A stretch of DNA of 64,000 bases, taken from the NCBI GenBank assembly GCA_964106915.2, contig OZ066926.1; one strand, 5' to 3'. Numbering within the stretch: the stretch's first letter is position 1; every line of letters starts with the position of its first letter. Positions 1 through 64,000 of the stretch are shown in pieces. Origin of the DNA: Podarcis gaigeae. Taxonomy: Eukaryota. A program made the position numbers and the translations under genes. The notes beneath the pieces are model-generated. The model was not told where the DNA came from. It was given only the letters and a program-made list of their open reading frames with translations, and searched no databases.

Positions 1-3000
1 GCGAGGGAGGCGCCTGCAGGGGCTCTGTATCTTGTGCCGCCCGAGGCAGCTGCTTCTCCCCACCTGGGCCTGTGATCCCAGGAGAAACTCATGCAGTTCT
101 GAGAAGCTTTCCTAGTTAACTATTAGAGAATCAGGGAGAACATGTGGTTGGCATCAAATAAACCTTTCTTCATGTGTTGGTAACGGTCGTCTTGTTGAAA
201 GGAGAATGTTTACAGAAAGAATTTCCAGGCATAGCACTGACTTGTGAAGAATCTGAGAATGCTGAACAAATGCAACTATAGAGCATTAAGCTTCCTGTCT
301 TGTTTGGGCTAAAATCTGGGAAATATATATTCTTAACTGAATTTATTAAATGTATAGGGAGGGGGAGGTCAAAGGAAGTACTCTCTTATTGTTTTCTGTC
401 TTTTTGTTTGTGTGTAGATTATGGAGTACAACTACTGTCTTGAATTCCAGGAATTGCATCACAGGTTGTTTATTTCACTGTTAAAATACGAAAACCTTAA
501 ATCGCTCGTTTAACTTTTAGTCACTTTATAGCAAACCTTAAATCACTTGAAACAACTGAGTGCTGTGTTTCGTTCTAAACTTTCTATGAGATAAAAGATG
601 GCTATAGTGAGAGTTAAAGTGAGATGTTAAAAAGTGTGTGTTTGGGGGGAAGGTTTTCTGAAATTGGTTCATATTGCTTTTTTTTTTGTATAATTGTTGG
701 TTAAGAGCGTTAACCATTACTATCTTTCAGTGAAAAGTTTGAACTCATTCATGTGTTAGCAATCCCAAAATTTGTTACCCCAAAATGGAAATGGATAGTG
801 AAAAAGTACATAAAAAGGTGAACAGAAATAAGGTGGAATGTAAATATTCACATGTATTGTGAAAAGGTATGCAAATCGTTACTCAATTGTTCTACAACTA
901 TTTGTATCACAGCTGTCCTGTACTTGTTGCAAAGTGTGTTCTAGGTCTTATAAGCCAACATGGCACCCCCTGCCCCAGATGTTGCTAGGCTGCATCTCCT
1001 GCGTCTCTGATATTGTCCATGCCGGCTGGGGGGTGATGGGAGCTGTGCCCTCCAGGTGCTGTTGGTGGGGGCTGCCCCTCTCTGAGATTGTCTCATATTC
1101 TAGTTCCAAGCTTCAAAGGAGTAGTGTCTGCCATTTTGTAGCACAAAGTCATCATGCACTCACAAGTCAGTCACCCCCTTGAACTGGCAGACTTGGGAAT
1201 ACTGAGGTCTGCAGAAAGTGCTTTGGGGGGGGGGGGCGGGGAGGTTGGGAAGCAGGAGGTGGGAGCTTGAGTGCCGCAAAGTGAATGGGGAATAGTTCCT
1301 TTTGAGAATTTTTTCTTGTAGTAAGCTAATAACGACAGCAACAACAAATGTGAATGTTTGTTCCTTAAGCAGGGTTACCTTTTCATTTCCTAGGAGAAGA
1401 AGTGTAAGAGCTCAGGAGACATATTTTGAAATGTGTGTTTCCACTTTCTCCCTGACTCTGCCTCGCTACAGTTCCCCCTTGTGACCTTAGATGTGCACAA
1501 CCTGAGACCTGAACATCTACTTGTGTGGGGTTTATATACTGGTGGATATGTGCTGTGAGTGGCTTTTGAGTTGCATCATACTCTATGTTCTGATGTTTCA
1601 GTGTGGGTGGAATAGTAGGGGATGATGAGGCAGATCATTTTTATTTGTTTTCCTCTTACATTATGCTCAATAGGAGGGAAATTGCTTCCACCATCCCAGA
1701 CCTGATGGGTGTGTCCATGGAATGAAGAAGTTTAGGATTTGGCATAGCCAAGCCACACCCCAAACTCATGTGCTCCTCCTCCTGCTGTAATTTTACCAGT
1801 GGTGGAGTTTTCTGCTGGTGTTTCAGGTGAGTTTCACTGGCCTTGGTGTCATCCTGGTGGCATAATGCCATTTCTGCTTGTGGAGTGGGGCTGAATACAT
1901 GGTAGCTGAAATGTCAAAGGAGTTTGCAAAAGAGTGTGTTAAGTTTTGAACTGTGTGGTTTCTATACGCAAAGCTGCACTTCAGCCTGGGAGATTTCTGC
2001 AATGCAATCTTGGCCACACCGTTCATGGGAGATCATGGGAAATCTGGAGCGGGAGAAGCTTTTATTACAAATTCAAGAAAATACACCCACTCTCAGTTTC
2101 AGATTGTCCATTATGTTGGGGAAACATTTCAGACTTAGTGCAAGTAATGTTTCTTTTTGTATCATGTAAAAACTGTGAAATGACCTTGATTCCCATGCCA
2201 CATTCTGACATTTCACGCCAGTTCATGAAAATACCCCCCTAAATACCAATGTTCTTATCTATATGAACAAAACTTACTTTTTGTCTTCAGAAAAACCTTC
2301 ATAATTTTGATTACTTTTACCCACACATTTCACAGCTTGGTATGGCAGCATTAATCCTATAACACTGCCTTTTCCATCACATTAATAAAGAACAATAAGT
2401 TTCCTGAACAATTTTTAAAATGACTTATTTGCGTATTTACACACTTGTGAGTTTAGATTCCGGTCTGAACTGATAAGGCTGAACATGTTGCATTAGCACC
2501 AAAGGGGTCTTTTTTGGTTCAGCAGCTGTGGATATATTTGTCCAGGTGTGACAGAATTCTTTAGAAGTTGGACGTACTCAGCGAAGCAATTAAAAGGTGG
2601 GTGGGTGTGAAATCAAGGATAAAGAGCTCTCATGCCTAATTGAGATGATCAACCAAATACTGGTGTGTTCTTTCCTTTCGTCCTTAATGGAAGGTCAGCT
2701 TCAAAGATGTGGGCACCGAGAAAATGTTAAGAGTGTGGAATCTACTAATTTAAAACTTTTCAGCAGTTGGAAAATGGTAATCAAATACAACAAAGCATTG
2801 TCACTGTGAAGTCCATAATAGTTTCTGTGACGGGGGTGGGGTATCATAAGTTGTAATGGCAGGAATGAATCTTGCTTTGCTTTCAAATTATATCTGTTTC
2901 TAATTCTCAGGTTGGCACATCCCTGGAGGATATGCAGCCACCCTGATTCAGATAGAATTGGAAACCATACTTTGTGGAGGTATCCAGACAGGGGCAGTGC

Positions 3001-3369
3001 ATCCTGTTTCACCACTTGAGGGGAAGCAGAAAATGCTGCCTTACCCTGCCATCCCCCACCTGCTCCTACTGCAGCCTGCTCTGCCCCTGCTGTGCACCCT
3101 GCTGCATTTGCTCCTGGCAGAGAAGCACCACCACCACTGGAGCCCATCTGGGGTGAGATCTTACCTCAGATAGACACGATCCTGCCCAAAATTGGCTCCA
3201 ATGCTCTACTGATGGTGGAGGTGTTGGGGCAGGTGGGACACCCACAGGTATGCAGCCTCACCTTGCTTAATGTATCCTGAACACTGTTCCATTTGTGCTG
3301 GATTACTTGTGGTTTTTGGATTCTGATGATATGGACAAGCTGCTTGCAGGATTAGAGCTAACCACCTGT

Positions 3370-3780
3370 TCGCTTGACCCTTGTCCACCTGGGCTTCTTA
3401 GAACTAGCTGAAGGGGATTGACTGGGTCAGTCATTGCCTTGGGGGAGATACCACCTGCCTTAAAGGAGGTAAAGGTGTGCCCTTTCCTTAAGAGGACTTC
3501 CCTGGCCCCAGAATAATATTCTCCAGTGACAAATATCCTGTGGCAGAAAGTGTTCAGGAAGCCCAACTTCAGGCTTGTTCGAAAGAAGCGGATTATCTGC
3601 ACCCATTTCAGTCTGGTTTCAGGCCCCATCATGACGCTGAAACTGCCTTGGTTGATGACATTTGTTGGGGAGCAGGTGGGGAGCGTGTGACCCTGTTCAT
3701 TACCCCTGTCCTTTCTGCTGCTTTTGTTATTGTCAGTGGTATTTTTCTGGAGTGGCTCTGGGAAGTGGGAGTTGTTAAAT
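3370..3780 (+). mobile_element. Degenerate L2-clade LINE RT fragment
   Basis: Translates to YLHPFQSGFRPHHDAETAL, homologous to LDPFQSGFRPGFGTETAL in the L2 at ~59000; boundaries approximate. Confidence 0.7.
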
Positions 3781-4240
3781 AGATGCCTCTTCTGCGTACA
3801 CAGCCTTTAGGAATAAGGAATTACAGGAGGTGTTGGGGGCAGTCAGGCTCTCAGAGCCACTCAGGAAAGATTCACTGTTCTGTTAAGCCCTGAGGTTTAA
3901 GAATGCCCTGCAGGAGCTTCTGGAGAAAATTGAAATTTCCTACCATGAATTTCTGTTCCGAGTCTCCTATCAGGGTGTTCCACCCACCTCTTCTTCTTAA
4001 GCCACCAGGACATAAGTTGCTGCTGCTAATCAAATTTATTCTGCCAGCACCACATGTCAGGGAAACTGATAGGAATGCCTGCAGTTAATTATCTTCTTTT
4101 GCCTCATTACTTAATGTTTCTTAATTAATTGTTAATATTAGACTTATTCAGAATAGTGCATAGGTTTTGTTTTTAGTTTGAGGTCAAGGTCAGGCCAGTC
4201 TGGGAATTAAGGTGTCCCTTTCTCTTGGAAACACAGAGGT

Positions 4241-4470
4241 CATGGGTAGGCAAACTAAGGCCCGGGCGCCAGATCCGGCCCAATAGCCTTCTAAATCTGG
4301 CCTGTGGATGGTCCGGGAATCAGTGTGTTTTTACATGAGTAAAATGTGTCCTTTTATTTAAAATGCATCTCTGTGTTATTTGTGGGGCCTGCTTGCTGTT
4401 TTTACATGAGTAGAATGTGTGCTTTTATTTAAAATGCATTTCTGGGTTATTTGTGGGGCATAGGAATTTG
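4241..4470 (+). mobile_element. hAT-type MITE, one end missing, with internal ~73-bp duplication
   Basis: Begins CATGGGTAGGCAAACTAAGGCCC, same family as 4994 and 18808. Confidence 0.75.
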
Positions 4471-4993
4471 AGCTTGTGCATTAAGCGGCCATTTCTTCTT
4501 TTGAGTGTTCCCAAAATCAGATTCCTGCTCGTGAATGTGAATTCACTGGTTCGTACCTAGTGTCAGTATAGTAACTTGTATTAAAATGTGCTTGATCGTC
4601 CCTTGCATTCAAGACTGCTTGCCAGCGGAGGCCAGGTACCTCCTGACGAGAAAGAGTCAAGGGTTAACATGTCCCTGCCTTCCAGAGGTGTGTAGTCTCG
4701 TTGCCAAGGCCCTTAAGGCACACTGGACCCAAGCTGAGGCGTTTCTCCGATAACAACATCCGATTTTGTTTGTTCGTATTCCCAAGGAGGGAGCATTTCA
4801 TCCGAAGAATGTCCTGACATCATAAGAGCAAGGGTTGGGTCACCTGTTGTGGCAAAGGATTTGGGAGTCAGAATACAGTTATGTCTTAAGTGAAAACCAG
4901 CTACAGCTTGGGTCAACCTACATAGCAATTTTGGTTCCCTTAAAACAGTGCTGCTTTTGAGGTACGTGAAATAAACGTGGAGATCACCTATCC

Positions 4994-5249
4994 CAGGGGT
5001 AGGCAACCTAAGGCCCGGGGACCGGATGCGGCCCAGTCGCCTTCTCAATCCGGCCCATGGACCGTCCAAGAATCAGCGTGTTTTTACATGCGTAGAATGT
5101 GTCCTTTTATTTAAAATGCATCTCTAGGTTATTTGTGGGGTATCGGAATCTGTTAATTCCCCCCCCAAAAAAATAATAATAATCCGGCCCACCATATGGT
5201 CTGAGGGATGGTGGACCGGCCCATGGCTGAAAAAGGTTGCAGACCCCTG
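4994..5249 (+). mobile_element. hAT (Charlie-like) MITE
   Basis: TIRs CAGGGGTAGGCAACCT / AGGTTGCAGACCCCTG; degenerate 8-bp TA-centred flanks (acctatcc / ccctaaac). Confidence 0.85.
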
Positions 5250-6744
5250 CCCTAAACCATGTGAGGCAGGGTACCTGACGGGCTGCTTGCTCCTGACCAG
5301 TTAATTTAATATCTTCCTTTTGTGCTCTCACATTCAGAGATAGCACCTTCTTTTGGGAACCCCCCATATTTGTTCAGCTGGTGCCAACTGTTTTGTTCCC
5401 TGGAACATTAATTGGCTGTTGTTGTGATTGACTAATTAAACCCTGATGCTGTTTTAATCTGCTGTTTTTGTTGCACCTCTCAGTATTAGACTATTGCGTA
5501 GCATATTGCTTTTAAGTAATGTTTTGTAAGCTGCCTTTAAGAACTGTGGCTGGAAGACGGAGTCACATAAATAACATAAACTGCAAAATACACCCCACTC
5601 CTAAATCTCAGCCCTTGTGTTTGTTGTTTGAAACAGCACAGCTTTGAAGCAGCAGAAGAGATGGAAAATAAGTTTCTTCTGAAAATGTGGTCAGATGACA
5701 GAAAAAGTGAACTTTGAGTAGAATTGTTCTAATTTTTTTGTTCTGAGCTGCTTAAAGTGTCCTATCCAGAATATTGTCATAGTAGCTGCAAGAGTTAAAG
5801 GCATACACCTTCATTCTTCTAATATTATGACCCATTTTAGCCTCTCAGCCACTGTTCCCTACAGAACAAAGAAGAATTGTTTAGGGCTTTTGTTAGAAAT
5901 ACTCAGCCCTTGCTGGAGTTGTCAAAGTTTTCTTTTGGTAATGAATGACCCTGAATTGCATGCTGTAATTAAATCTGTATGTAGCCTAGTGGGGAAAACT
6001 GGCTGAAATGCTCATTTGTTGCAGCGACAGTCTTTTCACATAGATGTTATGTTGGTAGAAAGAGGCACCTAAAACCCTTTTTTGCCGGGGGTGGGGAGGA
6101 GGTTTTTTTTTACCGATAAGCACTTTCTGCTGACTTTGCACAAATGTTTAAAGTACCCCCAATGGATGTTAGTTGTGGGAGGCCAGACCAGTCCACTACC
6201 CTAGAGGGTGGGCAGATAAAGGACGTCAGAGGGCGAATTTCAGGCAGTGATGCATCTTACTCCCAACTGCATAGGATTTGCAGCTTCACATGATCTTTTT
6301 AATTTTTTCTTACGTTGATGCCAGCCAACATAAGAAAGTTAAAGTTAAAAGCGTTTCGCATTTATTAACAACACCATCATCACCATCAATGCACAGGGTT
6401 CTTTTATGACATCTTAATAAACAAGGTCTCTTCTCCCAAGAAGCTAGGTGTGACGCTGGCAGACTGATGTGTTGGTCTGCCAGCCAAATGTCAGGTCTGC
6501 TGCTAAATTTCTATAAAGCAGAAATGGAAAAGTGGTGTTACCTTAAAGGGGCGGGAGGAAAGTTCTTAAGCTCCTCTTGCCTGTTCCCCTTGCAGCAGAG
6601 GTTCTTCTCATCTTGAAGCCTTATTGAGGGAAAACAATTTAAACAAATTTGGAGATGGAAGCAGAAGTAGATAGTGGGTTCAGTGTATCTAGTCTAATGC
6701 ACAATAAAGGTTGGAAGGCCATCTGTCATTGATACTTTAGTTGA

Positions 6745-6816
6745 GATTCCTGCATTGCAGGGGGTTGGAGTAGATGACCCCCAGGGTCCCTTCCAACTCT
6801 GCACTTATATGATTCT
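6745..6816 (+). mobile_element. CR1 LINE 3' terminal fragment
   Basis: ttcctgcattgcagggggttgga...cccttccaactct...tgattct; similar stubs at ~16877-16950, ~49744-49825 and ~52281-52330. Confidence 0.8.
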
Positions 6817-6943
6817 GGAAAATCACAACTTGCCTCTTCAAGAGTAACTTAACAGCCAGCCTGATTCTGACATGCATATTTATTTAATTTATTTATTTTG
6901 CTGTTGTTTTTCCTGTGAAGCGTCTCGAGGCAATTTCACAATA

Positions 6944-8196
6944 CAGTGGTACCTCGGGTTAAGTACTTAATTCCTCTTCATCCTGGAGAAGAGTGACTAG
7001 TGGGGTGCCACAGGGTTCTATCTTGGGCCGGGTCTTATTCAACATCTTTATCAACGACTTGGATGATGGACTCAAGGGCATCCTGATCAAATTTGCAGAT
7101 GACACCAAACTGGGAGGGGTGGCTAACACCCCAGAGGACAGGATCCCACTTCAAAATGACCTTGACAGATTAGAGAACTGGGCCAAAACAAACAAGATGA
7201 ATTTTAACAGGGAGAAATGTAAAGTATTGCACTTGGGCAAAAAAAAATGAGAGGCACAAATACAAGATGGGTGACACCTGGCTTGAGAGAAGTACGTATG
7301 AAAAGGATCTAGGAGTCATGACAAACTTGACATGAGCCAACAGTGTGACGCAGCAGCTAAAAAAGCCAATGCAATTCTGGGCTGCATCAATAGGAGTATA
7401 GCATCAAGATCAAGGGAAGTAATAGTGCCACTGTATTCTGCTCTGGTCAGACCTCACCTGGAGTCAGACCTCACCTGGAGTACTGTGTCCAGTTCTGGGC
7501 ACCACAGTTCAAGAAGGACACTGACAAACTGGAACGTGTCCAGAGGAGGGCAACCAAAATGGTCAAAGGCCTGGAAACGATGCCTTATGAGGAATGACTA
7601 AGGGAGCTGGGCATGTTTAGCCTGGAGAAGAGGAGGTTAAGGGGTGATATGATAGCCATGTTCAAATATATAAAAGGATGTCACATAGAGGAGGGAGAAA
7701 GGTTGTTTTCTGCTGCTCCAGAGAATCGGACACTGAGCAATGGATCCAAACTACAAGAAAGAAGATTCCACCTAAACATTAGGAAGAACTTCCTGACAGT
7801 AAGAGCTGTTCGACAGTGGAATTTGCTGCCAAGGAGTGTGGTGGAGTCTCCTTCTTTGGAGGTCTTTAAGCAGAGGCTTGACAACCATATGTCAGGAGTG
7901 CTCTGATGGTGTTTCCTGCTTGGCAGCGGGTTGGACTCGATGGCCCTTGGGGTCTCTTCCAACTCTATGATTCTATGATTCTCATTCGTTCCAGAGGTCC
8001 GTTCTGAACCTGAAACTGTTCTAAACCTGAAGCACCACTTTAGCTAATGGGGCCTTCTGCTGCTGCGCCACCGGAGCCCGATTTCTGTTCTCATCCTGAA
8101 GCAAAGTTCTTAACCTGAAGCACTATTTCTGGGTTAACGGAGTCTGTAACCTGAAGCGTCTGTAACCTGAAGCGTATGTTACCCGAGGTACCACTG
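6944..8196 (+). mobile_element. pogo/Tigger-like MITE family A, split by a CR1 insertion
   Basis: TA-CAGTGGTACCTCGGGT...ACCCGAGGTACCACTG-TA; the halves join into the same ~220-240 bp unit as 25349 and 62119. Confidence 0.9.
6973..7982 (+). mobile_element. 5'-truncated CR1 LINE (RT C-terminus and 3' UTR)
   Basis: [19 protein letters not shown] and [10 protein letters not shown] motifs; frameshifts and a 17-bp tandem duplication at ~7447-7480; (ATTCTATG)n tail. Confidence 0.95.
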
Positions 8197-9306
8197 TATA
8201 GTAAAAACATGTATAAAATAACAGCTATATAAAAGCAGTTAAAGCAAATATATGAAAACAATTTCAGATCCAGTACTGATACTGACTTGCAAATCTCCCT
8301 GGCTAGTCTGGCCATGAAGGAGAGTTCTGGACAACAATGGGTGGCTGCGAGTCCATAGTCCAGGGCAGCCTCCGATGAAGCACTTCTTTGTCTCCTGTGA
8401 AAAACAAAGTTGTTTTAAAGCAGTCACAAATAGTAGTAGCGATCCTGCTGCAACATGCTCTTTTCTTTTTTGTAAAGGGAACATTTATTGATAGATACTA
8501 TGTAAATGTAAATGTGACAAGGTGATTAAAAATAATGCGCAAATTGCTGGAAAAAACTGCATTTCTCTGGATCGCATCAAAGTTAAACACACCGATTTTC
8601 TCAGCGCAAATGTTATTTGGCGTTCACTTCTGATTACAAGAGCCTTCTGAAGAAGAAATGACAAGACAATTACAGGGCTTGAGTTATTTTTCAGCGTCAG
8701 CAGAAAAGCAAAGGTGTTATAACATGAAGCCTGCCCTTTGGGCACAGCTAGCACAGAAGTAGGTGTGTCTTGTAAGCTCTGTTTTAGCAGTGTATTTTAA
8801 AGGAAATCGCAATCTGACATTAAGGCAAAATAGCAGACGTTTCAAAACCTCATTTTCTTTGCTAGAGGTACTGGCTCTGATCCATCTCTAATTATAGACG
8901 ATCCCTATAGCCCAATAACCATATAACCCTATTAACTTGGAAATAAGCTCTGTGGCATTCAATGAAACTCCATCCAGTGGAGGTGTGCATAGGATTATAG
9001 CTTTAGTTTGCCCTCCTCAGCAGAGACACACATTACTAGTCGCATCAAAGGAGCACGTAGCCAGCTTGTAGCCTTAATAGCATGTTCATGCAAATACAGC
9101 TCCCATTAGCCACACGAGGAATTATTGCTGGATCATGGTGATTGTATTTTTAAACAGAGAGAGCTAGTATTTTTAGGATGCCAGTCTCAAATTATTCCTG
9201 GCATTATTTGGTACTATAACCAAATCACTGTTATTACTTGTTTGCATATGGTCGCACTGTTGGCACTCTGTGATCAACTGTCACTATGGTACTTCTCCCT
9301 GGAGAC

Positions 9307-9443
9307 CAGGGATGGAGAACCTGTCTTCCTCCAGATGTCGCCAGACTCCCCTCCCCTCAGCCCCAGCCAGCATGGCCAGCAGTCAGAGAAGATGGGAGTT
9401 GGAGTGCAGTGACCCCTGGAGGGCCACAGGTTCTCCATCTCTG
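9307..9443. mobile_element. Short hAT-type MITE
   Basis: TIRs CAGGGATGGAGAACCTGT / ACAGGTTCTCCATCTCTG; older relatives at ~955-1075, ~23300-23410 and ~36015-36162. Confidence 0.75.
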
Positions 9444-9503
9444 TTCTCCACTGTGGGGCAAATGGTATAATAATGCTTGTTTAGCTGCATGTAATGTTAA
9501 CTC

Positions 9504-9847
9504 TTGAGAGTCCCATGGACTGCAAGAAGAACAAACCGATCTATTCTTAAGGAAATCAGCCCTGAGTGCTCACTGGAAGGACAGATCCTGCAGCTGAGGC
9601 TCCAATACTTTGGCCACCTCATGAGAAGAGACGACTCCCTGGAAAAGACCCTGATGTTGGGAAAGATGGAGGGCACAAGGAGAAGGGGATGACAGAGGAT
9701 GAGATGGTTGGACAGTGTCTTCGAAGCTACAAACATGAGTCTGACCAAATTGCAGGAGGCAGTGGAAGACAGAAGTGGCTGGCGTGCTCTGGTCCAGGGG
9801 GTCACAAAGAGTCGGATACAACTAAACGACTAAACAACAACAACAAC
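9504..9847 (+). mobile_element. RTE-BovB LINE 3' fragment
   Basis: LRVPWTARR...LQYFGHLMRR..SLEKTLMLGK motif, (CAA)n tail, 11-bp TSD aatgttaactc (9493-9503 / 9848-9858). Confidence 0.95.
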
Positions 9848-10720
9848 AATGTTAACTCAGTGACTGCTTCTTCACTCTAAAGAGGCAATTTCTATGGTAA
9901 AGCTGGAAGGAAGGAAGAGCACTTAGAACTACAGATCTAAATATAAATAAAGATCTAAAAGTGTTTGAGATCCATGCTCTTTTTGAGGCAGAGGAGAAAT
10001 GGTGGGGAAGTTACAAATTGCCACCTCCCAAGGTTGCTTTAGAACTGAGAAGTGACTAATCTGTTAATGTTCAACACAAAGCAGAGTTCCGCTTGCACCT
10101 TCTTCTTTCCAAAGACATGTGCTATCCATGTGAGGGAGGATATATTGTCTTTGGCAGAAGATTTTAGAATGGCAGGTCTGCAGCTTTATTACAGTAGGCA
10201 ATGGACATTATCCTCCTTTTTAGAGTCACTTTCACTTTGGCAAAACAGCCATGTGTTTTTATTCTGTCTGAATACGCAGTACAGTGGTACCTTGGTTCTC
10301 AAATGCCTTGGTACTCAAACAACTTGGAATCCAAACACTGCAAACCTGGAAGTAAGTGTTCCGGTTTGCAAACTTTTTTTGGAAGCCGAATGTGCTCTAT
10401 TTTTAGTGTTACACTTCCGTTTTGAGTGTTACTCTGAGGTTTATCTGTTCTTGCTATTTTTTTGCATTTTTGTTTTGCGGCTTTTTTTGTGACTCTGTGG
10501 AACCCAGTTTAGCTACTGATTGATTGATTGATTGATTGATGGTGTGACTGCAGGACATTGTTTATTGCTTTCATTTTATGGATCAATGGTTTCGTTAGCT
10601 AGTAAAATTCATGTTGAATTGCTGTTTTAGGGGTTGCTTTTAAAAGTCCAGAATGGATTAATCCATTTTGCATTACTTTCTATGGGAAAGTGCACCTTGG
10701 TTTTGGAACGCTTTGGTTTT

Positions 10721-12678
10721 TTTTTCTTCAAGTAATGTTTATTGAGATTTTCCAGATGATGACAAAAACAAAAAGAAAAAATTAAAAAGAAAAAAACAAA
10801 TATCCAACAAAGAAAAACAAAAACACATAATGTTTAAAGAGCCTTATCTTCTTTCACCTTATTTCTCAGACCTCCCCCCCTCCCCTTCTTGCATTCCAAT
10901 TTATATTATCTGCTCAACAAGTTCTTATCATATTTCTCAACCTTAACTTAATAATTTCATTATTTAATACTATTTATTTTCTTCTTTCTTCCATTTCTCA
11001 ATTAATTTGAGAGCCTTATTTCTAATTAAAAGACCCCATTTTAACTTGATCTTAAACCTTTTTCCTAAAATCGACCCAAATTTCCCTTCCACAATTTCCC
11101 CACATTCCATAAAAATCACAAAAGTTATAAAAAGAAAAAAGAACTTAACAAAACTATATTTTAAGACCCTTTGGATTCCCAAGTCCCACCCTCCCTTTCC
11201 CGGTATGATCCCCAAACCAATGTCCATCAGTCCATCATTTCTCAGCCTGGATCTCAGATTTCCGAGGCTCTTAATGCTCTTTCCATTTCACTCTGCCGAA
11301 TTTTCTTCACCATCCTTTGTATTCAACACCAAATCTCAAGGAAGATCTGTTCCAGTAATGACCATTTTTCTTCCAGACAGGCCTCTAAGTTTAAAAGTGG
11401 AGCTCAAATTTTGTTCCTTAAATTTTTTAAATCTGTATGTCCCAAAAGCTCGAACTTCCATCTTGATCTCACTTGAACTAACAGGCCTCTGATCTGCCTT
11501 GATCTTCCACAACATTATGGCTTCACCTTCATTTTCCACCAAATTTTCCACCAAATCCTCATGTATCTCTTTTTCCACTTTTTCCACTTTCTCAAGTTTG
11601 TCGAATTTCTTTTGCCCAGCTGCAGCCACTTCTGTTCCAACTTCAAGGGCTTTTGGTTCCACGACAAAGACTTGTGTCAAGTCTCTTACTTTTCCAGCAA
11701 ATTTATTTACTGCTTCTTTCAATGTTGTCGCCCTTGTAGTCAAAATATTACCTTGATCCTGGATCTCTCCCTGTAGTTCCTGGAGCTCTCCCAGGAGATA
11801 AAATGTCCTGTTCAGCTCAATCAGTATTTTTCCACTTACAGCCATTTCTTGCAGTGTTCCACAACTCCCCTCTAGGGGGATTTTATTTACTTAGTATCTT
11901 TCCAGTTCCAATCCAAAAGTCCAATGTAGCTTATTTTTCTTTATTTCCAACAATTTGTATCCAAATTACAGAAAATCTAACCGGCAGTATCACCAGAAAC
12001 AACGGTTCCTTTTATTCCCCAGCTTTGACAGCTAATTTGACAGCTGTCAAAGTCTGTATCTTTTAAACAGGCTCTTTCACAGATCACTCCCGGGTCCCGT
12101 GGGGCTGCACTTTAACTTTCGAAACCAACTCTTATCCTCCAGCAAAATTAATTATAATGTCCAATCATGAAATTAATAAGTTTTCTCCACAAGGGACAAA
12201 GATGTTTCTCTCAACTTTAGTTCTCAAGTCCTTGCTTTAGGTTGTTTGCAAGGCGGGGGGGGGGGGGGACATCCTTTTTACCCCTTCCCCGGTCGTACCG
12301 AATTCCAAGACAAAGATACCTTTTTAAGTCCAATTTCCTTATTACTCACGGGTTGTTGCTTTTAGTCCGAATGATCAAGGGAAAAAGTCAGCGCTCTCCG
12401 TCCATGGCATGCGGCTTCACTCAGCAGGGTGAGCAGAGGACTCTCAGCACCGCGCCGCTCCCCGCTCCCCGTTCCGTAGCCTTTAAAAAGGCTCCTTCAC
12501 AGGTCGGGGGGGGCGTTAATGGTGCCCACCGAGTCACCACGTCCACAGGCATCCGCGCCTGTGGTTTTTAAGGGTCCCCGCGTCGCCGGTGCGGCAGGAC
12601 CCGAACCCTGTTGAGCCGATTCCCTCCGGAGCTCGGAGGGAATCCGCCATTAAGCGATGGCGCTAACCCGGAAGTCCC
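10721..12678 (-). mobile_element. Full-length non-autonomous poly(A) retroelement (HAL1/L1-like), copy 1
   Basis: 17-bp TSD tggaacgctttggtttt (10704-10720 / 12679-12695); GC-rich 5' end GGGACTTCCGGGTTAGCGCCAT; AATAAA (10738-10743) and A tail; no RT motifs; homologous to 30332-32044. Confidence 0.88.
11336..11845 (-). pseudogene. Coiled-coil-like ORF (169 aa) inside the retroelement, probably disrupted at its 3' end
   Basis: E/K/L-rich heptad-like sequence; blocks NRTFYLLG, ILT....TLKE and MEV..FGT.RF recur in frameshifted form in copy 2. Confidence 0.55.
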
Positions 12679-14364
12679 TGGAACGCTTTGGTTTTGGAAC
12701 GGACTTCTGGAACAGATTAAGTTTGAGAACCAAGGTACCACTGTAGCCCAGATGGACTCAGGCTTGAGGAGACTGAGGATTTGATTAAACCTGGTGAAGT
12801 GTAAAACAGCACAGGTGGCTTTTTGCTGGCAGGGTGTTGCAGAGGGATTAATCTATGAAAGTGTTTGCTATGGTTACCAGGTGAGAAGAAGAGTTTTGCT
12901 TAGAGGAAACACCAAGCCTTCATTACAGAGAACTTTTGACACAACAAGCTATCTTGTGCTAGCCATTTTCCCACCACCCAGCCCTCCTTGCCTGCTTGTA
13001 AGAGAAGTCTGAGACCCACAGCTTGTAAATCAAGGCCAAAAGAGCAAGATGCACTGCATCCTTCCTTTGAGAAAAAAACTATGAGCTGTTTCAAATCTCT
13101 GTGCTGGAAAGTGCCTTGGCAGTCAGGGTTTCCAGTGTGTTTATCCAAGGCATACACCCAGAAAAGCACCTGTGCTGTAAGTCATACATTATATGACATG
13201 TGAATCAAAGGCACGTTCCTTCGGTGCTGCATTTCGGAAGGAGGAAACTGACTGGGGTTTGGGTGGGTGGCTGAGGCAAACATAAGTGCAACCGTGGAGC
13301 AGGGAGGGCTCTAAATTCAGTGTTTGGCACCCAGGCGGACTGTCTTTCTCCCAAGCAAACAGAAAGGGAAGAGATAGTATCAGAAAAACCAGTATTGCTG
13401 ACAAAAGAGAAAGATCAGCATTGCTGACATGTGAATCCCATACACTGCCACCTTTGGCGTAATTCACCGCATAATCATCAAACACGCCTTTTTTGGAAAG
13501 CAAAATCGTCATTAAAAATGTGACAATTATGCGGTGAATTATGGTACATCCTACAACATTGGCCATTGGCCAAATAGGCAGGCAAGCTGTGATCCACTTC
13601 CTAGGCCTAGGTGAAGCTGAAAAGGGTTCACCCAGGCCCAGGAAAAACCCCTTGCCTCCAGCACAACTGCTGGATCCAGGAGAGGCATTGTCACCGTCCC
13701 ATAACAGTGCCCAATCTGGCTGTAAGCATCATTACACAACAGATGAAGCATGTACACATGGTTTTTCAATTTTTCTTCTCTTCTTTCTTTAGGCTTCCAC
13801 CACCATTTTTATTCTTTGCCCCTCAATTGCACCTGAGGTTACTACGCCCCCCTGGATGACCCCCCCCCCAGGAATGGGAAACACTGATCTAGTGTAAGCT
13901 GTGTGCAAGCTCAGGATTTCTTCACTTATAATTATTTATCCCCTTATGTAATGATTATGTGCATTTCAGGACAAAGTTAGTTAATTTGTAAATGCTCATA
14001 GCGTGAAGTACTTAGGGGTTGGCCATGACGTTAACAAGTCTGTAGTCCTATCTTTAGACATAAAAATGGAAGGCTGTCTTCTTCTAGCCCCCATTTCAGG
14101 ATTATTGTGCCCCATCACAGTACTGTATTTGCATGAACCTGGGCCGGGAAGGGCACCAGAAGTGAAGAGAAGTTGCAGAATAGTAATGGGCATGGCATAG
14201 GAGTGAGAAGGGAAGGGACACTTATAGGGAAGAACGCTGCCTTGAGTCCCATCAGGGGAAAAGGCAAGGTATAAAGAAATACATAACAACAATAAGTGGT
14301 GGCATGAGAATGAGGTTGAAGATGAAAGCAGGGGCCTGAAAGGGTCTGAAGAATTGGAGGGGGT

Positions 14365-15030
14365 TGTTGGCATCCGTCTGTCTTGAGAGACAATGGAGTC
14401 CGCCTCCAGGGGTGAAGTCAAACTGCTGTATTAGCAGCAGTGAAGTGACTTCCCAGGGTGCAAGCCTGGGCAGTGTGTATGGAGGTCCTGAGATGCCCAG
14501 ACAACAAGACACCCCCCCCCGCTTGGCCTCACTGCTGTGGCCCAAAGGAAAGCAGAGCAATACAGTGGTACCTCGGGATCCGAACGGGATCCGTTCCGGA
14601 GCACCGTTCACATCCTGAATAGAACGTAAGACGCGACGGCGCGTCTGCACATGCTCTGGTTGCGTTTTGCCACTTCTGTGCATGTGCGTGATGTCATTTT
14701 GAGCGCCTGCGCATGCGTGAGCACCGGAACCCAGAAGTAACGCACTCCATTACTTCCGGGTTGCTGCAGAGCGCAACCCGAAAGCGCTCAACCTGAAGCA
14801 CATTCAACCTGAGGTATGACTGTACAGTACATTTGGCACCAGCTTGGCTGCAGGAGTTGCTGCAAGGAGGTGTACAAGGCACCATCAAACCATCTTAGGG
14901 GCTCTACATTTGTGTAGTGTTTACTCCTTAGCCTTTTCTTTCCCCAAAGATGTCCTGCAAGGCAGTGGAAATTTAGGATCCTTTCCCTAGATTGGCTACT
15001 TCCCCGGGTTGATGAGCTCCATCTGCTCAT
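14365..15030 (-). mobile_element. RTE-clade related interspersed repeat, interrupted by MITE B
   Basis: Recognised squamate repeat text (gagagacaatggagt...aaaggaaagcagagcaata|...tttggcaccagcttggctgcagg); boundaries, strand and clade approximate. Confidence 0.5.
14563..14822. mobile_element. pogo/Tigger-like MITE family B (CpG-rich)
   Basis: TA-CAGTGGTACCTC...GAGGTATGACTG-TA; homologous to 35597 and 44645. Confidence 0.88.
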
Positions 15031-15493
15031 TGGAAGGGGCGTGGCTTCATAATCGGGCAGAAGGTGAAAATGGTACACATTAGCTGTAATGTGTGGGAAG
15101 AGATTACCATGGGTTTTTTCTGTGTGTAGGAGGCTGCACAAAAAAAAAATGGGAGAGGAGGCACAGACTTGAGGATTGAAGGTGAAAACAAGGGTGCAAA
15201 GTGGGGCTGCAGATAGTGGCAGAGCTTCCTGCTCTGGCACTGGGGGGGCGGAGAGGAGGCGGGGGCATGGCTGGTGCGTGTCCCAGGGGCATGGCGCATG
15301 TCCTGGGTGCGTGGTGCGCCGCCTGCAGGGGCGTGGTGCTCAGCATGGGTGGGGGCAGCTGCGATGGCACACCACCAGGATCACGCTGCTGGGGGCGGTG
15401 CACTCCCCCTGCACCCCTCTTCCTCTGCCAGTGGCTGCAGAACAGAGAATTGGCTCTAGAAATGGGGTGTGAAGGTGGAAAGCGAACTTAGTA

Positions 15494-15733
15494 CAGTGGT
15501 ACCTTGGGTTACATACGCTTCAGGTTACACTCGCTTCAGGTTACAGACTCCGCTAACCCAGAAATAGTACCTCGGGTTAAGAACTTTGCTTCAGGATGAG
15601 AACAGAAATCGTGCTCTGGTGGCGTGGCGGCAGCGGGAGGCCCCATTAGCTAAAGTGGTACCTCAGGTTAAGAACAGTTTAATGTTAAGAACAGAGCTCC
15701 AGAACGAATTAAGTATGCAACCAGAAGTATCCC
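15494..15733 (-). mobile_element. MITE family A, inverted, right end decayed
   Basis: Reverse complement of the 62119 unit. Confidence 0.85.
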
Positions 15734-17828
15734 CGGAAGCTCCTTGGGGTAGGAAGGAGAAACTAGGGGTTAATATGAGGTGAATGGCGGGGGGGGGGGA
15801 GTGGAGAGAGCAGGGGTGCAGCTGTGTGCGTGTGTGTACGTGCGCGCACACCTACTTTCTAGTCTACCCCAATGCAGAAAACCACACTAAATCAACACCA
15901 TAATAAAATTTTTCAAAATTCAGAAATTTCAAAGCCCACCAATACATTTGAATTTAAACAATTGTAAAGCGGTTTCCAGTCACAGCAGTAAACAATAAAA
16001 CATGTGCATGACCACAAGGTGAGCTATTGGCTTTAGGTGGTGCTGAAAAAATGTGCTTAGCTGGTTAGAGCAGCTGTAACATATGAGAGTTGTTTGCAGG
16101 TGGGATGCATTCCTGGTGGAAGCTGGCACTGGGGTAAGGAGGCTTGAAACATGGAGCAAACGGCTTGCAGAAACCTTCCCTGCAGCTTCTGCATGGCAGC
16201 CTTAACATAAGATATGTTCCTTACTATAGTGGAGCAAAGACTGCTTCTGGAGAGGAGAGGCCAACCAAGGAGTGGAGCATGTCCATGCTTGCTGGGTCAG
16301 GGTGTCATGGAAAGAACTGTGGTGTCGGATGTCCCAGGGAAGGAAAGATTTGGAAGCTACTACAGGAAATGTTTTAGTTTGTCAAATGTTCTTGTTGGCT
16401 GCAGCTGGGAAGAAAATTAAGAAATAATCTCTGCCCATTTCCTAAAGGCATTAACATAAGAATGCAAACTATCTCCAAAATATATTCCTATTTTATTTTA
16501 TTTTTAAATAGTACACTAGAATAGCTTTGTAGGACAACTCTGTGGGTACAGTTTCCCATGGTATGATTTAAATACCATGCATCTATTGAATTCTGCAAGA
16601 TTATTCTGAATTTTTTTACATTATGAGAATGTGCTGAAAGCTTTTAAAGTTTGAAAATTCTGATCTCACGCAATGGCCCTTTCTGATTATTAACTATAAA
16701 AACCAAACATATTTTTTTTTTGGGGGGGGGGGGAACGGTGAAGAGCCGAATGAAAAAGGGGAAAGAAATAACATAGTTGTTGGAGAAAGTTAGTTCCATG
16801 TGGGTTTACTAGAAATTTTGAGTAAAAAAAGTTATCCTGTACTAAATTATGTACTGTCATGGATGCTTTGGCTGAGTTTCCTGCATTGCAGGGGGTTGGG
16901 CTAGATGACCTTTGGGTTTCCTACCAACTCTACAGTTCTGTGATTTTATGAAATTCTTGGAGATTTGATTTGACATTTTATTTGACTGACACTTAGGAAA
17001 CAAAACTAAGTATGTATGTATAGATTCTTTTTTCCGATAAACAGAATCAATTACTTTAATATAAACTTTATGAAAAAATGATTTAATTATATTTCTACCA
17101 AATCACTGGCTGTGGGTAACTTATCTGTAGATGTTTTCTAATTGCATGTCTCTTAATATTAGCGTAAGATACTTCCCTGTAGTAGGGGGCCTTAGGTATT
17201 TTGTGTGTCCATGAAGGACAGAGTCCAAGACAGTCCAAGCTTTTTCAGAGGCCTCAGTTGCATTTCCAGCTATTTCATGCTGGTGGACACAGATGACCCC
17301 AGGAAGCCTTAAGAGATTAGAATTATTTCTTCTTCTGTACAGCCCACCAGAGACATTCAGGAGAGAAGCTGGCAATATAAAACGTGACAAACAATGCTTT
17401 GAGCTGGTACCAGGATCTTGGGACAGGTAACTAGAGGGCGGGTGTGGTCCTAGATAGCAATATGTCTTTTATTCCTCCAGATGTTTAGGACAAAGCTTGA
17501 GCAGGGAGCTTATTGCGGCGCAGAGCCAATAATGGAGGTATATAGCTGCAGCTATTCTTTGGACCAGACGGTTAACTGAGCCCTGCTTTTAGGCTGTAAC
17601 TTCCTTCCTCTGATCTGCTAGCTTGGCAGGTTTAGGAACTGACTCACAGGACACCTGGGTCTTAATGTTTCCTAGCCATGAAGTGCAGTATGAAGAGACA
17701 TGGCCTGCCAAAAGAATAGACTTTAGGACTGAGGCAAATAATTGACAGAGGGCCCTGCAGAAATAAAACCTTTCTAACTAATGGATCTGGCATGTTGTGC
17801 AATAATTTTTTAAGATGAGAAATTTCTA

Positions 17829-18007
17829 TAAGAGCTGTTTGACAGTGGAATTTGCTGCCAAGGAGTGTGGTGGAGTCTCCTTCTTTGGAGGTCTTTAAGC
17901 AGAGGCTTGACAACCATATGTCAGGAGTGCTCTGATGGTGTTTCCTGCTTGGCAGGGGGTTGGACTCGATGGCCCTTGTGGTCTCTTCCAACTCTAGGAT
18001 TCTATGA
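17829..18007 (+). mobile_element. CR1 3' fragment
   Basis: Near-identical to 7800-7980. Confidence 0.92.
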
Positions 18008-18807
18008 TAATGCTTAGATATTCTTTCCAGCTGGTAGTACTAGCCGTGGTTTATCTGAGGGTTTTCCTTATAGAATCCATTTGAAATAGTCCCATGATTT
18101 AAAAACAACATCCATGCAGTTAAGTTTCAGAAAAAAGAAATTTTGCATTGCAGTTGTAAAGGTACAGGTTTGTGTGTGTTTCCTTATTGCCTTTCTTAGT
18201 TCTGAAACAAAAACATACCTTAGATCAAGAGGTAAAGCTGCATGGTGATTTTTTTTTTAAAAAAATTGCAACTAAAAGGAAACAGTTTCTCCAGTTCTCT
18301 GTGACTTACACTTCAGTTTTTAAAATCAACATGCAAATGACAAGACAGAGGTCCATTTCAGTTGGTGCAGCAAACCATAGTTTGTGGTCCATAAATAAGC
18401 CAGCATTCCATTATGCAAAGCGGGGAGGCCTGAGGTTCCTGCCAGCTTGTTTGTGTAATGAATGAGAAATGTTCTAGATGAAAGTTTAATGTTTTAAATT
18501 GCATACGTGTCCATTACATGTTGAGAATGCCATTAATTTATTTTTAGGGATACGTGAACATTGTTCCTTTTTTATTTTTCCTGCTTTTCCGTCCCATGCT
18601 TTCATATTCCCCATTTTTAAAGACTTGGCTATGGCACACAAGAATTTGTGTGTCCAGCAGTTAATATAATCAAGCAGGCAAAAAACACCCCTATGGACCT
18701 GACTGGCAAACCACTGTGGTGCTAGTATACTTAATCAAAGTCTCTTATCTGTCATCCAGTTGCTGCTATAGAATAATGAATTAAGTGATTTTACATACAG
18801 TCTAATG

Positions 18808-19049
18808 CATGGGTAGGCAAACTAAGGCCTGGGGGCCGGATCTGGCCCAATTGCCTTCTAAATCTGGCCCGTGGACGGTCCAAGAATCAGCGTGTTTTTA
18901 CATGAGTAGAATGTGTGCTTTTATTTAAAATGCATTTCTGGGTTATTTGTGGGGCATACAAATTCATTCATTCCCCTCCCCCCCCAAAAAATAGTTCAGA
19001 CCCCCACAAGGTCTGAGGGACAAGGCCTGAAAAAGCTTGCTGACCCCTG
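18808..19049 (+). mobile_element. hAT (Charlie-like) MITE
   Basis: Same family as 4994; 8-bp flanks gtctaatg / gactattg (6 of 8 match). Confidence 0.85.
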
Positions 19050-19199
19050 GACTATTGTCACATTATCTCAGGTGTATAATTTAATTTTTTCCAAGTTATC
19101 TTGAGCTTTAGGATTTGCTTCTAGGTTGGGCTGAGGAAGCACTGTAGTTCTGGTTCTTTCTGGGGAAGCATCCCAAGTGGTGCTGGGGAACTGTTGCTC

Positions 19200-19810
19200 T
19201 GTTGGACTGTGGGGTACCTCAGAGATCAGTTTTGTTGTCCATGCTCTTTAATGCCTCCATGAAACTGCTAGGAAGAAGTCACCCAGAGGTTTGGGCTGTG
19301 GTGTCATCAGTATGGCATAGGCGTTCTGCTCTACCTCTCATTTCCATCTTCTGATCCAAGGGGGCTGTAGAAGTCCTGAACTGGAGCTTGAAGGCTGTTC
19401 TGGGGAGAATGAGGGCAAACAAACTGAGGTTAAATCCATACAAGATGGAAGTACTATTGAGTGCAGCGTGGGGGGCAATCACCCGCTTCAGAAGGAGATT
19501 TGCAACTAGCCTTAGATAGGGTTGCACTCTCCATGGAAAACCCAAGTGTGTAGTTGGAGTGTGTTCCTGGATTTTGCACTTACTTGGGAAGCTCAGGTGG
19601 TGGCAGTGACCAGGAGTGCAACTCACCAACTTCAGCCGTGTCTGGAGAGGTCAACACTGATTCCAGTAATCCATGTTCATGTCACGTCCTGGCTTGACTA
19701 CTGCAAAGAGCTCTCTGTAGGGCTCCCTTTAAGGACTGTTTGGAAACATCTGCTGGTTTAGAATGCACCCACCCCCTTAATGGGGGCTGGGTGGTCTAAT
19801 CATGTGACAT
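19200..19810 (+). mobile_element. Degenerate L2-clade LINE RT region
   Basis: Decayed GVPQGS, GCHQY and VTSWLDYC..L.VGLPL remnants collinear with the L2 at 57810-58841. Confidence 0.7.
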
Positions 19811-19820
19811 CATTATTGTA

Positions 19821-20171
19821 AAAAAAGAAAAAAGAAAAAAGGTAAAGGACCCCTGACAGTTAAGTCCAGTCGCAGACAACTTTGGGGTTGCGGTGCTCAT
19901 CTCCGTTTACAGGCTGAGGGAGCTGGCGTTTGTCCACAGACAGTTTTTCCGGGCCATGTAGCCAGCATGACTAAGCCGCTTCTGGTGCAGTGGAACACCA
20001 AAACCAGAGCAGCACATAGAAACACTGTTTACCTTCCCGCTGGAGCAGTACCTATTTATCTACTTGCACTTTTTGGCATGCTTTCGAACTGCTAGGTTGG
20101 CAGCAGCTGGGACCGAGCAATGGGAGCTCACCCCATCGAGGCTGACCCTAGGCTCAGTGGTTTCATCCCCA
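19821..20171 (-). mobile_element. Sauria SINE (older, internally deleted)
   Basis: Core tacctatttatctacttgcac...tttcgaactgctaggttgg; 12-bp TSD atcattattgta (19809-19820 / 20172-20183). Confidence 0.9.
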
Positions 20172-23100
20172 ATCATTATTGTACCAGGAGGTTTTCTTAT
20201 TTTTGGAACTGAATTTTTATATCCTATTGCATGAGCTGCTTTGAGTAAGTTTTACTTGTAAGATGACCTATATATATATATTTTATAATAAATAAATGTG
20301 CAACAGGGCGTTCATTTTCAGTCCTGCAGCTATTCTACATTGAGGGATGGATTTCAACGTTGTAAGGTACTCAGTTTGCAATAACTTGGACATTGTCACT
20401 ATTCATGATTGTTGTGGTAAATAAGCAAGCTCTTCTGTAAAGATCAGTTGTCAACAGAGGAGTGATTACTCAGTTTTCTGTATTTCTGGCCACTGAGCTT
20501 TTCCCTGCCCCTTTTCACTCATATCACTGTGTGTCTCTGCAATAGTTTTAAGCCCCGGCATTATACTTTTTTGGGTAAATATTTTGAGATCTGCTTAATC
20601 TATCTGCTCTGGGTTTCTGCAATCCCATTAAAATAATTGGTAAAAAGAAGAACCGAAAGAATAAATGGTTGCAAATTAAAATCTTTTTGTGTGTCTCTTT
20701 TGAGTTTTCCTAAGTTGTTCAGTGGAAATTCATAATGGGATAAAAGATCAAAGGATGCTAATCAAGCCCTTTATCGCACCGCCAAATGGCCTTTAATGTG
20801 GGAACAATCCAGTGTGTCTCTTGGGGCAAGGGTAGCTTGCATTTCTATATAGATGAACACATTGTTTGTGGACTTGGTTCCAGCTTTCTGTTCTCTTGGG
20901 TGCTGCTGGGAAGCAAAGCCCCCCCCCTCACCCCAGTGCGCTGAGAATTCAGTGTTTTAAATGCTGGTATACTTCGTTCCGATGTTCTCTTGTACATGGC
21001 ATCCCTTGTCAAAAGAGTGAGGAAACCACAATAAATAATAGTTAAAACAGATAAGAAATGGTTTTTCTTGTTTTTAAAAAAGGGAACACTGGCAGCAAGA
21101 ATATTACAATGAAGATGCAGGTGGCTGCTTTTCAAAAAGTCGGTGTCTGGACCCAGCCCTCCGGCTATGTTATAGCCAAGTTAATGAGGAGCTGTTGGAG
21201 CCTCCCCAACTGTAACTAAAAGTAAACACAAGGCAGGTGAGCTTATTGTACTTGCTTTTGCTTTGTGCCTGAGGGGAGAGGGATCAAAGGGAAATGAAAG
21301 GGATCAGAACCGTGCAGGTTAATGCATTGCTTGAAGGCCCCATATGGTGGGATTGCTGGCTAGCAAAGCCCTGTAAAATGAGTAGCTGTACTGTTGGAGC
21401 CTAATATTCATGGCCCCTTGAGCCTTTTAACCCGAGAGGAGTGGGGTGAGGCCACTGAGAACTCTCTCATGCTGCCTCTGACTTTGGACAGTGGTCAGCA
21501 GCCTTTGGCCCACAGGCCTAATTGGACCATCCCATTTGCCCTGCCAGGCCGCTTTGGCAAAGTTCTGCTAACGTGCGCTACTCCTGACATCATACCTGCT
21601 TGTAAAGAGCTGTGTGCAGTGCTGCAACAAAGTGCTGCACAAACTGCAGGGTTTAATTTCAAAATGTGCAAGTGAGAAGAGGTCATTGCATGCCATTGTA
21701 ACTTATGGCAATTGACGGGTGCACAGACAGGTGAGCCTCTCCGGGGGCAGCATTCCATAAACTGGGAACCGCTGCAGAAAAGGGTTGCCACCCTTCAGAG
21801 GCATGCCAAGAAGGGCCTCGGATGATGGCCACAGGTCCAGGTTCGTTCATCGGGGGAAATGCAGCCCTTGACAACTTGGGACCAGTTTACTTGTGGGATC
21901 GTCTTGCACCGTCTACTACTTTGATCTGCAAAACTGCCACTGTTACTAGTGCAACATAATACTTGCTCTGCATGTGTAAGAAATAAATCTTTTACTGTGG
22001 CGGCATCTACGCTTTGGAACTCACTGCCTGTAGACACCAGGCAGGCGCCTTCGCTGTACTCTTTCCAAGTTCCTGCTTAAAACAGTTTTGTTTCAGGCAA
22101 TCTTTTTCTAATCTGCCATTGTTTTAATCACCTACTGAATATTTTAAAATACCTGTTTTTAGTTGTTTTTAATTTTAATGTTTTATTTTATAAACTGCTT
22201 AGTGGTTTTATTACAATCAAGCGGTATATGAATTTTGTTAACTAAATAAATTGTTGTGCTGGTGCTCTAAGCACAATTTACAGTGGTTGAAATGTTTTCT
22301 AGAATCCACTTTTCCCCCATCACAGTTTCTGAGCAAGCATGCAAGGTTAAAAAAAAAAGAGGATAGTAGTTTTGTGTCCCACATGGATAGAACTCTTCGG
22401 ATTCAGAGGTTTTTCTTAGTCGTCGCTTTCTCTTTTAATAAAATGTCTACTGAATTATTAATTTGAAAAGGCTATAGCCTTTTCAAATTAATAATTAGAT
22501 ATGGTGAATACTTTTCATCTCTGTAGGAGAATAGTTAAAACTTGTAAACAATTTGAGCTGAGTCCATTATAAGTTATTATTGCTTACTTTTTAGATTAAC
22601 ATTTCCAGTTTTTGCTTTTGAAACGCCATAGAAAAGTTGCAGTAGGGGTCCATATCACAACAATAGCACATAATGCAAAACATGTGTTTCCATTCAGTGT
22701 CCAGATTTTGCCCTTTGTAAACAAAATGGCCAGGAGACAAAGCTGTCTATACCTAGGGCATGTTCTAAGCCCATGCTAAGTGACCTGTGAACTGAAGGTT
22801 AGCTTTGTGCCTGCCACCGTTAATGACAGAGGGAGACATATTCACGGTCTAAATTCTTGGTGCGGGATTACTGGGACATCAAGCTTTTGATGTTACGCTT
22901 AGAGCAAGAATTTTATATTTCATTGTCTGTGAATGTTAGATGGTGACAAACTGGTTTATACTCAGAATTGTTCTACCAGGAACAAAAATACATTAGAATT
23001 CTTCCCCACTTTCATCCATGTAAACATGAAGGCTGCAATGTTTTGCACAAAATTTGGAAGTTAAGTAGAAACTTCTTGGGTTTTAATTCCTAGCAGTGTG

Positions 23101-23489
23101 GTTTTGAAACCACACAGTGTGCTTTAGTTTTTATTCATTGCCACCCAAATTAATTAATGGTTTCTCTGTCAAAGACATATTTCTGCAGCTTGAGAAGTGT
23201 CTCAACACATTTCCTCACACAACTGAGAGCTCCAAAACATAAGCTTGGCTTAAAAGCATTAAGACTTCAGGAAATGTCACTATTACTTGTTTGTTCATTT
23301 GTGCATTCTTCTACCACTCCCTTAATTCCTGACCACTGGTCATACTGGTGGGGATGATGGGAGTTGTAGCCGAAAACATCTAAAAGGCACTAGGTTTGGG
23401 AAGCTTGCTCTGGAGAAGAGAAAATTGATTTGATCCAGTGTGACAGCTCTTCAGGTATTTGAGGATGGGCAATCTTCTCCAGATTACTT

Positions 23490-23538
23490 TTATTGTTGTT
23501 AGCTGCTCAGAGCCTGGCTTTGGCTGGGGCGGGCGGGA

Positions 23539-23581
<43 letters not shown>
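23490..23581 (+). mobile_element. L2 3' end stub with (ATT)n tail
   Basis: gagcctggctttggctggggcgggcggga followed by (ATT)n, matching the 3' end of the L2 at ~57600-57650. Confidence 0.8.
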
Positions 23582-23583
<2 letters not shown>

Positions 23584-24225
23584 ACATACCCTGTTCCTTC
23601 AACATTCCTCTGTATTTGAGCATCTGATTTTTCCTACCTAAATGCAGAACTTGTACATTTATCACCATTGTAATTATTTTTGTTAGTTTGGGGCCAGTTC
23701 TCCATCTTATCAAAATAATTGTAGGTCTTGTTTCTGCCTGGTAAGATAGAAATACCCAATCTAGTTGGTATTATCTGCAGATCTGATGACCATCCTTTCC
23801 ACTCCTTCTAAGCTATGTACAAATGAACAAGCCCAGGCCCAGCAGGGAACCCTGTGGCTCCCCACTTGTCACTTCTCTTCAGGTTGACAAGGAGGCGCTG
23901 ATGAGCGCTTTTTAAGTATTATCCATCTTCCAGCTAAAAATCCACCAACAGTAACATTTTTGTGAGTCTGACTTGCAGTATAGATGGTTCAGCTGAAACT
24001 ACATCAGATTCATTACCCCCCTGAGGGCTAGGCGTCTCTTAGAAAGTCACCGTCAGCGAAAAAGGTGGAATATAAATATAATAACCAGTGCTGTTTAGCT
24101 AGAAAAAGAGGTGCCAGAACTCACCCTGAACTCACCCTCCCTTGTTCTCTTATAATGGCAATGGCGACCACCTGAAAGGTGTCAGACCCAGTTCTGTTGA
24201 GTTCTGGCTGAAAAAAAAGCCCTGG

Positions 24226-24296
24226 TGGTAGTAGTAGTAGTAGTAGTAATAATGATAATGATGATGATGATGATGATAATAATAATAGAAGAAGAA
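24226..24296. repeat. Compound trinucleotide microsatellite (GTA/AAT/GAT/GAA)
   Basis: Directly visible. Confidence 0.9.
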
Positions 24297-25348
24297 AGTC
24301 TGTCAGATCTGTATTGAGCTGTAAAAGGTCTAATGGTTCTTATGTACTAGAGATAGTTCTGAGGTTCTGATCACTGTTCCTCATAAAATAGTTTGTGCCA
24401 TTTTACTATTTGAGAAGATTTGAGGAATGCTCTTAAAATGTTGCCTATGTTCTTCAGCTTCAGTTCTTCAGGTTATTGCGCTTCCTTCCCCAGAGTAGGA
24501 AACATTTTGGGAACTCTGTGTATCACAGAGTTAGCGTCGAGCTCATTAGCGTTGAGCGCTAATGAAGAAAGGTGGGATATAAATGTAACAAAACCTGTCA
24601 GATAATAATGAATAAATAACCTGATACTCTTGAATAAGGCGTATTAAGTTGCAAAATCCATTGTGAGATTTAAGATACGTTTTTTTGTTTTTTTTTGCTG
24701 TCCTTAATTGTGCCAGGGTATGCATTTCTAAAATATATAAATTCTATTTGTAGCAGGTGGGGAAGAGCCTTTGGAAATGTCTTAATGAGGGGTGAGGGCA
24801 GTTCAGCTTCGGGATCCTGATTGCTAAATTGGGTGGGCACTCTTATGTCACCCGTGAAAGGGTGGCAGGAGGCAGGCGACCATGTTTTGCAGTCTTGATT
24901 ACTTTGCCAATGACCACAGGCAAAGACACGATCTGTTCTAATGGTGTGTAGTGGAGTTACATGATAACATCTACTGTTGCCAGTTTTGTGATAACATTCA
25001 ACTTTTTGTGACATAAAGAAATGGTTGCAAAGTGGTATGGAGGAAGAAAAGAAATAAGGACCCTCCCCAAATTTCTACTTTTTGTTATGTTTTATTTATT
25101 TATTTACTTGATTTGGGTGGGGGGTAGCTTCCCCCTCCCCCTCTGGCTATGGTTTGCATAATGCCACCTCATGAGCTCGTGGCAGAGGCAACATTTGTTT
25201 GGGGATTTTGGATTTGAGGTCCAATTTCTTAGTAATTGTGCTCTTTCAGATTTCATCAGGACTTGTTGAACTGACTTGGATGCAAGTGGAGATGCACTTT
25301 TGTGATCATAAATTTTGTGTTTGTGGCTGTAACTGGACTGAGCTATTG

Positions 25349-25566
25349 CAGTGGTACCTCGGGTCAAGAACTTAATTCGTTCTGGAAGTCCATTCTTAGC
25401 CTGAAACTGTTCTTAACCTGAAGCACCACTTTAGCTAACGGGGCCTCCTGCTTCCACCGGAGCACAATTTCTGTTCTCATCCTGAGGCAAAGTTCTTAAC
25501 CCAAGGTACTATTTCTGGGTTAGCGGAGTCTGTAACCTGAAGTGTATGTAACCCGAGGTACCACTG
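25349..25566 (+). mobile_element. MITE family A
   Basis: CAGTGGTACCTCGGGT...ACCCGAGGTACCACTG-TA. Confidence 0.92.
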
Positions 25567-26039
25567 TATTTTTAGTTTTACCCTGAAATAATCTTCATGG
25601 TGGGAAAAACTGAAAGTGCTATCCACTGCATATTTAGAAGGAAAATAAGTTCCATTTGTATTTTGAGATGGAACTCTTATTAACAGTATAATCTGACTTC
25701 CTTATAGTCCCTTCTCTGGGTGATTTTTATTTATTTTGTTTATTTCAATGAAATACATACTAATACAGTGCCCACAAAAACAACCCTTTTCAATGTGTAT
25801 GTGGGAGGCGGTGGGGGGAGGGTTGTTGTTGTTGTTGTTGTTTTTAGATTGTATTTTTATGTTGTGGACTGCCCTGAGATCTATGGCTGAAGGGCAATAC
25901 AGTATACAAAATAAAGAAATAAAACAAGCAGAACTTTGAATGTTTTTTTTAAAAAACCTTGATGATTTGGACAAGTCAGTATACATGGCAAATCAAATTG
26001 TTACGTTGTATGTTGTGCTAGACCACTAAATATCGTGGG

Positions 26040-26501
26040 AATCTCCTCTCCCCATGGGGGGGGGGAGTTTTGCAACTTTCAGCTTCTAGCTGGGTTTGGA
26101 TCCGATGTTTTGCCTGTAAAGTGAGAAGTGGAGGTGATCCCCCGACTCCGAGCTGCTTTGTTCTCGCCTCGGACGCCCCTCTCGCTCCCCCCTCGGATAG
26201 AGGAAGTTACATCAGTCTGCATACTAAAGCAATGGGAGAGCAGTCCGGGCTGCTTGGAAGTGAACTCTCCAGTCTGTTCTCACGGTCTCGATGTGTGCAA
26301 CTGGCAGCGCAGGAAGCTTCCTGAGAACATTTAGGGAGTATGTAAAATCCACATGCAAAAGAGGGTGACAGGAATCTGGCAGACACGTCAAGTGAAATTA
26401 TTAGAAGGGCATGGGCTTGAGTTACAGTCTTCATTGTCTTGACACTGTTGATTTTATGGACTACTTTTTTGTATTGAAATCCAAAGAGAGGGGGTGTCAT
26501 T
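26040..26501 (+). promoter_or_regulatory. Putative promoter / 5' UTR of the candidate first exon
   Basis: Locally CpG-enriched, non-repetitive sequence with GGAAG cores directly upstream of ATG 26502; TSS not determinable. Confidence 0.45.
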
Positions 26502-26558
26502 ATGAATCACCAGGCTGCAGCTCCAAAGACAAGAAGTGATAATTATCTGAGCATAAAG
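26502..26558 (+). CDS. PLEKHG4B: Candidate first coding exon of PLEKHG4B-like gene (MNHQAAAPKTRSDNYLSIK)
   Basis: ATG with A at -3; in-frame TGA just upstream (26475-26477); 19 codons ending at donor AAG|GTACGT; phase 0 matches the phase-0 acceptor at 43760; preceded by a CpG-enriched, repeat-free stretch. Confidence 0.7.
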
Positions 26559-27974
26559 GTACGTCGAATGCAATAGAAAAAAACCCAAACTCACAAGATA
26601 ACAGAAATCCTTTTTTGTATTTTTTTAAAAATGAGCTGGATCCAATAATAGTTTTATTAGTAATTATTTGTAAATTTAATTAAAATGTTTCATGGGGGCA
26701 TTTTTAGCACCATTTATAGTTTGTATGTTGTGTTCAAATAAAACAAATCTACTCCTGTTTTGGTAATGAGTTATTGCCTTCACTAAATTAGAGAAAACCT
26801 GTTGAAATTTCAGGAAGTTTTTCTGGTTTCTTGCCTGGAAACATGATGGTTGCTGAATAGGATTCTTCCTTTTGTTCTTGGGCAAAATAATCTGCTTTAT
26901 TTCTTTTTATGTAAGACACGGAATTTGTTCTTTTGAAAATACAGGCAGCAGCTTTTATGTCAGAACGTCTGCTTTGCTTGCAATAGGAATTAGATCACTG
27001 AGACAATTCTACAATGAGGTGGACAGCAAAATCACAGAAATGCCTTTGTAATCTTCTACAAGTTGTTAAGAAGATCTTGGTCTTGTATTTTATTCCACTT
27101 TTTCGAAATATTTGAAATGAGAGATTTTTCTTTGGGTGCCTTTTGTTCTTAGTTTTGTATTGAATGCTTTCAAGTTACAGCTGATGGCAACATTTTGAAC
27201 ACTTTTAGATTAAGATATCTGTGATATTAATGCATCAGATACTTTGAAACAGGACAAACTGTGAAATAGAGAAGATTTTGTTTTAGGAAGCACACATTAT
27301 GTATTTTTAAAAAACTATGTGCTAGGATTCCGACTTTAAAAGATTTAGCACTGCAACACAAACTGCAGTGCCTGCTGTCTGATGCAGCGAATTGTGTCTT
27401 CTGTGTTTTTGTGACTGAACTGCCCCTCTGTGGACGTTGTCATGTTGGGCATAGAATTCAGCCTGCTGGGAGCCCAGGCTTTCATGGCTATTGCCTAAGG
27501 CTGCTTAGATTAATTCTGAAAGTGAGGGTGGGGAGGGAATGCATTGATGTAGGTAGGAAAACAGTTATGTGGTGTGTGTGTGGTTTTTTTTTTTTTTTTG
27601 CATTTTCTGTATGTCTTGAACTGCTAATCTGACTCCTCCAGTAGCCATATCTGTTTGTCACCATCTTTCCTCTTTTTGGCCATGGTGAATCATTTAAGAA
27701 ATTGATATGAAGTCATAAGTAACAGCACCTCTGGGCATTCACAGAGTGGCTTTTCCTACTCTCTGCACATCACAGCAGTGATTTGTCATCTGCTCTGGCT
27801 TCCATTCCTTTTCTGGATTCCGATTCAGTGTTGTTATTAACCTTTAACACTCTAGGGCTTGCCCAAGACCTCAATATTTCCACTGGAGGTGCTTCTCTAG
27901 GTTCCCCCCTCCTTGCACGATGAAATGAGACTGTGAGGGAGAAGACCTTCATGATGGGGGTGCCTTGGCTATAA

Positions 27975-28290
27975 TTTTATTCATTTATTTATTTATAGAT
28001 ACCCCGCCCATCTGGGGGGTTTCCTCAGCCACTCTGGGCGGCTTCCAACAAAACACTAAAATACAATAACCTATTAAACATTGAAGGTTTCCCTAAAGAG
28101 GGCTGCCTTCAGATGTCTTCTAAAAGTTTGGTAGTTATTTTTCTCTTTGACATCTGGTGGGAGGGCGTTCCACAGGGCGAGCGCCAGCACCAAGAAGGCC
28201 CTCTGCCTGGTTCCCTGTAACTTGGCTTCTTGCAGGGAGGGAACCGCCAGAAGGCCCTCGGAGCTGGACCTCCGTGTCTGGGCAGAACGT
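27975..28290 (-). mobile_element. L2-clade LINE 3' fragment
   Basis: Minus strand shows RAFLV.AP.LWNALP-type C-terminus, 3' UTR and a (TAAA)n tail. Confidence 0.75.
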
Positions 28291-30331
28291 GGAATGCTTG
28301 CCTCAGAAAGGATCTCCTGATGCTGACAGTGGAATAAAGAGGCAATCCTTCTTTATTTTACCTTTAGTAAAATCCCCTAAAGCAATGCCTCTTTATTCTC
28401 GCTGGCATTTTAATAATTAAGGTTTAGTCCTTTGAGCTATCTTTGATGGGGAGCATGCCTGGACTGTTTTGTGGGCCTGTCTCTATTTGAGATGTGCCAG
28501 ACCTTTCCATCTTGTGCTGTGCTTCCACTGCAGCCATTTTTAAACTGGTGCCCTGTGCCCACAGCATTTCTACAAAGTTCTAAGTGTGCCCCCCATTAGC
28601 TGAGAGAGGTTGGCTAACAGCAATCACTTCACACTAATCTGCACTGCCATGTCTTGCCAAATTGCAGATTGCAGATCAGAAATAGAAGCAAAATGCATGG
28701 CATACAGCTGATGTGTAGCATCCCCTCCGGGATTGGCTGCCAGTCTGCAGCTTTGCAGTGCTGACAATTCCTACTTAAAACATGGCTTGCTAGATACTGC
28801 TCCTCATCCCTAGTACAGAAACTCATCTTACACTGCATTCACTTCTACAATCACAGGGTACATATAATAAAAGAGGCATTGTCTGTCTGTAAGGCTCACT
28901 CACATTTCTTTGAAGGTAATAATCCCCTTGCAAGTGACTGAATAAAGAAATTGGAGTTCACAGTTGGGGTATTGATCAGGTCCACGCCTGCATAACTTCA
29001 ACCATGCTGCAACCTAAGGCAAACTTGTATTCTCCTTTGAATAGTGCTGGAAGAACATTTGGTATTATCAATAAAGAGTCAGCAAATTCTTGTGCTCTCA
29101 GAGTTCTTTGCTGCTGTAAACCATTTCAATGAAACAATATTTTGAGACCTTCTTTAAAAGCATGCCTTCAACCAAACCATTATTTGCTCACCTTCCAGAG
29201 ATCAATAATACCCCTACAGTGGCTCATTGTCTAAAAACAGCTGGCTGTTTAGCCTTTATTTTGTTTTTGAAGTATTTTCCTTTAAAGTGAAATTCATCAG
29301 TCAAAAAAGGTTGCAAGAAAGGTGTACTGGGACTAAAATGACTTAAAATCCCTTAAAGCCTTCAGGGCTGGGAGTAAATCGGTTTCTGTTGTAGGTCATG
29401 CTTTGGGGGCAATACAAGACAAGAATGTTCATTTCTGTATTTATGTGATAACCTACCGGTACCAGTAGTCCTCATATTAACAGGTGTTGAGCTATAAAGC
29501 TGGTGCCAATGGGCTACCTTTATTTTTACATAGGTCAGCATCCTACATCTGTCTCCTTTGAAGGTCAAGGTGGCCTTTGCAAACAATGCTGGCTGTACCT
29601 TTAGTATCCAACCCTAACTGTTGGGATAGAGGTTAAAAAGAGGAAAATTAACCACAAGCCCCCAAATTTGGGATCCTCTCCAAACCTGTGCCCAACTGTT
29701 GCAGTTTTTTTTGCAGCGAAAACCCCACGTTTTTTCAGCACCGCAGTTAATGGGGCCGTTAAAAAGTCGTGCTGTGAAATTTTAAATAGCATCTTATGTT
29801 TTGTGTTTTGTGTTGTAGCGGTTAGAGTGTTGTTTTGGATGTGTGAGTTCCGATACCCTTAGAACTAAGAGAAAGAGTTGCTTCAGAACTGCGGCTACAT
29901 AAGTATTTGCATTGGTAAACACATGAAAGGGGAGACTAAGACGTCTGAGACATAAAAATACTCACAAATGACAACACTTCTGAAATTTCTCATTTTAGGA
30001 CACCTCCCCTACTTAACAGTGAACTTTAGTTATTTCAGCTGGAGGATTTATATCAGGAGGATGTGACTGTACAAGTTGCCGGATGAGAGGCAGGCCCTCC
30101 CCCACTTCTTTGTGGGAGGGTTGTTCATTTTAGTGATGAAGTGGCATGTCCTCTCAGATGTCTCAACCGCTGTTAGGATCAATTGCTAAGGATCAGGGAA
30201 GTCCTTGATAGCACAGGTGAGACAGGTAGAAGCACGTTCTGCAGTCTTGCCCACTCAGCCTTACTTTTAAGCTGATAGGATTCCTAATGATCACGAAAGA
30301 AATGTTAAGACTGTCCAGGCATTTCCTTTAA

Positions 30332-32044
30332 TTTTTTTAAAAAATAATATTTATTAAAGATTTTCAAATATAACAAAAAAAGAAAAACATCCAAATTTAA
30401 AACCTTATTTTCATTGGCATCTTTCCAGGACTTCCCCTCCCCTCCCCCTCTTATATTCCAATTCTTTCAAATAAATTCAACAAATTCTTACCCCCAATTT
30501 TAAACTTATTATCATTGACCCAATTTAAAAATATTTTCCCATCCCCTAAAATCGACCTGTTCCCTTCCACGAGTTCCCCTCTTTAATATGCAATACAGAT
30601 TAGAATAAAAAAATTAAGAAAAAGAATAAGATATAATTTAACACCCTTTGGATTCCAAATTTCCCTCCCCCCTTTCCCGGTTGCGTTCCCAATGTCCATC
30701 AATGTCTACTGTCGTCCTGGAGCTCCCACACTTAAGCCATAGTCCTTCACCAGTCCGCTTTGCCGTCTTTTTAATAGTCTTTGCCGTCTTTTGGTCCTTT
30801 TTAGTTTCGAATGTCCAATCTTGGAAGGAGTCTGTCTCAAAAAGGTCCATTTTTTCCATCCAGATCTTTGTATTTAAGAATAAAAACTCCAATTTTATTT
30901 CTTTAGACCTTTCAAATCTGGATGTCCCAAATGTTCCCACTTCCAACTTTATCCAGTTCTTGTTGTTCTTGTTGTTCTTGTTGATCTCTCTCCTCCTTTT
31001 TTCCCCCTGCTCTCCTGCACAAATGTTCTAATTCCAAAAGCTTCTAATTCCTCTGCAGAGGCTTTGTTATTCAGGAACAAAACATTACGTCAAGTCCCTT
31101 CCATTCTTCAATAGATAAATCTATTGTCTCCTTTAGTGTATAGACCTCTGTAGACAAAATAGTGTTCCATTTCTGCAGTTTCCCAGGAGATAAAAAGTCC
31201 TATTTCAAATTCCATGCCAACAATACTTGTAGTGTCTCACAGCTCCTCTAGAGGGATTATAGTAACTCAGTTTCCTTCCAGATCACACCCAACAGTCAAA
31301 ATAACTTGTTATTCCTTGTTTTAAACAATTTATATCCAATTTGTAACAAATGTAACCGGCAAAGTCCTTGTAACAAAGTTCTCTTTTTATTCTTCCGCTT
31401 TGACAGCTCCTTTGACAGCTGTCAAAACCTCTATTTCTCATCTCCCGGCGCTCTCACGGATCGCTCCCGGGGTTCGGGGGGGTTGCATTTTAATTCACAT
31501 TCCACTTTTCTCCTCCAGCCCAGTCTTATAATTTTCCATCGCGAAATTAATAACTTTCTCAAAATAAGGTTACACTCGATCTTAGTTGTCAAATCCTTTG
31601 CTTTAACCCCTCTACAACAGGGGGGAGGCTGACTTCCTTTTTGCACCTCCCCCACTCGCTCCGAATTTTTAACAAAAAATTTTTTCTCCTTTTTAATTCA
31701 AGTTCCAATTACTCACGGGTTATTATTTTAAGGCCAAATTTTCAATGGAAGAAGTCAGCGCTGTCCGTTGAATGGCATGCGGCTTCGCTCGGCAGGGGAA
31801 GCGGAGGACTCATAGCACCACCACCCCCCCGTCACCCGCTCCGCAGCCTTTAAAAAGGCTCCTTCGCAGGTCGGTGGGGCGCAAAAGGTGCCCGCCAATT
31901 CACCATGCCCATGGGTTTCAGCACCCATGGTTTTTGAGGGTCCCCGCGTCGCCGGCGCGGTAGGACCCAGCCCCTGCCGAGCAGGCTCCCTCCAGAGCTC
32001 GGAGGGAGTCCGCCATTCGGTGATGGCGCCAACCCGGGAGTCTT
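30332..32044 (-). mobile_element. Full-length non-autonomous poly(A) retroelement (HAL1/L1-like), copy 2
   Basis: 21-bp TSD ctgtccaggcatttcctttaa (30311-30331 / 32045-32065); 5' leader homologous to copy 1; AATAAA (30350-30355) and short A tail; no RT. Confidence 0.88.
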
Positions 32045-32836
32045 CTGTCCAGGCATTTCCTTTAAAACCAGAAACTTGTCTTATGGTATCTCTCTCTTTT
32101 ATTACCTCTTAGCAGCATGACACGTCTATAATACTTCTCTAGCAGGGCCTTTGCTTTGTTTGCATGTCCATGAATTGTATTTCAGCATTTCTGTTGCAGC
32201 TGCATCAGAACACACACGGCTGAAAGTGCAAAAGCTCTGCCTTTGCCAAACTTGCTCCTTCATATAGCTCTCTCACCTTGTTTGTGCCATACCAAATGCA
32301 CAGCACCCTTCTCGTCACTATTTTTAAACTAATCCCCTCCCACCTTATTGTTGCTACTCTTGACTTTTTTATTCTTTTGTAAAGGTGTTCCAGGTAAATT
32401 TGGACAACTTTTCATTAATCAGTAACACTTTCAAAAGTGTTCCAGTTTTCACCACTAAATCCCTAATTGTGAAGAATCTTTTACAGAATAAAATGCTTCA
32501 AAGGGGACAGGGGAGCACAGGTAAAAAGAAAATATTGGAATGTCTCTGCTGCTTTCAGGAATTCTCATCTTGTCCCTCCTACAACAGCCCAGAAAACCTT
32601 TTACTTGTTTGGATAGCTGTTACCGTAGTCCCTGGGCGCTGAGCTCAGTCTCTTGAGGACTGTTTGCTATTTTGCTACTGCTGCCTCTATTATTATTTAT
32701 TAAATGAATCTGTTGCCTAACACCACAATTAAAACGTGGCATATAGCCCTGCAAAGGCCAGTTTTTAAAAATACATTAATCAACACTGACAACAAACCTC
32801 CAATTTAAACCGAAGGTAAAATATAAACTAAACCCC

Positions 32837-33062
32837 CATTGATACCTTGGGTTAAGAACTTAATTTGTTCTGGAGGTCCGTTCTTAACCTGAAACTATTC
32901 CTAACCTGAGGTACCACTTTAGCTAATGGGGCCTCCCGCTGTTGCCGCGCCGCTGCTATGCAATTTCTGTTCTCATCCTGAAGCAAAGTTCTTAACCTGA
33001 GGTACTATTTCTGGGTTAGCGGCGTCTGTAACCTGAAGCGTCTGTAATTCAAGGTACCACTG
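32837..33062 (+). mobile_element. MITE family A
   Basis: Same unit; left TIR decayed, right end AAGGTACCACTG-TA. Confidence 0.88.
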
Positions 33063-33198
33063 TATAAAAATGCCCTGAGAAAGGTACTCTAAATTGCTAA
33101 TAATAGTTGCTGCTGCAGCTTTAAACTGTTAAAAATACTAAAAGCCTGGTGGGAAATAGAGGCGTATACATTTTTGCAAAGTGTGGAGAAAGCGAATA

Positions 33199-33410
33199 CA
33201 GTGGTACCTCAGGTTAAGAACTTAATTCATTCTGGAGGTCCGTTCTTAACATGAAACTGTTCTTAACCTGAAGCACCACATTAGCTAATGGGGCCTCCCG
33301 CTTCCACTGCGTGATTTGTGTTCTCATCCTGAACAAAGTTCTTAACCTGAGGTACTATTTTTGGGTTAGCGGAGTCTAATCTGAAGCGTCTGTAACCCAA
33401 GATACCACTG
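33199..33410 (+). mobile_element. MITE family A inserted in an older CR1 3' region (~33165-33780)
   Basis: TA-flanked TIRs; flanks rejoin to gtggagaaag..ta..aaaagcttttctccctctc, as at 48955-48995. Confidence 0.9.
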
Positions 33411-35596
33411 TAGTAAAAAGCTTTTCTCCCTCTCCCATGACACAAGAACTCCAGTGGGCATCCCGTGAAGCTGAACGTTGGAAGACAAAAGGAAGAACTT
33501 CTTCACACCGTGCATAGTTTATATATGGAATTCACTCCTGCAAGAGGTAGTGGTGGATGTCTTTAAAAAAGGATTAGACCAGTTAATGGCGATGAAGGCT
33601 ACCAATAGCTGCTAGCCATGATGGCTGTGCTCTCTCCCCAGAAGCAGTGTGCCTCTGAATACCAAGTGGGGAGAGCGCTGCTTGTGGGCTTTGTGTGGGC
33701 ATCTGGTGGGCCACCATGGGAATGGGGTTCTCAATGGGTCTTTGGCCTGATCCTGCAGACTTTTCTCACGTTCTTACATATAATGTAACACATCAAGTGG
33801 TTAGCGAAGTTTGACCTCTAGGATGTGAGCTAAAACAGGCAGTTCCTGACTGGAAACAAAATTCTTTTGGCGTTCACCTAAGTAAATAATTTGAAATTCC
33901 CATTGTAGGGCAAAATCTGTTCAGGGATGTGCACTGCTGTTATGCTTGGGGAGCTTGTTCAGCTCCCGTGCACACTTTCGAAAACTGCTGTCTTTCCCTT
34001 GGAGAAAAACTGTTCAAACTTGCATGGGGATTTCCAAAGAGGATGTGGGCTTTATCTCTGGAGAGCAAAATGATTTTGCAGATGCCAAAAGCTTCTGTTT
34101 GTTTAGACTTATCTAAACTATAAAGAACCTTGTGGATAATAAAGGAATTTTTAATCAAAGCCTGAGAGCTTTTTTTTGTTACTTTGGGGGATCCTTCTGG
34201 AAACCATAAGCTTACCTCCAGAAAGTTAATAAATAGACGGCCACAAGCATAACAGCATTAAGAAGCTTCTGGTGTTTATTTCCTGAGCCATTCCTTGTGC
34301 TGTTTGCAAGACCCTGGGTGAGATTCGGTGTTGTGTCAGTGGGTGTGACGGGAGCTCCCGGCCCCCCGCAGCTTTCCATGCTTTCCAGCATGCAGAGTCC
34401 CCCCCAAAGGTCCAGAGCAGATTTGGGGCTGCAGTGCAGGCTGCAGAGAGGAGGGGAGGAAGGAGAAGTCTCTGCAAGTGAAAGTCTGTTGCAATGCCGC
34501 TGAAATAGTGTTAGGAAGAGTATAAGGGAAACTGGTCACGGTTTTTCATTATGTGCAACAGTGTGAAAATTTTGATAAGGTTGTGACACTGTGGTGCACA
34601 TATGTTAGAAAGTCTAAATAATGTAAATAGAAATGTGAAATCAGGAACTTTCCCATTTTTTATTTTGAAAATATGCCTAAACTGCTGTGCTGCCCTCACT
34701 ATTTTCAGTGTTTTGACTTGGTCAGATGTGCTGGTTTGTTTGTGTAGGGGAAAGTGGGTGATCTTTATCTCTCTGCTACCAACACTGCTCCATTGACAGA
34801 AATAGTTTATAGGGGATGTGAGTAATCTGAAGGTCATGAAAGTTCTCTGTGCTCATGTCTAGGCTAAAAGGCTTGATTATGGGATGGGGGGGGACTTGTC
34901 CCCCCCCCCCGGTACGTAAAGGAGAGCTGTGAGCAGTCAGAAGGTGAAGAATGTGAGTTACTTCCCTGGAAAGTGTATCCTGGTACCATCACCACTGCAA
35001 TATAATTGTACTAAGAGAAGCTTTAGTGATACTGGAGACCAACAGAAGGGAACTGAGTGCTAAACCCCTTATCTGAAGCCCCAAACAAGATCAAGTGCAA
35101 GTATTCAGCCAGAATATTTATAAATTGACTCAGCAAGTGCTCCATTTCCCCCTGTACAGAGTAATCTGTGACTGAGTCGGAATGAGACAGCAAGTAACCT
35201 TTTCACCTTCTGATTTTATAAATTGGCTAGAAATCCAAACTTACAACTTTTATGAGATAGTTGTTAACAAGTCTGGACTGGACAGTCTCATTGTATGAGT
35301 GGACAAGAGAGTCTGAGCCTGTGTTAGATCACCAGCTGGGATGTGGACTGGAGTGAAAAGCTCTCTTCCAGTGGTTCCACTCCTATCTATCAAGTGCCTT
35401 GGTATTTATACTATGGTGCTCTCACATGATCTGCTGTGTCCAAAAATATGTTTAAACATCCTAATGAAGTCGTTGGGAGAAGTGTCTAGAGATCTGGGGT
35501 ATGATATCTTTGCTGCACAGATGACAACCCCATCAGTAGCATCCAGACCCAGAGAAGGAATTATGGGACCCCAGTTTTCCATGATTTAGTAACATA

Positions 35597-35795
35597 TAGT
35601 CATACCTTGGGATGAATACGCTTCAGCTTAAATATTTTCGGGTTGCGCCCGTGGTGACCCGGAAGTAACGGAGCACGTTACTTCTGGGTTTCGCCGCTTG
35701 CGCATGAGCAGACGCTCAAAATGACGTCACGTGCATGCGCGGAAGCGGCGAAACGCGACACGCGCTGTCGCGTCTTGCATCCCGAGGTACCACTG
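35597..35795. mobile_element. MITE family B
   Basis: TA-TAGTCATACCTTGGGAT...ATCCCGAGGTACCACTG-TA; lies within decayed L2 remnants (~35400-36250). Confidence 0.88.
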
Positions 35796-38700
35796 TACAA
35801 GCTTGATTACTGTAAAGTGTGATGTATGGGGTTGGAGTGCCTTTCAAAATTGTTGTTAGTTTTTTAAAAGAAACGTTAACTTATAGAGAACATAGTAGTC
35901 AAGTTGTTGAAAGGGGATAACAGGCTCATTTTAAACCTATGCTGAAAGAGCTTAATTGGTTTTCTGTTTGTTTTTGTGCACAATTCAAAGTGCTGCTTCT
36001 AACCTTTCATTCCCTAAATGGGGGTGATGAACCTGTGGCCCTCAATATATTGTTGTATTATATAATGCACATCACCCCTGACCATTGGCTGTGTTTGCTT
36101 GCTGTGACTGATGGGAGTTCTCGTCCAACAACATTGGATGGGTCACAGACTCCCCACCCCTCCGCAAATGGTCTAGGGCCAGGTTCCTGAAGAACTGCCT
36201 ACTTCCATGTGTTGTACTACTTGCTTGTTCACAGGCACTGCTGCATTTGAGTTTAAGATACTGGTTAAAAAAAACACAGTTTAAGTCAGGGGAGAGATTG
36301 TGTGTCACTTCTGATGATATGGATGACATTTATTAACATGAGTCCTGCTTTTTCTTTGAAAGCTTATACATTAGTCACCCATCCAAACTGATCTGCGTGT
36401 CCAGCATCAGCCGTGTTACAGCACTGGGTGCTCATCTGCCATCTAATGGGATCAATCAATACATGCTTATAATTATCCCTGATGGACTCTCCCATGTTCA
36501 GAGATGGTGTATCACATAACACTGTTGCCAGAAGCACAGTGAAATTCAATTACCCCAGCAACGAAATACTGCATTTGGAGTACTTGAGGGAAATTCGGGT
36601 TCCCTTTGTCAGTTATTCTCTTCGATAACTTCACCAGATATTTGGATCTCAGTTTGCAATAGCTTAGGAACAATTTCATGTTCGTGCAACAAAATGGCAG
36701 TCTGGAAAAGCCCCTCACCTGTGCATTTGACTTTTGCTGGCCTTGGTCCTTTTATTTCCCTGCTGCCTTTGTTTCATAGCTGCAAACCCTTAAAAGATTG
36801 TAAGGGGGACTGCAGGCCTTGCAAGCAATGAAAATTACAGTCATAAGTTCCCCTAAAAGCTTTACGTGAAACCAAGATTATTATATATGAGAAAGGCTTG
36901 CTCCAGCAAAGTGCTCAAAGGCTTGGGTAGGGTGTCGGAAGAGAGAAACAGTAAGAGAACTTGCCCAGGCAGGCACATTCTTAATCCCCCAAAAGAAGCA
37001 AGTGACCGCAACAGGACACTGGGTGTTGGGATGAAATCAGGCCAAATCTTTGTTAGCTGGAGGATTTGGGGTAGGATCAGTTCGTCATTCCACTCTCCCC
37101 ATACTGGTGGAATGGGATTCAATGAGGCTGCACCGCAGTAAACCCATTCTGAGGGAACTGGCCAGTGTTGACCCCTGTTGTGGTGCAAGCCAAGCTGGCA
37201 AGGTCTCACTGGGAGACTGGGGAGAGGATTCCAGCCAGGCAGAGCCCCAGCCCGAGCTTGGGGCATGCCAGGGCCAATCCTCCCCTCAAGCCCCTTATGG
37301 GAGACCCCCCCTTCACCTACCCAATACCATTTCTGCCAAAGTCCCAGTTGACTGTGCTGTCCTCAGGCTGCCTGAGCCTGCAATAATTAAAATCTCTGTG
37401 TTGGAAGAGTTAATGTTGAAGAAGGAGATACTCCTACAAGGTCCACACGATTCATTTTTGAATCATTACACAGCTTAGGTACGGTAATTCACTACCCCAA
37501 GTTGGGCATTGGGGGGGGGGTGGTAGTTACTATTAACTTCGATGATGTTGTAAAATGATAGCTGTAACAGTTTGATGGAATCTCCCATGTTCAGAGATGG
37601 TGTATCTCTGTGTGAGACTTCCACACCCATAAGTGGCTTAATTGGTGAAACAAAACAGCATATCTCTCATAGCGACAACTGCATTAGAAACTGCTCTGTG
37701 CTGTAGATAGCCCTGGCTCAAAACCTGTTGAAATCAGATGTTTCCCTGTTGATTCTATAACTGCTTGCTGAATCCCCTTCTCTCCGTTTGGTGGGTACTC
37801 AGTGCTGGACTCAATGGACCTTTCATGTGATCCAGCAAGGAAATGTTGGGAAACTTTAAAAAAAAAACTTTTCTGTCTCTCTGGGGCTCTCTGAAACTGG
37901 TTAATTTTAGACTTGTACCATTGGCCTGCCTTCAGAAGGGAGGACACTAAGAAGGGCTTAGTTAATCACAAATAAATCACTGGGATACCGGCCAGCGGTG
38001 AGCTCTCCGTCTTTGGAATGCTTTGGTACCAGGAAGTTTCTATCACCAAAACAATGTATTCTGGGGAAAGGTGGGAAGAAGAGCCTGCACAGCTGCAGTG
38101 CTAAAATCTTAGGCCCCTCTTTTATGTGGAGCAGAAAAGTAAAGCCTTGGAGGCGGCCAAGCTTTTCGCTTATTTCCGTGTAACCCCAGTATGTTTTTGT
38201 TCCGTCTTCTTTCCCACCAAATCTGAAATGGTGCATAGTTTATATCAATGAAAAACAAAGTTAGCAAGCAATGTTTTAAGCACTAATATCTAAGCAATTG
38301 TGCCAAATCATTTGGTTAATCATTAAAAAGGCTAAGTTGTGGTTCTCACATTCGTGTATGTCATTTGATTTACTCAGAATTTGATTACTGTCTGCCAAAC
38401 TCCTGCCATTGGAAAAGCCACACTTGCCAGCTTGCCAAGCAATCCAGATATTTCATCTTTGAAGGGATCATTTGCACACAGTGTTCAAAACTCCCATTGT
38501 TCTAGGCGCATTTTGCGACATGGAATTTCATCAGTGCGAGCAGTTTCTGAGCTCTGGGTGCAGTACTGCGCCTAAGATTACAGATTAAAACTGCAGAGTG
38601 GAAGGAAAGGCCTCACCCCTTCCAGCTACTCTCTGAAGACTGGATAAGAGACCCTCCTAAGAATATTGTGACCATGTGAGAAATGAACATAATACTTTAA

Positions 38701-39121
38701 CTGTAGTTCATTAATTTTCAGCTTTGCATACTTGTTATAAAAAACTGTTGCATCCATAATCTAGGTTTAAGGGGTGCCATTTAGCTCCTAGCTTTCATAT
38801 CTCAGTTTCTAACATGGTTTTGCACAGGCTTGTGTGAATGCGCAGCACTGTAGTCATCAAGTGATATACATACATGTTCTCCACCTGTTCCTCTTTCTTC
38901 CAGTGTTTCTTCCCATGCCCCACTGGTCTCCCATTAGGTTGAATTTTAGATTGTAAGCTCTTTAGGGCAGGGACTTAACCTCTTCTTCATTATGCTATGC
39001 ATAAATTGATGAGACCTGATGATTTATTATTGTTTGAAGCAGCCCTTTGCTTGCAACATTGAAACTGGAAACTTTTCCTTAGGATTTTGTTTGGTTTTAT
39101 ATATTTTATATTTTATATATT

Positions 39122-39946
39122 TGTCAGAGCTGCCCGAGGTCCCAGCTCACAAAGGACCAATGCCAGTTCGTTGTTATATACAAAAGTCTTTATTGAAGTT
39201 CAGTTTCGATTTAAAAGCCGCGGCGCGTAGCTCTACGTCTTAAACTCTAGACCGCTGAAGCTCCATCTGAATCTCCTCCCCCCAGACACCAGTTTAAGAC
39301 TCTAGCCCTGCTCCACCTCTTCCTTTGCTCTTTCCTCCTCTGGGCCCGCCTGTCCGCTGGGGTCTCACTCTTTCTAGACTCTTCTGACGCTGAGTCCCCT
39401 GAGTCTTCCCCCTCCCTCCGGCGGGCTTTAGGACCTGGTTCCCAATCCGGGTTTCCTGCTGTGCCGCTCGCCTGTACAGTCGAACTTGGCGCGCGCGCCC
39501 AGCCGGCAACCTTCCTCCTGACCGTTACACTGCTCCTGTCACTGCTTCCCCCTTTGGAGAGGCTAGCTGGACCTGACTTCCCCTCCGTTCCCTCACTCTG
39601 TGATAGAGGCGTGGCCAGCCCTGATTCAGCTTCTCTCCCTGCTGGAGGAGAAGCTGGCCCTGATACATGGGACTCTTCCCCCCCACTACGCTCTGGTGTA
39701 GGAGCTGGTCCTGATCTCCCGCTGCTGCTTTGGGAGTCCCCGCTGGCCCCTTGCTTCTGGTGTGTCCCCCCTGGGACCCCCCTTGCCCTGGCCATAGGCG
39801 CCCCCCTCTGGGAATCTTCTGATTCGCTGGAGAGGCTCATGGAATCTCTCGGGCCACTTTCATACTCCCCTACGCTGCCCTCCGATTCTTCCCCTTCGCT
39901 CTCCATTTCCTCTCTCCCCTGTGCCTCTGCTCCTGAGCCCCTGACA
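39122..39946 (-). mobile_element. Solo LTR (825 bp), probably Gypsy- or BEL-type
   Basis: Ends TGTCAG...CTGACA; 5-bp TSD atatt (39117-39121 / 39947-39951); AATAAA on the minus strand ~65 bp from the 3' end; sharp GC shift relative to flanks. Confidence 0.85.
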
Positions 39947-39951
39947 ATATT

Positions 39952-40365
39952 TTATATATTTACTTAAATTGTATGCCACCCTATACCCATAGATCTCAGG
40001 GCAGTTCACAACATAAACTCACAAAATAAAAAAAACAGAAAACACATAATAAAAATAGAAAACAAAGACGACCCAATAACCTCCCCCTCCACAACACATT
40101 TTAAAAGGACATTGGATGTCAAGCAACCAAAGACCTGGTTAAAAGGGAATGTTTTTGCCTGGTGCCTAAAGGTGTATAATGAAGATGCCAGCCAAACCTC
40201 CCTGGGGAGAGCATTCCACAAATGGGGAGCCACCGCAGAAAAGATCCTTTCTAGTGTTGCCATCCTCTGGAACTCTTGTGGAGGAGGCACATGAAGAAGG
40301 GCCTTGGAGGATGATCTCAGGGTCCAGGTAGGTTAATATGGAAAGAGGTGGTCCTTGAGGTACTG
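39952..40365 (-). mobile_element. L2-clade LINE 3' fragment
   Basis: Minus frame RIFSAVAPHLWNALPREV plus 3' UTR; related copy on + at ~43080-43400. Confidence 0.8.
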
Positions 40366-40494
40366 CGGAAGTTATACCCTGCCTTTTCCCATGACAAGGG
40401 ACTCAAGGAAACTTGCAGATAAAAATAAAAACAGCTAAAAGCATTGGGGGGCGGGGCGGTGATCAATAATAAAAAAGCATTGATAGAGTTAAAA

Positions 40495-40495
<1 letters not shown>

Positions 40496-40535
<40 letters not shown>

Positions 40536-40551
40536 CTCTCTCTCTCTCTCT
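40496..40551. repeat. (CA)n(CT)n microsatellite
   Basis: Directly visible. Confidence 0.95.
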
Positions 40552-41747
40552 ATTAGAAACATGTTGGAGAGCAAACTTCTCTTGTGTAAAGTGCCCTGAC
40601 TGGGTGTGTGTGTGTGTGTGTAGGAATGGGAGTATGTGATGGTGTGCTGGGCTCCTTCAGCACCAGCACAAGCCAGAGATTGGGGGGGGGGGGGGCTCAG
40701 CAGAGGCTAGGAGCCTCCTGAGAGGGAGGAGAAAGACTGAGACTGAGGGGCTACAAGGTTTTATTGGGGTTTCCTTGCTTGGAAGTTGCTGTCTGGTGCA
40801 GGGCCTTGCCTCATCCCCACCCTGCCTCCCGTAGCCTCATCCCCCATTACTCTCCTCTCCTCTTTCTGAGCCTGGCAAAGCTTATTGCATAGTACGCAAG
40901 AAGACTGGACCTAGGATGGGATGAAATGCATTATTGGCTGGTAACAGGGACTATCCACCAGTGTCCTCCTTTACATCTTAATTATATAAATTAGTCACTG
41001 TGCAAGATGGCTGTTTGGCCATTCGATGGGTCTTCTCACCCTCCTAAAAGGGGGGGGGTCTATATGTTGAATTATTTTTTTCCTGGAGGGGAGTTCCAGG
41101 GTGGGGCGAAGTGTGCAGGCAGGAGATGGAGATCCGGTCTCTGTTCTACCAAATGGACCTCAAGGGCAGCAACAAGCAGCGCTGAGTGAGAGGTGATGAA
41201 TTTATGAACAGGGATGGGGCAGGGAGAGGGCATGGATTGGGGAAGGCACCACCGTCCTTGCAAATAGCAAGCATTTGCCCCTTTGCATGTTAAAATAGCA
41301 AGCATTTGCCCCTTTGCATTTGCCCCTTTGCATGTTGTGCATCCCACCTGATTTGGTAATGGGGTGGGGATGTGAACAAGAAAAAGTGGCTGCCCCTGCC
41401 ATGCCCAGTTTGGCCCTCAGTTGGAACTATTCTGGACAACATCCCTCCTGACTTTCTGACAGATCTTGAATAGTAGCAGTCATAAGAAGCGAGGGGGGGT
41501 GGCAGTGGTAAGATCTTGCACAGAGCACTTATTGCAGGTTTCTGTCACCTGCTTCAGTTTACCTCATGAGTGGACCAGCCCTGCCCATAGAATCAGATGA
41601 AGCTGGTGGGAGTGTTTATTAGTCATGTTTCCTCTCTGCCAATATCAAGCTACATGGAAAGAGTGTTATTGGAGGCTATATTGCTTAAAGGTTTCATTTA
41701 TGAAGTGCAAGTTAAAGCTCACTGGCACTGAAAAAGATATCCAGAGA

Positions 41748-42181
41748 TAAGGATTGGGGGGGGGGGAGAGAGAGATTCGAATCAGTTTGCATTTATAGCT
41801 GAATTTATCAAATTCACACTTTCTGAAACAATATGAGAATCAAAACACAGCCATCATTCAAAATTCACACATCTGAATTTTTAAGCGTAGTTCTCCATTC
41901 AAACAGCATTTACAAAACTGCATATATTAAAGGAAATTTTGCTTTAAAATGAATATAGCAGTGAAAATATACAGAAATGCATCATATTAGGAGAAGGTCC
42001 TTGCAAAAATGCATACACTAGTCAAAATTGTGTTTATTAGGAGAAATTCACATTAAAAAAATTGATAAATATTTTTGGGCGGAGAAATGCACAAATTGCT
42101 GCAGAAATGTGGGGAACTGAATTTAAGATTCAAAAAATGTGAAACAGAGAGAACCAAAATTGCGAGATCTTTCCATCTCTA
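41748..42181. mobile_element. AT-rich non-autonomous DNA element remnant
   Basis: Decayed termini taaggattgg / ccatctcta around an AT-rich core with repeated gcatatattag-like motifs. Confidence 0.45.
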
Positions 42182-43759
42182 TCCAGAAATGTTTTAAATA
42201 TTCTGGCATTTTCTGCCTCAGGTTTCCCTACGGTCTCTTTAGATTTGTATTCCTATGATTTAGAACAGAGTTTTCCTCTACGACGATGTGGCACAGAAGG
42301 AATGTGACCCTATAGTTAATGTTTACACAGTTGGGGTTTCTATGGTTCCTAAGAGGATGTGACACATTATGAGACAAACTCAGGAAGTAGGATGGTGGTG
42401 CTTTGGGTGGCTCCTTGGTGTGCGAGAAGCTTTATGGCTCCCCTTTGCTTGCGCTGGTTCTGGCCTACGGATCCTCCCTCCTCTCCCTCCCATTTATGTT
42501 AGCAAGGGTTGGGAACTAAAGTGTCACTGCAGTGTTTACTGATGTTGGCGGGTTTTGTCTCTCAAAAGAAACCCAACACCAGCCTATGTACACACAAGTC
42601 CTCTTCCTGCCAGGGAGGGGCTAATTGCCATGCCAACCCCTGTGCAAATAGATCATGGCGATAACAGAGTCAAAAGCAGTTCGGTCATTGCAAGATCCTG
42701 AGAGGATGCTCTGTTTGTTTCCTGAGCCTTGCCCTCAGCACTCTAGACCTGCATGGTTCAGGCAGCAGTCTGGGAATCCAGTATTGTCTATTGCGACTGA
42801 TACCTTCTGTCTTCAGAGTTACACACAGAGAGGTCTTTCATGTCACCTGCCGCATGATCCTTTTTAAGTAGGAGGGACTGGAAATGGGACTGAGTGGAAA
42901 GTCGGTGCTGTGCCCCTCAGTTGCAGTTACTCCCCTGGGGCTTTGCAGCTGTGGAACACACAAGGAAATCAAAAGCATTAATATACAGTATATCAGATGT
43001 TTCACAACTTTTGGAAATGTTCTCATATGTGAAAGCTATGGGACAAAAGTTACTGTTACAACTCAATAGAATTTTCTCCATGAGGTCTGGCGGGTGGCAA
43101 CACAAGAGCAGGCCTTTTCTGTGGTGGCTCCCCATTTGTGGAATGCTCTCCCCAGGGAGACTCTCCTGGCACCTTCATTACATTAACCTGTAGACGCCAG
43201 GGGAAAAGGTTCCCCTATAACCAGGCCATGGGCTGATTAAAGAACCTCTGTGTTTGTTGAAGAGGGCTATTGGGTTGTTGTTGTTCTAACTATGATATGT
43301 ATTTTGTGTTTGCTTTTTGCATTTTTATGCTGCAAACCATCCTGTGATCTTCGGATGAAGGGTGGTGTATAAATGCAATACATTAATAATAAATAATAAT
43401 AATTTTGGGAAAGTAATCCACTCAAAGAGGTCCTAGACTGGCAGTAAATGGGGGATGGAATTCAAAGGGAATTGTTCATCTGTGTGGGAGTCTTCCTGTT
43501 TCCAGGGTTTGCATGCTTTCGTTTTGTCCTCTCTCTTCCAAAGGACACGGCACCTTGGATTGGTAGTGGTGGATAAACTTGTTGTTTGGGTACATTTATC
43601 CATTATTTTCTCTTTGAAGAAACCCTGGAAAGTGTCTGAGGAACCCCAAGGTTTGCTATGACACAGTTTGAAAAGCAGGGTAGTTAATATTGTTTTTCTG
43701 TGTAGAATCTACACTTTTTCCTATTGCCTAACACTGTGATTTTTATTTATTTATTTCAG

Positions 43760-43957
43760 AACTCTGAATCCCTCGATATTTATATCCAGAATACACTTTC
43801 TTCTCTCTATCCACCTTTTGAGGCCACAGCTGCTACTGTTCTGTGGCAGCTTTTCAGCATTGTTGAAAAGTTTTATCACGGAGATGGTCTCAGATGTCTA
43901 ATTGATTTTCTTGTTCCTGCCAAGAGAGTCTTACAGTGTATCCAACGGGAAACCTGT
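43760..43957 (+). CDS. PLEKHG4B: PLEKHG4B-like exon, conserved N-terminal block ([33 protein letters not shown]...RETC)
   Basis: Acceptor ttatttcag| and donor TGT|GTAAGT, 198 nt, phase 0-0. [13 protein letters not shown] and DFLVPAKR motifs are typical of the PLEKHG4/PLEKHG4B/ARHGEF40/KIAA1755 family; TVLWQLFS best fits PLEKHG4B as I recall it. Confidence 0.93.
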
Positions 43958-44644
43958 GTAAGTATATTTGTATCTACTCTGGCAAAACAGAGACTCTTTG
44001 TTCATTATCCAAGCATGAGGAGGGCGGAATAAGATGCTGTTTAATCTTTTAACTGCTAAGCAAATGAAACCCTAGATAACCATGGGAAAGTTCATTCTAG
44101 TAAGACACTGGAAAGCGAAGCATCACGTTTTGTATTTGATTGGAATATAATTCCATGAATTTGTGCTGTAGTACATTTCAGGAGAATGGTAGGAGGGTTT
44201 TTTATATTTCACTACAGAATTTATATTGTTGGGCCAATAAATGATAAGAGGGTAAGAAAAATGATTTATGATTGTAATTTGTGTGTGTGCTTTCTTTTCA
44301 TGGGCATCAGAATTTGAGTAAATCATTGCATGTCTAGCATGAACTTGGTTAGACTTCTTTAAATGGCCAGTATTGATAGCTTTATGTTCCATGAATTTGT
44401 CTAATCATCTTTTAGTGGCCATCACTGCCTCTCCTGGGAGCAAATTCAGTAAGTTTAACAATGCACTGTGTGAATGTTATTTCTCTTCTCTGTCCTGAAT
44501 CTTCAAACATTCATCTGCATCAAATGTCCTAGTATTATAAGAGAAGGAGAAAAACCTTTCTCTATTCACTTTCCACCACACCAGGCTTAATTTTTTATGC
44601 TCTATCATGTCTCCTTTTACTTGCTTTGTGACCAGAACCATATA

Positions 44645-45164
44645 CAGTCATAAAGGTAAAGGTAAAGGTACCCCTGCCCGAATGGGCCAGTCGTGTCCGA
44701 CTGTAGGGTTGTGCGCCCATCTCACTTAAGAGGCCGGGGGCCAGCGCTGTCCGGAGACACTTCCAGGTCATGTGGCCAGCGTGACAAAGCTGCTCTGGCG
44801 AGCCAGCACTAGCGCAGCACACGGAAACGCCGTTTACCTTCCCGCTATAAAGCAGTACCTATTTATCTACTTGCACTTAGGTGTGCTTTCGAACTGCTAG
44901 GTGGGCAGGAGCTGGGACCAAACGACGGGAGCTCGCCCCGCCGCGGGGATTCGAACCGCCGACCATACGATCAGCAAGTCCTAGGCACTGAGGTTTTACC
45001 CACAGCGCCACCCGCGTCAGTCATACCTTGGGTTAAATACGCTTCAGGTTGAGCGCGTTCAGGTTGCACTCCGCAGCGACCCGGAAGTAACGGAGTGTGT
45101 TACTTCTGGGTTTCTCTGCTCGTGCATGCGCAGACGGTCCCGTTCACATCCTGAGGTACCACTG
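44645..45164. mobile_element. MITE family B split by a Sauria SINE
   Basis: TA-CAGTCATA[SINE]CAGTCATACCTTGGGTT...GAGGTACCACTG-TA. Confidence 0.88.
44653..45017 (-). mobile_element. Sauria SINE, near full-length
   Basis: tRNA-like head with B box GGTTCGAATCC, (ACCTTT)n tail, 8-bp TSD cagtcata. Confidence 0.95.
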
Positions 45165-48119
45165 TACAGTTTTCCAAGTGCAATCACACCATAGATTTGT
45201 TTATTATGATACTGGCAGTTTTGTTTTCATTCTGTTTCCTGATAGATTTTGTCCCAGTGTGCATCACTTTACAGCAGCTTACACTGAATTGCATTTGATT
45301 TCCTGATTCTCACTCACCCAGTTTTGAGAGATTCTTTTGGAGCTCTTTGCAATCACCTTCTGTTTTAACCATCCTCAACAGTTTCATATCATCAGAAAAC
45401 TTGGTTCTACTATTCCTTGATAGGGTGGACCTCTGTTTGGGAGAACGGTCCATTTATTATTACCTTTTGCTTCCTGATTCTCAACCAGTTACTGATCCAC
45501 AAGAGGACCTCTCACCTTATTCCATGATTGCAAAGGTTACTCAGGAGTCCTTTGTGAGCTGCTTTGTAAAAAGCTTTTTGAAAGTCTCTTAAGTGCACAG
45601 TGTCTTACTTTTTACAGATAATCATGCTTTTTGCTGATCTTCTGGTGCAGTAATTTGCCTAGTTCCCCCCTACCCTCATTGTGTCAAATAAGCATAACTG
45701 TGCATAACCTGCACTAGACATATTAAAATTATCTGTCATGAAAATCTGAATTCTTCATTTAGTACTGCATGTTTTGCTTTTCCTGTGCTTCCAACAGAAC
45801 TGAAGTGTGTACATAGTACTGGGTATTTGAGGACTGTGCTTGATATTTGACACCATAGGTTTAATTGGAAGTGTCTTTAATACCTTGGTTTGTTAGAGAA
45901 CAATCAAATCTATCTAATAATTTCACCATGCATGTTTCACATCTGTCCAAGCTTCGGGCAGTAGTAACTCAAAATTGCTAATAGATAATTAAGAAATTTT
46001 GGTTCAGAAGCTGAGCAACTTTTATTCTTATTAGTATGATAAAGAGTATAGAAAACAAAACTCTGTTCAAACAATCAAACATTTTTAGTTACATATTTTT
46101 AATGTGAAATATGACTTGAGTACTTGAATCTTTCCCTGTTCATAGGCACGCACAGCCTAATTATTACCGTTTCAAGTTTATTCTCCATCCATTGAAGTCA
46201 GTTAATTCTTCAGCTGGCTTCTTTGTGAGCAGGACCACTTTCTTGGCTGGGAGTGAAGCGGAAGGAGAGAGTGGTTGCCCACCTTGTGAATGCAACTTTC
46301 TCAGGAATGCAATTATTCAGGAAATCACTTGAAGATTTACAGCCCCCAGACTGCAACTCAGTAGGGAGGCAAAAGAATTTATAGCCCAGTGTTTGTGCAA
46401 AGTACTGAGGCTCAACAGGAGTCAGAGCAAGGGATTTAGTGACTGTTTAATTGTAGCCGCATAAAGGACAGTTCTGTTTCCACAATGAACTGTGTACGAT
46501 TATTCATTGCCCTGATGACAGAGGTTTCAGCCCTCAAATGCCACTCTTCTCCTGCTTTGCCTCAGCAAGTATTTCTTTCCCCCTCTTTTGCTGCCAACCT
46601 TCAGTTTCCTGACTGGGAAATTGTAGCTATCATGGTCTCTGCTGATACAGTAGAAACGCCGTATTTTCCCAGCTGAGTTAATTGCTGGTTTGGGGGCAAG
46701 GAGGAGAGATTGATGTTTTAGTCTCATAATAATCTGGAAACAGATTGGAGATGCAAGAGAAACCTCTTTTTATTTATTTTATCACCACAGAGAATTTTGC
46801 TGCTCATAATAATGTTCTTTATAGTATACCAGGCTCTGCTAGGCATTATCAGAAGTTGGATTTATGCTGATTTGAATGTTACACAAAGTAGTAACATGAA
46901 AAGCATGTGGATCCCAATGCCACACATGTTCTCTCCAAATCAATCCCAACTGGAGCGTGAATATGTAGATTCACTGCCACTTCTGAAGCCCAGCTGGCTG
47001 GATTTGCTGTCACAGCAGTGGGGCCCAAATTGGGCCCTTCTGTAGGAGCTGGAGCAACTTCCAGCAGAGCATGGCTGGCAAAGTTCCACCTCCAGCACCA
47101 TTTGGAGGCCCTTCCACAGGTTACTGACACGCCTGCAGTGGGTGCCTTCATTGTGGTGGAACCTTCCCTCTGCCAGTAGAGGCTGAAGGCCAACAAACTG
47201 GGATATCCACTTAGTCTCCACCCTCTCTAGCAACACACACTGGGGGTTAGGATTGCAGCCTGTGTCAGTTCTCTCAGGGTGCAATTTAAAGCATGCTTCC
47301 TTAGCAAAAATACTGTTGAACTCTGTGGCACTTATTTCCAGATATAAACAATTCCTTTTCTGACTGTTTATTTAATTTCTCACAGCACTTAAGTATCCTT
47401 ACTTACTGGAAAGTGCTTACGGATGCTGTACTTGCATAGACTTTCATATTAAGGCTGCACAGAATCTAAGGGTTCATTCATACTTGCGCTTGTCCCATGC
47501 CTAGAAAGTGTGAATCTGAGCTGTTTTCTCTTTGGCATAGGTCCAAGCAGTTTTGCCCTAGCCCCACTGCTTTCTCCTGGAAATGCTATTCTTTAGTGAT
47601 AAATTGGAACAAACATCATTCCAGAGAAAACCCAATTGACATTTGCTCCAATTCAGCAGTAAATATTGGGTTTCCCTGGAAGAAAGCGGTGGAGCAAGGG
47701 AAATCTGGATGAGCCCTAAGTGTTATCAGACGTAATGACGAATATATGAATCTGTCTTACATTGGCCTTTTAAAATACTTTAAAAAATAAATTATGGATG
47801 CTGTGGATTGAATCTTGGAGCTTCTGCATACAGAGCAAATGCCATGCCACTACATTTTCAGTTGTAATATGTGCTTTATTTTGAAGGGTTTATTTTCATT
47901 TTAGTACATCATAGCTATGTAAAACTTACTAGGATGCAATGGCTGTTTACTTTTGAGACCTGTTGAGTGGTATTGATAGGCAAGCCTTAGTTGAAAGGAC
48001 GAATTGACCCTTAAGGAAAGTTGAATATGTGCAAAAGACAACCCACAGGATTAGTAGTTTACATACATTTTGCAGGCACTGGGTGCATGTGAAGGTTTAG
48101 CTGGAGTTTTGGATCTTGA

Positions 48120-49370
48120 ATATTACAGACCAGTTAGCTGGTGGAATGTATTGTTAAGGATAAAATAACCAGACATATAGAAGAACAAGCCTTGCTGAAC
48201 ACCACCAGCATGGCTTCTGTAAGGGCAAGCCTGTCTCACAAACCTATTAGAGTTATTTGAGGGTGTCAGCAACCACAAAGAGGTGATCTGGTTGACATAG
48301 TGTATTTGAGCTTTCAACAAGCTTTCAACAAGACTTAGAAGGAAGACTCCCCCCCCCCCGTGCTTTTTAACTTATTAATAAATGATCTAGAGTTAGAAGT
48401 GAGCAGTGAGCTGACCAAGTTTGCTGATGATACTGAATTGTTCCAGATCATGAAAACAAAAATGTGTTTGTGAAGAGCTCTGAAAGGATCTCTCCAAACT
48501 GGTTGAATGGGTGGTAAAACGGCAAATGCAGTTCAATGCAAACAAATGTAAAGTGATGCATGTTGGGGCCAAAAAAATCTTAATTTCACATATATTCATG
48601 GGGTCTGAACTGGCTGGTGGGGTAGTAGTGGCTAGCTCGATGATGATGTTGAAGGTGTGTGGCAGCCATGAAATAGGCAAATTCAATGCTAGGGATAAAT
48701 AGGAAAGGAATTGAGGATAAAATTACTAATATCATAACGACGTTATACAAATCTATGGTGTGGCCACATTTGAAATATTGTGTATAGTCCTGGTCACTTC
48801 ACTTTTTATAGGATATTGTAAAGTCATAAAAAGTTCAGGAAAGGGCAACCAAAATGATCAAGGAGATGGAGCTGCAGTGTTTGGGACTTTTTAGTCCAGA
48901 GAAAAGGCAAGTAAGAGGCAACATGACTTAAGTGTATAAAATTATGCATGACATAGAGAAAGTAGACAGAGAAAAGTTTTTCTCCCTCTCTCATAACACT
49001 AGAAGAAAGCTGAGTGTTGGAAGATTCAGGACAGATAAAAAAAGGGCTTCTTCATGCAACACACCGGCAGCCTTGGAATTCGCTCTGGCAGGAGCAGGCG
49101 ATGGCCACCAACTTAGATGGCTTTAAAAGAGAATTAGACAGATCAACGGAAGATAAGGCTATCAATGGCTACGAGCCAGGATGACTATGCTTTGACTTCA
49201 TGGTCAGTACTGCAGTAGTGCTTCTGAATACCAGTTGCTGGAAACTACATGGAGAGGAGGCTGTTCTTGTGTTTGGTTCCTGTTTGGGGGCTTCCCACAG
49301 GCATCTGGTTGTGAGAACAGGAAGCTGGACTAGATGGGCCATTAGGCTGCCCAGCAGGCTTTTCTTACGT
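48120..49370 (+). mobile_element. Old CR1 LINE (decayed RT to 3' UTR)
   Basis: Remnants of YRPVS, QHGF.KG..CLTNL, KFADDT and QMQFN..KCKVMH; many stops and deletions. Confidence 0.85.
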
Positions 49371-52300
49371 ACTTGTGTTTCGTTTGCTTGAGTGTCCGGT
49401 GTTGTGGCCTTATTTCATGGATCTCTATGGAAGTATCAGAGGGGGTTGAGTGGTTCTTGATTTTCCAGCCAGTCTGGGAGGGTGGGTGGCACCTGGTGAG
49501 GTAGAAGAACTTGCACCCTGCTCATCTCAGCCTGTGGGAGGTGCCATCCCAAAGTAAGGAATGCCTTTCATGAGACAAATGGAAACAGAAAATCATGGTA
49601 AGAAAACTTCTGTTTCTCTGTTAAGTTTCAGTGAACTACAAAGTGCTGCTACAGTCACATTCTGAACACACTTCTACATGTAATTTGTGTTTGTTATATG
49701 AATTGCATGTTATAAGAATTATGTGTTTGATATGTAATGCAAGATTCCTGCATGCAATGGGTTAGACTTTCTGACCCTCAGGGTCTCTGTAATTCTGAGA
49801 GTTCTGTGATTCTATGATTCTGTGAATTTTCCAGAGGGGCAGCAATGTTAGGCTGTTTGGGCTGAAGATAATGAAGAGTTTTGTGGCACCTAAAAGATTA
49901 ATTATTTATGACGGCATATGGTTTTGTGAGCTAGACTCTTGTCCACATACCCTTACGCCATAAACTTGTCAGTGCTTAATATGTCAAAATATTTGTTGTT
50001 TCATCTGAATTAATGAATGAATACTTGAACACTGCAATGCAACATTTAGATTGCCAGCTGGTCTAATAAATACCCTTTTAGTGTGGGAATGCTTGCCTGA
50101 TTTCTCTACTTTTCTAAGCTTTTTCATAGCTTTTTTAAAAGTCAAAGTTATAATTTCTTGCAAAGCAAAACATTTAAATTGAGCTTTAACTTATAATCAA
50201 GTGTTTTTTTTAACTCCCTGCCATTTTTTATTTGAATCCTAAGTGAACATCAGTCGAATAATACTCAGTACAGAGGTCTCTAAAGAAACTTTCAATTGTT
50301 GGTTTTCTAGATGTTGATTCTTTTCTTGTTAGTAAAAAAAAAAGACTAACTGCAGTTGAATGTACTTGAGAAACACCTGTAAAGTGAAAACAAAAAAAAT
50401 TCCTTCCAGTAGCACCTTAAAGACCTGTAAAGTGAGTTATCCTACTGATTAATGACATAGTTCAGTTGTTACACCAACAAGCACCCTGGTATTTAAACAA
50501 AGTAAATTGGTATAGCATTTTGATTAGCACAGTAAAAGAGAAATCCCAGAATTAGTAGTTGAAGATAATTAGTAGTTGGTAGATGCAACACACCAGTCCA
50601 GACCTGAAAGAGGAAGAGAGGTATTGAAGCGTACCTGCTGTCTGTTTCAATAAACACATTCCTTTAGGAATGAATCAGAAAACTAATATATTTGGCTTTT
50701 GGACAGCTGCAAAGGCTATTACCTCAGGGTATGATTTTGACCCTACAGTGGATGTGTTCAGAGCCGAAAGCATTACATCAGCAAGCATCAAATACCAGAA
50801 GCTTCACAATAGCAATGTTTGAATGAAATCGTACAAAGAATCTCTTCTTTCATAGGGCCTTGATTGTGGGACTACAAGATTGTTTTGCTGCAAATGCTCA
50901 TGAATGTAGGATGATTTGCCTCCTGGAAGCTCAGGGAGGACCAAAGAACATGTGGTGCAGGCAGGGGTGGTGGGTATATGGTGTGCAAGGGGATCCAGCC
51001 CCCAATATTGAGGGGGGCAGCCACCCCCCTGCCCCCACCAGGCGCTCTCCATGTGCCCCAGCCTCCACCCAGGAGCCCACCTCTATGATTTCATGAGGTT
51101 CCTGGGGAAAGTGAAGGGAGGTCAACACTTACTCCACTAAAGCCCAAGGATACCATATTCATATTCTGGCGCAGTGAATTAACTCTGCATTCTCTCCTTA
51201 TGAAAGCCCCCTGACTCTCCTCACACATCTTCTTCAACTTAGGAGAAATCCTACTGCACATTGGTGTTTCAGAGTCCTGGCAGAGAGCTGTATGTAGTTA
51301 ATAGTAGTCAACATTGTGTTAGATCCTGAATTCATACCCAAAACTCAACAAATGAGCAGCAGCCCTGGATTACTTACTTTTATTTTTGGTGTTGAAATCT
51401 GGGATGGATGTTTAAAGAAATCCTCATCTACTACTTGTACCATGAAACATCCATTTCCACCTTACTTGTTTAGCCCAAACTCTCTCAATGGTCTCTCAGT
51501 TACAGTTCATAGCACTATTATAAGGAAGTGTGCAGTTGTGTGTGACTGGCATTGCATTTATACAAAAATGCCTTCCAAATCCGTACTCACTTGTGTGAAA
51601 CTTAGGTTGGGACCTGATTATTTTTCTTTTGCTACTAATTTCAAAGTTAAGGGAATGGGGCCTAATCCTTTAATTCTTACAGCATTCAGTGAAGCTTTAA
51701 AGCTTTAGGGCTCCCCTGCCTTACCCTGGCATTATTAACCAGACAAAAGGCTTTAATGGAGTTGAGCCTCTTCAGATCCAAAGGGTGAATCTTGCTGGTC
51801 AAAGGAAATCCCCTTGTCAGAGCCCATGAGTAAAGAAATGACTGCTCAGTGAATGGAAACCTGAGACAGAAATATGCCACCCCTGGCAAAGAGACAGGAT
51901 GCCTCCGTCAGATACCTTGCTCTCACAATATTGTTCATTTAAAAAGAAACAATGGAATCTTTATGTACTCCGAACTTAGCAGCTCTCCCTCAAGAGGAAA
52001 GGGTCACGGAGAGTGTTTCCTAATGCTTCTTTATAGCCTCAGTTACTAAGATGCATCCCTTTGTTAACTCTGGGAAATCACAAGTCTACTTCACACAGTA
52101 CATTTTTAGCTGTACACTTGTGAACAAGATCCAGACAAATGTGGAAACATTTATCATACAGAGATTGGGGACTGGCTGAAACTCTCTGTAGACTAGTTGT
52201 TGTTGTTGTTGTTGTTGTTGTTGTTATCCTGTCCATCTGGCTGGGTTTCCCCAGTCACTCTGGGTGGCTTACAGCATATAGATGGCCCTTGGGGTCCCTT

Positions 52301-53124
52301 CCAAACCTACAATTTTAGGATTCTATGACTTTATGCTCACAAGCAAATGCAGGTTCTCTACCACGAAATGGGTAAAATGGCCCTTCTGCATTTCTTTAGT
52401 CCCAGGACGGTTTTAATTGAGAATATTGACTGGCACAAACCAGAGTGGTTCTCGTTCTATAACATGTTTTCAGTTATTTTTGCATTACGTCTTTGAATGA
52501 GAATGTTTTCCCTACCTGGATAGTTGATATTTCTGTTAAAGCCATCCCAACAATTCCATAATATTAACATTGCTTCATTTCAGTTTTATAAATACTGTAT
52601 ATGGAGGGGGGAGCAAACTACCATAATATGAGCACTATCATGTTTGAACATGATCTGGGTAAGGGAAGCTTGTCACTTCCTGTGAAAATTCTAGCAATTT
52701 GCGGGTAATGAATTACCATTCTCATGGTTTGGCAGCTTGATAACAAAATCAGTCATTCAAAAATGTAGAAGGGTCTTCTTTCCTAGCCCTGCAGTATATT
52801 TGAAAAAAAAATGATATAACATTTCTAGGAATGAGGTCAGCAACTGATCACAGTAGTCAGAGGAATATGTTCAGGACTAGTTCTGTGATCTATGTAATTA
52901 TTTGTACTCATAAGACAGTATTGATTCTGAAACTTTTGTTGGTTCTAAAATAGAACATACCTTTTTTATTACCCATTGTCTTCTTGTTTTACTATGAGTC
53001 AACTGCTACATTAATTTACCACATTTTTCTGTTGTGCTAAAAGGTGGTTAAATCTGCACAAATGTTAATAGCATAATATGAGGCAAATATATTTCACTTA
53101 GTTTGCTTTCTCTCTTTTTTACAG

Positions 53125-54445
53125 AGCAATTATACCGGCCTTATTTTTTACCATGAAGGATGGCCATTGTGCATCCATGAGAAGATCATAGTGCAACTGG
53201 CATCCCTCCACAAAGCCCGTTTAAAACCAGGAGATTTTTACTTCCAGATTGTGCCGGTGAGAAAGCAGTCAGTCAACCTAGTGTTAAAATGTCTCTCCAG
53301 ACATGGGCAAGGAATGGAAGAGCTTGTTGTACCTGAAACCATGTACGGATATATTTTCACAATAGAGTTTTTGGAAAATGTAAACGGTAAACTGAATGGC
53401 TGTCCTTTGCAAAGCTGCTTGCTGACTACAGGCCCAGCCATATATAGGACACCTTGGAAAAATATTGTGAACCCTATATTTGTCCCTACAGCTGAAACAA
53501 TTCTGCAGACATATTCCAAAAGCTCTCTGCTTGAGAAATTGATCAGCAGCAGTCCTGATGCTAAAGCTATGACACAGACAATGGAAAGCAGCAGCTCACA
53601 TGAGAGTTCGACCTCTAATGATACCTGTTCTACCGTGATAGAGGTACCGCTTGCAGGCAACTGTGGAAACCAAGGTGATAATGATTCTGATTTATGTCAT
53701 GGCCCTGGGAGCAAGGCTGAAATACAAACCCCAGCACCCCAAGCTGAGCATGGAACTGTTGATGAAGCAAATCCAAGAGCACTTTCGGTTGCAGAGCAAG
53801 CCATCGAGGAACCAAAAATGACATCTGAATTGACACCTGATTTCTTTAAAGATTCAGCAACTCCTCCACTAGTGAAAAGGAATGGCCCCAAAAGCATATC
53901 CTTCAGCACAGACCTGAGCAGCCCATGTCAAAGAGGGCGGGATTCTCTGTATTTTGAAACAAAGCGATTGTTTAGAAAGTCTTATATAGAAGCTTTGCAA
54001 AACCCAATGAGTCTTGGTTCCAGCTCTGAGGAATCCATTGCAGAAGATGAACCGTCAGAGCATGTCATTGGACAGGTGGAGAATGAGTGCAGGGTCACTG
54101 AAAAAACATGTGAAAACAATGTTTGGCAAGAAAGCTGTTGGTCTGAAAGAATTTCAAAACAGGAGGAAACAAGACAGACAGTTAGATTTGGGAATCGTTC
54201 CCAGGCCTCTGAAAAATGGACTGTATCTCATGAAACAACATGTAGCAGGTCAGGTTCAAGAAGGTCACGGTCTTTAGACAGGACACATAAAAGCTCACAG
54301 AGTGAAGATTATAAATCCAGGGTGCCCTCAGATGCAGTGTTCAGTGAAAATCCCCCCAAAATCATAAATGGGCATTCTCCAAGGTCTGAGAGACTGGAGT
54401 CACATATTCATGAATTCATTGCTACAAAAAGCAAAGAGGATGAAG
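53125..54445 (+). CDS. PLEKHG4B: PLEKHG4B-like large exon (SNYTGLIFYHEGWPLCIHEKIIVQLASLH...SKEDE)
   Basis: Acceptor ctctctttttttacag| and donor GAAG|GTAAAA, 1321 nt, phase 0-1. HEGWPLC, PGDFY and LFRKSYIEALQNPM motifs; the remainder is a Ser-rich disordered linker. Confidence 0.93.
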
Positions 54446-54897
54446 GTAAAACAGATGCAAAGTAGATACCTCACTTATTCTTATTTAGTCAGCCTGTTTA
54501 AACCATGCTAACCGGTGTTCCTTTAGTTATTTTATTTTATTTTAGTTGGGAAGCATAGGTGCTATTTATGTTTATTTGTAGGGTGGCGGGGGGGTTGTTT
54601 TCTGCTGATATCCTGCTATATTCTGAGAGTTCAAAGATAAGTTTGTGGCTTTGAATGATGTAAATAGATCTATAACATTAAGCATACCAACAGCAGAACA
54701 AACAGAGCTAGGAAATGGAATGGCAGAGCTAGGAAATGGAAACAGCAACTACAGAGCTATCTCTCCTGTGATAGCAATTCTGATAACTCAAGGTTTAAAG
54801 TCACCATAGGCACAGTCTAAAGTGTTGGGAAATCAGTGGGATTTTACTTGCCCTGAACCAGTGCATGTGATTTAGGACCACTTACCACATGACATAT

Positions 54898-55260
54898 GGG
54901 ACGCAGGTGGCGCTGTGGGTTAAAGCCTCAGCGCCTAGGACTTGCCGATCGAAAGGTCGGCGGTTCGAATCCCTGCGGCGGGGTGCGCTCCCGCTGCTCG
55001 GTCCCAGCGCCTGCCAACCTAGCAGTTCGAAAGCACCTCCGGGTGCAAGTAGATAAATAGGGACCGCTTACCAGCGGGAAGGTAAACGGCGTTTCCGTGT
55101 GCAGCTCTGGCTCGCCAGATGCAGCTTTGTCACGCTGGCCACGTGACCCGGAAGTGTCTCCGGACAGCGCTGGCCCCTGGCCTCTTGAGTGAGATGGGCG
55201 CACAACCCCAGAGTCTGTCAAGACTGGCCCATACGGGCAGGGGTACCTTTACCTTTACCT
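54898..55260 (+). mobile_element. Sauria SINE, full-length, young
   Basis: GGGACGCAGGTGGCGCTGTGG A-box region, GGTTCGAATCC B box, (ACCTTT)n tail, 14-bp TSD ttaccacatgacat (54882-54895 / 55261-55274). Confidence 0.96.
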
Positions 55261-55768
55261 TTACCACATGACATTATGCACAGGATTAAGGAAAAACAAA
55301 GTGTACACCACTGTGTGTGAAAATCACAGTTCTCCCCCATATCCTGGTACATTTGCATTGATAAATGCTATGTATGAGGCATGTAGGACTGTCTGGACCA
55401 AAGAGCTATCATCAGTGGGAATTTATTTTGTTTCTTTTCTGGATATTAATGAGCTAAAAAGATTTCTGGTCTTCATCTGCCTTCTCTAGATCCTCTTTCC
55501 CCCTCTTCATCCCCTCTTCTTAACCACTCACTGCTCTTTGTAGCCACTCTTTGTGGGTGTTAGGTCACATTATTTTCCTTAGTGGAAAACCACACTCCCT
55601 TGAGGTATCCATTTGGTCCAGTAGCTGTGGGGAGTCACAGAGGTCCTGGAGAAACCCATATTACAACGTAGTTTTCTTATAAAGTGTTTTATGTGATGCT
55701 AGATAAATCTGACATCGTTAGACAAAAGAGTATATTGGCCATATGTATATGTAAATGTATATATACGT

Positions 55769-55770
<2 letters not shown>

Positions 55771-55806
<36 letters not shown>
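55771..55806. repeat. (AC)n microsatellite
   Basis: Directly visible. Confidence 0.95.
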
Positions 55807-55808
<2 letters not shown>

Positions 55809-57517
55809 TATTTAACAGTCTTCATCCCCATGCTGCATTCCTGCACAAAAGCCTCTTCTGTGTTTGCATAATTCCAACCTGTATGCAGCAATTTATACAC
55901 ATTTAGAATTGTCAGGTGTTTACAATATGCATGAGGAAATAACGCTGTTTCCTATTGCTTTGTAGGAAGTAGGAAAATAACATTCATGTTAGAAGCTGAT
56001 GATATGTGAAGCATCCCTGAAACTATTTTTAACCAGTTGGGTGTTCAGAAAAGTCCAGATTCCCAAGCTTCAAATTTAGGCAGATCTGTTTATTTAATGT
56101 AGGGGAATGATGCTTTTGCAATATTACCTTCCATTTGCAGATGAGGGAAGGATGTCAGAGCCACAATTCAATTAGTTCCATAGTATCTCAAAATAATCAC
56201 TAATAATGCAAAGTCCCCCGATCCTCAATTTCTGGCTTTGGCGAGTTAATGTTTTTCCCTCCCTCTCCCTTTTTTAGAGGATTTCGCTTTGGGTTAGGTC
56301 AGAACCAGCTTCAGAAGTTGTTGGCTGCTCTAAAAGCAAATATTTCTTGTGCCAAGAGCAATATCATATAATTTTTTAGCATAGCATTTTGCAAATGCTA
56401 AATCTTAGAATATAACATACTATTTTATCTACTGACATTTAGCAACTGCACTATAACAAGTGGCTGTCAAGTTGTGTGAAGGTATTATATGGTTTTCAGT
56501 TTCTCCTAGATTTCAGCAGAAATTTCTTAAGAAATTAAGAGATTTTTTTTTAAATAGTAATCATGAAAAACCAACCATATAGCATTTTGGTCATTTAATA
56601 CACTTATTCTTGTATTGGCCTGTTCAGAAGCCATTTAAATGAATGGATGGAGATTTAAGAAGATTTAGTTTGCAATCCTATGCATATTTATATTGAACTC
56701 AAATATAAATCACAAGCAAAAATACATGCGATAGGCTGTTATTCCCACTGACTTCCATCAGATAGAACTGATTTTAGATGCAATCCTATGCAGACTTCCA
56801 TGAGAAGTCAGTATACAGGCATGTATAGGATTGCACTTAGATAACTACTTTTTTCTGCAAAGTTCTTGCTTCTCAGTCAGTATCCAAGTGGAACTGAGCA
56901 GTCAGAAGGGCTGAGTGCATGTTATGATCAGAGGCTAAGGCACGAAAGCTGTGGGTTGTTTTTTTAACGTATCTAATGTCCTGCAAGAAATTAGACTCCA
57001 CTTAAATTTCATCACCGTGTAACTCTTTACAAAATCACTTTTCAAAAGTGAAAATTGGCTTCTCTTTCCAAAGGAAAGAGAGAAAGATCTTGCTGGAGAG
57101 GGTGCAACGCTGTGGGGTCCCTAATCCACGTGTGGTGGGACTGTTTCCAGAAACAATATTTCTGGCAAAATATGTCCCCTGAAATATCTATTACAATCAT
57201 TCATAATTCGATTGTGAATCCTAAATTAGCCCTTTTTGTCACTTGAGAGCAATTGTAACCCTAAGGTTTCATTTCGAACTCTTGGCTCTATCTCTACCTG
57301 GAGATACCTGCCAGGTAGGAAACGGGGGAAATTTTTACTTTGTTTTCCAGGTATGCTTCTGTTTGGGAACTAGCACTTTCCATCACAGCAGTGTTGTAAA
57401 TGGACAGGCAAAGAGGAGCAACTCTTTAGATACATGGTCTTTGTTTATTGTTCACATGACTATGTCAGCACAGCTATTACACCCCCTATGTCACTTGTGT
57501 GTGGTCTAATTAACCAG

Positions 57518-57524
<7 letters not shown>

Positions 57525-57593
<69 letters not shown>

Positions 57594-59170
57594 GTAATAA
57601 TTTTTTATTTATACCCCGCCCTCCCCAGCCAAGGCCAGGCTCAGAGCGGCTTACAAGCAATAATAAAAACAAGATGAATGATTACAACTTAAAAACAAAA
57701 ATAAAACACAACATTAAAATAATGGAACATTAAAATATTAAAATGTAGCCTCATCGCAGGAGGAGAAGGAAAAGAAAGGAAAAAAAGAGAGAGAGAGGGA
57801 GGGAGGGAATCAAATTGGCTCTAAGCCAAAGGCCAGGCGGAACAACTCTGTCTTACAGGCCCTGCGGAAAGAAATCAGATCCTGCAGGGCCCTGGTCTCA
57901 TGAGGCAGAGCGTTCCACCAGACCGGAGCCAGAGTTGAAAAGGCCCTGGCTCTGGTTGAAGCCAATCTAACTTCCTTAGGGCCCGGGACCACTAGGGTGT
58001 TGCTATTCATGGACCTTGAGGCTCTCCGTGGGGCATACCAGGAGAGGCGGTCCCGTAGGTACGAGGGTCCTAGGCCATGAAGGGCTTTAAAGGTCAAAAG
58101 CAGCACCTTAAATCTGACCCTGTACTCCACCGGGAGCCAGTGCAGCTTGAAAAGCACTGGGTGAATATGCTCCCATGGCAGAGACCCCTTGAGGAGCCTC
58201 GCTGCAGCATTCTGTACCCGCTGGAGTTTCTGGGACAGCTTCAAGGGCAGCCCCGCGTAGAGCGAATTACAGTAGTCAAGCCTGGAGATGACCGTCGCAT
58301 GGATCACTGTGGCCAAGTCAGGGCGGGAAAGGTAAGGGACCAACTGCTTGATGCGGCGAAGGTGGAAAAATGTCGCCTTGGCTGTTGCTGTAACTTGCGC
58401 CTCCATGGAAAGGGAGGCGTCAAGGATTACACCCAAACTCTTAACGGAAGGCAATGGCACTAATTGGGCCCCCGCAAGAGAAGGGAGTTGGTCCCTCATC
58501 CCCATGCCATCCCGACCTAGCCATAGGACCTCTGTCTTCGAAGGATTTAGTTTCAATCGGCTCCCACGAAACCATCCAGCCACAGCTTCCAAGCATCTGC
58601 TCAGTGTGTTCGGGGCCGAGTCAGTGTGGCCATCCATCAGCAGATAGAGCTGAGTGTCATCAGCATGTTGGTGACAGCCCAGCCCAAAGCTCCGGATAAT
58701 CTGGGCAAGGGGGCGCATAAAGATGTTAAAAAGCATTGGGGAGAGAATTGCGCCCTGCGGCACTCCACACACCAAGGAGTGGCGCGACGACATTTCCCTC
58801 CCTAGTGCCACCCCTGTCCCCGACCAGAGATAAAAGAGCACAACCAGTTACGGGCTATGCCCTGTATCCCCACGTCTGCAAGGCGGTGGTCCAGAAGATC
58901 ATGATCGACCATGTCAAAGGCTGCTGACAAATCTAAAAGGATCAGCAGTCCTGACCCGCCTCGATCCAGTTGTCTACGGAGATCATCTGTTAGGGCAACC
59001 AGAGCCGTCTCTGTCCCAAAACCAGGACGGAAACCGGACTGAAATGGATCTAATGCCGATGTTTCCTCCAGAAACCTACCAAGCTGTTCAGCAACCGCTC
59101 TCTCAATTACCTTACCCAGGTATGGAAGATTTGAAACTGGGCGGTAATTGGATAGGTCTAAGGGATCTAA
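57525..59170 (-). mobile_element. 5'-truncated L2-clade LINE with nearly intact RT
   Basis: NYRPVSNL, FQSGFR, LLDLSAAFD, GVPQGAILSP.LFNIF, HADD and SRLDYCNSL motifs; one frameshift at ~58820; stop at 57810; long (TTA)n tail at 57525-57600. Confidence 0.95.
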
Positions 59171-59371
59171 TTATGCATGTACCTTAATTTTACTTGATGC
59201 ACTTGACAATCCAATAATATGTACTCCATGTATTTTTTTTTTGCTTTATGCTATGTTTTTGGTGTTACACTTGAAAACCAATAAAAAACATTTTTATTTT
59301 ATTTATTTTTTAAAAAAGAGAGGGTGGGGACTCTAAGCTGTCTTCTTTCACATCACTAGTATTTTCTCCAG

Positions 59372-59554
59372 ACCTCGGAGACTCCAGAATTGATTTTCGG
59401 GATTATGAGTCTACTGTAAATTCACCACCTCTGCTGCCTTGCCCTGAGAATGAGCTGCTGTCTGCAAATACTGGGGACCCCAGGCGCTTGTTATCACACC
59501 AGTTGCTTGAAGTTAATCAAGAATTACTGCAGTCTGGAGTCATTTCTCTGTGTG
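59372..59554 (+). CDS. PLEKHG4B: PLEKHG4B-like exon (DLGDSRIDF...EVNQELLQSGVISLCG)
   Basis: Acceptor attttctccag| and donor TG|GTATGT, 183 nt, phase 1-1, no stops; ELLQSGV motif precedes the Sec14-like region. Not in the ORF track. Confidence 0.88.
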
Positions 59555-60263
59555 GTATGTACTAGATTGTAGTGAAAAGTTAATGGTGTGTAAGCATGTA
59601 CGAACTTTGCGGAGATCTCTTATGGCATGTCGGGGGGGGGGGGAGTGCTTCCCATGATCTGTCTCAGCAAAGTTGGGCTAACTGGGTAAGGGGAATGGGC
59701 AGGAGACGAGGGAAGTTCTGCAAAAAGTATTCCAGAAATGATGTGCTCCATGCAACAAAAATATAAATTGAAAAACGTAGGCCTTTTTGTCTTCAGGCAG
59801 GCAGTACTGACCAACGCCCCCCCCCCAAGGGATCCTTCTTTCAGACAGCGAATACCATCATATAAAAACGAGCTTATCTTCTCACTATCTGAAGGAAGAA
59901 TCCAGGCAACTGCTGCCTGTTTCTAAAATGTAAACCTTTTGGTTTTCAGTTTGGAAATATTTGTTGTTGTTGCAGCATAACAACTGATGTCTCTGTTAGT
60001 CAGGAGAAAGCAATGCTGTTCCTTTATGCATTTCCTAGGGCAAAGGGACACGTGTGGGAGGAGGGAGGGAAGGAGATGTCCCCCAAGTAAATGGATGAAG
60101 GTTCCCCACAAAGGAATCTGTTACACTCTGTTCCCCCTCAGCTTTTGAAAGGAGCCACTTCTACCCATGAAGGCAAAGTGATTTGGTTTGTGGGAAAGAA
60201 GACACTCAAGAGGTGTAGGACATTATTACAGTAGATTCATTTATATATATAATTTTTTCATAG

Positions 60264-60387
60264 GAAACAGGGATCGTGGTGGAAGAGCAGTTGTGCAGGT
60301 CTGCATGAGTAATAGTGCTTGGTTAAGTGAACCTCTGAGAGTCAATGAGCTCACACAACTTCTAGTGTATTTCCACAGTATTCCCAG
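60264..60387 (+). CDS. PLEKHG4B: PLEKHG4B-like exon, start of Sec14/CRAL-TRIO-like region (GNRDRGGRAVVQV...LLVYFHSIPR)
   Basis: Acceptor ttttttcatag| and donor CAG|GTAAGC, 124 nt, phase 1-2; G.RDR.GRAVVQV and YFHSIPR family motifs. Confidence 0.93.
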
Positions 60388-60457
60388 GTAAGCAGCAGCA
60401 GCAGCAGCAACTGTTCATGTTTTTGGTGTAACATTCATGCCAGTAGTGCAGAGGAGT

Positions 60458-60826
60458 TTGTTGTTGTTGTTTAGTCGTTTAGTCGTGTCCGACTCTTCGT
60501 GACCCCCTGGACCAGAGCACGCCAGGCACTCCTGTCTTCCACTGCCTCCCGCAATTTTGTCAGACTCATGTTCGTAGCTTCGAGAACACTGTCCAACCAT
60601 CTCGTCCTCTGTCGTCCCCTTCTCCTTGTGCCCTCCATCTTTCGCAACATCAGGGTCTTTTCCAGGGAGTCTTCTCTTCTCATGAGGTGGCCAAAGTATT
60701 GGAGCCTCAGCTTCAGGACCTGTCCTTCCAGTGAGCACTCAGGGCTGATTTCCTTCAGAATGGATATGTTTGATCTTCTTGCAGTCCATGGGACTCTCAA
60801 GAGTCTCCTCCAGCACACATAATTCA
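60458..60826 (-). mobile_element. RTE-BovB LINE 3' fragment
   Basis: CWRRLLRVPWTARRSN...VTKSRTRLND and (CAA)n tail; close relative of 9504-9847. Confidence 0.95.
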
Positions 60827-61317
60827 TCAAGGCCCTAGAATAATAGGTTGCTTGAAACAGAAGAACTACTAAAAACCACTGTTTATATAGGGTGTAACAG
60901 CAGCTAGATACAGCAGAGGGTAGGGCTCCTGTTCCTATGCTGTGGGTGAGAGGGGCTTCAGCAAGGATGCGAGGCTGCCCCAGCTGAAATTCATTTTTCT
61001 TTGCAGTTGTTGGAGGTACAAGAGTGTGGCCAGCCTGGTGTGAATGTTTCACACTGTAGTTATTTCATTTATTATTATTATTATTATTTATTTCTTGTAC
61101 CCCACCCATGTGACTCGGTTGCCCCAACCACTCTGAATGAGAACAATCAGGGAACATTGCAAGGATCAGTGCGGCTCTCCATGTGCTGCCTCTCAGCTAG
61201 TTCTGGCACATGTACAGATGCTTACAGGTGCACCAGTTCTTTTGGGGTGCCCCTTGAAGTTCTCTTGTATGTAGCAGGTCTTGGCACCCAGGTCTCTTGA
61301 TGCTGAAGCATCTGTAT

Positions 61318-62055
61318 AAGAACATAAGAATAGCCCGGCTGGTTCAGACCAATGGCCCATCTGGTCCGGCGTTCTCTTCTCACAGTGGCCAACTAGATGC
61401 CTATGGGAAGAACGTGAGCACAAGAGCAATCTTCTCCCACCCGCCCCACAGTTTCCAACAACTTGTTTTCGGAAGCATTGCTGCCCCCCAACTGTGGAGG
61501 TAGAGCATAGCCATTGGCAGCCCTCTCCTTCTCCATGAATTTGTCTAATCCTCTTTTAAAGTCATCCAGGTTGGTGGCTGCCACTGTCTCCTCGAGAGCA
61601 AGTTCCATAGTTTGACTATGTTCTGCTGCGTGAAGAAGTCATTTCTTTTCTCTGTCCTGAATCTCCCAACATCTGGCTTTGTTGGATATCCACGAGTTGT
61701 AGTGTTATGAGAAGGAGAAGAACTTTTCTCTATCCGCTTTATCCATGCTATGCATAGTTTTATAAACTTCCATCGTATCACGTCTTACTCACCTTATCGC
61801 TAAACTGAAAAGTCCCCAATGCTGCAAATTTCATGAGGCACTTGCTCCCTCCCCCTTAATCATTTGGGTGCCCCTTTTCTGAACCTTTTCCAACTCTACA
61901 ACTCATTTTTTTAGGTGAGGCGACCAGAATTGTACACATTATTCCAAGTTCAGTTGCATCATAGATTTCAGCATTATGATGCCAGCAGTTTTATTTTCAG
62001 TTCCTTTCCTAATAATCCCTAGCACAGAATTTGCCTTTTTCATGGCTGCTGCATG
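61318..62055 (-). mobile_element. Old CR1 3' region
   Basis: Reverse complement of the family at 48650-49370. Confidence 0.85.
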
Positions 62056-62118
62056 GTGTAAATTGCTATTTAATCTTCCTCTGTGCTCATTATGGCCACG
62101 TATTTCATTTTCATTTTA

Positions 62119-62333
62119 CAGTGGTACCTCAGGTTAAGAACTTAATTCGTTCTGGAGGTCTGTTCTTAACCTGAAACTGTTCTTAACCTGAGGTACCACT
62201 TTAGCTAATGGGGCCTCTCACTGCCGCCGCATGATTTCTGTTCCAATCTTGAAACAAAGTTCTTAATCTGAGGTGCTATTTCTGGGTTAGCGGAGTCTGT
62301 AACCTGAAACGTCTGTAACCTGAGGTACCACTG
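62119..62333 (+). mobile_element. MITE family A
   Basis: TA-CAGTGGTACCTCAGGTTA...TAACCTGAGGTACCACTG-TA. Confidence 0.93.
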
Positions 62334-62388
62334 TACTTCTAAACATTTTGTAAGTGTGGTTTAAATAACTTCCTCTTATTTCTTTCAG

Positions 62389-62482
62389 AAAGGATGCCCG
62401 TTCTTTGGGGCTACTTATTTTAGTAGATTCCCGCAAAAGTCAGAATGTAGCTGTCCTCTTCAAAGCCTTTACAGCATTACAG
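62389..62482 (+). CDS. PLEKHG4B: PLEKHG4B-like exon (KDARSLGLLILVDSRKSQNVAVLFKAFTALQ)
   Basis: Acceptor tttctttcag| and donor CAG|GTATGT, 94 nt, phase 2-0; LGL..LVD.R motif of the Sec14-like region. Confidence 0.92.
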
Positions 62483-62764
62483 GTATGTATGTATTTAGCA
62501 TCACAAACTAAAAGAAGGATATTATTATAATTATTCTAATGATTATGTGTCCATCTGGTCCAGGGACAATGAACAGTCTTTCTTCTTTTGAAGCCAGGGC
62601 ATTTTCAGGAGGCCTTTTCTGTTGATAATCCGAAATCTACTAGCTTCAGGGTATTCCGTTTATGCTACTTATAGTGATGTGGGTAAGAATGGTTGATTTA
62701 TACCCATTTGCTAGTGTTTATTCTCATTCTTTGCCCTGGAACTATAAAAGGCTAGCACTATGGA

Positions 62765-62875
62765 TTCTTCTTTAGCGATCACTCGTAGCTGAGTAAGATT
62801 GTCTTTCATAAACACGGTTTTAACAATGAGTCCGTAAGTGACGGTGGAGGCCAATTCTGGAGCCACACATCCTTC
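62765..62875 (-). mobile_element. RTE-related repeat 3' stub
   Basis: ttcttctttagcgatcactcgtagctgagtaagattgtc..., recognised as the GAA-tailed end of a squamate RTE-related repeat. Confidence 0.5.
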
Positions 62876-64000
62876 ATCCTGAAAGCATTGCATGTGACAT
62901 GTTTTCCAACATTTGTAGCCCCTTACTGAATGTCATGGGGTTTCAATAGCATTCTTCGGTTAACATACTTACAGGTTTTGGAGAAATATGTTCTGGGGAA
63001 AGCGTCTAGTAGTAGTTAATCAGGTACTTTGTGGTCTCCAAGTCATTATGTAGGTGGGGAAGCTAATTATTGTTCAGTTCACAGCAATGTAATTATCTCA
63101 CTAAGCTGACTTTAGTATTTTCTATACACCTACAATATGACAGGCATATTTCCGTGTGGAAAAGCAAGTCATCACAAGAAGTTGAATTAAATTCTGAAAG
63201 CAAGGCAGTTTGTCTTGGCACAGTGTATTAGCAAACTGTAGCCTCGGCTGAAAGTAGTTGAATAATGCTGTTATTTATTATAATCCCTTTCTTTGTAAGG
63301 ATCTGGCATTTTCCACGTTTGAATTTAATTCATAGTGCATCAAAGTTTGTATCTTCAATAATGTAAAGGGCATTTCCTAAAAAAAAGTTTTTTCTGTCCA
63401 TTTTCTTATGAAGTGGGGGTTTAACTGATGCCTTTATCTTATTATCTGCTCCCTTGCTTGAAGAAAAAATGTGTTTTGGAAACAATTCAATTTTATAATG
63501 TTCATAATTTTAGTTACACAAATTAAATACAGTTTGGCTCTCTGCAGATTCTGGTGAACTTGAAGAAGGTGGGGTGTGTAACATTGACCATACTATATTT
63601 GATTATAATGATGTGAGTGAGGACAGCAACATTTCCTAAAAGTTACAGTGGCATCCAGCATTCCTTTTTGAGTTAAAACATTGAACACTGCCCAGCCAAA
63701 GTTAAGTACTTTAATGACAGGTGTTGTTGCTCTTAGCTGCACTCCCTCTGGCTCCATCCCTGAGCCACCAGCTACCACCAGGCCTCTGCTTTAAGATTCA
63801 CCACCATATCTGAGTCTCAGGAGACCTGCCAGCCATATTTACCTTCTGCAAGTGAGGCAAAGGAGTTGTTTATGCCAGTTTCAGGTTTTGGGGGCCCTTG
63901 CTCATTTCCCTAGGTCACACTCCTCCTCCTCCTCCTCCTCCTTGCTGTTACCCAGTCCCACACCACTTCCAGAGAGAGAGAGGGGACAAGATGTGCAGAT

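Follow-up and report, generated by a model that had tools for sequence, protein, structure and literature searches.

The 5' leader of an L1 retrotransposon family in Podarcis gaigeae features helices that covary—a conclusion held with high confidence—and a single closed multibranch domain is the predicted fold of nucleotides (nt) 1–293 of its sense RNA, approximately 290 bases. One and the same leader is common to autonomous 6-kb L1s and to non-autonomous derivatives in the genome. Two copies of it lie in the window, the 64,000-nt stretch of contig OZ066926.1 (assembly GCA_964106915.2) analyzed here (Table 1). The structure of the leader is well supported; its function we infer. RNA on the sense strand of the element is favored over DNA with moderate strength.

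Copy A is a non-autonomous L1 derivative, and its 5' end is the region that a sequence-only reading of the window had called, correctly, a retroelement 5' leader; that autonomous L1s begin with it too had escaped this reading. Copy B belongs to a non-coding subfamily; the two align over 900 nt at 72.6% identity. The family is abundant: a genome search returned 3413 candidate members, and one 21-mer has 1302 exact matches versus 0 for a control. A second organism carries the family too. Longer regions were fetched at 20 loci to define whole elements. Twelve are elements of 1.63–1.99 kb with duplications of 15–21 bp, two are elements of 6.0–6.1 kb with ORF1 and an endonuclease/RT ORF2, two are longer elements with inserts, and four lack a valid duplication; it is this co-occurrence of autonomous L1s and short derivatives that establishes the leader as common to both. 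The autonomous L1s (L091 and L092; 6033 and 6132 nt, duplications of 19 and 17 bp) bear the hallmarks of the L1 clade, namely ORF1, an ORF2 with APE endonuclease and RT, an A-tail, and a target-site duplication, with Exo_endo_phos at E=4.7e-13 in L091 and RVT_1 at E=1.8e-35 in L092; ORF2 is broken in both. At the DNA level, non-autonomous copies and L1 share the leader and a short 3' tip. The terminus is that of lizard clade-1 L1s, a start GACTTCCGG...ATGGCG and a long 5'UTR; the spacer differs from the Anolis consensus GTGN8. In one locus (L101, G000:C23:65160000-65169500), a non-autonomous copy is inserted approximately 315 nt into an L1 leader, between the structured domain and the donor motif described below. 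In four loci (L158, L163, L191, and L245), the copy ends abruptly after all or part of the 5' leader.

Further features of the window were recorded alongside. A perfect 16-bp palindrome, TTTGACAGCTGTCAAA, lies at 12036–12051, followed by a partial repeat, and occurs also near 31411–31426; its core is present in 88 of 200 loci, nearly all of non-autonomous families, and is missing from most sampled L1s. We take it to resemble a TALE-homeodomain dimer site. A perfect AT-rich palindrome of 44 bp occupies 22453–22496. The plus strand carries at 53077–54465 an open frame of 462 codons for which Pfam gave no match; it is probably a large host-gene exon. An RT-bearing LINE fragment (57810–58847, minus strand; RVT_1 E=2e-14) and two fragments of another repeat that are 94% identical to each other (9500–9846 and 60458–60804) are presumably BovB-like.

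Table 1. Leader-bearing elements of the window and parts of the predicted leader fold. Shared changes are observed versus expected counts on the tree of 67 representative leaders.
Feature	Position	Strand	Remarks
Copy A, non-autonomous L1 derivative	10721–12678	-	~1.96 kb; AATAAA and A-tail at 3' end
Target-site duplication of copy A, 5' copy	12679–12695		17 bp
Target-site duplication of copy A, 3' copy	10704–10720		edge runs into A-tail
ORF1-derived short ORF	11336–11845	-	169 aa in copy A, stopped early; ~180–220 aa in sister copies
Splice-donor-like motif, copy A	12343–12352	-	conserved CCC|GTGAGTA, +325..334
Structured domain, copy A	12385–12676	-	nt 1–292; predicted fold -147 kcal/mol, z -4.9
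P1a, 5' arm	12660–12668	-	pairs with 12386–12394; 5 versus 0.9, p=0.002
P1a, 3' arm	12386–12394	-	domain-closing arm; P1a = nt 9–17/283–291
P1b, 5' arm	12645–12657	-	conserved ATGGC (YY1-like at DNA level); pairs with 12398–12409
P1b, 3' arm	12398–12409	-	P1b = nt 20–32/268–279; five outer pairs 8 versus 2.0, p=0.0002
P2 hairpin (earlier stem ii)	12618–12644	-	nt 33–59; 14 versus 3.1
P3, 5' arm	12606–12616	-	pairs with 12419–12429; 12 versus 4.7, p=0.001
P3, 3' arm	12419–12429	-	P3 = nt 61–71/248–258
P4 hairpin (earlier stem iv)	12572–12602	-	nt 75–105; inner P4b weakly covarying, 4 versus 1.3, p=0.03; outer P4a conserved without covariation, 2 versus 1.0, p=0.26
P5 hairpin (earlier stem i)	12543–12564	-	nt 113–134; strongest covariation, 10 versus 0.6
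P6a/P6b, 5' arms and conserved 5-nt internal-loop strand	12521–12535	-	pair with 12439–12451; P6a 5 versus 0.6, P6b 3 versus 0.4
P6b/P6a, 3' arms	12439–12451	-	P6 = nt 142–156/226–238
P7/P8 irregular stem (predicted), capped by P9	12452–12519	-	
P9 (earlier stem v)	12478–12493	-	nt 184–199; 4 versus 1.3, p=0.03
Unpaired junction GAAGCCGC	12411–12418	-	highly conserved
Copy B, non-coding subfamily	30332–32044	-	~1.7 kb; 21-bp duplication at 30311–30331 and 32045–32065
Splice-donor-like motif, copy B	31710–31719	-	
Structured domain, copy B	31750–32042	-	predicted fold -158 kcal/mol, z -6.6

Leader numbering starts at the G of GACTTCC (window position 12676). Individual folding of 32 leaders—30 clusters at 10% and the two window copies—forms P1a, P1b, P2, P5, and P7/8 in every case, P4 and P9 in 31, P3 in 28, P6b in 26, and P6a in 24. 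The mean folding z-score is -5.1 for the sense strand, -4.2 for the antisense strand, and -0.4 for the next 290 nt; folding of 280 nt gave -3.6 and -4.4 for the two window copies. The stem sequences quoted in the sequence-only reading are all present where it had placed them, and its stems are real. Their arrangement is a different one: the predicted domain is wider and is closed into a multibranch structure rather than strung out as a chain of hairpins, with the long-range helices P1, P3, and P6 added. The junction GAAGCCGC is complementary to the P4 loop (12583–12589) as well as to the P6 internal loop (12526–12530). A pseudoknot with either loop is possible on the basis of this complementarity; the sites are almost invariant.

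Covariation was assessed on 186 leaders aligned by sequence only, with a mean distance of 0.26 and a maximum of 0.42. Fourteen of 200 oriented loci were left out of this alignment (5 duplicates and 9 truncated or rearranged), and 19 loci with a short-spacing pattern were excluded. Alignments of this kind misregister parts of P1b, P2, P4, and P9. In the tree test, the fewest changes are counted per column and per column pair, and the paired columns are compared with matched unpaired ones. On the tree of 67 representative leaders, the paired columns share 67 changes versus 15.9±3.7 expected, and controls with slid partners share 18–26. The 37 representatives fetched later give 46 shared changes versus 12.6±3.2; this set is only partly independent, since the helices had been noted before it was aligned while the exact pair list was written after viewing the alignments, and since some of its families were already known. 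Sliding the partners by 1–3 columns reduces its count to 7–26, the slides of +1 and +2 remaining slightly above expectation (p 0.004–0.016), probably because of misregistered columns. Pair counting finds 93.9% of cells paired and double changes in 30 of 69 pairs, a result reached in 0 of 500 shuffles. When arms are exchanged between copies on disjoint tree paths, the pairing weakens at 10% clustering in 14 of 15 pairs and at 6% in 22 of 33 (8 negative, 3 neutral); in the later set, 12 of 18 pairs are positive and 5 negative (p=0.07). The trend is absent in four mismatched-arm controls. The windows of this swap test for P6a/P6b were one base off; the tree count used the correct pairs. In an all-versus-all G-test with APC and tree-shuffled nulls on the 186 leaders, which is dominated by deep clades, no pair reaches E<0.05 (best E=0.25), and on independent pairs the best value is E=0.08, none being individually significant. 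The alignment bears out the covariation strongly at the level of helices and not at that of single pairs, for which there are too few events per column.

Among the stems proposed earlier, (i) and (ii)—P5 and P2—covary across families (Table 1). Three compensatory pairs had been counted in stem (i), and two of them hold at the family level. The third does not: at this position, which closes the loop, most B-type copies feature C.A, and a CpG C>T change is present in the window copy as well as in L054. Stems (iv) and (v) are borne out weakly, the former in its inner part only. Stem (iii) is not borne out, with 0 shared changes versus 0.3 expected, a covariation score of 0.025 versus 0.024 in shuffled data, and formation in 0 of 32 folds. 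Its register lacks support, the ATGGCG arm pairing approximately 240 nt downstream in the rival helix P1b, which forms in 32 of 32 folds.

Selection on secondary structure, as the sequence-only reading had argued from covariation, is supported by these tree-aware tests, and of the RNA and DNA versions that it allowed the sense RNA is favored. Across 37 well-registered pairs, G.U occupies 273 cells and A.C 70, and the sense-fold energy lies below the antisense one in 31 of 32 leaders. The evidence for sense RNA is only moderate because private, post-insertion changes lean to G.U as well (25 versus 14) and because the antisense strand gives the more stable P7 (49 versus 11). Among 65 private changes at paired sites, only one is a double canonical change, which speaks against stem repair during copying. 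Conservation delimits the same region: the mean identity of 40 random pairs is 0.75 in nt 1–292 and falls to 0.54–0.62 past nt 335, so that the peak stops with the domain and the donor motif. Between the two autonomous L1s, blastn aligns nt 3–293 at 80.6%, part of ORF1 at 65%, and ORF2 at 77.6%.

Behind the domain, at about +327, lies the conserved motif resembling a 5' splice donor. Among the 67 representatives, 59 have CCC|GTGAGT or GTAAGT at +319..336; 194 of 200 loci match the motif with at most 2 mismatches, and in three of six whole elements it is the sole GTRAGT. Three pattern searches for spliced insertions found none: one had 0 matches, another had 4 versus 2 in the control with none element-like, and none of six donor-altered loci is a join at the donor. 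Every one of these searches assumed exact motifs, so the count is a lower bound. By analogy with what has been argued for human L1, the motif could be a transcription-factor site at the DNA level; sections of PMC5860796 describe that mutation of the human L1 5'UTR donor reduces reporter RNA to approximately 18%, an effect ascribed to an overlapping RUNX3 site.

In 24 of the 29 A-type loci, the ORF of the derivatives is open over at least 160 aa; all 52 of 52 B/C-type copies lack it. With 170–240 aa, it is not a full-length ORF1p with intact RNA-binding domains; ORF1p spans 345–365 aa in the L1s. It is linked to L1 ORF1p via intermediates (L003 to L199, E=2e-24; L003 to L197, E=2e-6; L197 to the ORF1 of L092, E=3e-23). 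The ORF in the window does not match L1 ORF1p directly, a Pfam search with the ORF returned nothing above the cut-off, and a protein-database search with the 200-aa ORF scored 0 of 234 candidates. Shortened ORF1 derivatives of 170–240 aa are open in many diverged copies (L003, L015, L070, L081, L159, L197, L199, L206, and L209), most of them ending in a RASD..PG-like tail; such a product could be a coiled-coil partner or an inhibitor of ORF1p. In most L1-type families (L145, L159–L161, L167, L197, L209, L223, and others), TGACCTTG is conserved 10–30 nt before the ORF1 start, which might serve as a branch point or as a half-site for nuclear receptors (ERR/NR5A). The 52 B/C-type copies, without an ORF >55 aa at the usual start, still show 6 shared changes versus 1.5 expected (p=0.003), and these may precede or follow the loss of the ORF. 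Selection thus acted on lineages that kept transposing, including ones whose sampled copies encode no protein. This suggests that the domain serves the RNA in cis during its life cycle, and it speaks against a role confined to translating the element's own ORF—a weakening of one of the functions suggested earlier.

The preferred reading, held at somewhat below an even chance, is that the cis-acting leader domain and the splice-donor-like site let the full-length unspliced RNA survive and enter the L1 ribonucleoprotein. U1 protects RNAs from early polyadenylation, and a coupling between cap and U1 is known. In this model, the leader would fold co-transcriptionally into the closed domain in cells, and P1 would bring the cap within approximately 45 unpaired nt of the donor. 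U1 would bind there without splicing and shield the intronless, AATAAA-rich RNA from early termination. The conserved loops would bind a host protein or ORF1p/ORF2p and scaffold the RNP, and the full-length RNA would thereby be licensed for retrotransposition. Helper-RNP recruitment, put forward in the sequence-only reading, is a possible role. Retention of the leader by non-autonomous copies does not by itself prove such an RNA role since the leader is also the internal promoter. Translation control is rather improbable as the main function, be it IRES-like entry, a shunt past the cap-proximal fold and upstream AUGs to ORF1, or ribosome docking. A fold of approximately -145 kcal/mol beginning 8 nt from the 5' end, 2–9 ATGs upstream of the ORF in copies with the usual ORF start, and a conserved AUG hidden in P1b would all suit it, and docking of the kind known from Alu would serve non-coding copies too. 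Yet non-coding subfamilies still covary, the domain stops 500–690 nt upstream of the ORF start, the uORF that opens with the conserved AUG is itself not conserved (5–68 aa among the 67 representatives), and neither the window nor 6 loci yield an IRES match in Rfam. A role at the end of reverse transcription is unlikely. The 5' RNA of R2 elements helps to complete the 5' junction, and by analogy ORF2p or ORF1p might recognize the domain for this purpose; its location at the extreme 5' end, its being, together with the short 3' tip, the DNA that non-autonomous copies share with L1, and its outliving the loss of coding would fit, whereas the conserved donor is left unexplained. The 5'-completeness of the copies cannot count as support because the searches select for it.

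That the stems stem from DNA- or copying-level processes—template switching, inverted-repeat conversion, or a cruciform promoter—is very unlikely, even though the antisense strand folds well too (z -4.2), private changes show some G.U excess, and no pair is significant by itself. Inverted-repeat conversion, named earlier as the explanation that would undo the claim, fits badly: the covarying helices span 90–280 nt and nest in one fold, and they retain internal loops and G.U (61 of 67 rows at 9:291 and 50 of 67 at 12:288), whereas conversion would perfect the repeats. The scarcity of private double canonical changes given above speaks against such processes as well. A self-cleaving ribozyme defining the 5' end is a far-fetched candidate. 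Ribozymes are known at the 5' ends of other non-LTR clades, and the size, the multibranch fold, and the conserved unpaired GAAGCCGC would suit one; a minimal ribozyme is described in a human L1 5'UTR (parts of PMC11620745). The ribozyme-like fold raised in the sequence-only reading nevertheless finds no signature here. Rfam returned nothing on the leader, either at the gathering score on the window or at E<=5 on 6 loci. An HDV-like descriptor of our own (nested double pseudoknot starting at the 5' end, conserved catalytic C) fits 1 of 67 representatives, and the hammerhead core (CUGANGA and GAAA) occurs in 2 of 67. The twister-sister-like L1 ribozyme is marked by a conserved 6x5 internal loop and cleavage at CA; both of its loop words, deduced from nucleotide numbers in part of PMC11620745, occur in 5 of 67. 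In 39 of 67, the position of the candidate catalytic C ahead of GAA is occupied by U, and this position is paired in P3. The base preceding GACTTCC is G in 93 of 146 copies, as expected for a capped Pol II RNA or a templated G.

The leader RNA domain is apparently undescribed, no description of it having been found in the open-access literature. Closest are the clade-1 L1s of Anolis, whose long 5'UTR likewise starts GACTTCCGG...ATGGCG and is kept, rather than replaced, among the families of the lizard (Boissinot and Sookdeo 2016, PMC5381506, in part). The sections of that paper considered treat this conservation as transcription motifs within the first ~120 bp, discuss RNA folding for the inter-ORF spacer only, and describe no covarying 5' domain or donor. 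In the first ~400 nt of the clade-1 consensus sequences at 13 of 18 places in its supplement, judged by eye and not computed, the 5' end is complementary to a 3' stretch at approximately nt 265–290, for example GGCGATGAG/CTCATCGCC in L1_AC12, and two AC3-type entries pair AGGCAG/CTGCCT versus AGGCTGG/CCAGCCT. A P2-like hairpin with a GCTC-containing loop and then a GTAAG motif are also visible by eye. This matching layout is seen by eye in AC3b, 7, 8, 11, 12, and 14, with the GTAAG motif in 5 of the 6 (parts of the PMC5381506 supplement).

The derivatives resemble HAL1, described for mammals, in having an L1-derived 5'UTR, a single ORF1-derived frame without ORF2, an A-tail, and a target-site duplication (PMC5753468, in part). 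The frame found here is likewise ORF1-derived, with no ORF2; it differs in being shortened to ~170–240 aa and only distantly ORF1p-like, and the B/C subfamilies have lost it. Human L1 also carries a conserved, seldom used 5'UTR donor in an element that must stay unspliced; there, spliced insertions make up ~2% of full-length events and the donor overlaps the RUNX3 site (PMC5860796, in part). Compared with these human SpIREs, the searches here found no spliced insertions, and the donor sits behind a covarying domain. Structured 5' leaders with a multibranch domain of ~300 nt are known from R2 and from retroviruses such as HIV-1, the retroviral ones also featuring long-range pairing and the major donor. 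The likeness is one of layout only, as the present leader has no HDV-like fold, Rfam match, primer-binding site, or LTR.

The L1 machinery is generally taken to require hardly more than a poly(A) tail, and the leader offers a handle on how it chooses non-autonomous elements. The leader also adds a new family of structured RNAs, whose natural compensatory variants can be used directly in mutagenesis. Vertebrate L1 5'UTRs are viewed chiefly as DNA promoters, which in mammals are exchanged to evade repressors, and non-replacement in lizards is left open or ascribed to shared transcription machinery (parts of PMC5381506); a covarying RNA domain is a second, testable reason why lizards keep theirs. 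As a tentative and on balance doubtful generalization, squamate clade-1 L1s may possess an ancient ~290-nt domain, its fold kept as far as Anolis, that together with an unspliced U1 site forms a retrovirus-style leader choosing between translation and template, and that non-autonomous partners keep in order to parasitize L1. If this were true, the squamate 5'UTR would be an RNA machine and not merely the swappable DNA promoter that it is in mammals.

Follow-up and report, generated by a model that had tools for sequence, protein, structure and literature searches.

The window – the whole 64,000-nucleotide stretch of DNA analyzed here – contains two copies of the same element, both on the minus strand. 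Copy 1 is a 1958-bp insert (10721-12678) that reads from a 5' end at 12678 to an A tail at 10721. It lies within a SINE and is bounded by an exact 17-bp target site duplication (TSD), TGGAACGCTTTGGTTTT, found at 10704-10720 on the 3' (poly(A)) side and at 12679-12695 on the 5' side. Contigs derived from further copies of this SINE span the joint 10703>12679 and contain the 17-mer once (four of four runs), so the duplication next to copy 1 was made at insertion. The A tail is short (10721-10725; 5 A, or up to 9 when the A's of the TSD are counted) and is preceded by an AATAAA polyadenylation signal (10738-10743) 12 nt upstream, an arrangement also found in copy 2 and in one contig from another run (L003). 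The first ~400 nt of the element are rich in CpG (GC 0.42-0.67, observed/expected CpG 0.67-1.23), and the ratio in the remainder is at most 0.44 in 13 of 16 bins, with a maximum of 0.82. The initial annotation of this DNA had listed the insert, its exact TSD, the AATAAA with A tail and the CpG-rich 5' end, and each of these was verified in the sequence.

Copy 2 is a 1713-bp insert (30332-32044, minus strand) with an exact 21-bp TSD, CTGTCCAGGCATTTCCTTTAA, at 30311-30331 on its 3' side and 32045-32065 on its 5' side, and it likewise ends in AATAAA and an A tail. The two copies share their first aligned base (GGGACTTCCGGG in copy 1, AAGACTCCCGGG in copy 2) and are collinear from end to end, with a mean column identity of 79% (72% within BLAST blocks); copy 2 is a member of a divergent subfamily. 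We therefore agree with the earlier descriptions of a second, collinear copy with an identical 5' start and of the element as a complete polyadenylated unit with a fixed 5' end and no reverse transcriptase (RT). Copy 1 shows slight decay. Copy 2 is strongly decayed: stops and indels of lengths not divisible by three have destroyed its open reading frame (ORF). It is unlikely that either copy serves as a source element.

The element belongs to a multi-copy family in several species. In four organisms, single interior positions of the element were covered by 10-40 distinct contigs compared with one in unique flank, and it is this number of distinct contigs, with summed contig depth not taken as a copy number, that defines multi-copy status. 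Other public assemblies contain three ~2-kb collinear subfamilies built to the same plan (leader, ORF, 3' UTR, AATAAA, poly(A)), represented by contigs from other runs (L001-L011) that span the unit from leader position 68 to the AATAAA and poly(A). These subfamilies are 70-80% identical at the DNA level, and each has an intact ORF of 171 or 177 amino acids. The whole unit is conserved across them, the leader (84% identity) at least as well as the ORF (80-82%), and the least conserved part is the A/T-rich 3' UTR (10744-11241 in copy 1; 68-72% identity with 46-74 gap columns, compared with 0-18 in the ORF). The distinct contigs and collinear subfamilies bear out the original suggestion that this is a family. 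We found no description of it in literature on HAL1, ORF1-only elements, squamates, Podarcis or Anolis, exact look-up of the 169-amino acid ORF and of an antisense ORF in the leader returned no record in public assemblies, and a look-up of RNA sequencing runs found the element stretch in none.

The small ORF reported in the initial annotation is present, though the 169-amino acid frame of copy 1 (11336-11845) turned out to be a truncated form of a family ORF of ~201 codons. Alignment of copy 1 to the intact subfamily ORFs, by tblastn and at the DNA level, recovered a decayed C-terminal remainder of ~32 codons (11242-11335), with the ancestral stop at 11242-11244. Three lesions at the C-terminal end separate copy 1 from the family form: codon 170 has become TGA, one nucleotide has been inserted near 11290, and a further TGA lies in frame. 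At position 11338 most other copies have a G, giving CGA in place of TGA.

Several observations indicate that this ORF is a gene. An ORF of at least 169 amino acids arose in none of 2000 dinucleotide shuffles. Pairwise dN/dS ranges from 0.34 to 0.46 (Fisher p 2e-7 to 8e-4) and is 0.37-0.54 between the window ORF and its relatives; whichever pair is taken from the three intact subfamily ORFs plus the window ORF, the ratio is significantly below one. The product of the window ORF is 35-43% identical to protein P0001. The three intact ORFs have been retained at dS 0.37-0.76, the indels between them are in frame only (0 or 18 nt), and the start codon sits in a conserved context, AAGA(A)ATGG. Judged by these substitution and indel patterns, the ORF is protein-coding, as first proposed, and under purifying selection.

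Upstream of the ORF lies an 833-nt leader (11846-12678) that may act as an internal promoter and form a structured RNA, as suggested by its depletion in ATG (6 observed, 14.8 expected, P = 0.0045), its CpG profile – the first ~400 nt are CpG-island-like – and its conservation, which between subfamilies exceeds that of any other part. A AATGGCGGA box at 12643-12651 (+28 to +36), with a putative YY1-type core, is conserved in both copies. A palindromic block, TTGACAGCTGTCAAA..AGCTGTCAAAGC (12022-12050), is a candidate transcription factor site: it is exact in both window copies, with none expected by chance; in L001, L003, L009 and L011 the BLAST blocks that cover it match the window copies at 89-97% identity, and L007 has the block as well. 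A scan of metagenomes for this palindrome gave no matches. An 8-bp hairpin at 12543-12564 has compensatory changes, with three of its eight pairs altered on both sides yet still paired across three sequences. A GTGAGT at leader position +331 is conserved. Splicing of the leader was considered and rejected: a 276-nt skip in one contig (12052>12329) lacks GT..AG ends on the element strand. A word search with a 90-amino acid frame encoded by the leader, aimed at other leader-bearing elements such as L1s, found no match, and Rfam models matched the element and its flanks once, at chance level, with a miRNA outside the element.

The initial annotation had noted an absence of endonuclease and RT motifs. 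We confirmed this for the sense ORFs tested from both copies and for proteins P0001, P0006 and P0007, which matched no endonuclease, RT or other Pfam family at the curated cut-off; an ORF2 with APE endonuclease and RT domains was found in neither window copy. The two copies measure 1713 and 1958 bp, and 1958 bp is too short to accommodate an endonuclease and an RT. Since the element encodes neither enzyme, its poly(A) RNA has to rely on enzymes supplied in trans. We think it probable that copy 1 belongs to a family of non-autonomous, polyadenylated non-LTR retroposons of ~1.7-2.1 kb that are copied in this way, most likely by L1. A full-length copy comprises a structured leader of ~830 nt, whose CpG-island-like 5' part is presumably an internal Pol II promoter carried along in the transcript, followed by one ORF of ~170-200 codons and an A/T-rich 3' UTR with AATAAA and poly(A) at its end. 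The enzyme would most likely be the ORF2 protein of lizard L1 elements, and target-primed reverse transcription at T-rich nick sites would give rise to the 17-21-bp duplications.

It is the insertion signature that points to L1 as the driver. As previously proposed for this locus, the 17- and 21-bp TSDs, made at nick sites rich in T/A, and the poly(A) tails are of the kind expected from L1; the nick sites, two in all, read TTTT/GG (copy 1) and TTTAA/AA (copy 2) in sense orientation and fit the TTTT/A type. The 3' UTR, with 58-72% identity between subfamilies, has no conserved LINE-specific tail. The shortness of the A tails (5-9 A) counts against this reading. The window itself contains no L1; the LINE sequence in it comprises an RT fragment (Pfam RVT_1), presumably CR1/L2-like by its C-terminal sequence, and a LINE tail that we take to be BovB-like.

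The encoded protein evolves fast; an amphipathic helix lies at its N terminus, and its C-terminal half is very basic and largely disordered. Intact family proteins have a pI of ~10, and their C-terminal halves a pI of 11-11.7 and a charge of +15 to +18. The protein is most likely a Gag or ORF1p counterpart, which would bind its own RNA and help that RNA reach the borrowed enzyme. AlphaFold2 models were poor (pLDDT 49 from the single sequence, 54 from an eight-row alignment) and confident in the N-terminal helix only, so the predicted fold gives no support to an ORF1p-like function; a complex prediction with three copies of P0001 residues 1-60 scored 0.02 and gave no answer either way on self-association.

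Where such a protein came from bears on the most credible of the alternatives, namely that this is a true lizard HAL1, formed long ago by internal deletion within an L1 lineage and retaining L1 UTRs and a shortened ORF1 (N-terminal coiled coil and basic tail) diverged past recognition. This explanation concerns origin alone and is therefore compatible with mobilization in trans. The layout is indeed L1-like, with a long CpG-rich leader, a AATGGCGG box at +28, a helix-first ORF, AATAAA and poly(A), and HAL1 elements have originated repeatedly and independently in mammals (PMC5753468). Homology searches, however, gave no sign of such an ancestry. No L1 ORF1p match was found in Pfam at E values up to 10 (up to 1 for P0006 and P0007), the Transposase_22 / ORF1p trimer, RRM and CTD models and the solved ORF1p chains gave none at E up to 10, and a profile searched against all PDB chains at E up to 10 likewise matched no ORF1p. 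A phmmer search of 1.84 billion representative proteins returned only the element's own relatives and no similar host protein, the ESM Atlas gave no usable match, and a word-index protein search with the 169-amino acid ORF gave no match. An ORF of ~200 amino acids is also too short for an RRM plus a CTD. At the level of these comparisons the family protein has no detectable similarity to any known protein, L1 ORF1p included, and we regard the HAL1 explanation as possible but less likely. The "HAL1-like" label of the initial annotation thus holds by analogy – the element is RT-less, coding and polyadenylated – and homology to L1 ORF1 is not supported by Pfam, the PDB, the phmmer search or the ESM Atlas.

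The element might instead be a non-coding composite retroposon of the SVA type, its ORF incidental and selection acting on the RNA through leader structure and poly(A). A leader conserved at least as well as the ORF would be expected from such an element, as would copy 2, which lacks an ORF despite its exact TSD. The coding signal argues the other way: dN/dS is significantly below one for all pairs of intact subfamily ORFs and the window ORF, indels stay in frame, three ORFs have remained intact at the synonymous divergence given above, and a conserved start context follows an ATG-poor leader. We consider this alternative improbable. Should the subfamily of copy 2 prove ORF-less as a whole, the protein would be dispensable in cis for mobilization.

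Least probable is that a host gene or lncRNA gave rise to these copies as processed pseudogenes or retrogenes, passively copied by L1 and not self-propagating. Retrocopies of one mRNA would likewise show poly(A), TSDs and a fixed 5' end, and the conserved GTGAGT could be read in the same way. Against this, the subfamilies are 20-30% apart and each has perfect-TSD copies or near-identical contigs, implying several source lineages that evolve in parallel. Four organisms each carry tens of distinct variants in their genomes, no host protein resembling the ORF was found among the 1.84 billion representatives, and the transcribed unit itself contains the promoter-like CpG-rich part.

A coding, trans-mobilized retroposon family remains our preferred reading, and it has partial counterparts among known elements. 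Mammalian HAL1 is likewise non-autonomous, RT-less and ~2 kb long, has one ORF between a 5' end of its own and a poly(A) end, and is mobilized by L1, as the lizard family probably is, but its ORF is a recognizable L1 ORF1, whereas the lizard ORF of ~200 amino acids matches no ORF1p model or structure; the hosts also differ, being mammals in one case and a lizard in the other. HeT-A and other ORF1-only (Gag-only) telomeric elements of Drosophila encode only a Gag-like protein and use the RT of another element, as the lizard family probably does. HeT-A is telomere-targeted and its Gag has known domains, unlike the dispersed lizard insertions with their L1-type TSDs and orphan protein. To our knowledge, protein-encoding RT-less retroposons are rare, the known cases being HAL1 in mammals and HeT-A in flies, both with a recognizable LINE Gag or ORF1. 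Gag-only non-LTR lineages that depend on the RT of another element are among the subjects of PMC13534243.

Non-coding relatives in lifestyle are the SVA and LAVA elements of hominoids, described in PMC3287187 and PMC5174737 as ~2-kb, Pol II-transcribed, polyadenylated and mobilized in trans by L1 with L1-type TSDs. The lizard family shares the length, polyadenylation and TSD type, and probably also Pol II transcription and L1 mobilization. SVA and LAVA are composites built from other repeats and encode no protein, whereas the lizard family has a conserved ORF and no recognizable repeat modules. Processed pseudogenes and retrogenes, which are made by L1, are similarly polyadenylated, intronless and flanked by TSDs, but they do not carry their promoter along and form no self-propagating subfamilies, in contrast to the several diverging source lineages seen here.

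A more specific scenario, which we put forward tentatively, is that of a lacertid lineage of LINE parasites with a protein of its own that did not come from L1 – a helix with a basic tail that evolves fast and is held by purifying selection. Several parallel source lineages would be expressed from the structured, promoter-bearing leader, and ORF-less 1.7-kb derivatives such as copy 2 would ride on them. If this is true, it would amount to a three-tier system of L1, a coding parasite, and a non-coding parasite of that parasite, and the family would be a new kind of "Gag-only" hitch-hiker in vertebrates.

The family is worth adding to squamate repeat libraries, as its copies otherwise risk being labeled "unknown" or L1 fragments. 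A vertebrate family with a conserved protein that matches nothing known raises the question of how accessory proteins originate, and a second question is what a non-autonomous RNA needs beyond poly(A) to capture the L1 RT despite its cis preference. The family offers natural material for both, since it includes coding subfamilies that are intact, members in decay, and relatives that apparently lack the ORF yet have perfect TSDs.

The initial annotation had described target-site duplications (TSDs), an AATAAA with an A tail, a shared 5′ start and a collinear second copy, and all of these were found in the sequence or alignment. Copy 1 lies on the minus strand, with its first base at 12678 and its end at 10721, where an A tail of 5 A's (up to 9 including A's of the TSD) has an AATAAA upstream of it (10738-10743, -). 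The same 17-mer, TGGAACGCTTTGGTTTT, flanks the element on both sides (10704-10720 and 12679-12695, -). The host site is a very abundant SINE (window 10280-10720 and 12679-12745), represented in each run by over 100 distinct contigs and by a summed depth orders of magnitude above that of unique flank. Other SINE copies crossing the site provide the empty site in 4/4 runs – a joint of 10703 to 12679 with 17 shared letters – and because they carry the 17-mer only once, the duplication arose upon insertion of copy 1. Copy 2 (30332-32044, 1713 bp) is bounded by an exact 21-mer TSD (30311-30331 and 32045-32065), begins at the same aligned base as copy 1 and is collinear with it end to end (79% mean column identity; 72% in BLAST blocks). 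L1-type endonucleases nick DNA where a T or T/A run precedes and purines follow. The two first-strand nick sites, TTTT/GG and TTTAA/AA in sense orientation, fit this pattern, which, at n = 2, hints at such an enzyme.

An endonuclease and a reverse transcriptase (RT) cannot fit within an element of 1.7-2.0 kb. Stops run through all three sense frames of copy 1, except for one 169-codon ORF (11336-11845, -). Consistent with the reported lack of both enzymes, no Pfam family reached the curated cut-off, either for this window ORF (searched to E = 10) or for the remaining sense ORFs tested in copies 1 and 2 (to E = 1). L1 is absent from the whole 64-kb window. Other LINE sequence comprises an RT fragment (57810-58841, -; Pfam RVT_1, E = 2e-14), whose C-terminal sequence suggests a CR1/L2-like type, and, by our reading, a BovB-like tail (60471-61052, -). 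Elsewhere, a Ser- and Glu-rich open frame of 432 codons (53167-54465, +), for which Pfam returned no match, probably represents a large host-gene coding exon.

Logan contigs from four runs, each from a different organism, were aligned to the window at a likeness of at least 85%. In each run, 10-40 distinct contigs covered single positions in the element interior, versus one over the unique flank (12826-13200); a 155-nt contig from organism B was identical to copy 1, at about six times unique-flank depth. Summed contig depth, which does not equal copy number and was therefore not converted into a family copy count, peaked over the first ~350 nt of the element and at 12018-12118. These blocks, also the best conserved between subfamilies, are common either to many subfamilies or to another element. 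Searched by phmmer against 1.84 billion representative proteins, the window ORF had a single match, P0001 (171 aa, E = 2e-4; 35% identity, E = 5e-15 by pairwise BLASTP). P0006 and P0007 (177 aa each) emerged from a profile word search; all three are encoded on short Logan contigs that belong to other sequencing runs. The related contigs, L001-L011, align collinearly along the whole element, with leader positions 68-901 and the ORF spanned by L007. L003 starts at position 628 and continues past the 3′ UTR and AATAAA into 14 A's and unrelated flank. The contigs define three subfamilies of ~2 kb each (70-80% DNA identity), with an intact ORF in 3/3; the RT-less 2-kb layout is therefore the conserved unit, not a sporadic deletion.

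Alignment to intact relatives indicates that the family ORF extends ~32 codons beyond the window ORF, to a conserved ..PG-stop (11242-11244), for a predicted length of about 201 codons. This end stretch carries three lesions in copy 1: a TGA at codon 170 (CGA in relatives; position 11338 is G in most other copies of copy 1's own subfamily), a 1-nt insertion near 11290 and, near 11251, another in-frame TGA. Gaps of 14, 22 and 66 nt and several stops disrupt the ORF region of copy 2, yet its TSD is perfect.

Several lines of evidence establish the family ORF as a gene, in keeping with its first description as protein-coding. In 2000 dinucleotide-preserving shuffles of the element, no ATG ORF reached 169 aa (mean 61, maximum 151). 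Pairwise Nei-Gojobori dN/dS for the three intact subfamily ORFs was 0.34-0.46 (dS 0.37-0.76), with synonymous exceeding non-synonymous change in each pair (Fisher p = 8e-4, 2e-7, 6e-4); the window ORF and P0001 gave 0.37 (p = 2e-5), with dS saturated in this pair. Gaps amounted to 0 or 18 nt between subfamily ORFs versus 46-74 columns in equal-length 3′ UTR. The start context AAGA(A)ATGG (A at -3, G at +4) is identical in 4/4 subfamilies. The long leader is poor in ATGs (6 observed versus 14.8 expected in copy 1, P = 0.0045; 4 versus 14.1 in L007), which fits translation by scanning.

The family protein resembles nothing known in Pfam (no signal above noise with limits of E = 10 for the window ORF and P0001 and E = 1 for P0006 and P0007), in all PDB chains, which include L1 ORF1p structures (low-complexity noise only for the family profile), or in the ESM Atlas (no usable match). 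AlphaFold2 gave a confident model of an N-terminal helix alone (residues 2-26, pLDDT 75-92; remainder <55). Intact proteins are basic (pI ~10), most strongly in the C-terminal half (pI 11-11.7, charge +15 to +18), which surrounds an invariant GTYR..KQ block. This predicted helix and basic tail suggest a small nucleic-acid-binding protein, possibly oligomerising.

Three side observations concern the leader (11846-12678). A splice-donor-like or U1-site-like motif, CCCGTGAGTAAT (12343-12348, -; +331 to +336), occurs unchanged in copies 1 and 2 and in L007, surrounded by variable sequence; spliced forms were not seen. One contig from run X1 joins 12052 to 12329, omitting 276 nt (12053-12328) of variable mid-leader; the junction lacks GT..AG ends on the strand of the element, arguing against a splice, and the contig probably represents a subfamily with a shorter leader. 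The 90-aa 'gene' placed within the leader by a public assembly's gene caller (L007:3-275, +) is probably a spurious product of GC-rich sequence, as neither a Pfam match nor relatives were found for it.

The leader is the family's best conserved part, with 84% identity directly upstream of the ORF, compared with 80-82% for the ORF itself and 72% for the 3′ UTR. The CpG-rich 5′ end noted initially is borne out: over the first ~400 nt, GC is 0.42-0.67 and CpG o/e 0.67-1.23, and in the rest of the element CpG o/e is at most 0.44 in 13/16 bins (maximum 0.82). In an 8-bp hairpin (12543-12564), three pairs have changed on both sides among three sequences with pairing kept. Both copies retain AATGGCGGA at +28 to +36, which we take to resemble the YY1 core that sets the human L1 start site. 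Both copies carry an exact match to a palindromic block, TTGACAGCTGTCAAA..AGCTGTCAAAGC (12022-12050; 0 expected by chance), which also occurs in L007; over this block, BLAST alignments of L001, L003, L009 and L011 to the window copies show 89-97% identity. As a lead only, TGACAGCTGTCA is a candidate TALE-homeodomain (MEIS/TGIF) dimer site.

We consider it likely that Pol II would start transcription at an internal promoter, that the transcript would gain poly(A) and yield the small basic protein, that this RNA (or RNP) would take up L1 ORF2p in trans, and that target-primed reverse transcription at T-rich nicks would finish insertion. HAL1 (PMC5753468) operates similarly, as do HeT-A Gag-only lineages (PMC13534243). 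HAL1 is, however, defined by ORF1p homology, which Pfam and PDB profile searches did not detect for the ORF here, so the HAL1-like label initially given applies as an analogy. Origin of the family as an old L1 deletion derivative, a true HAL1 analogue, is possible though doubtful, and concerns origin only. That the element is non-coding with an incidental ORF is improbable: copy 2 shows that ORF-less members insert too, but the selection tests contradict this reading. Passive retrocopying from a host gene is most improbable, given subfamilies diverging in parallel, many variants in each genome and no host homologue found. The initial view that the family is undescribed stands for the literature searched, with Repbase and Dfam outside that search, and is provisional. 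A putative promoter downstream of the start site would account for the continued ability of retroposed copies to be transcribed and for the persistence of several source lineages.
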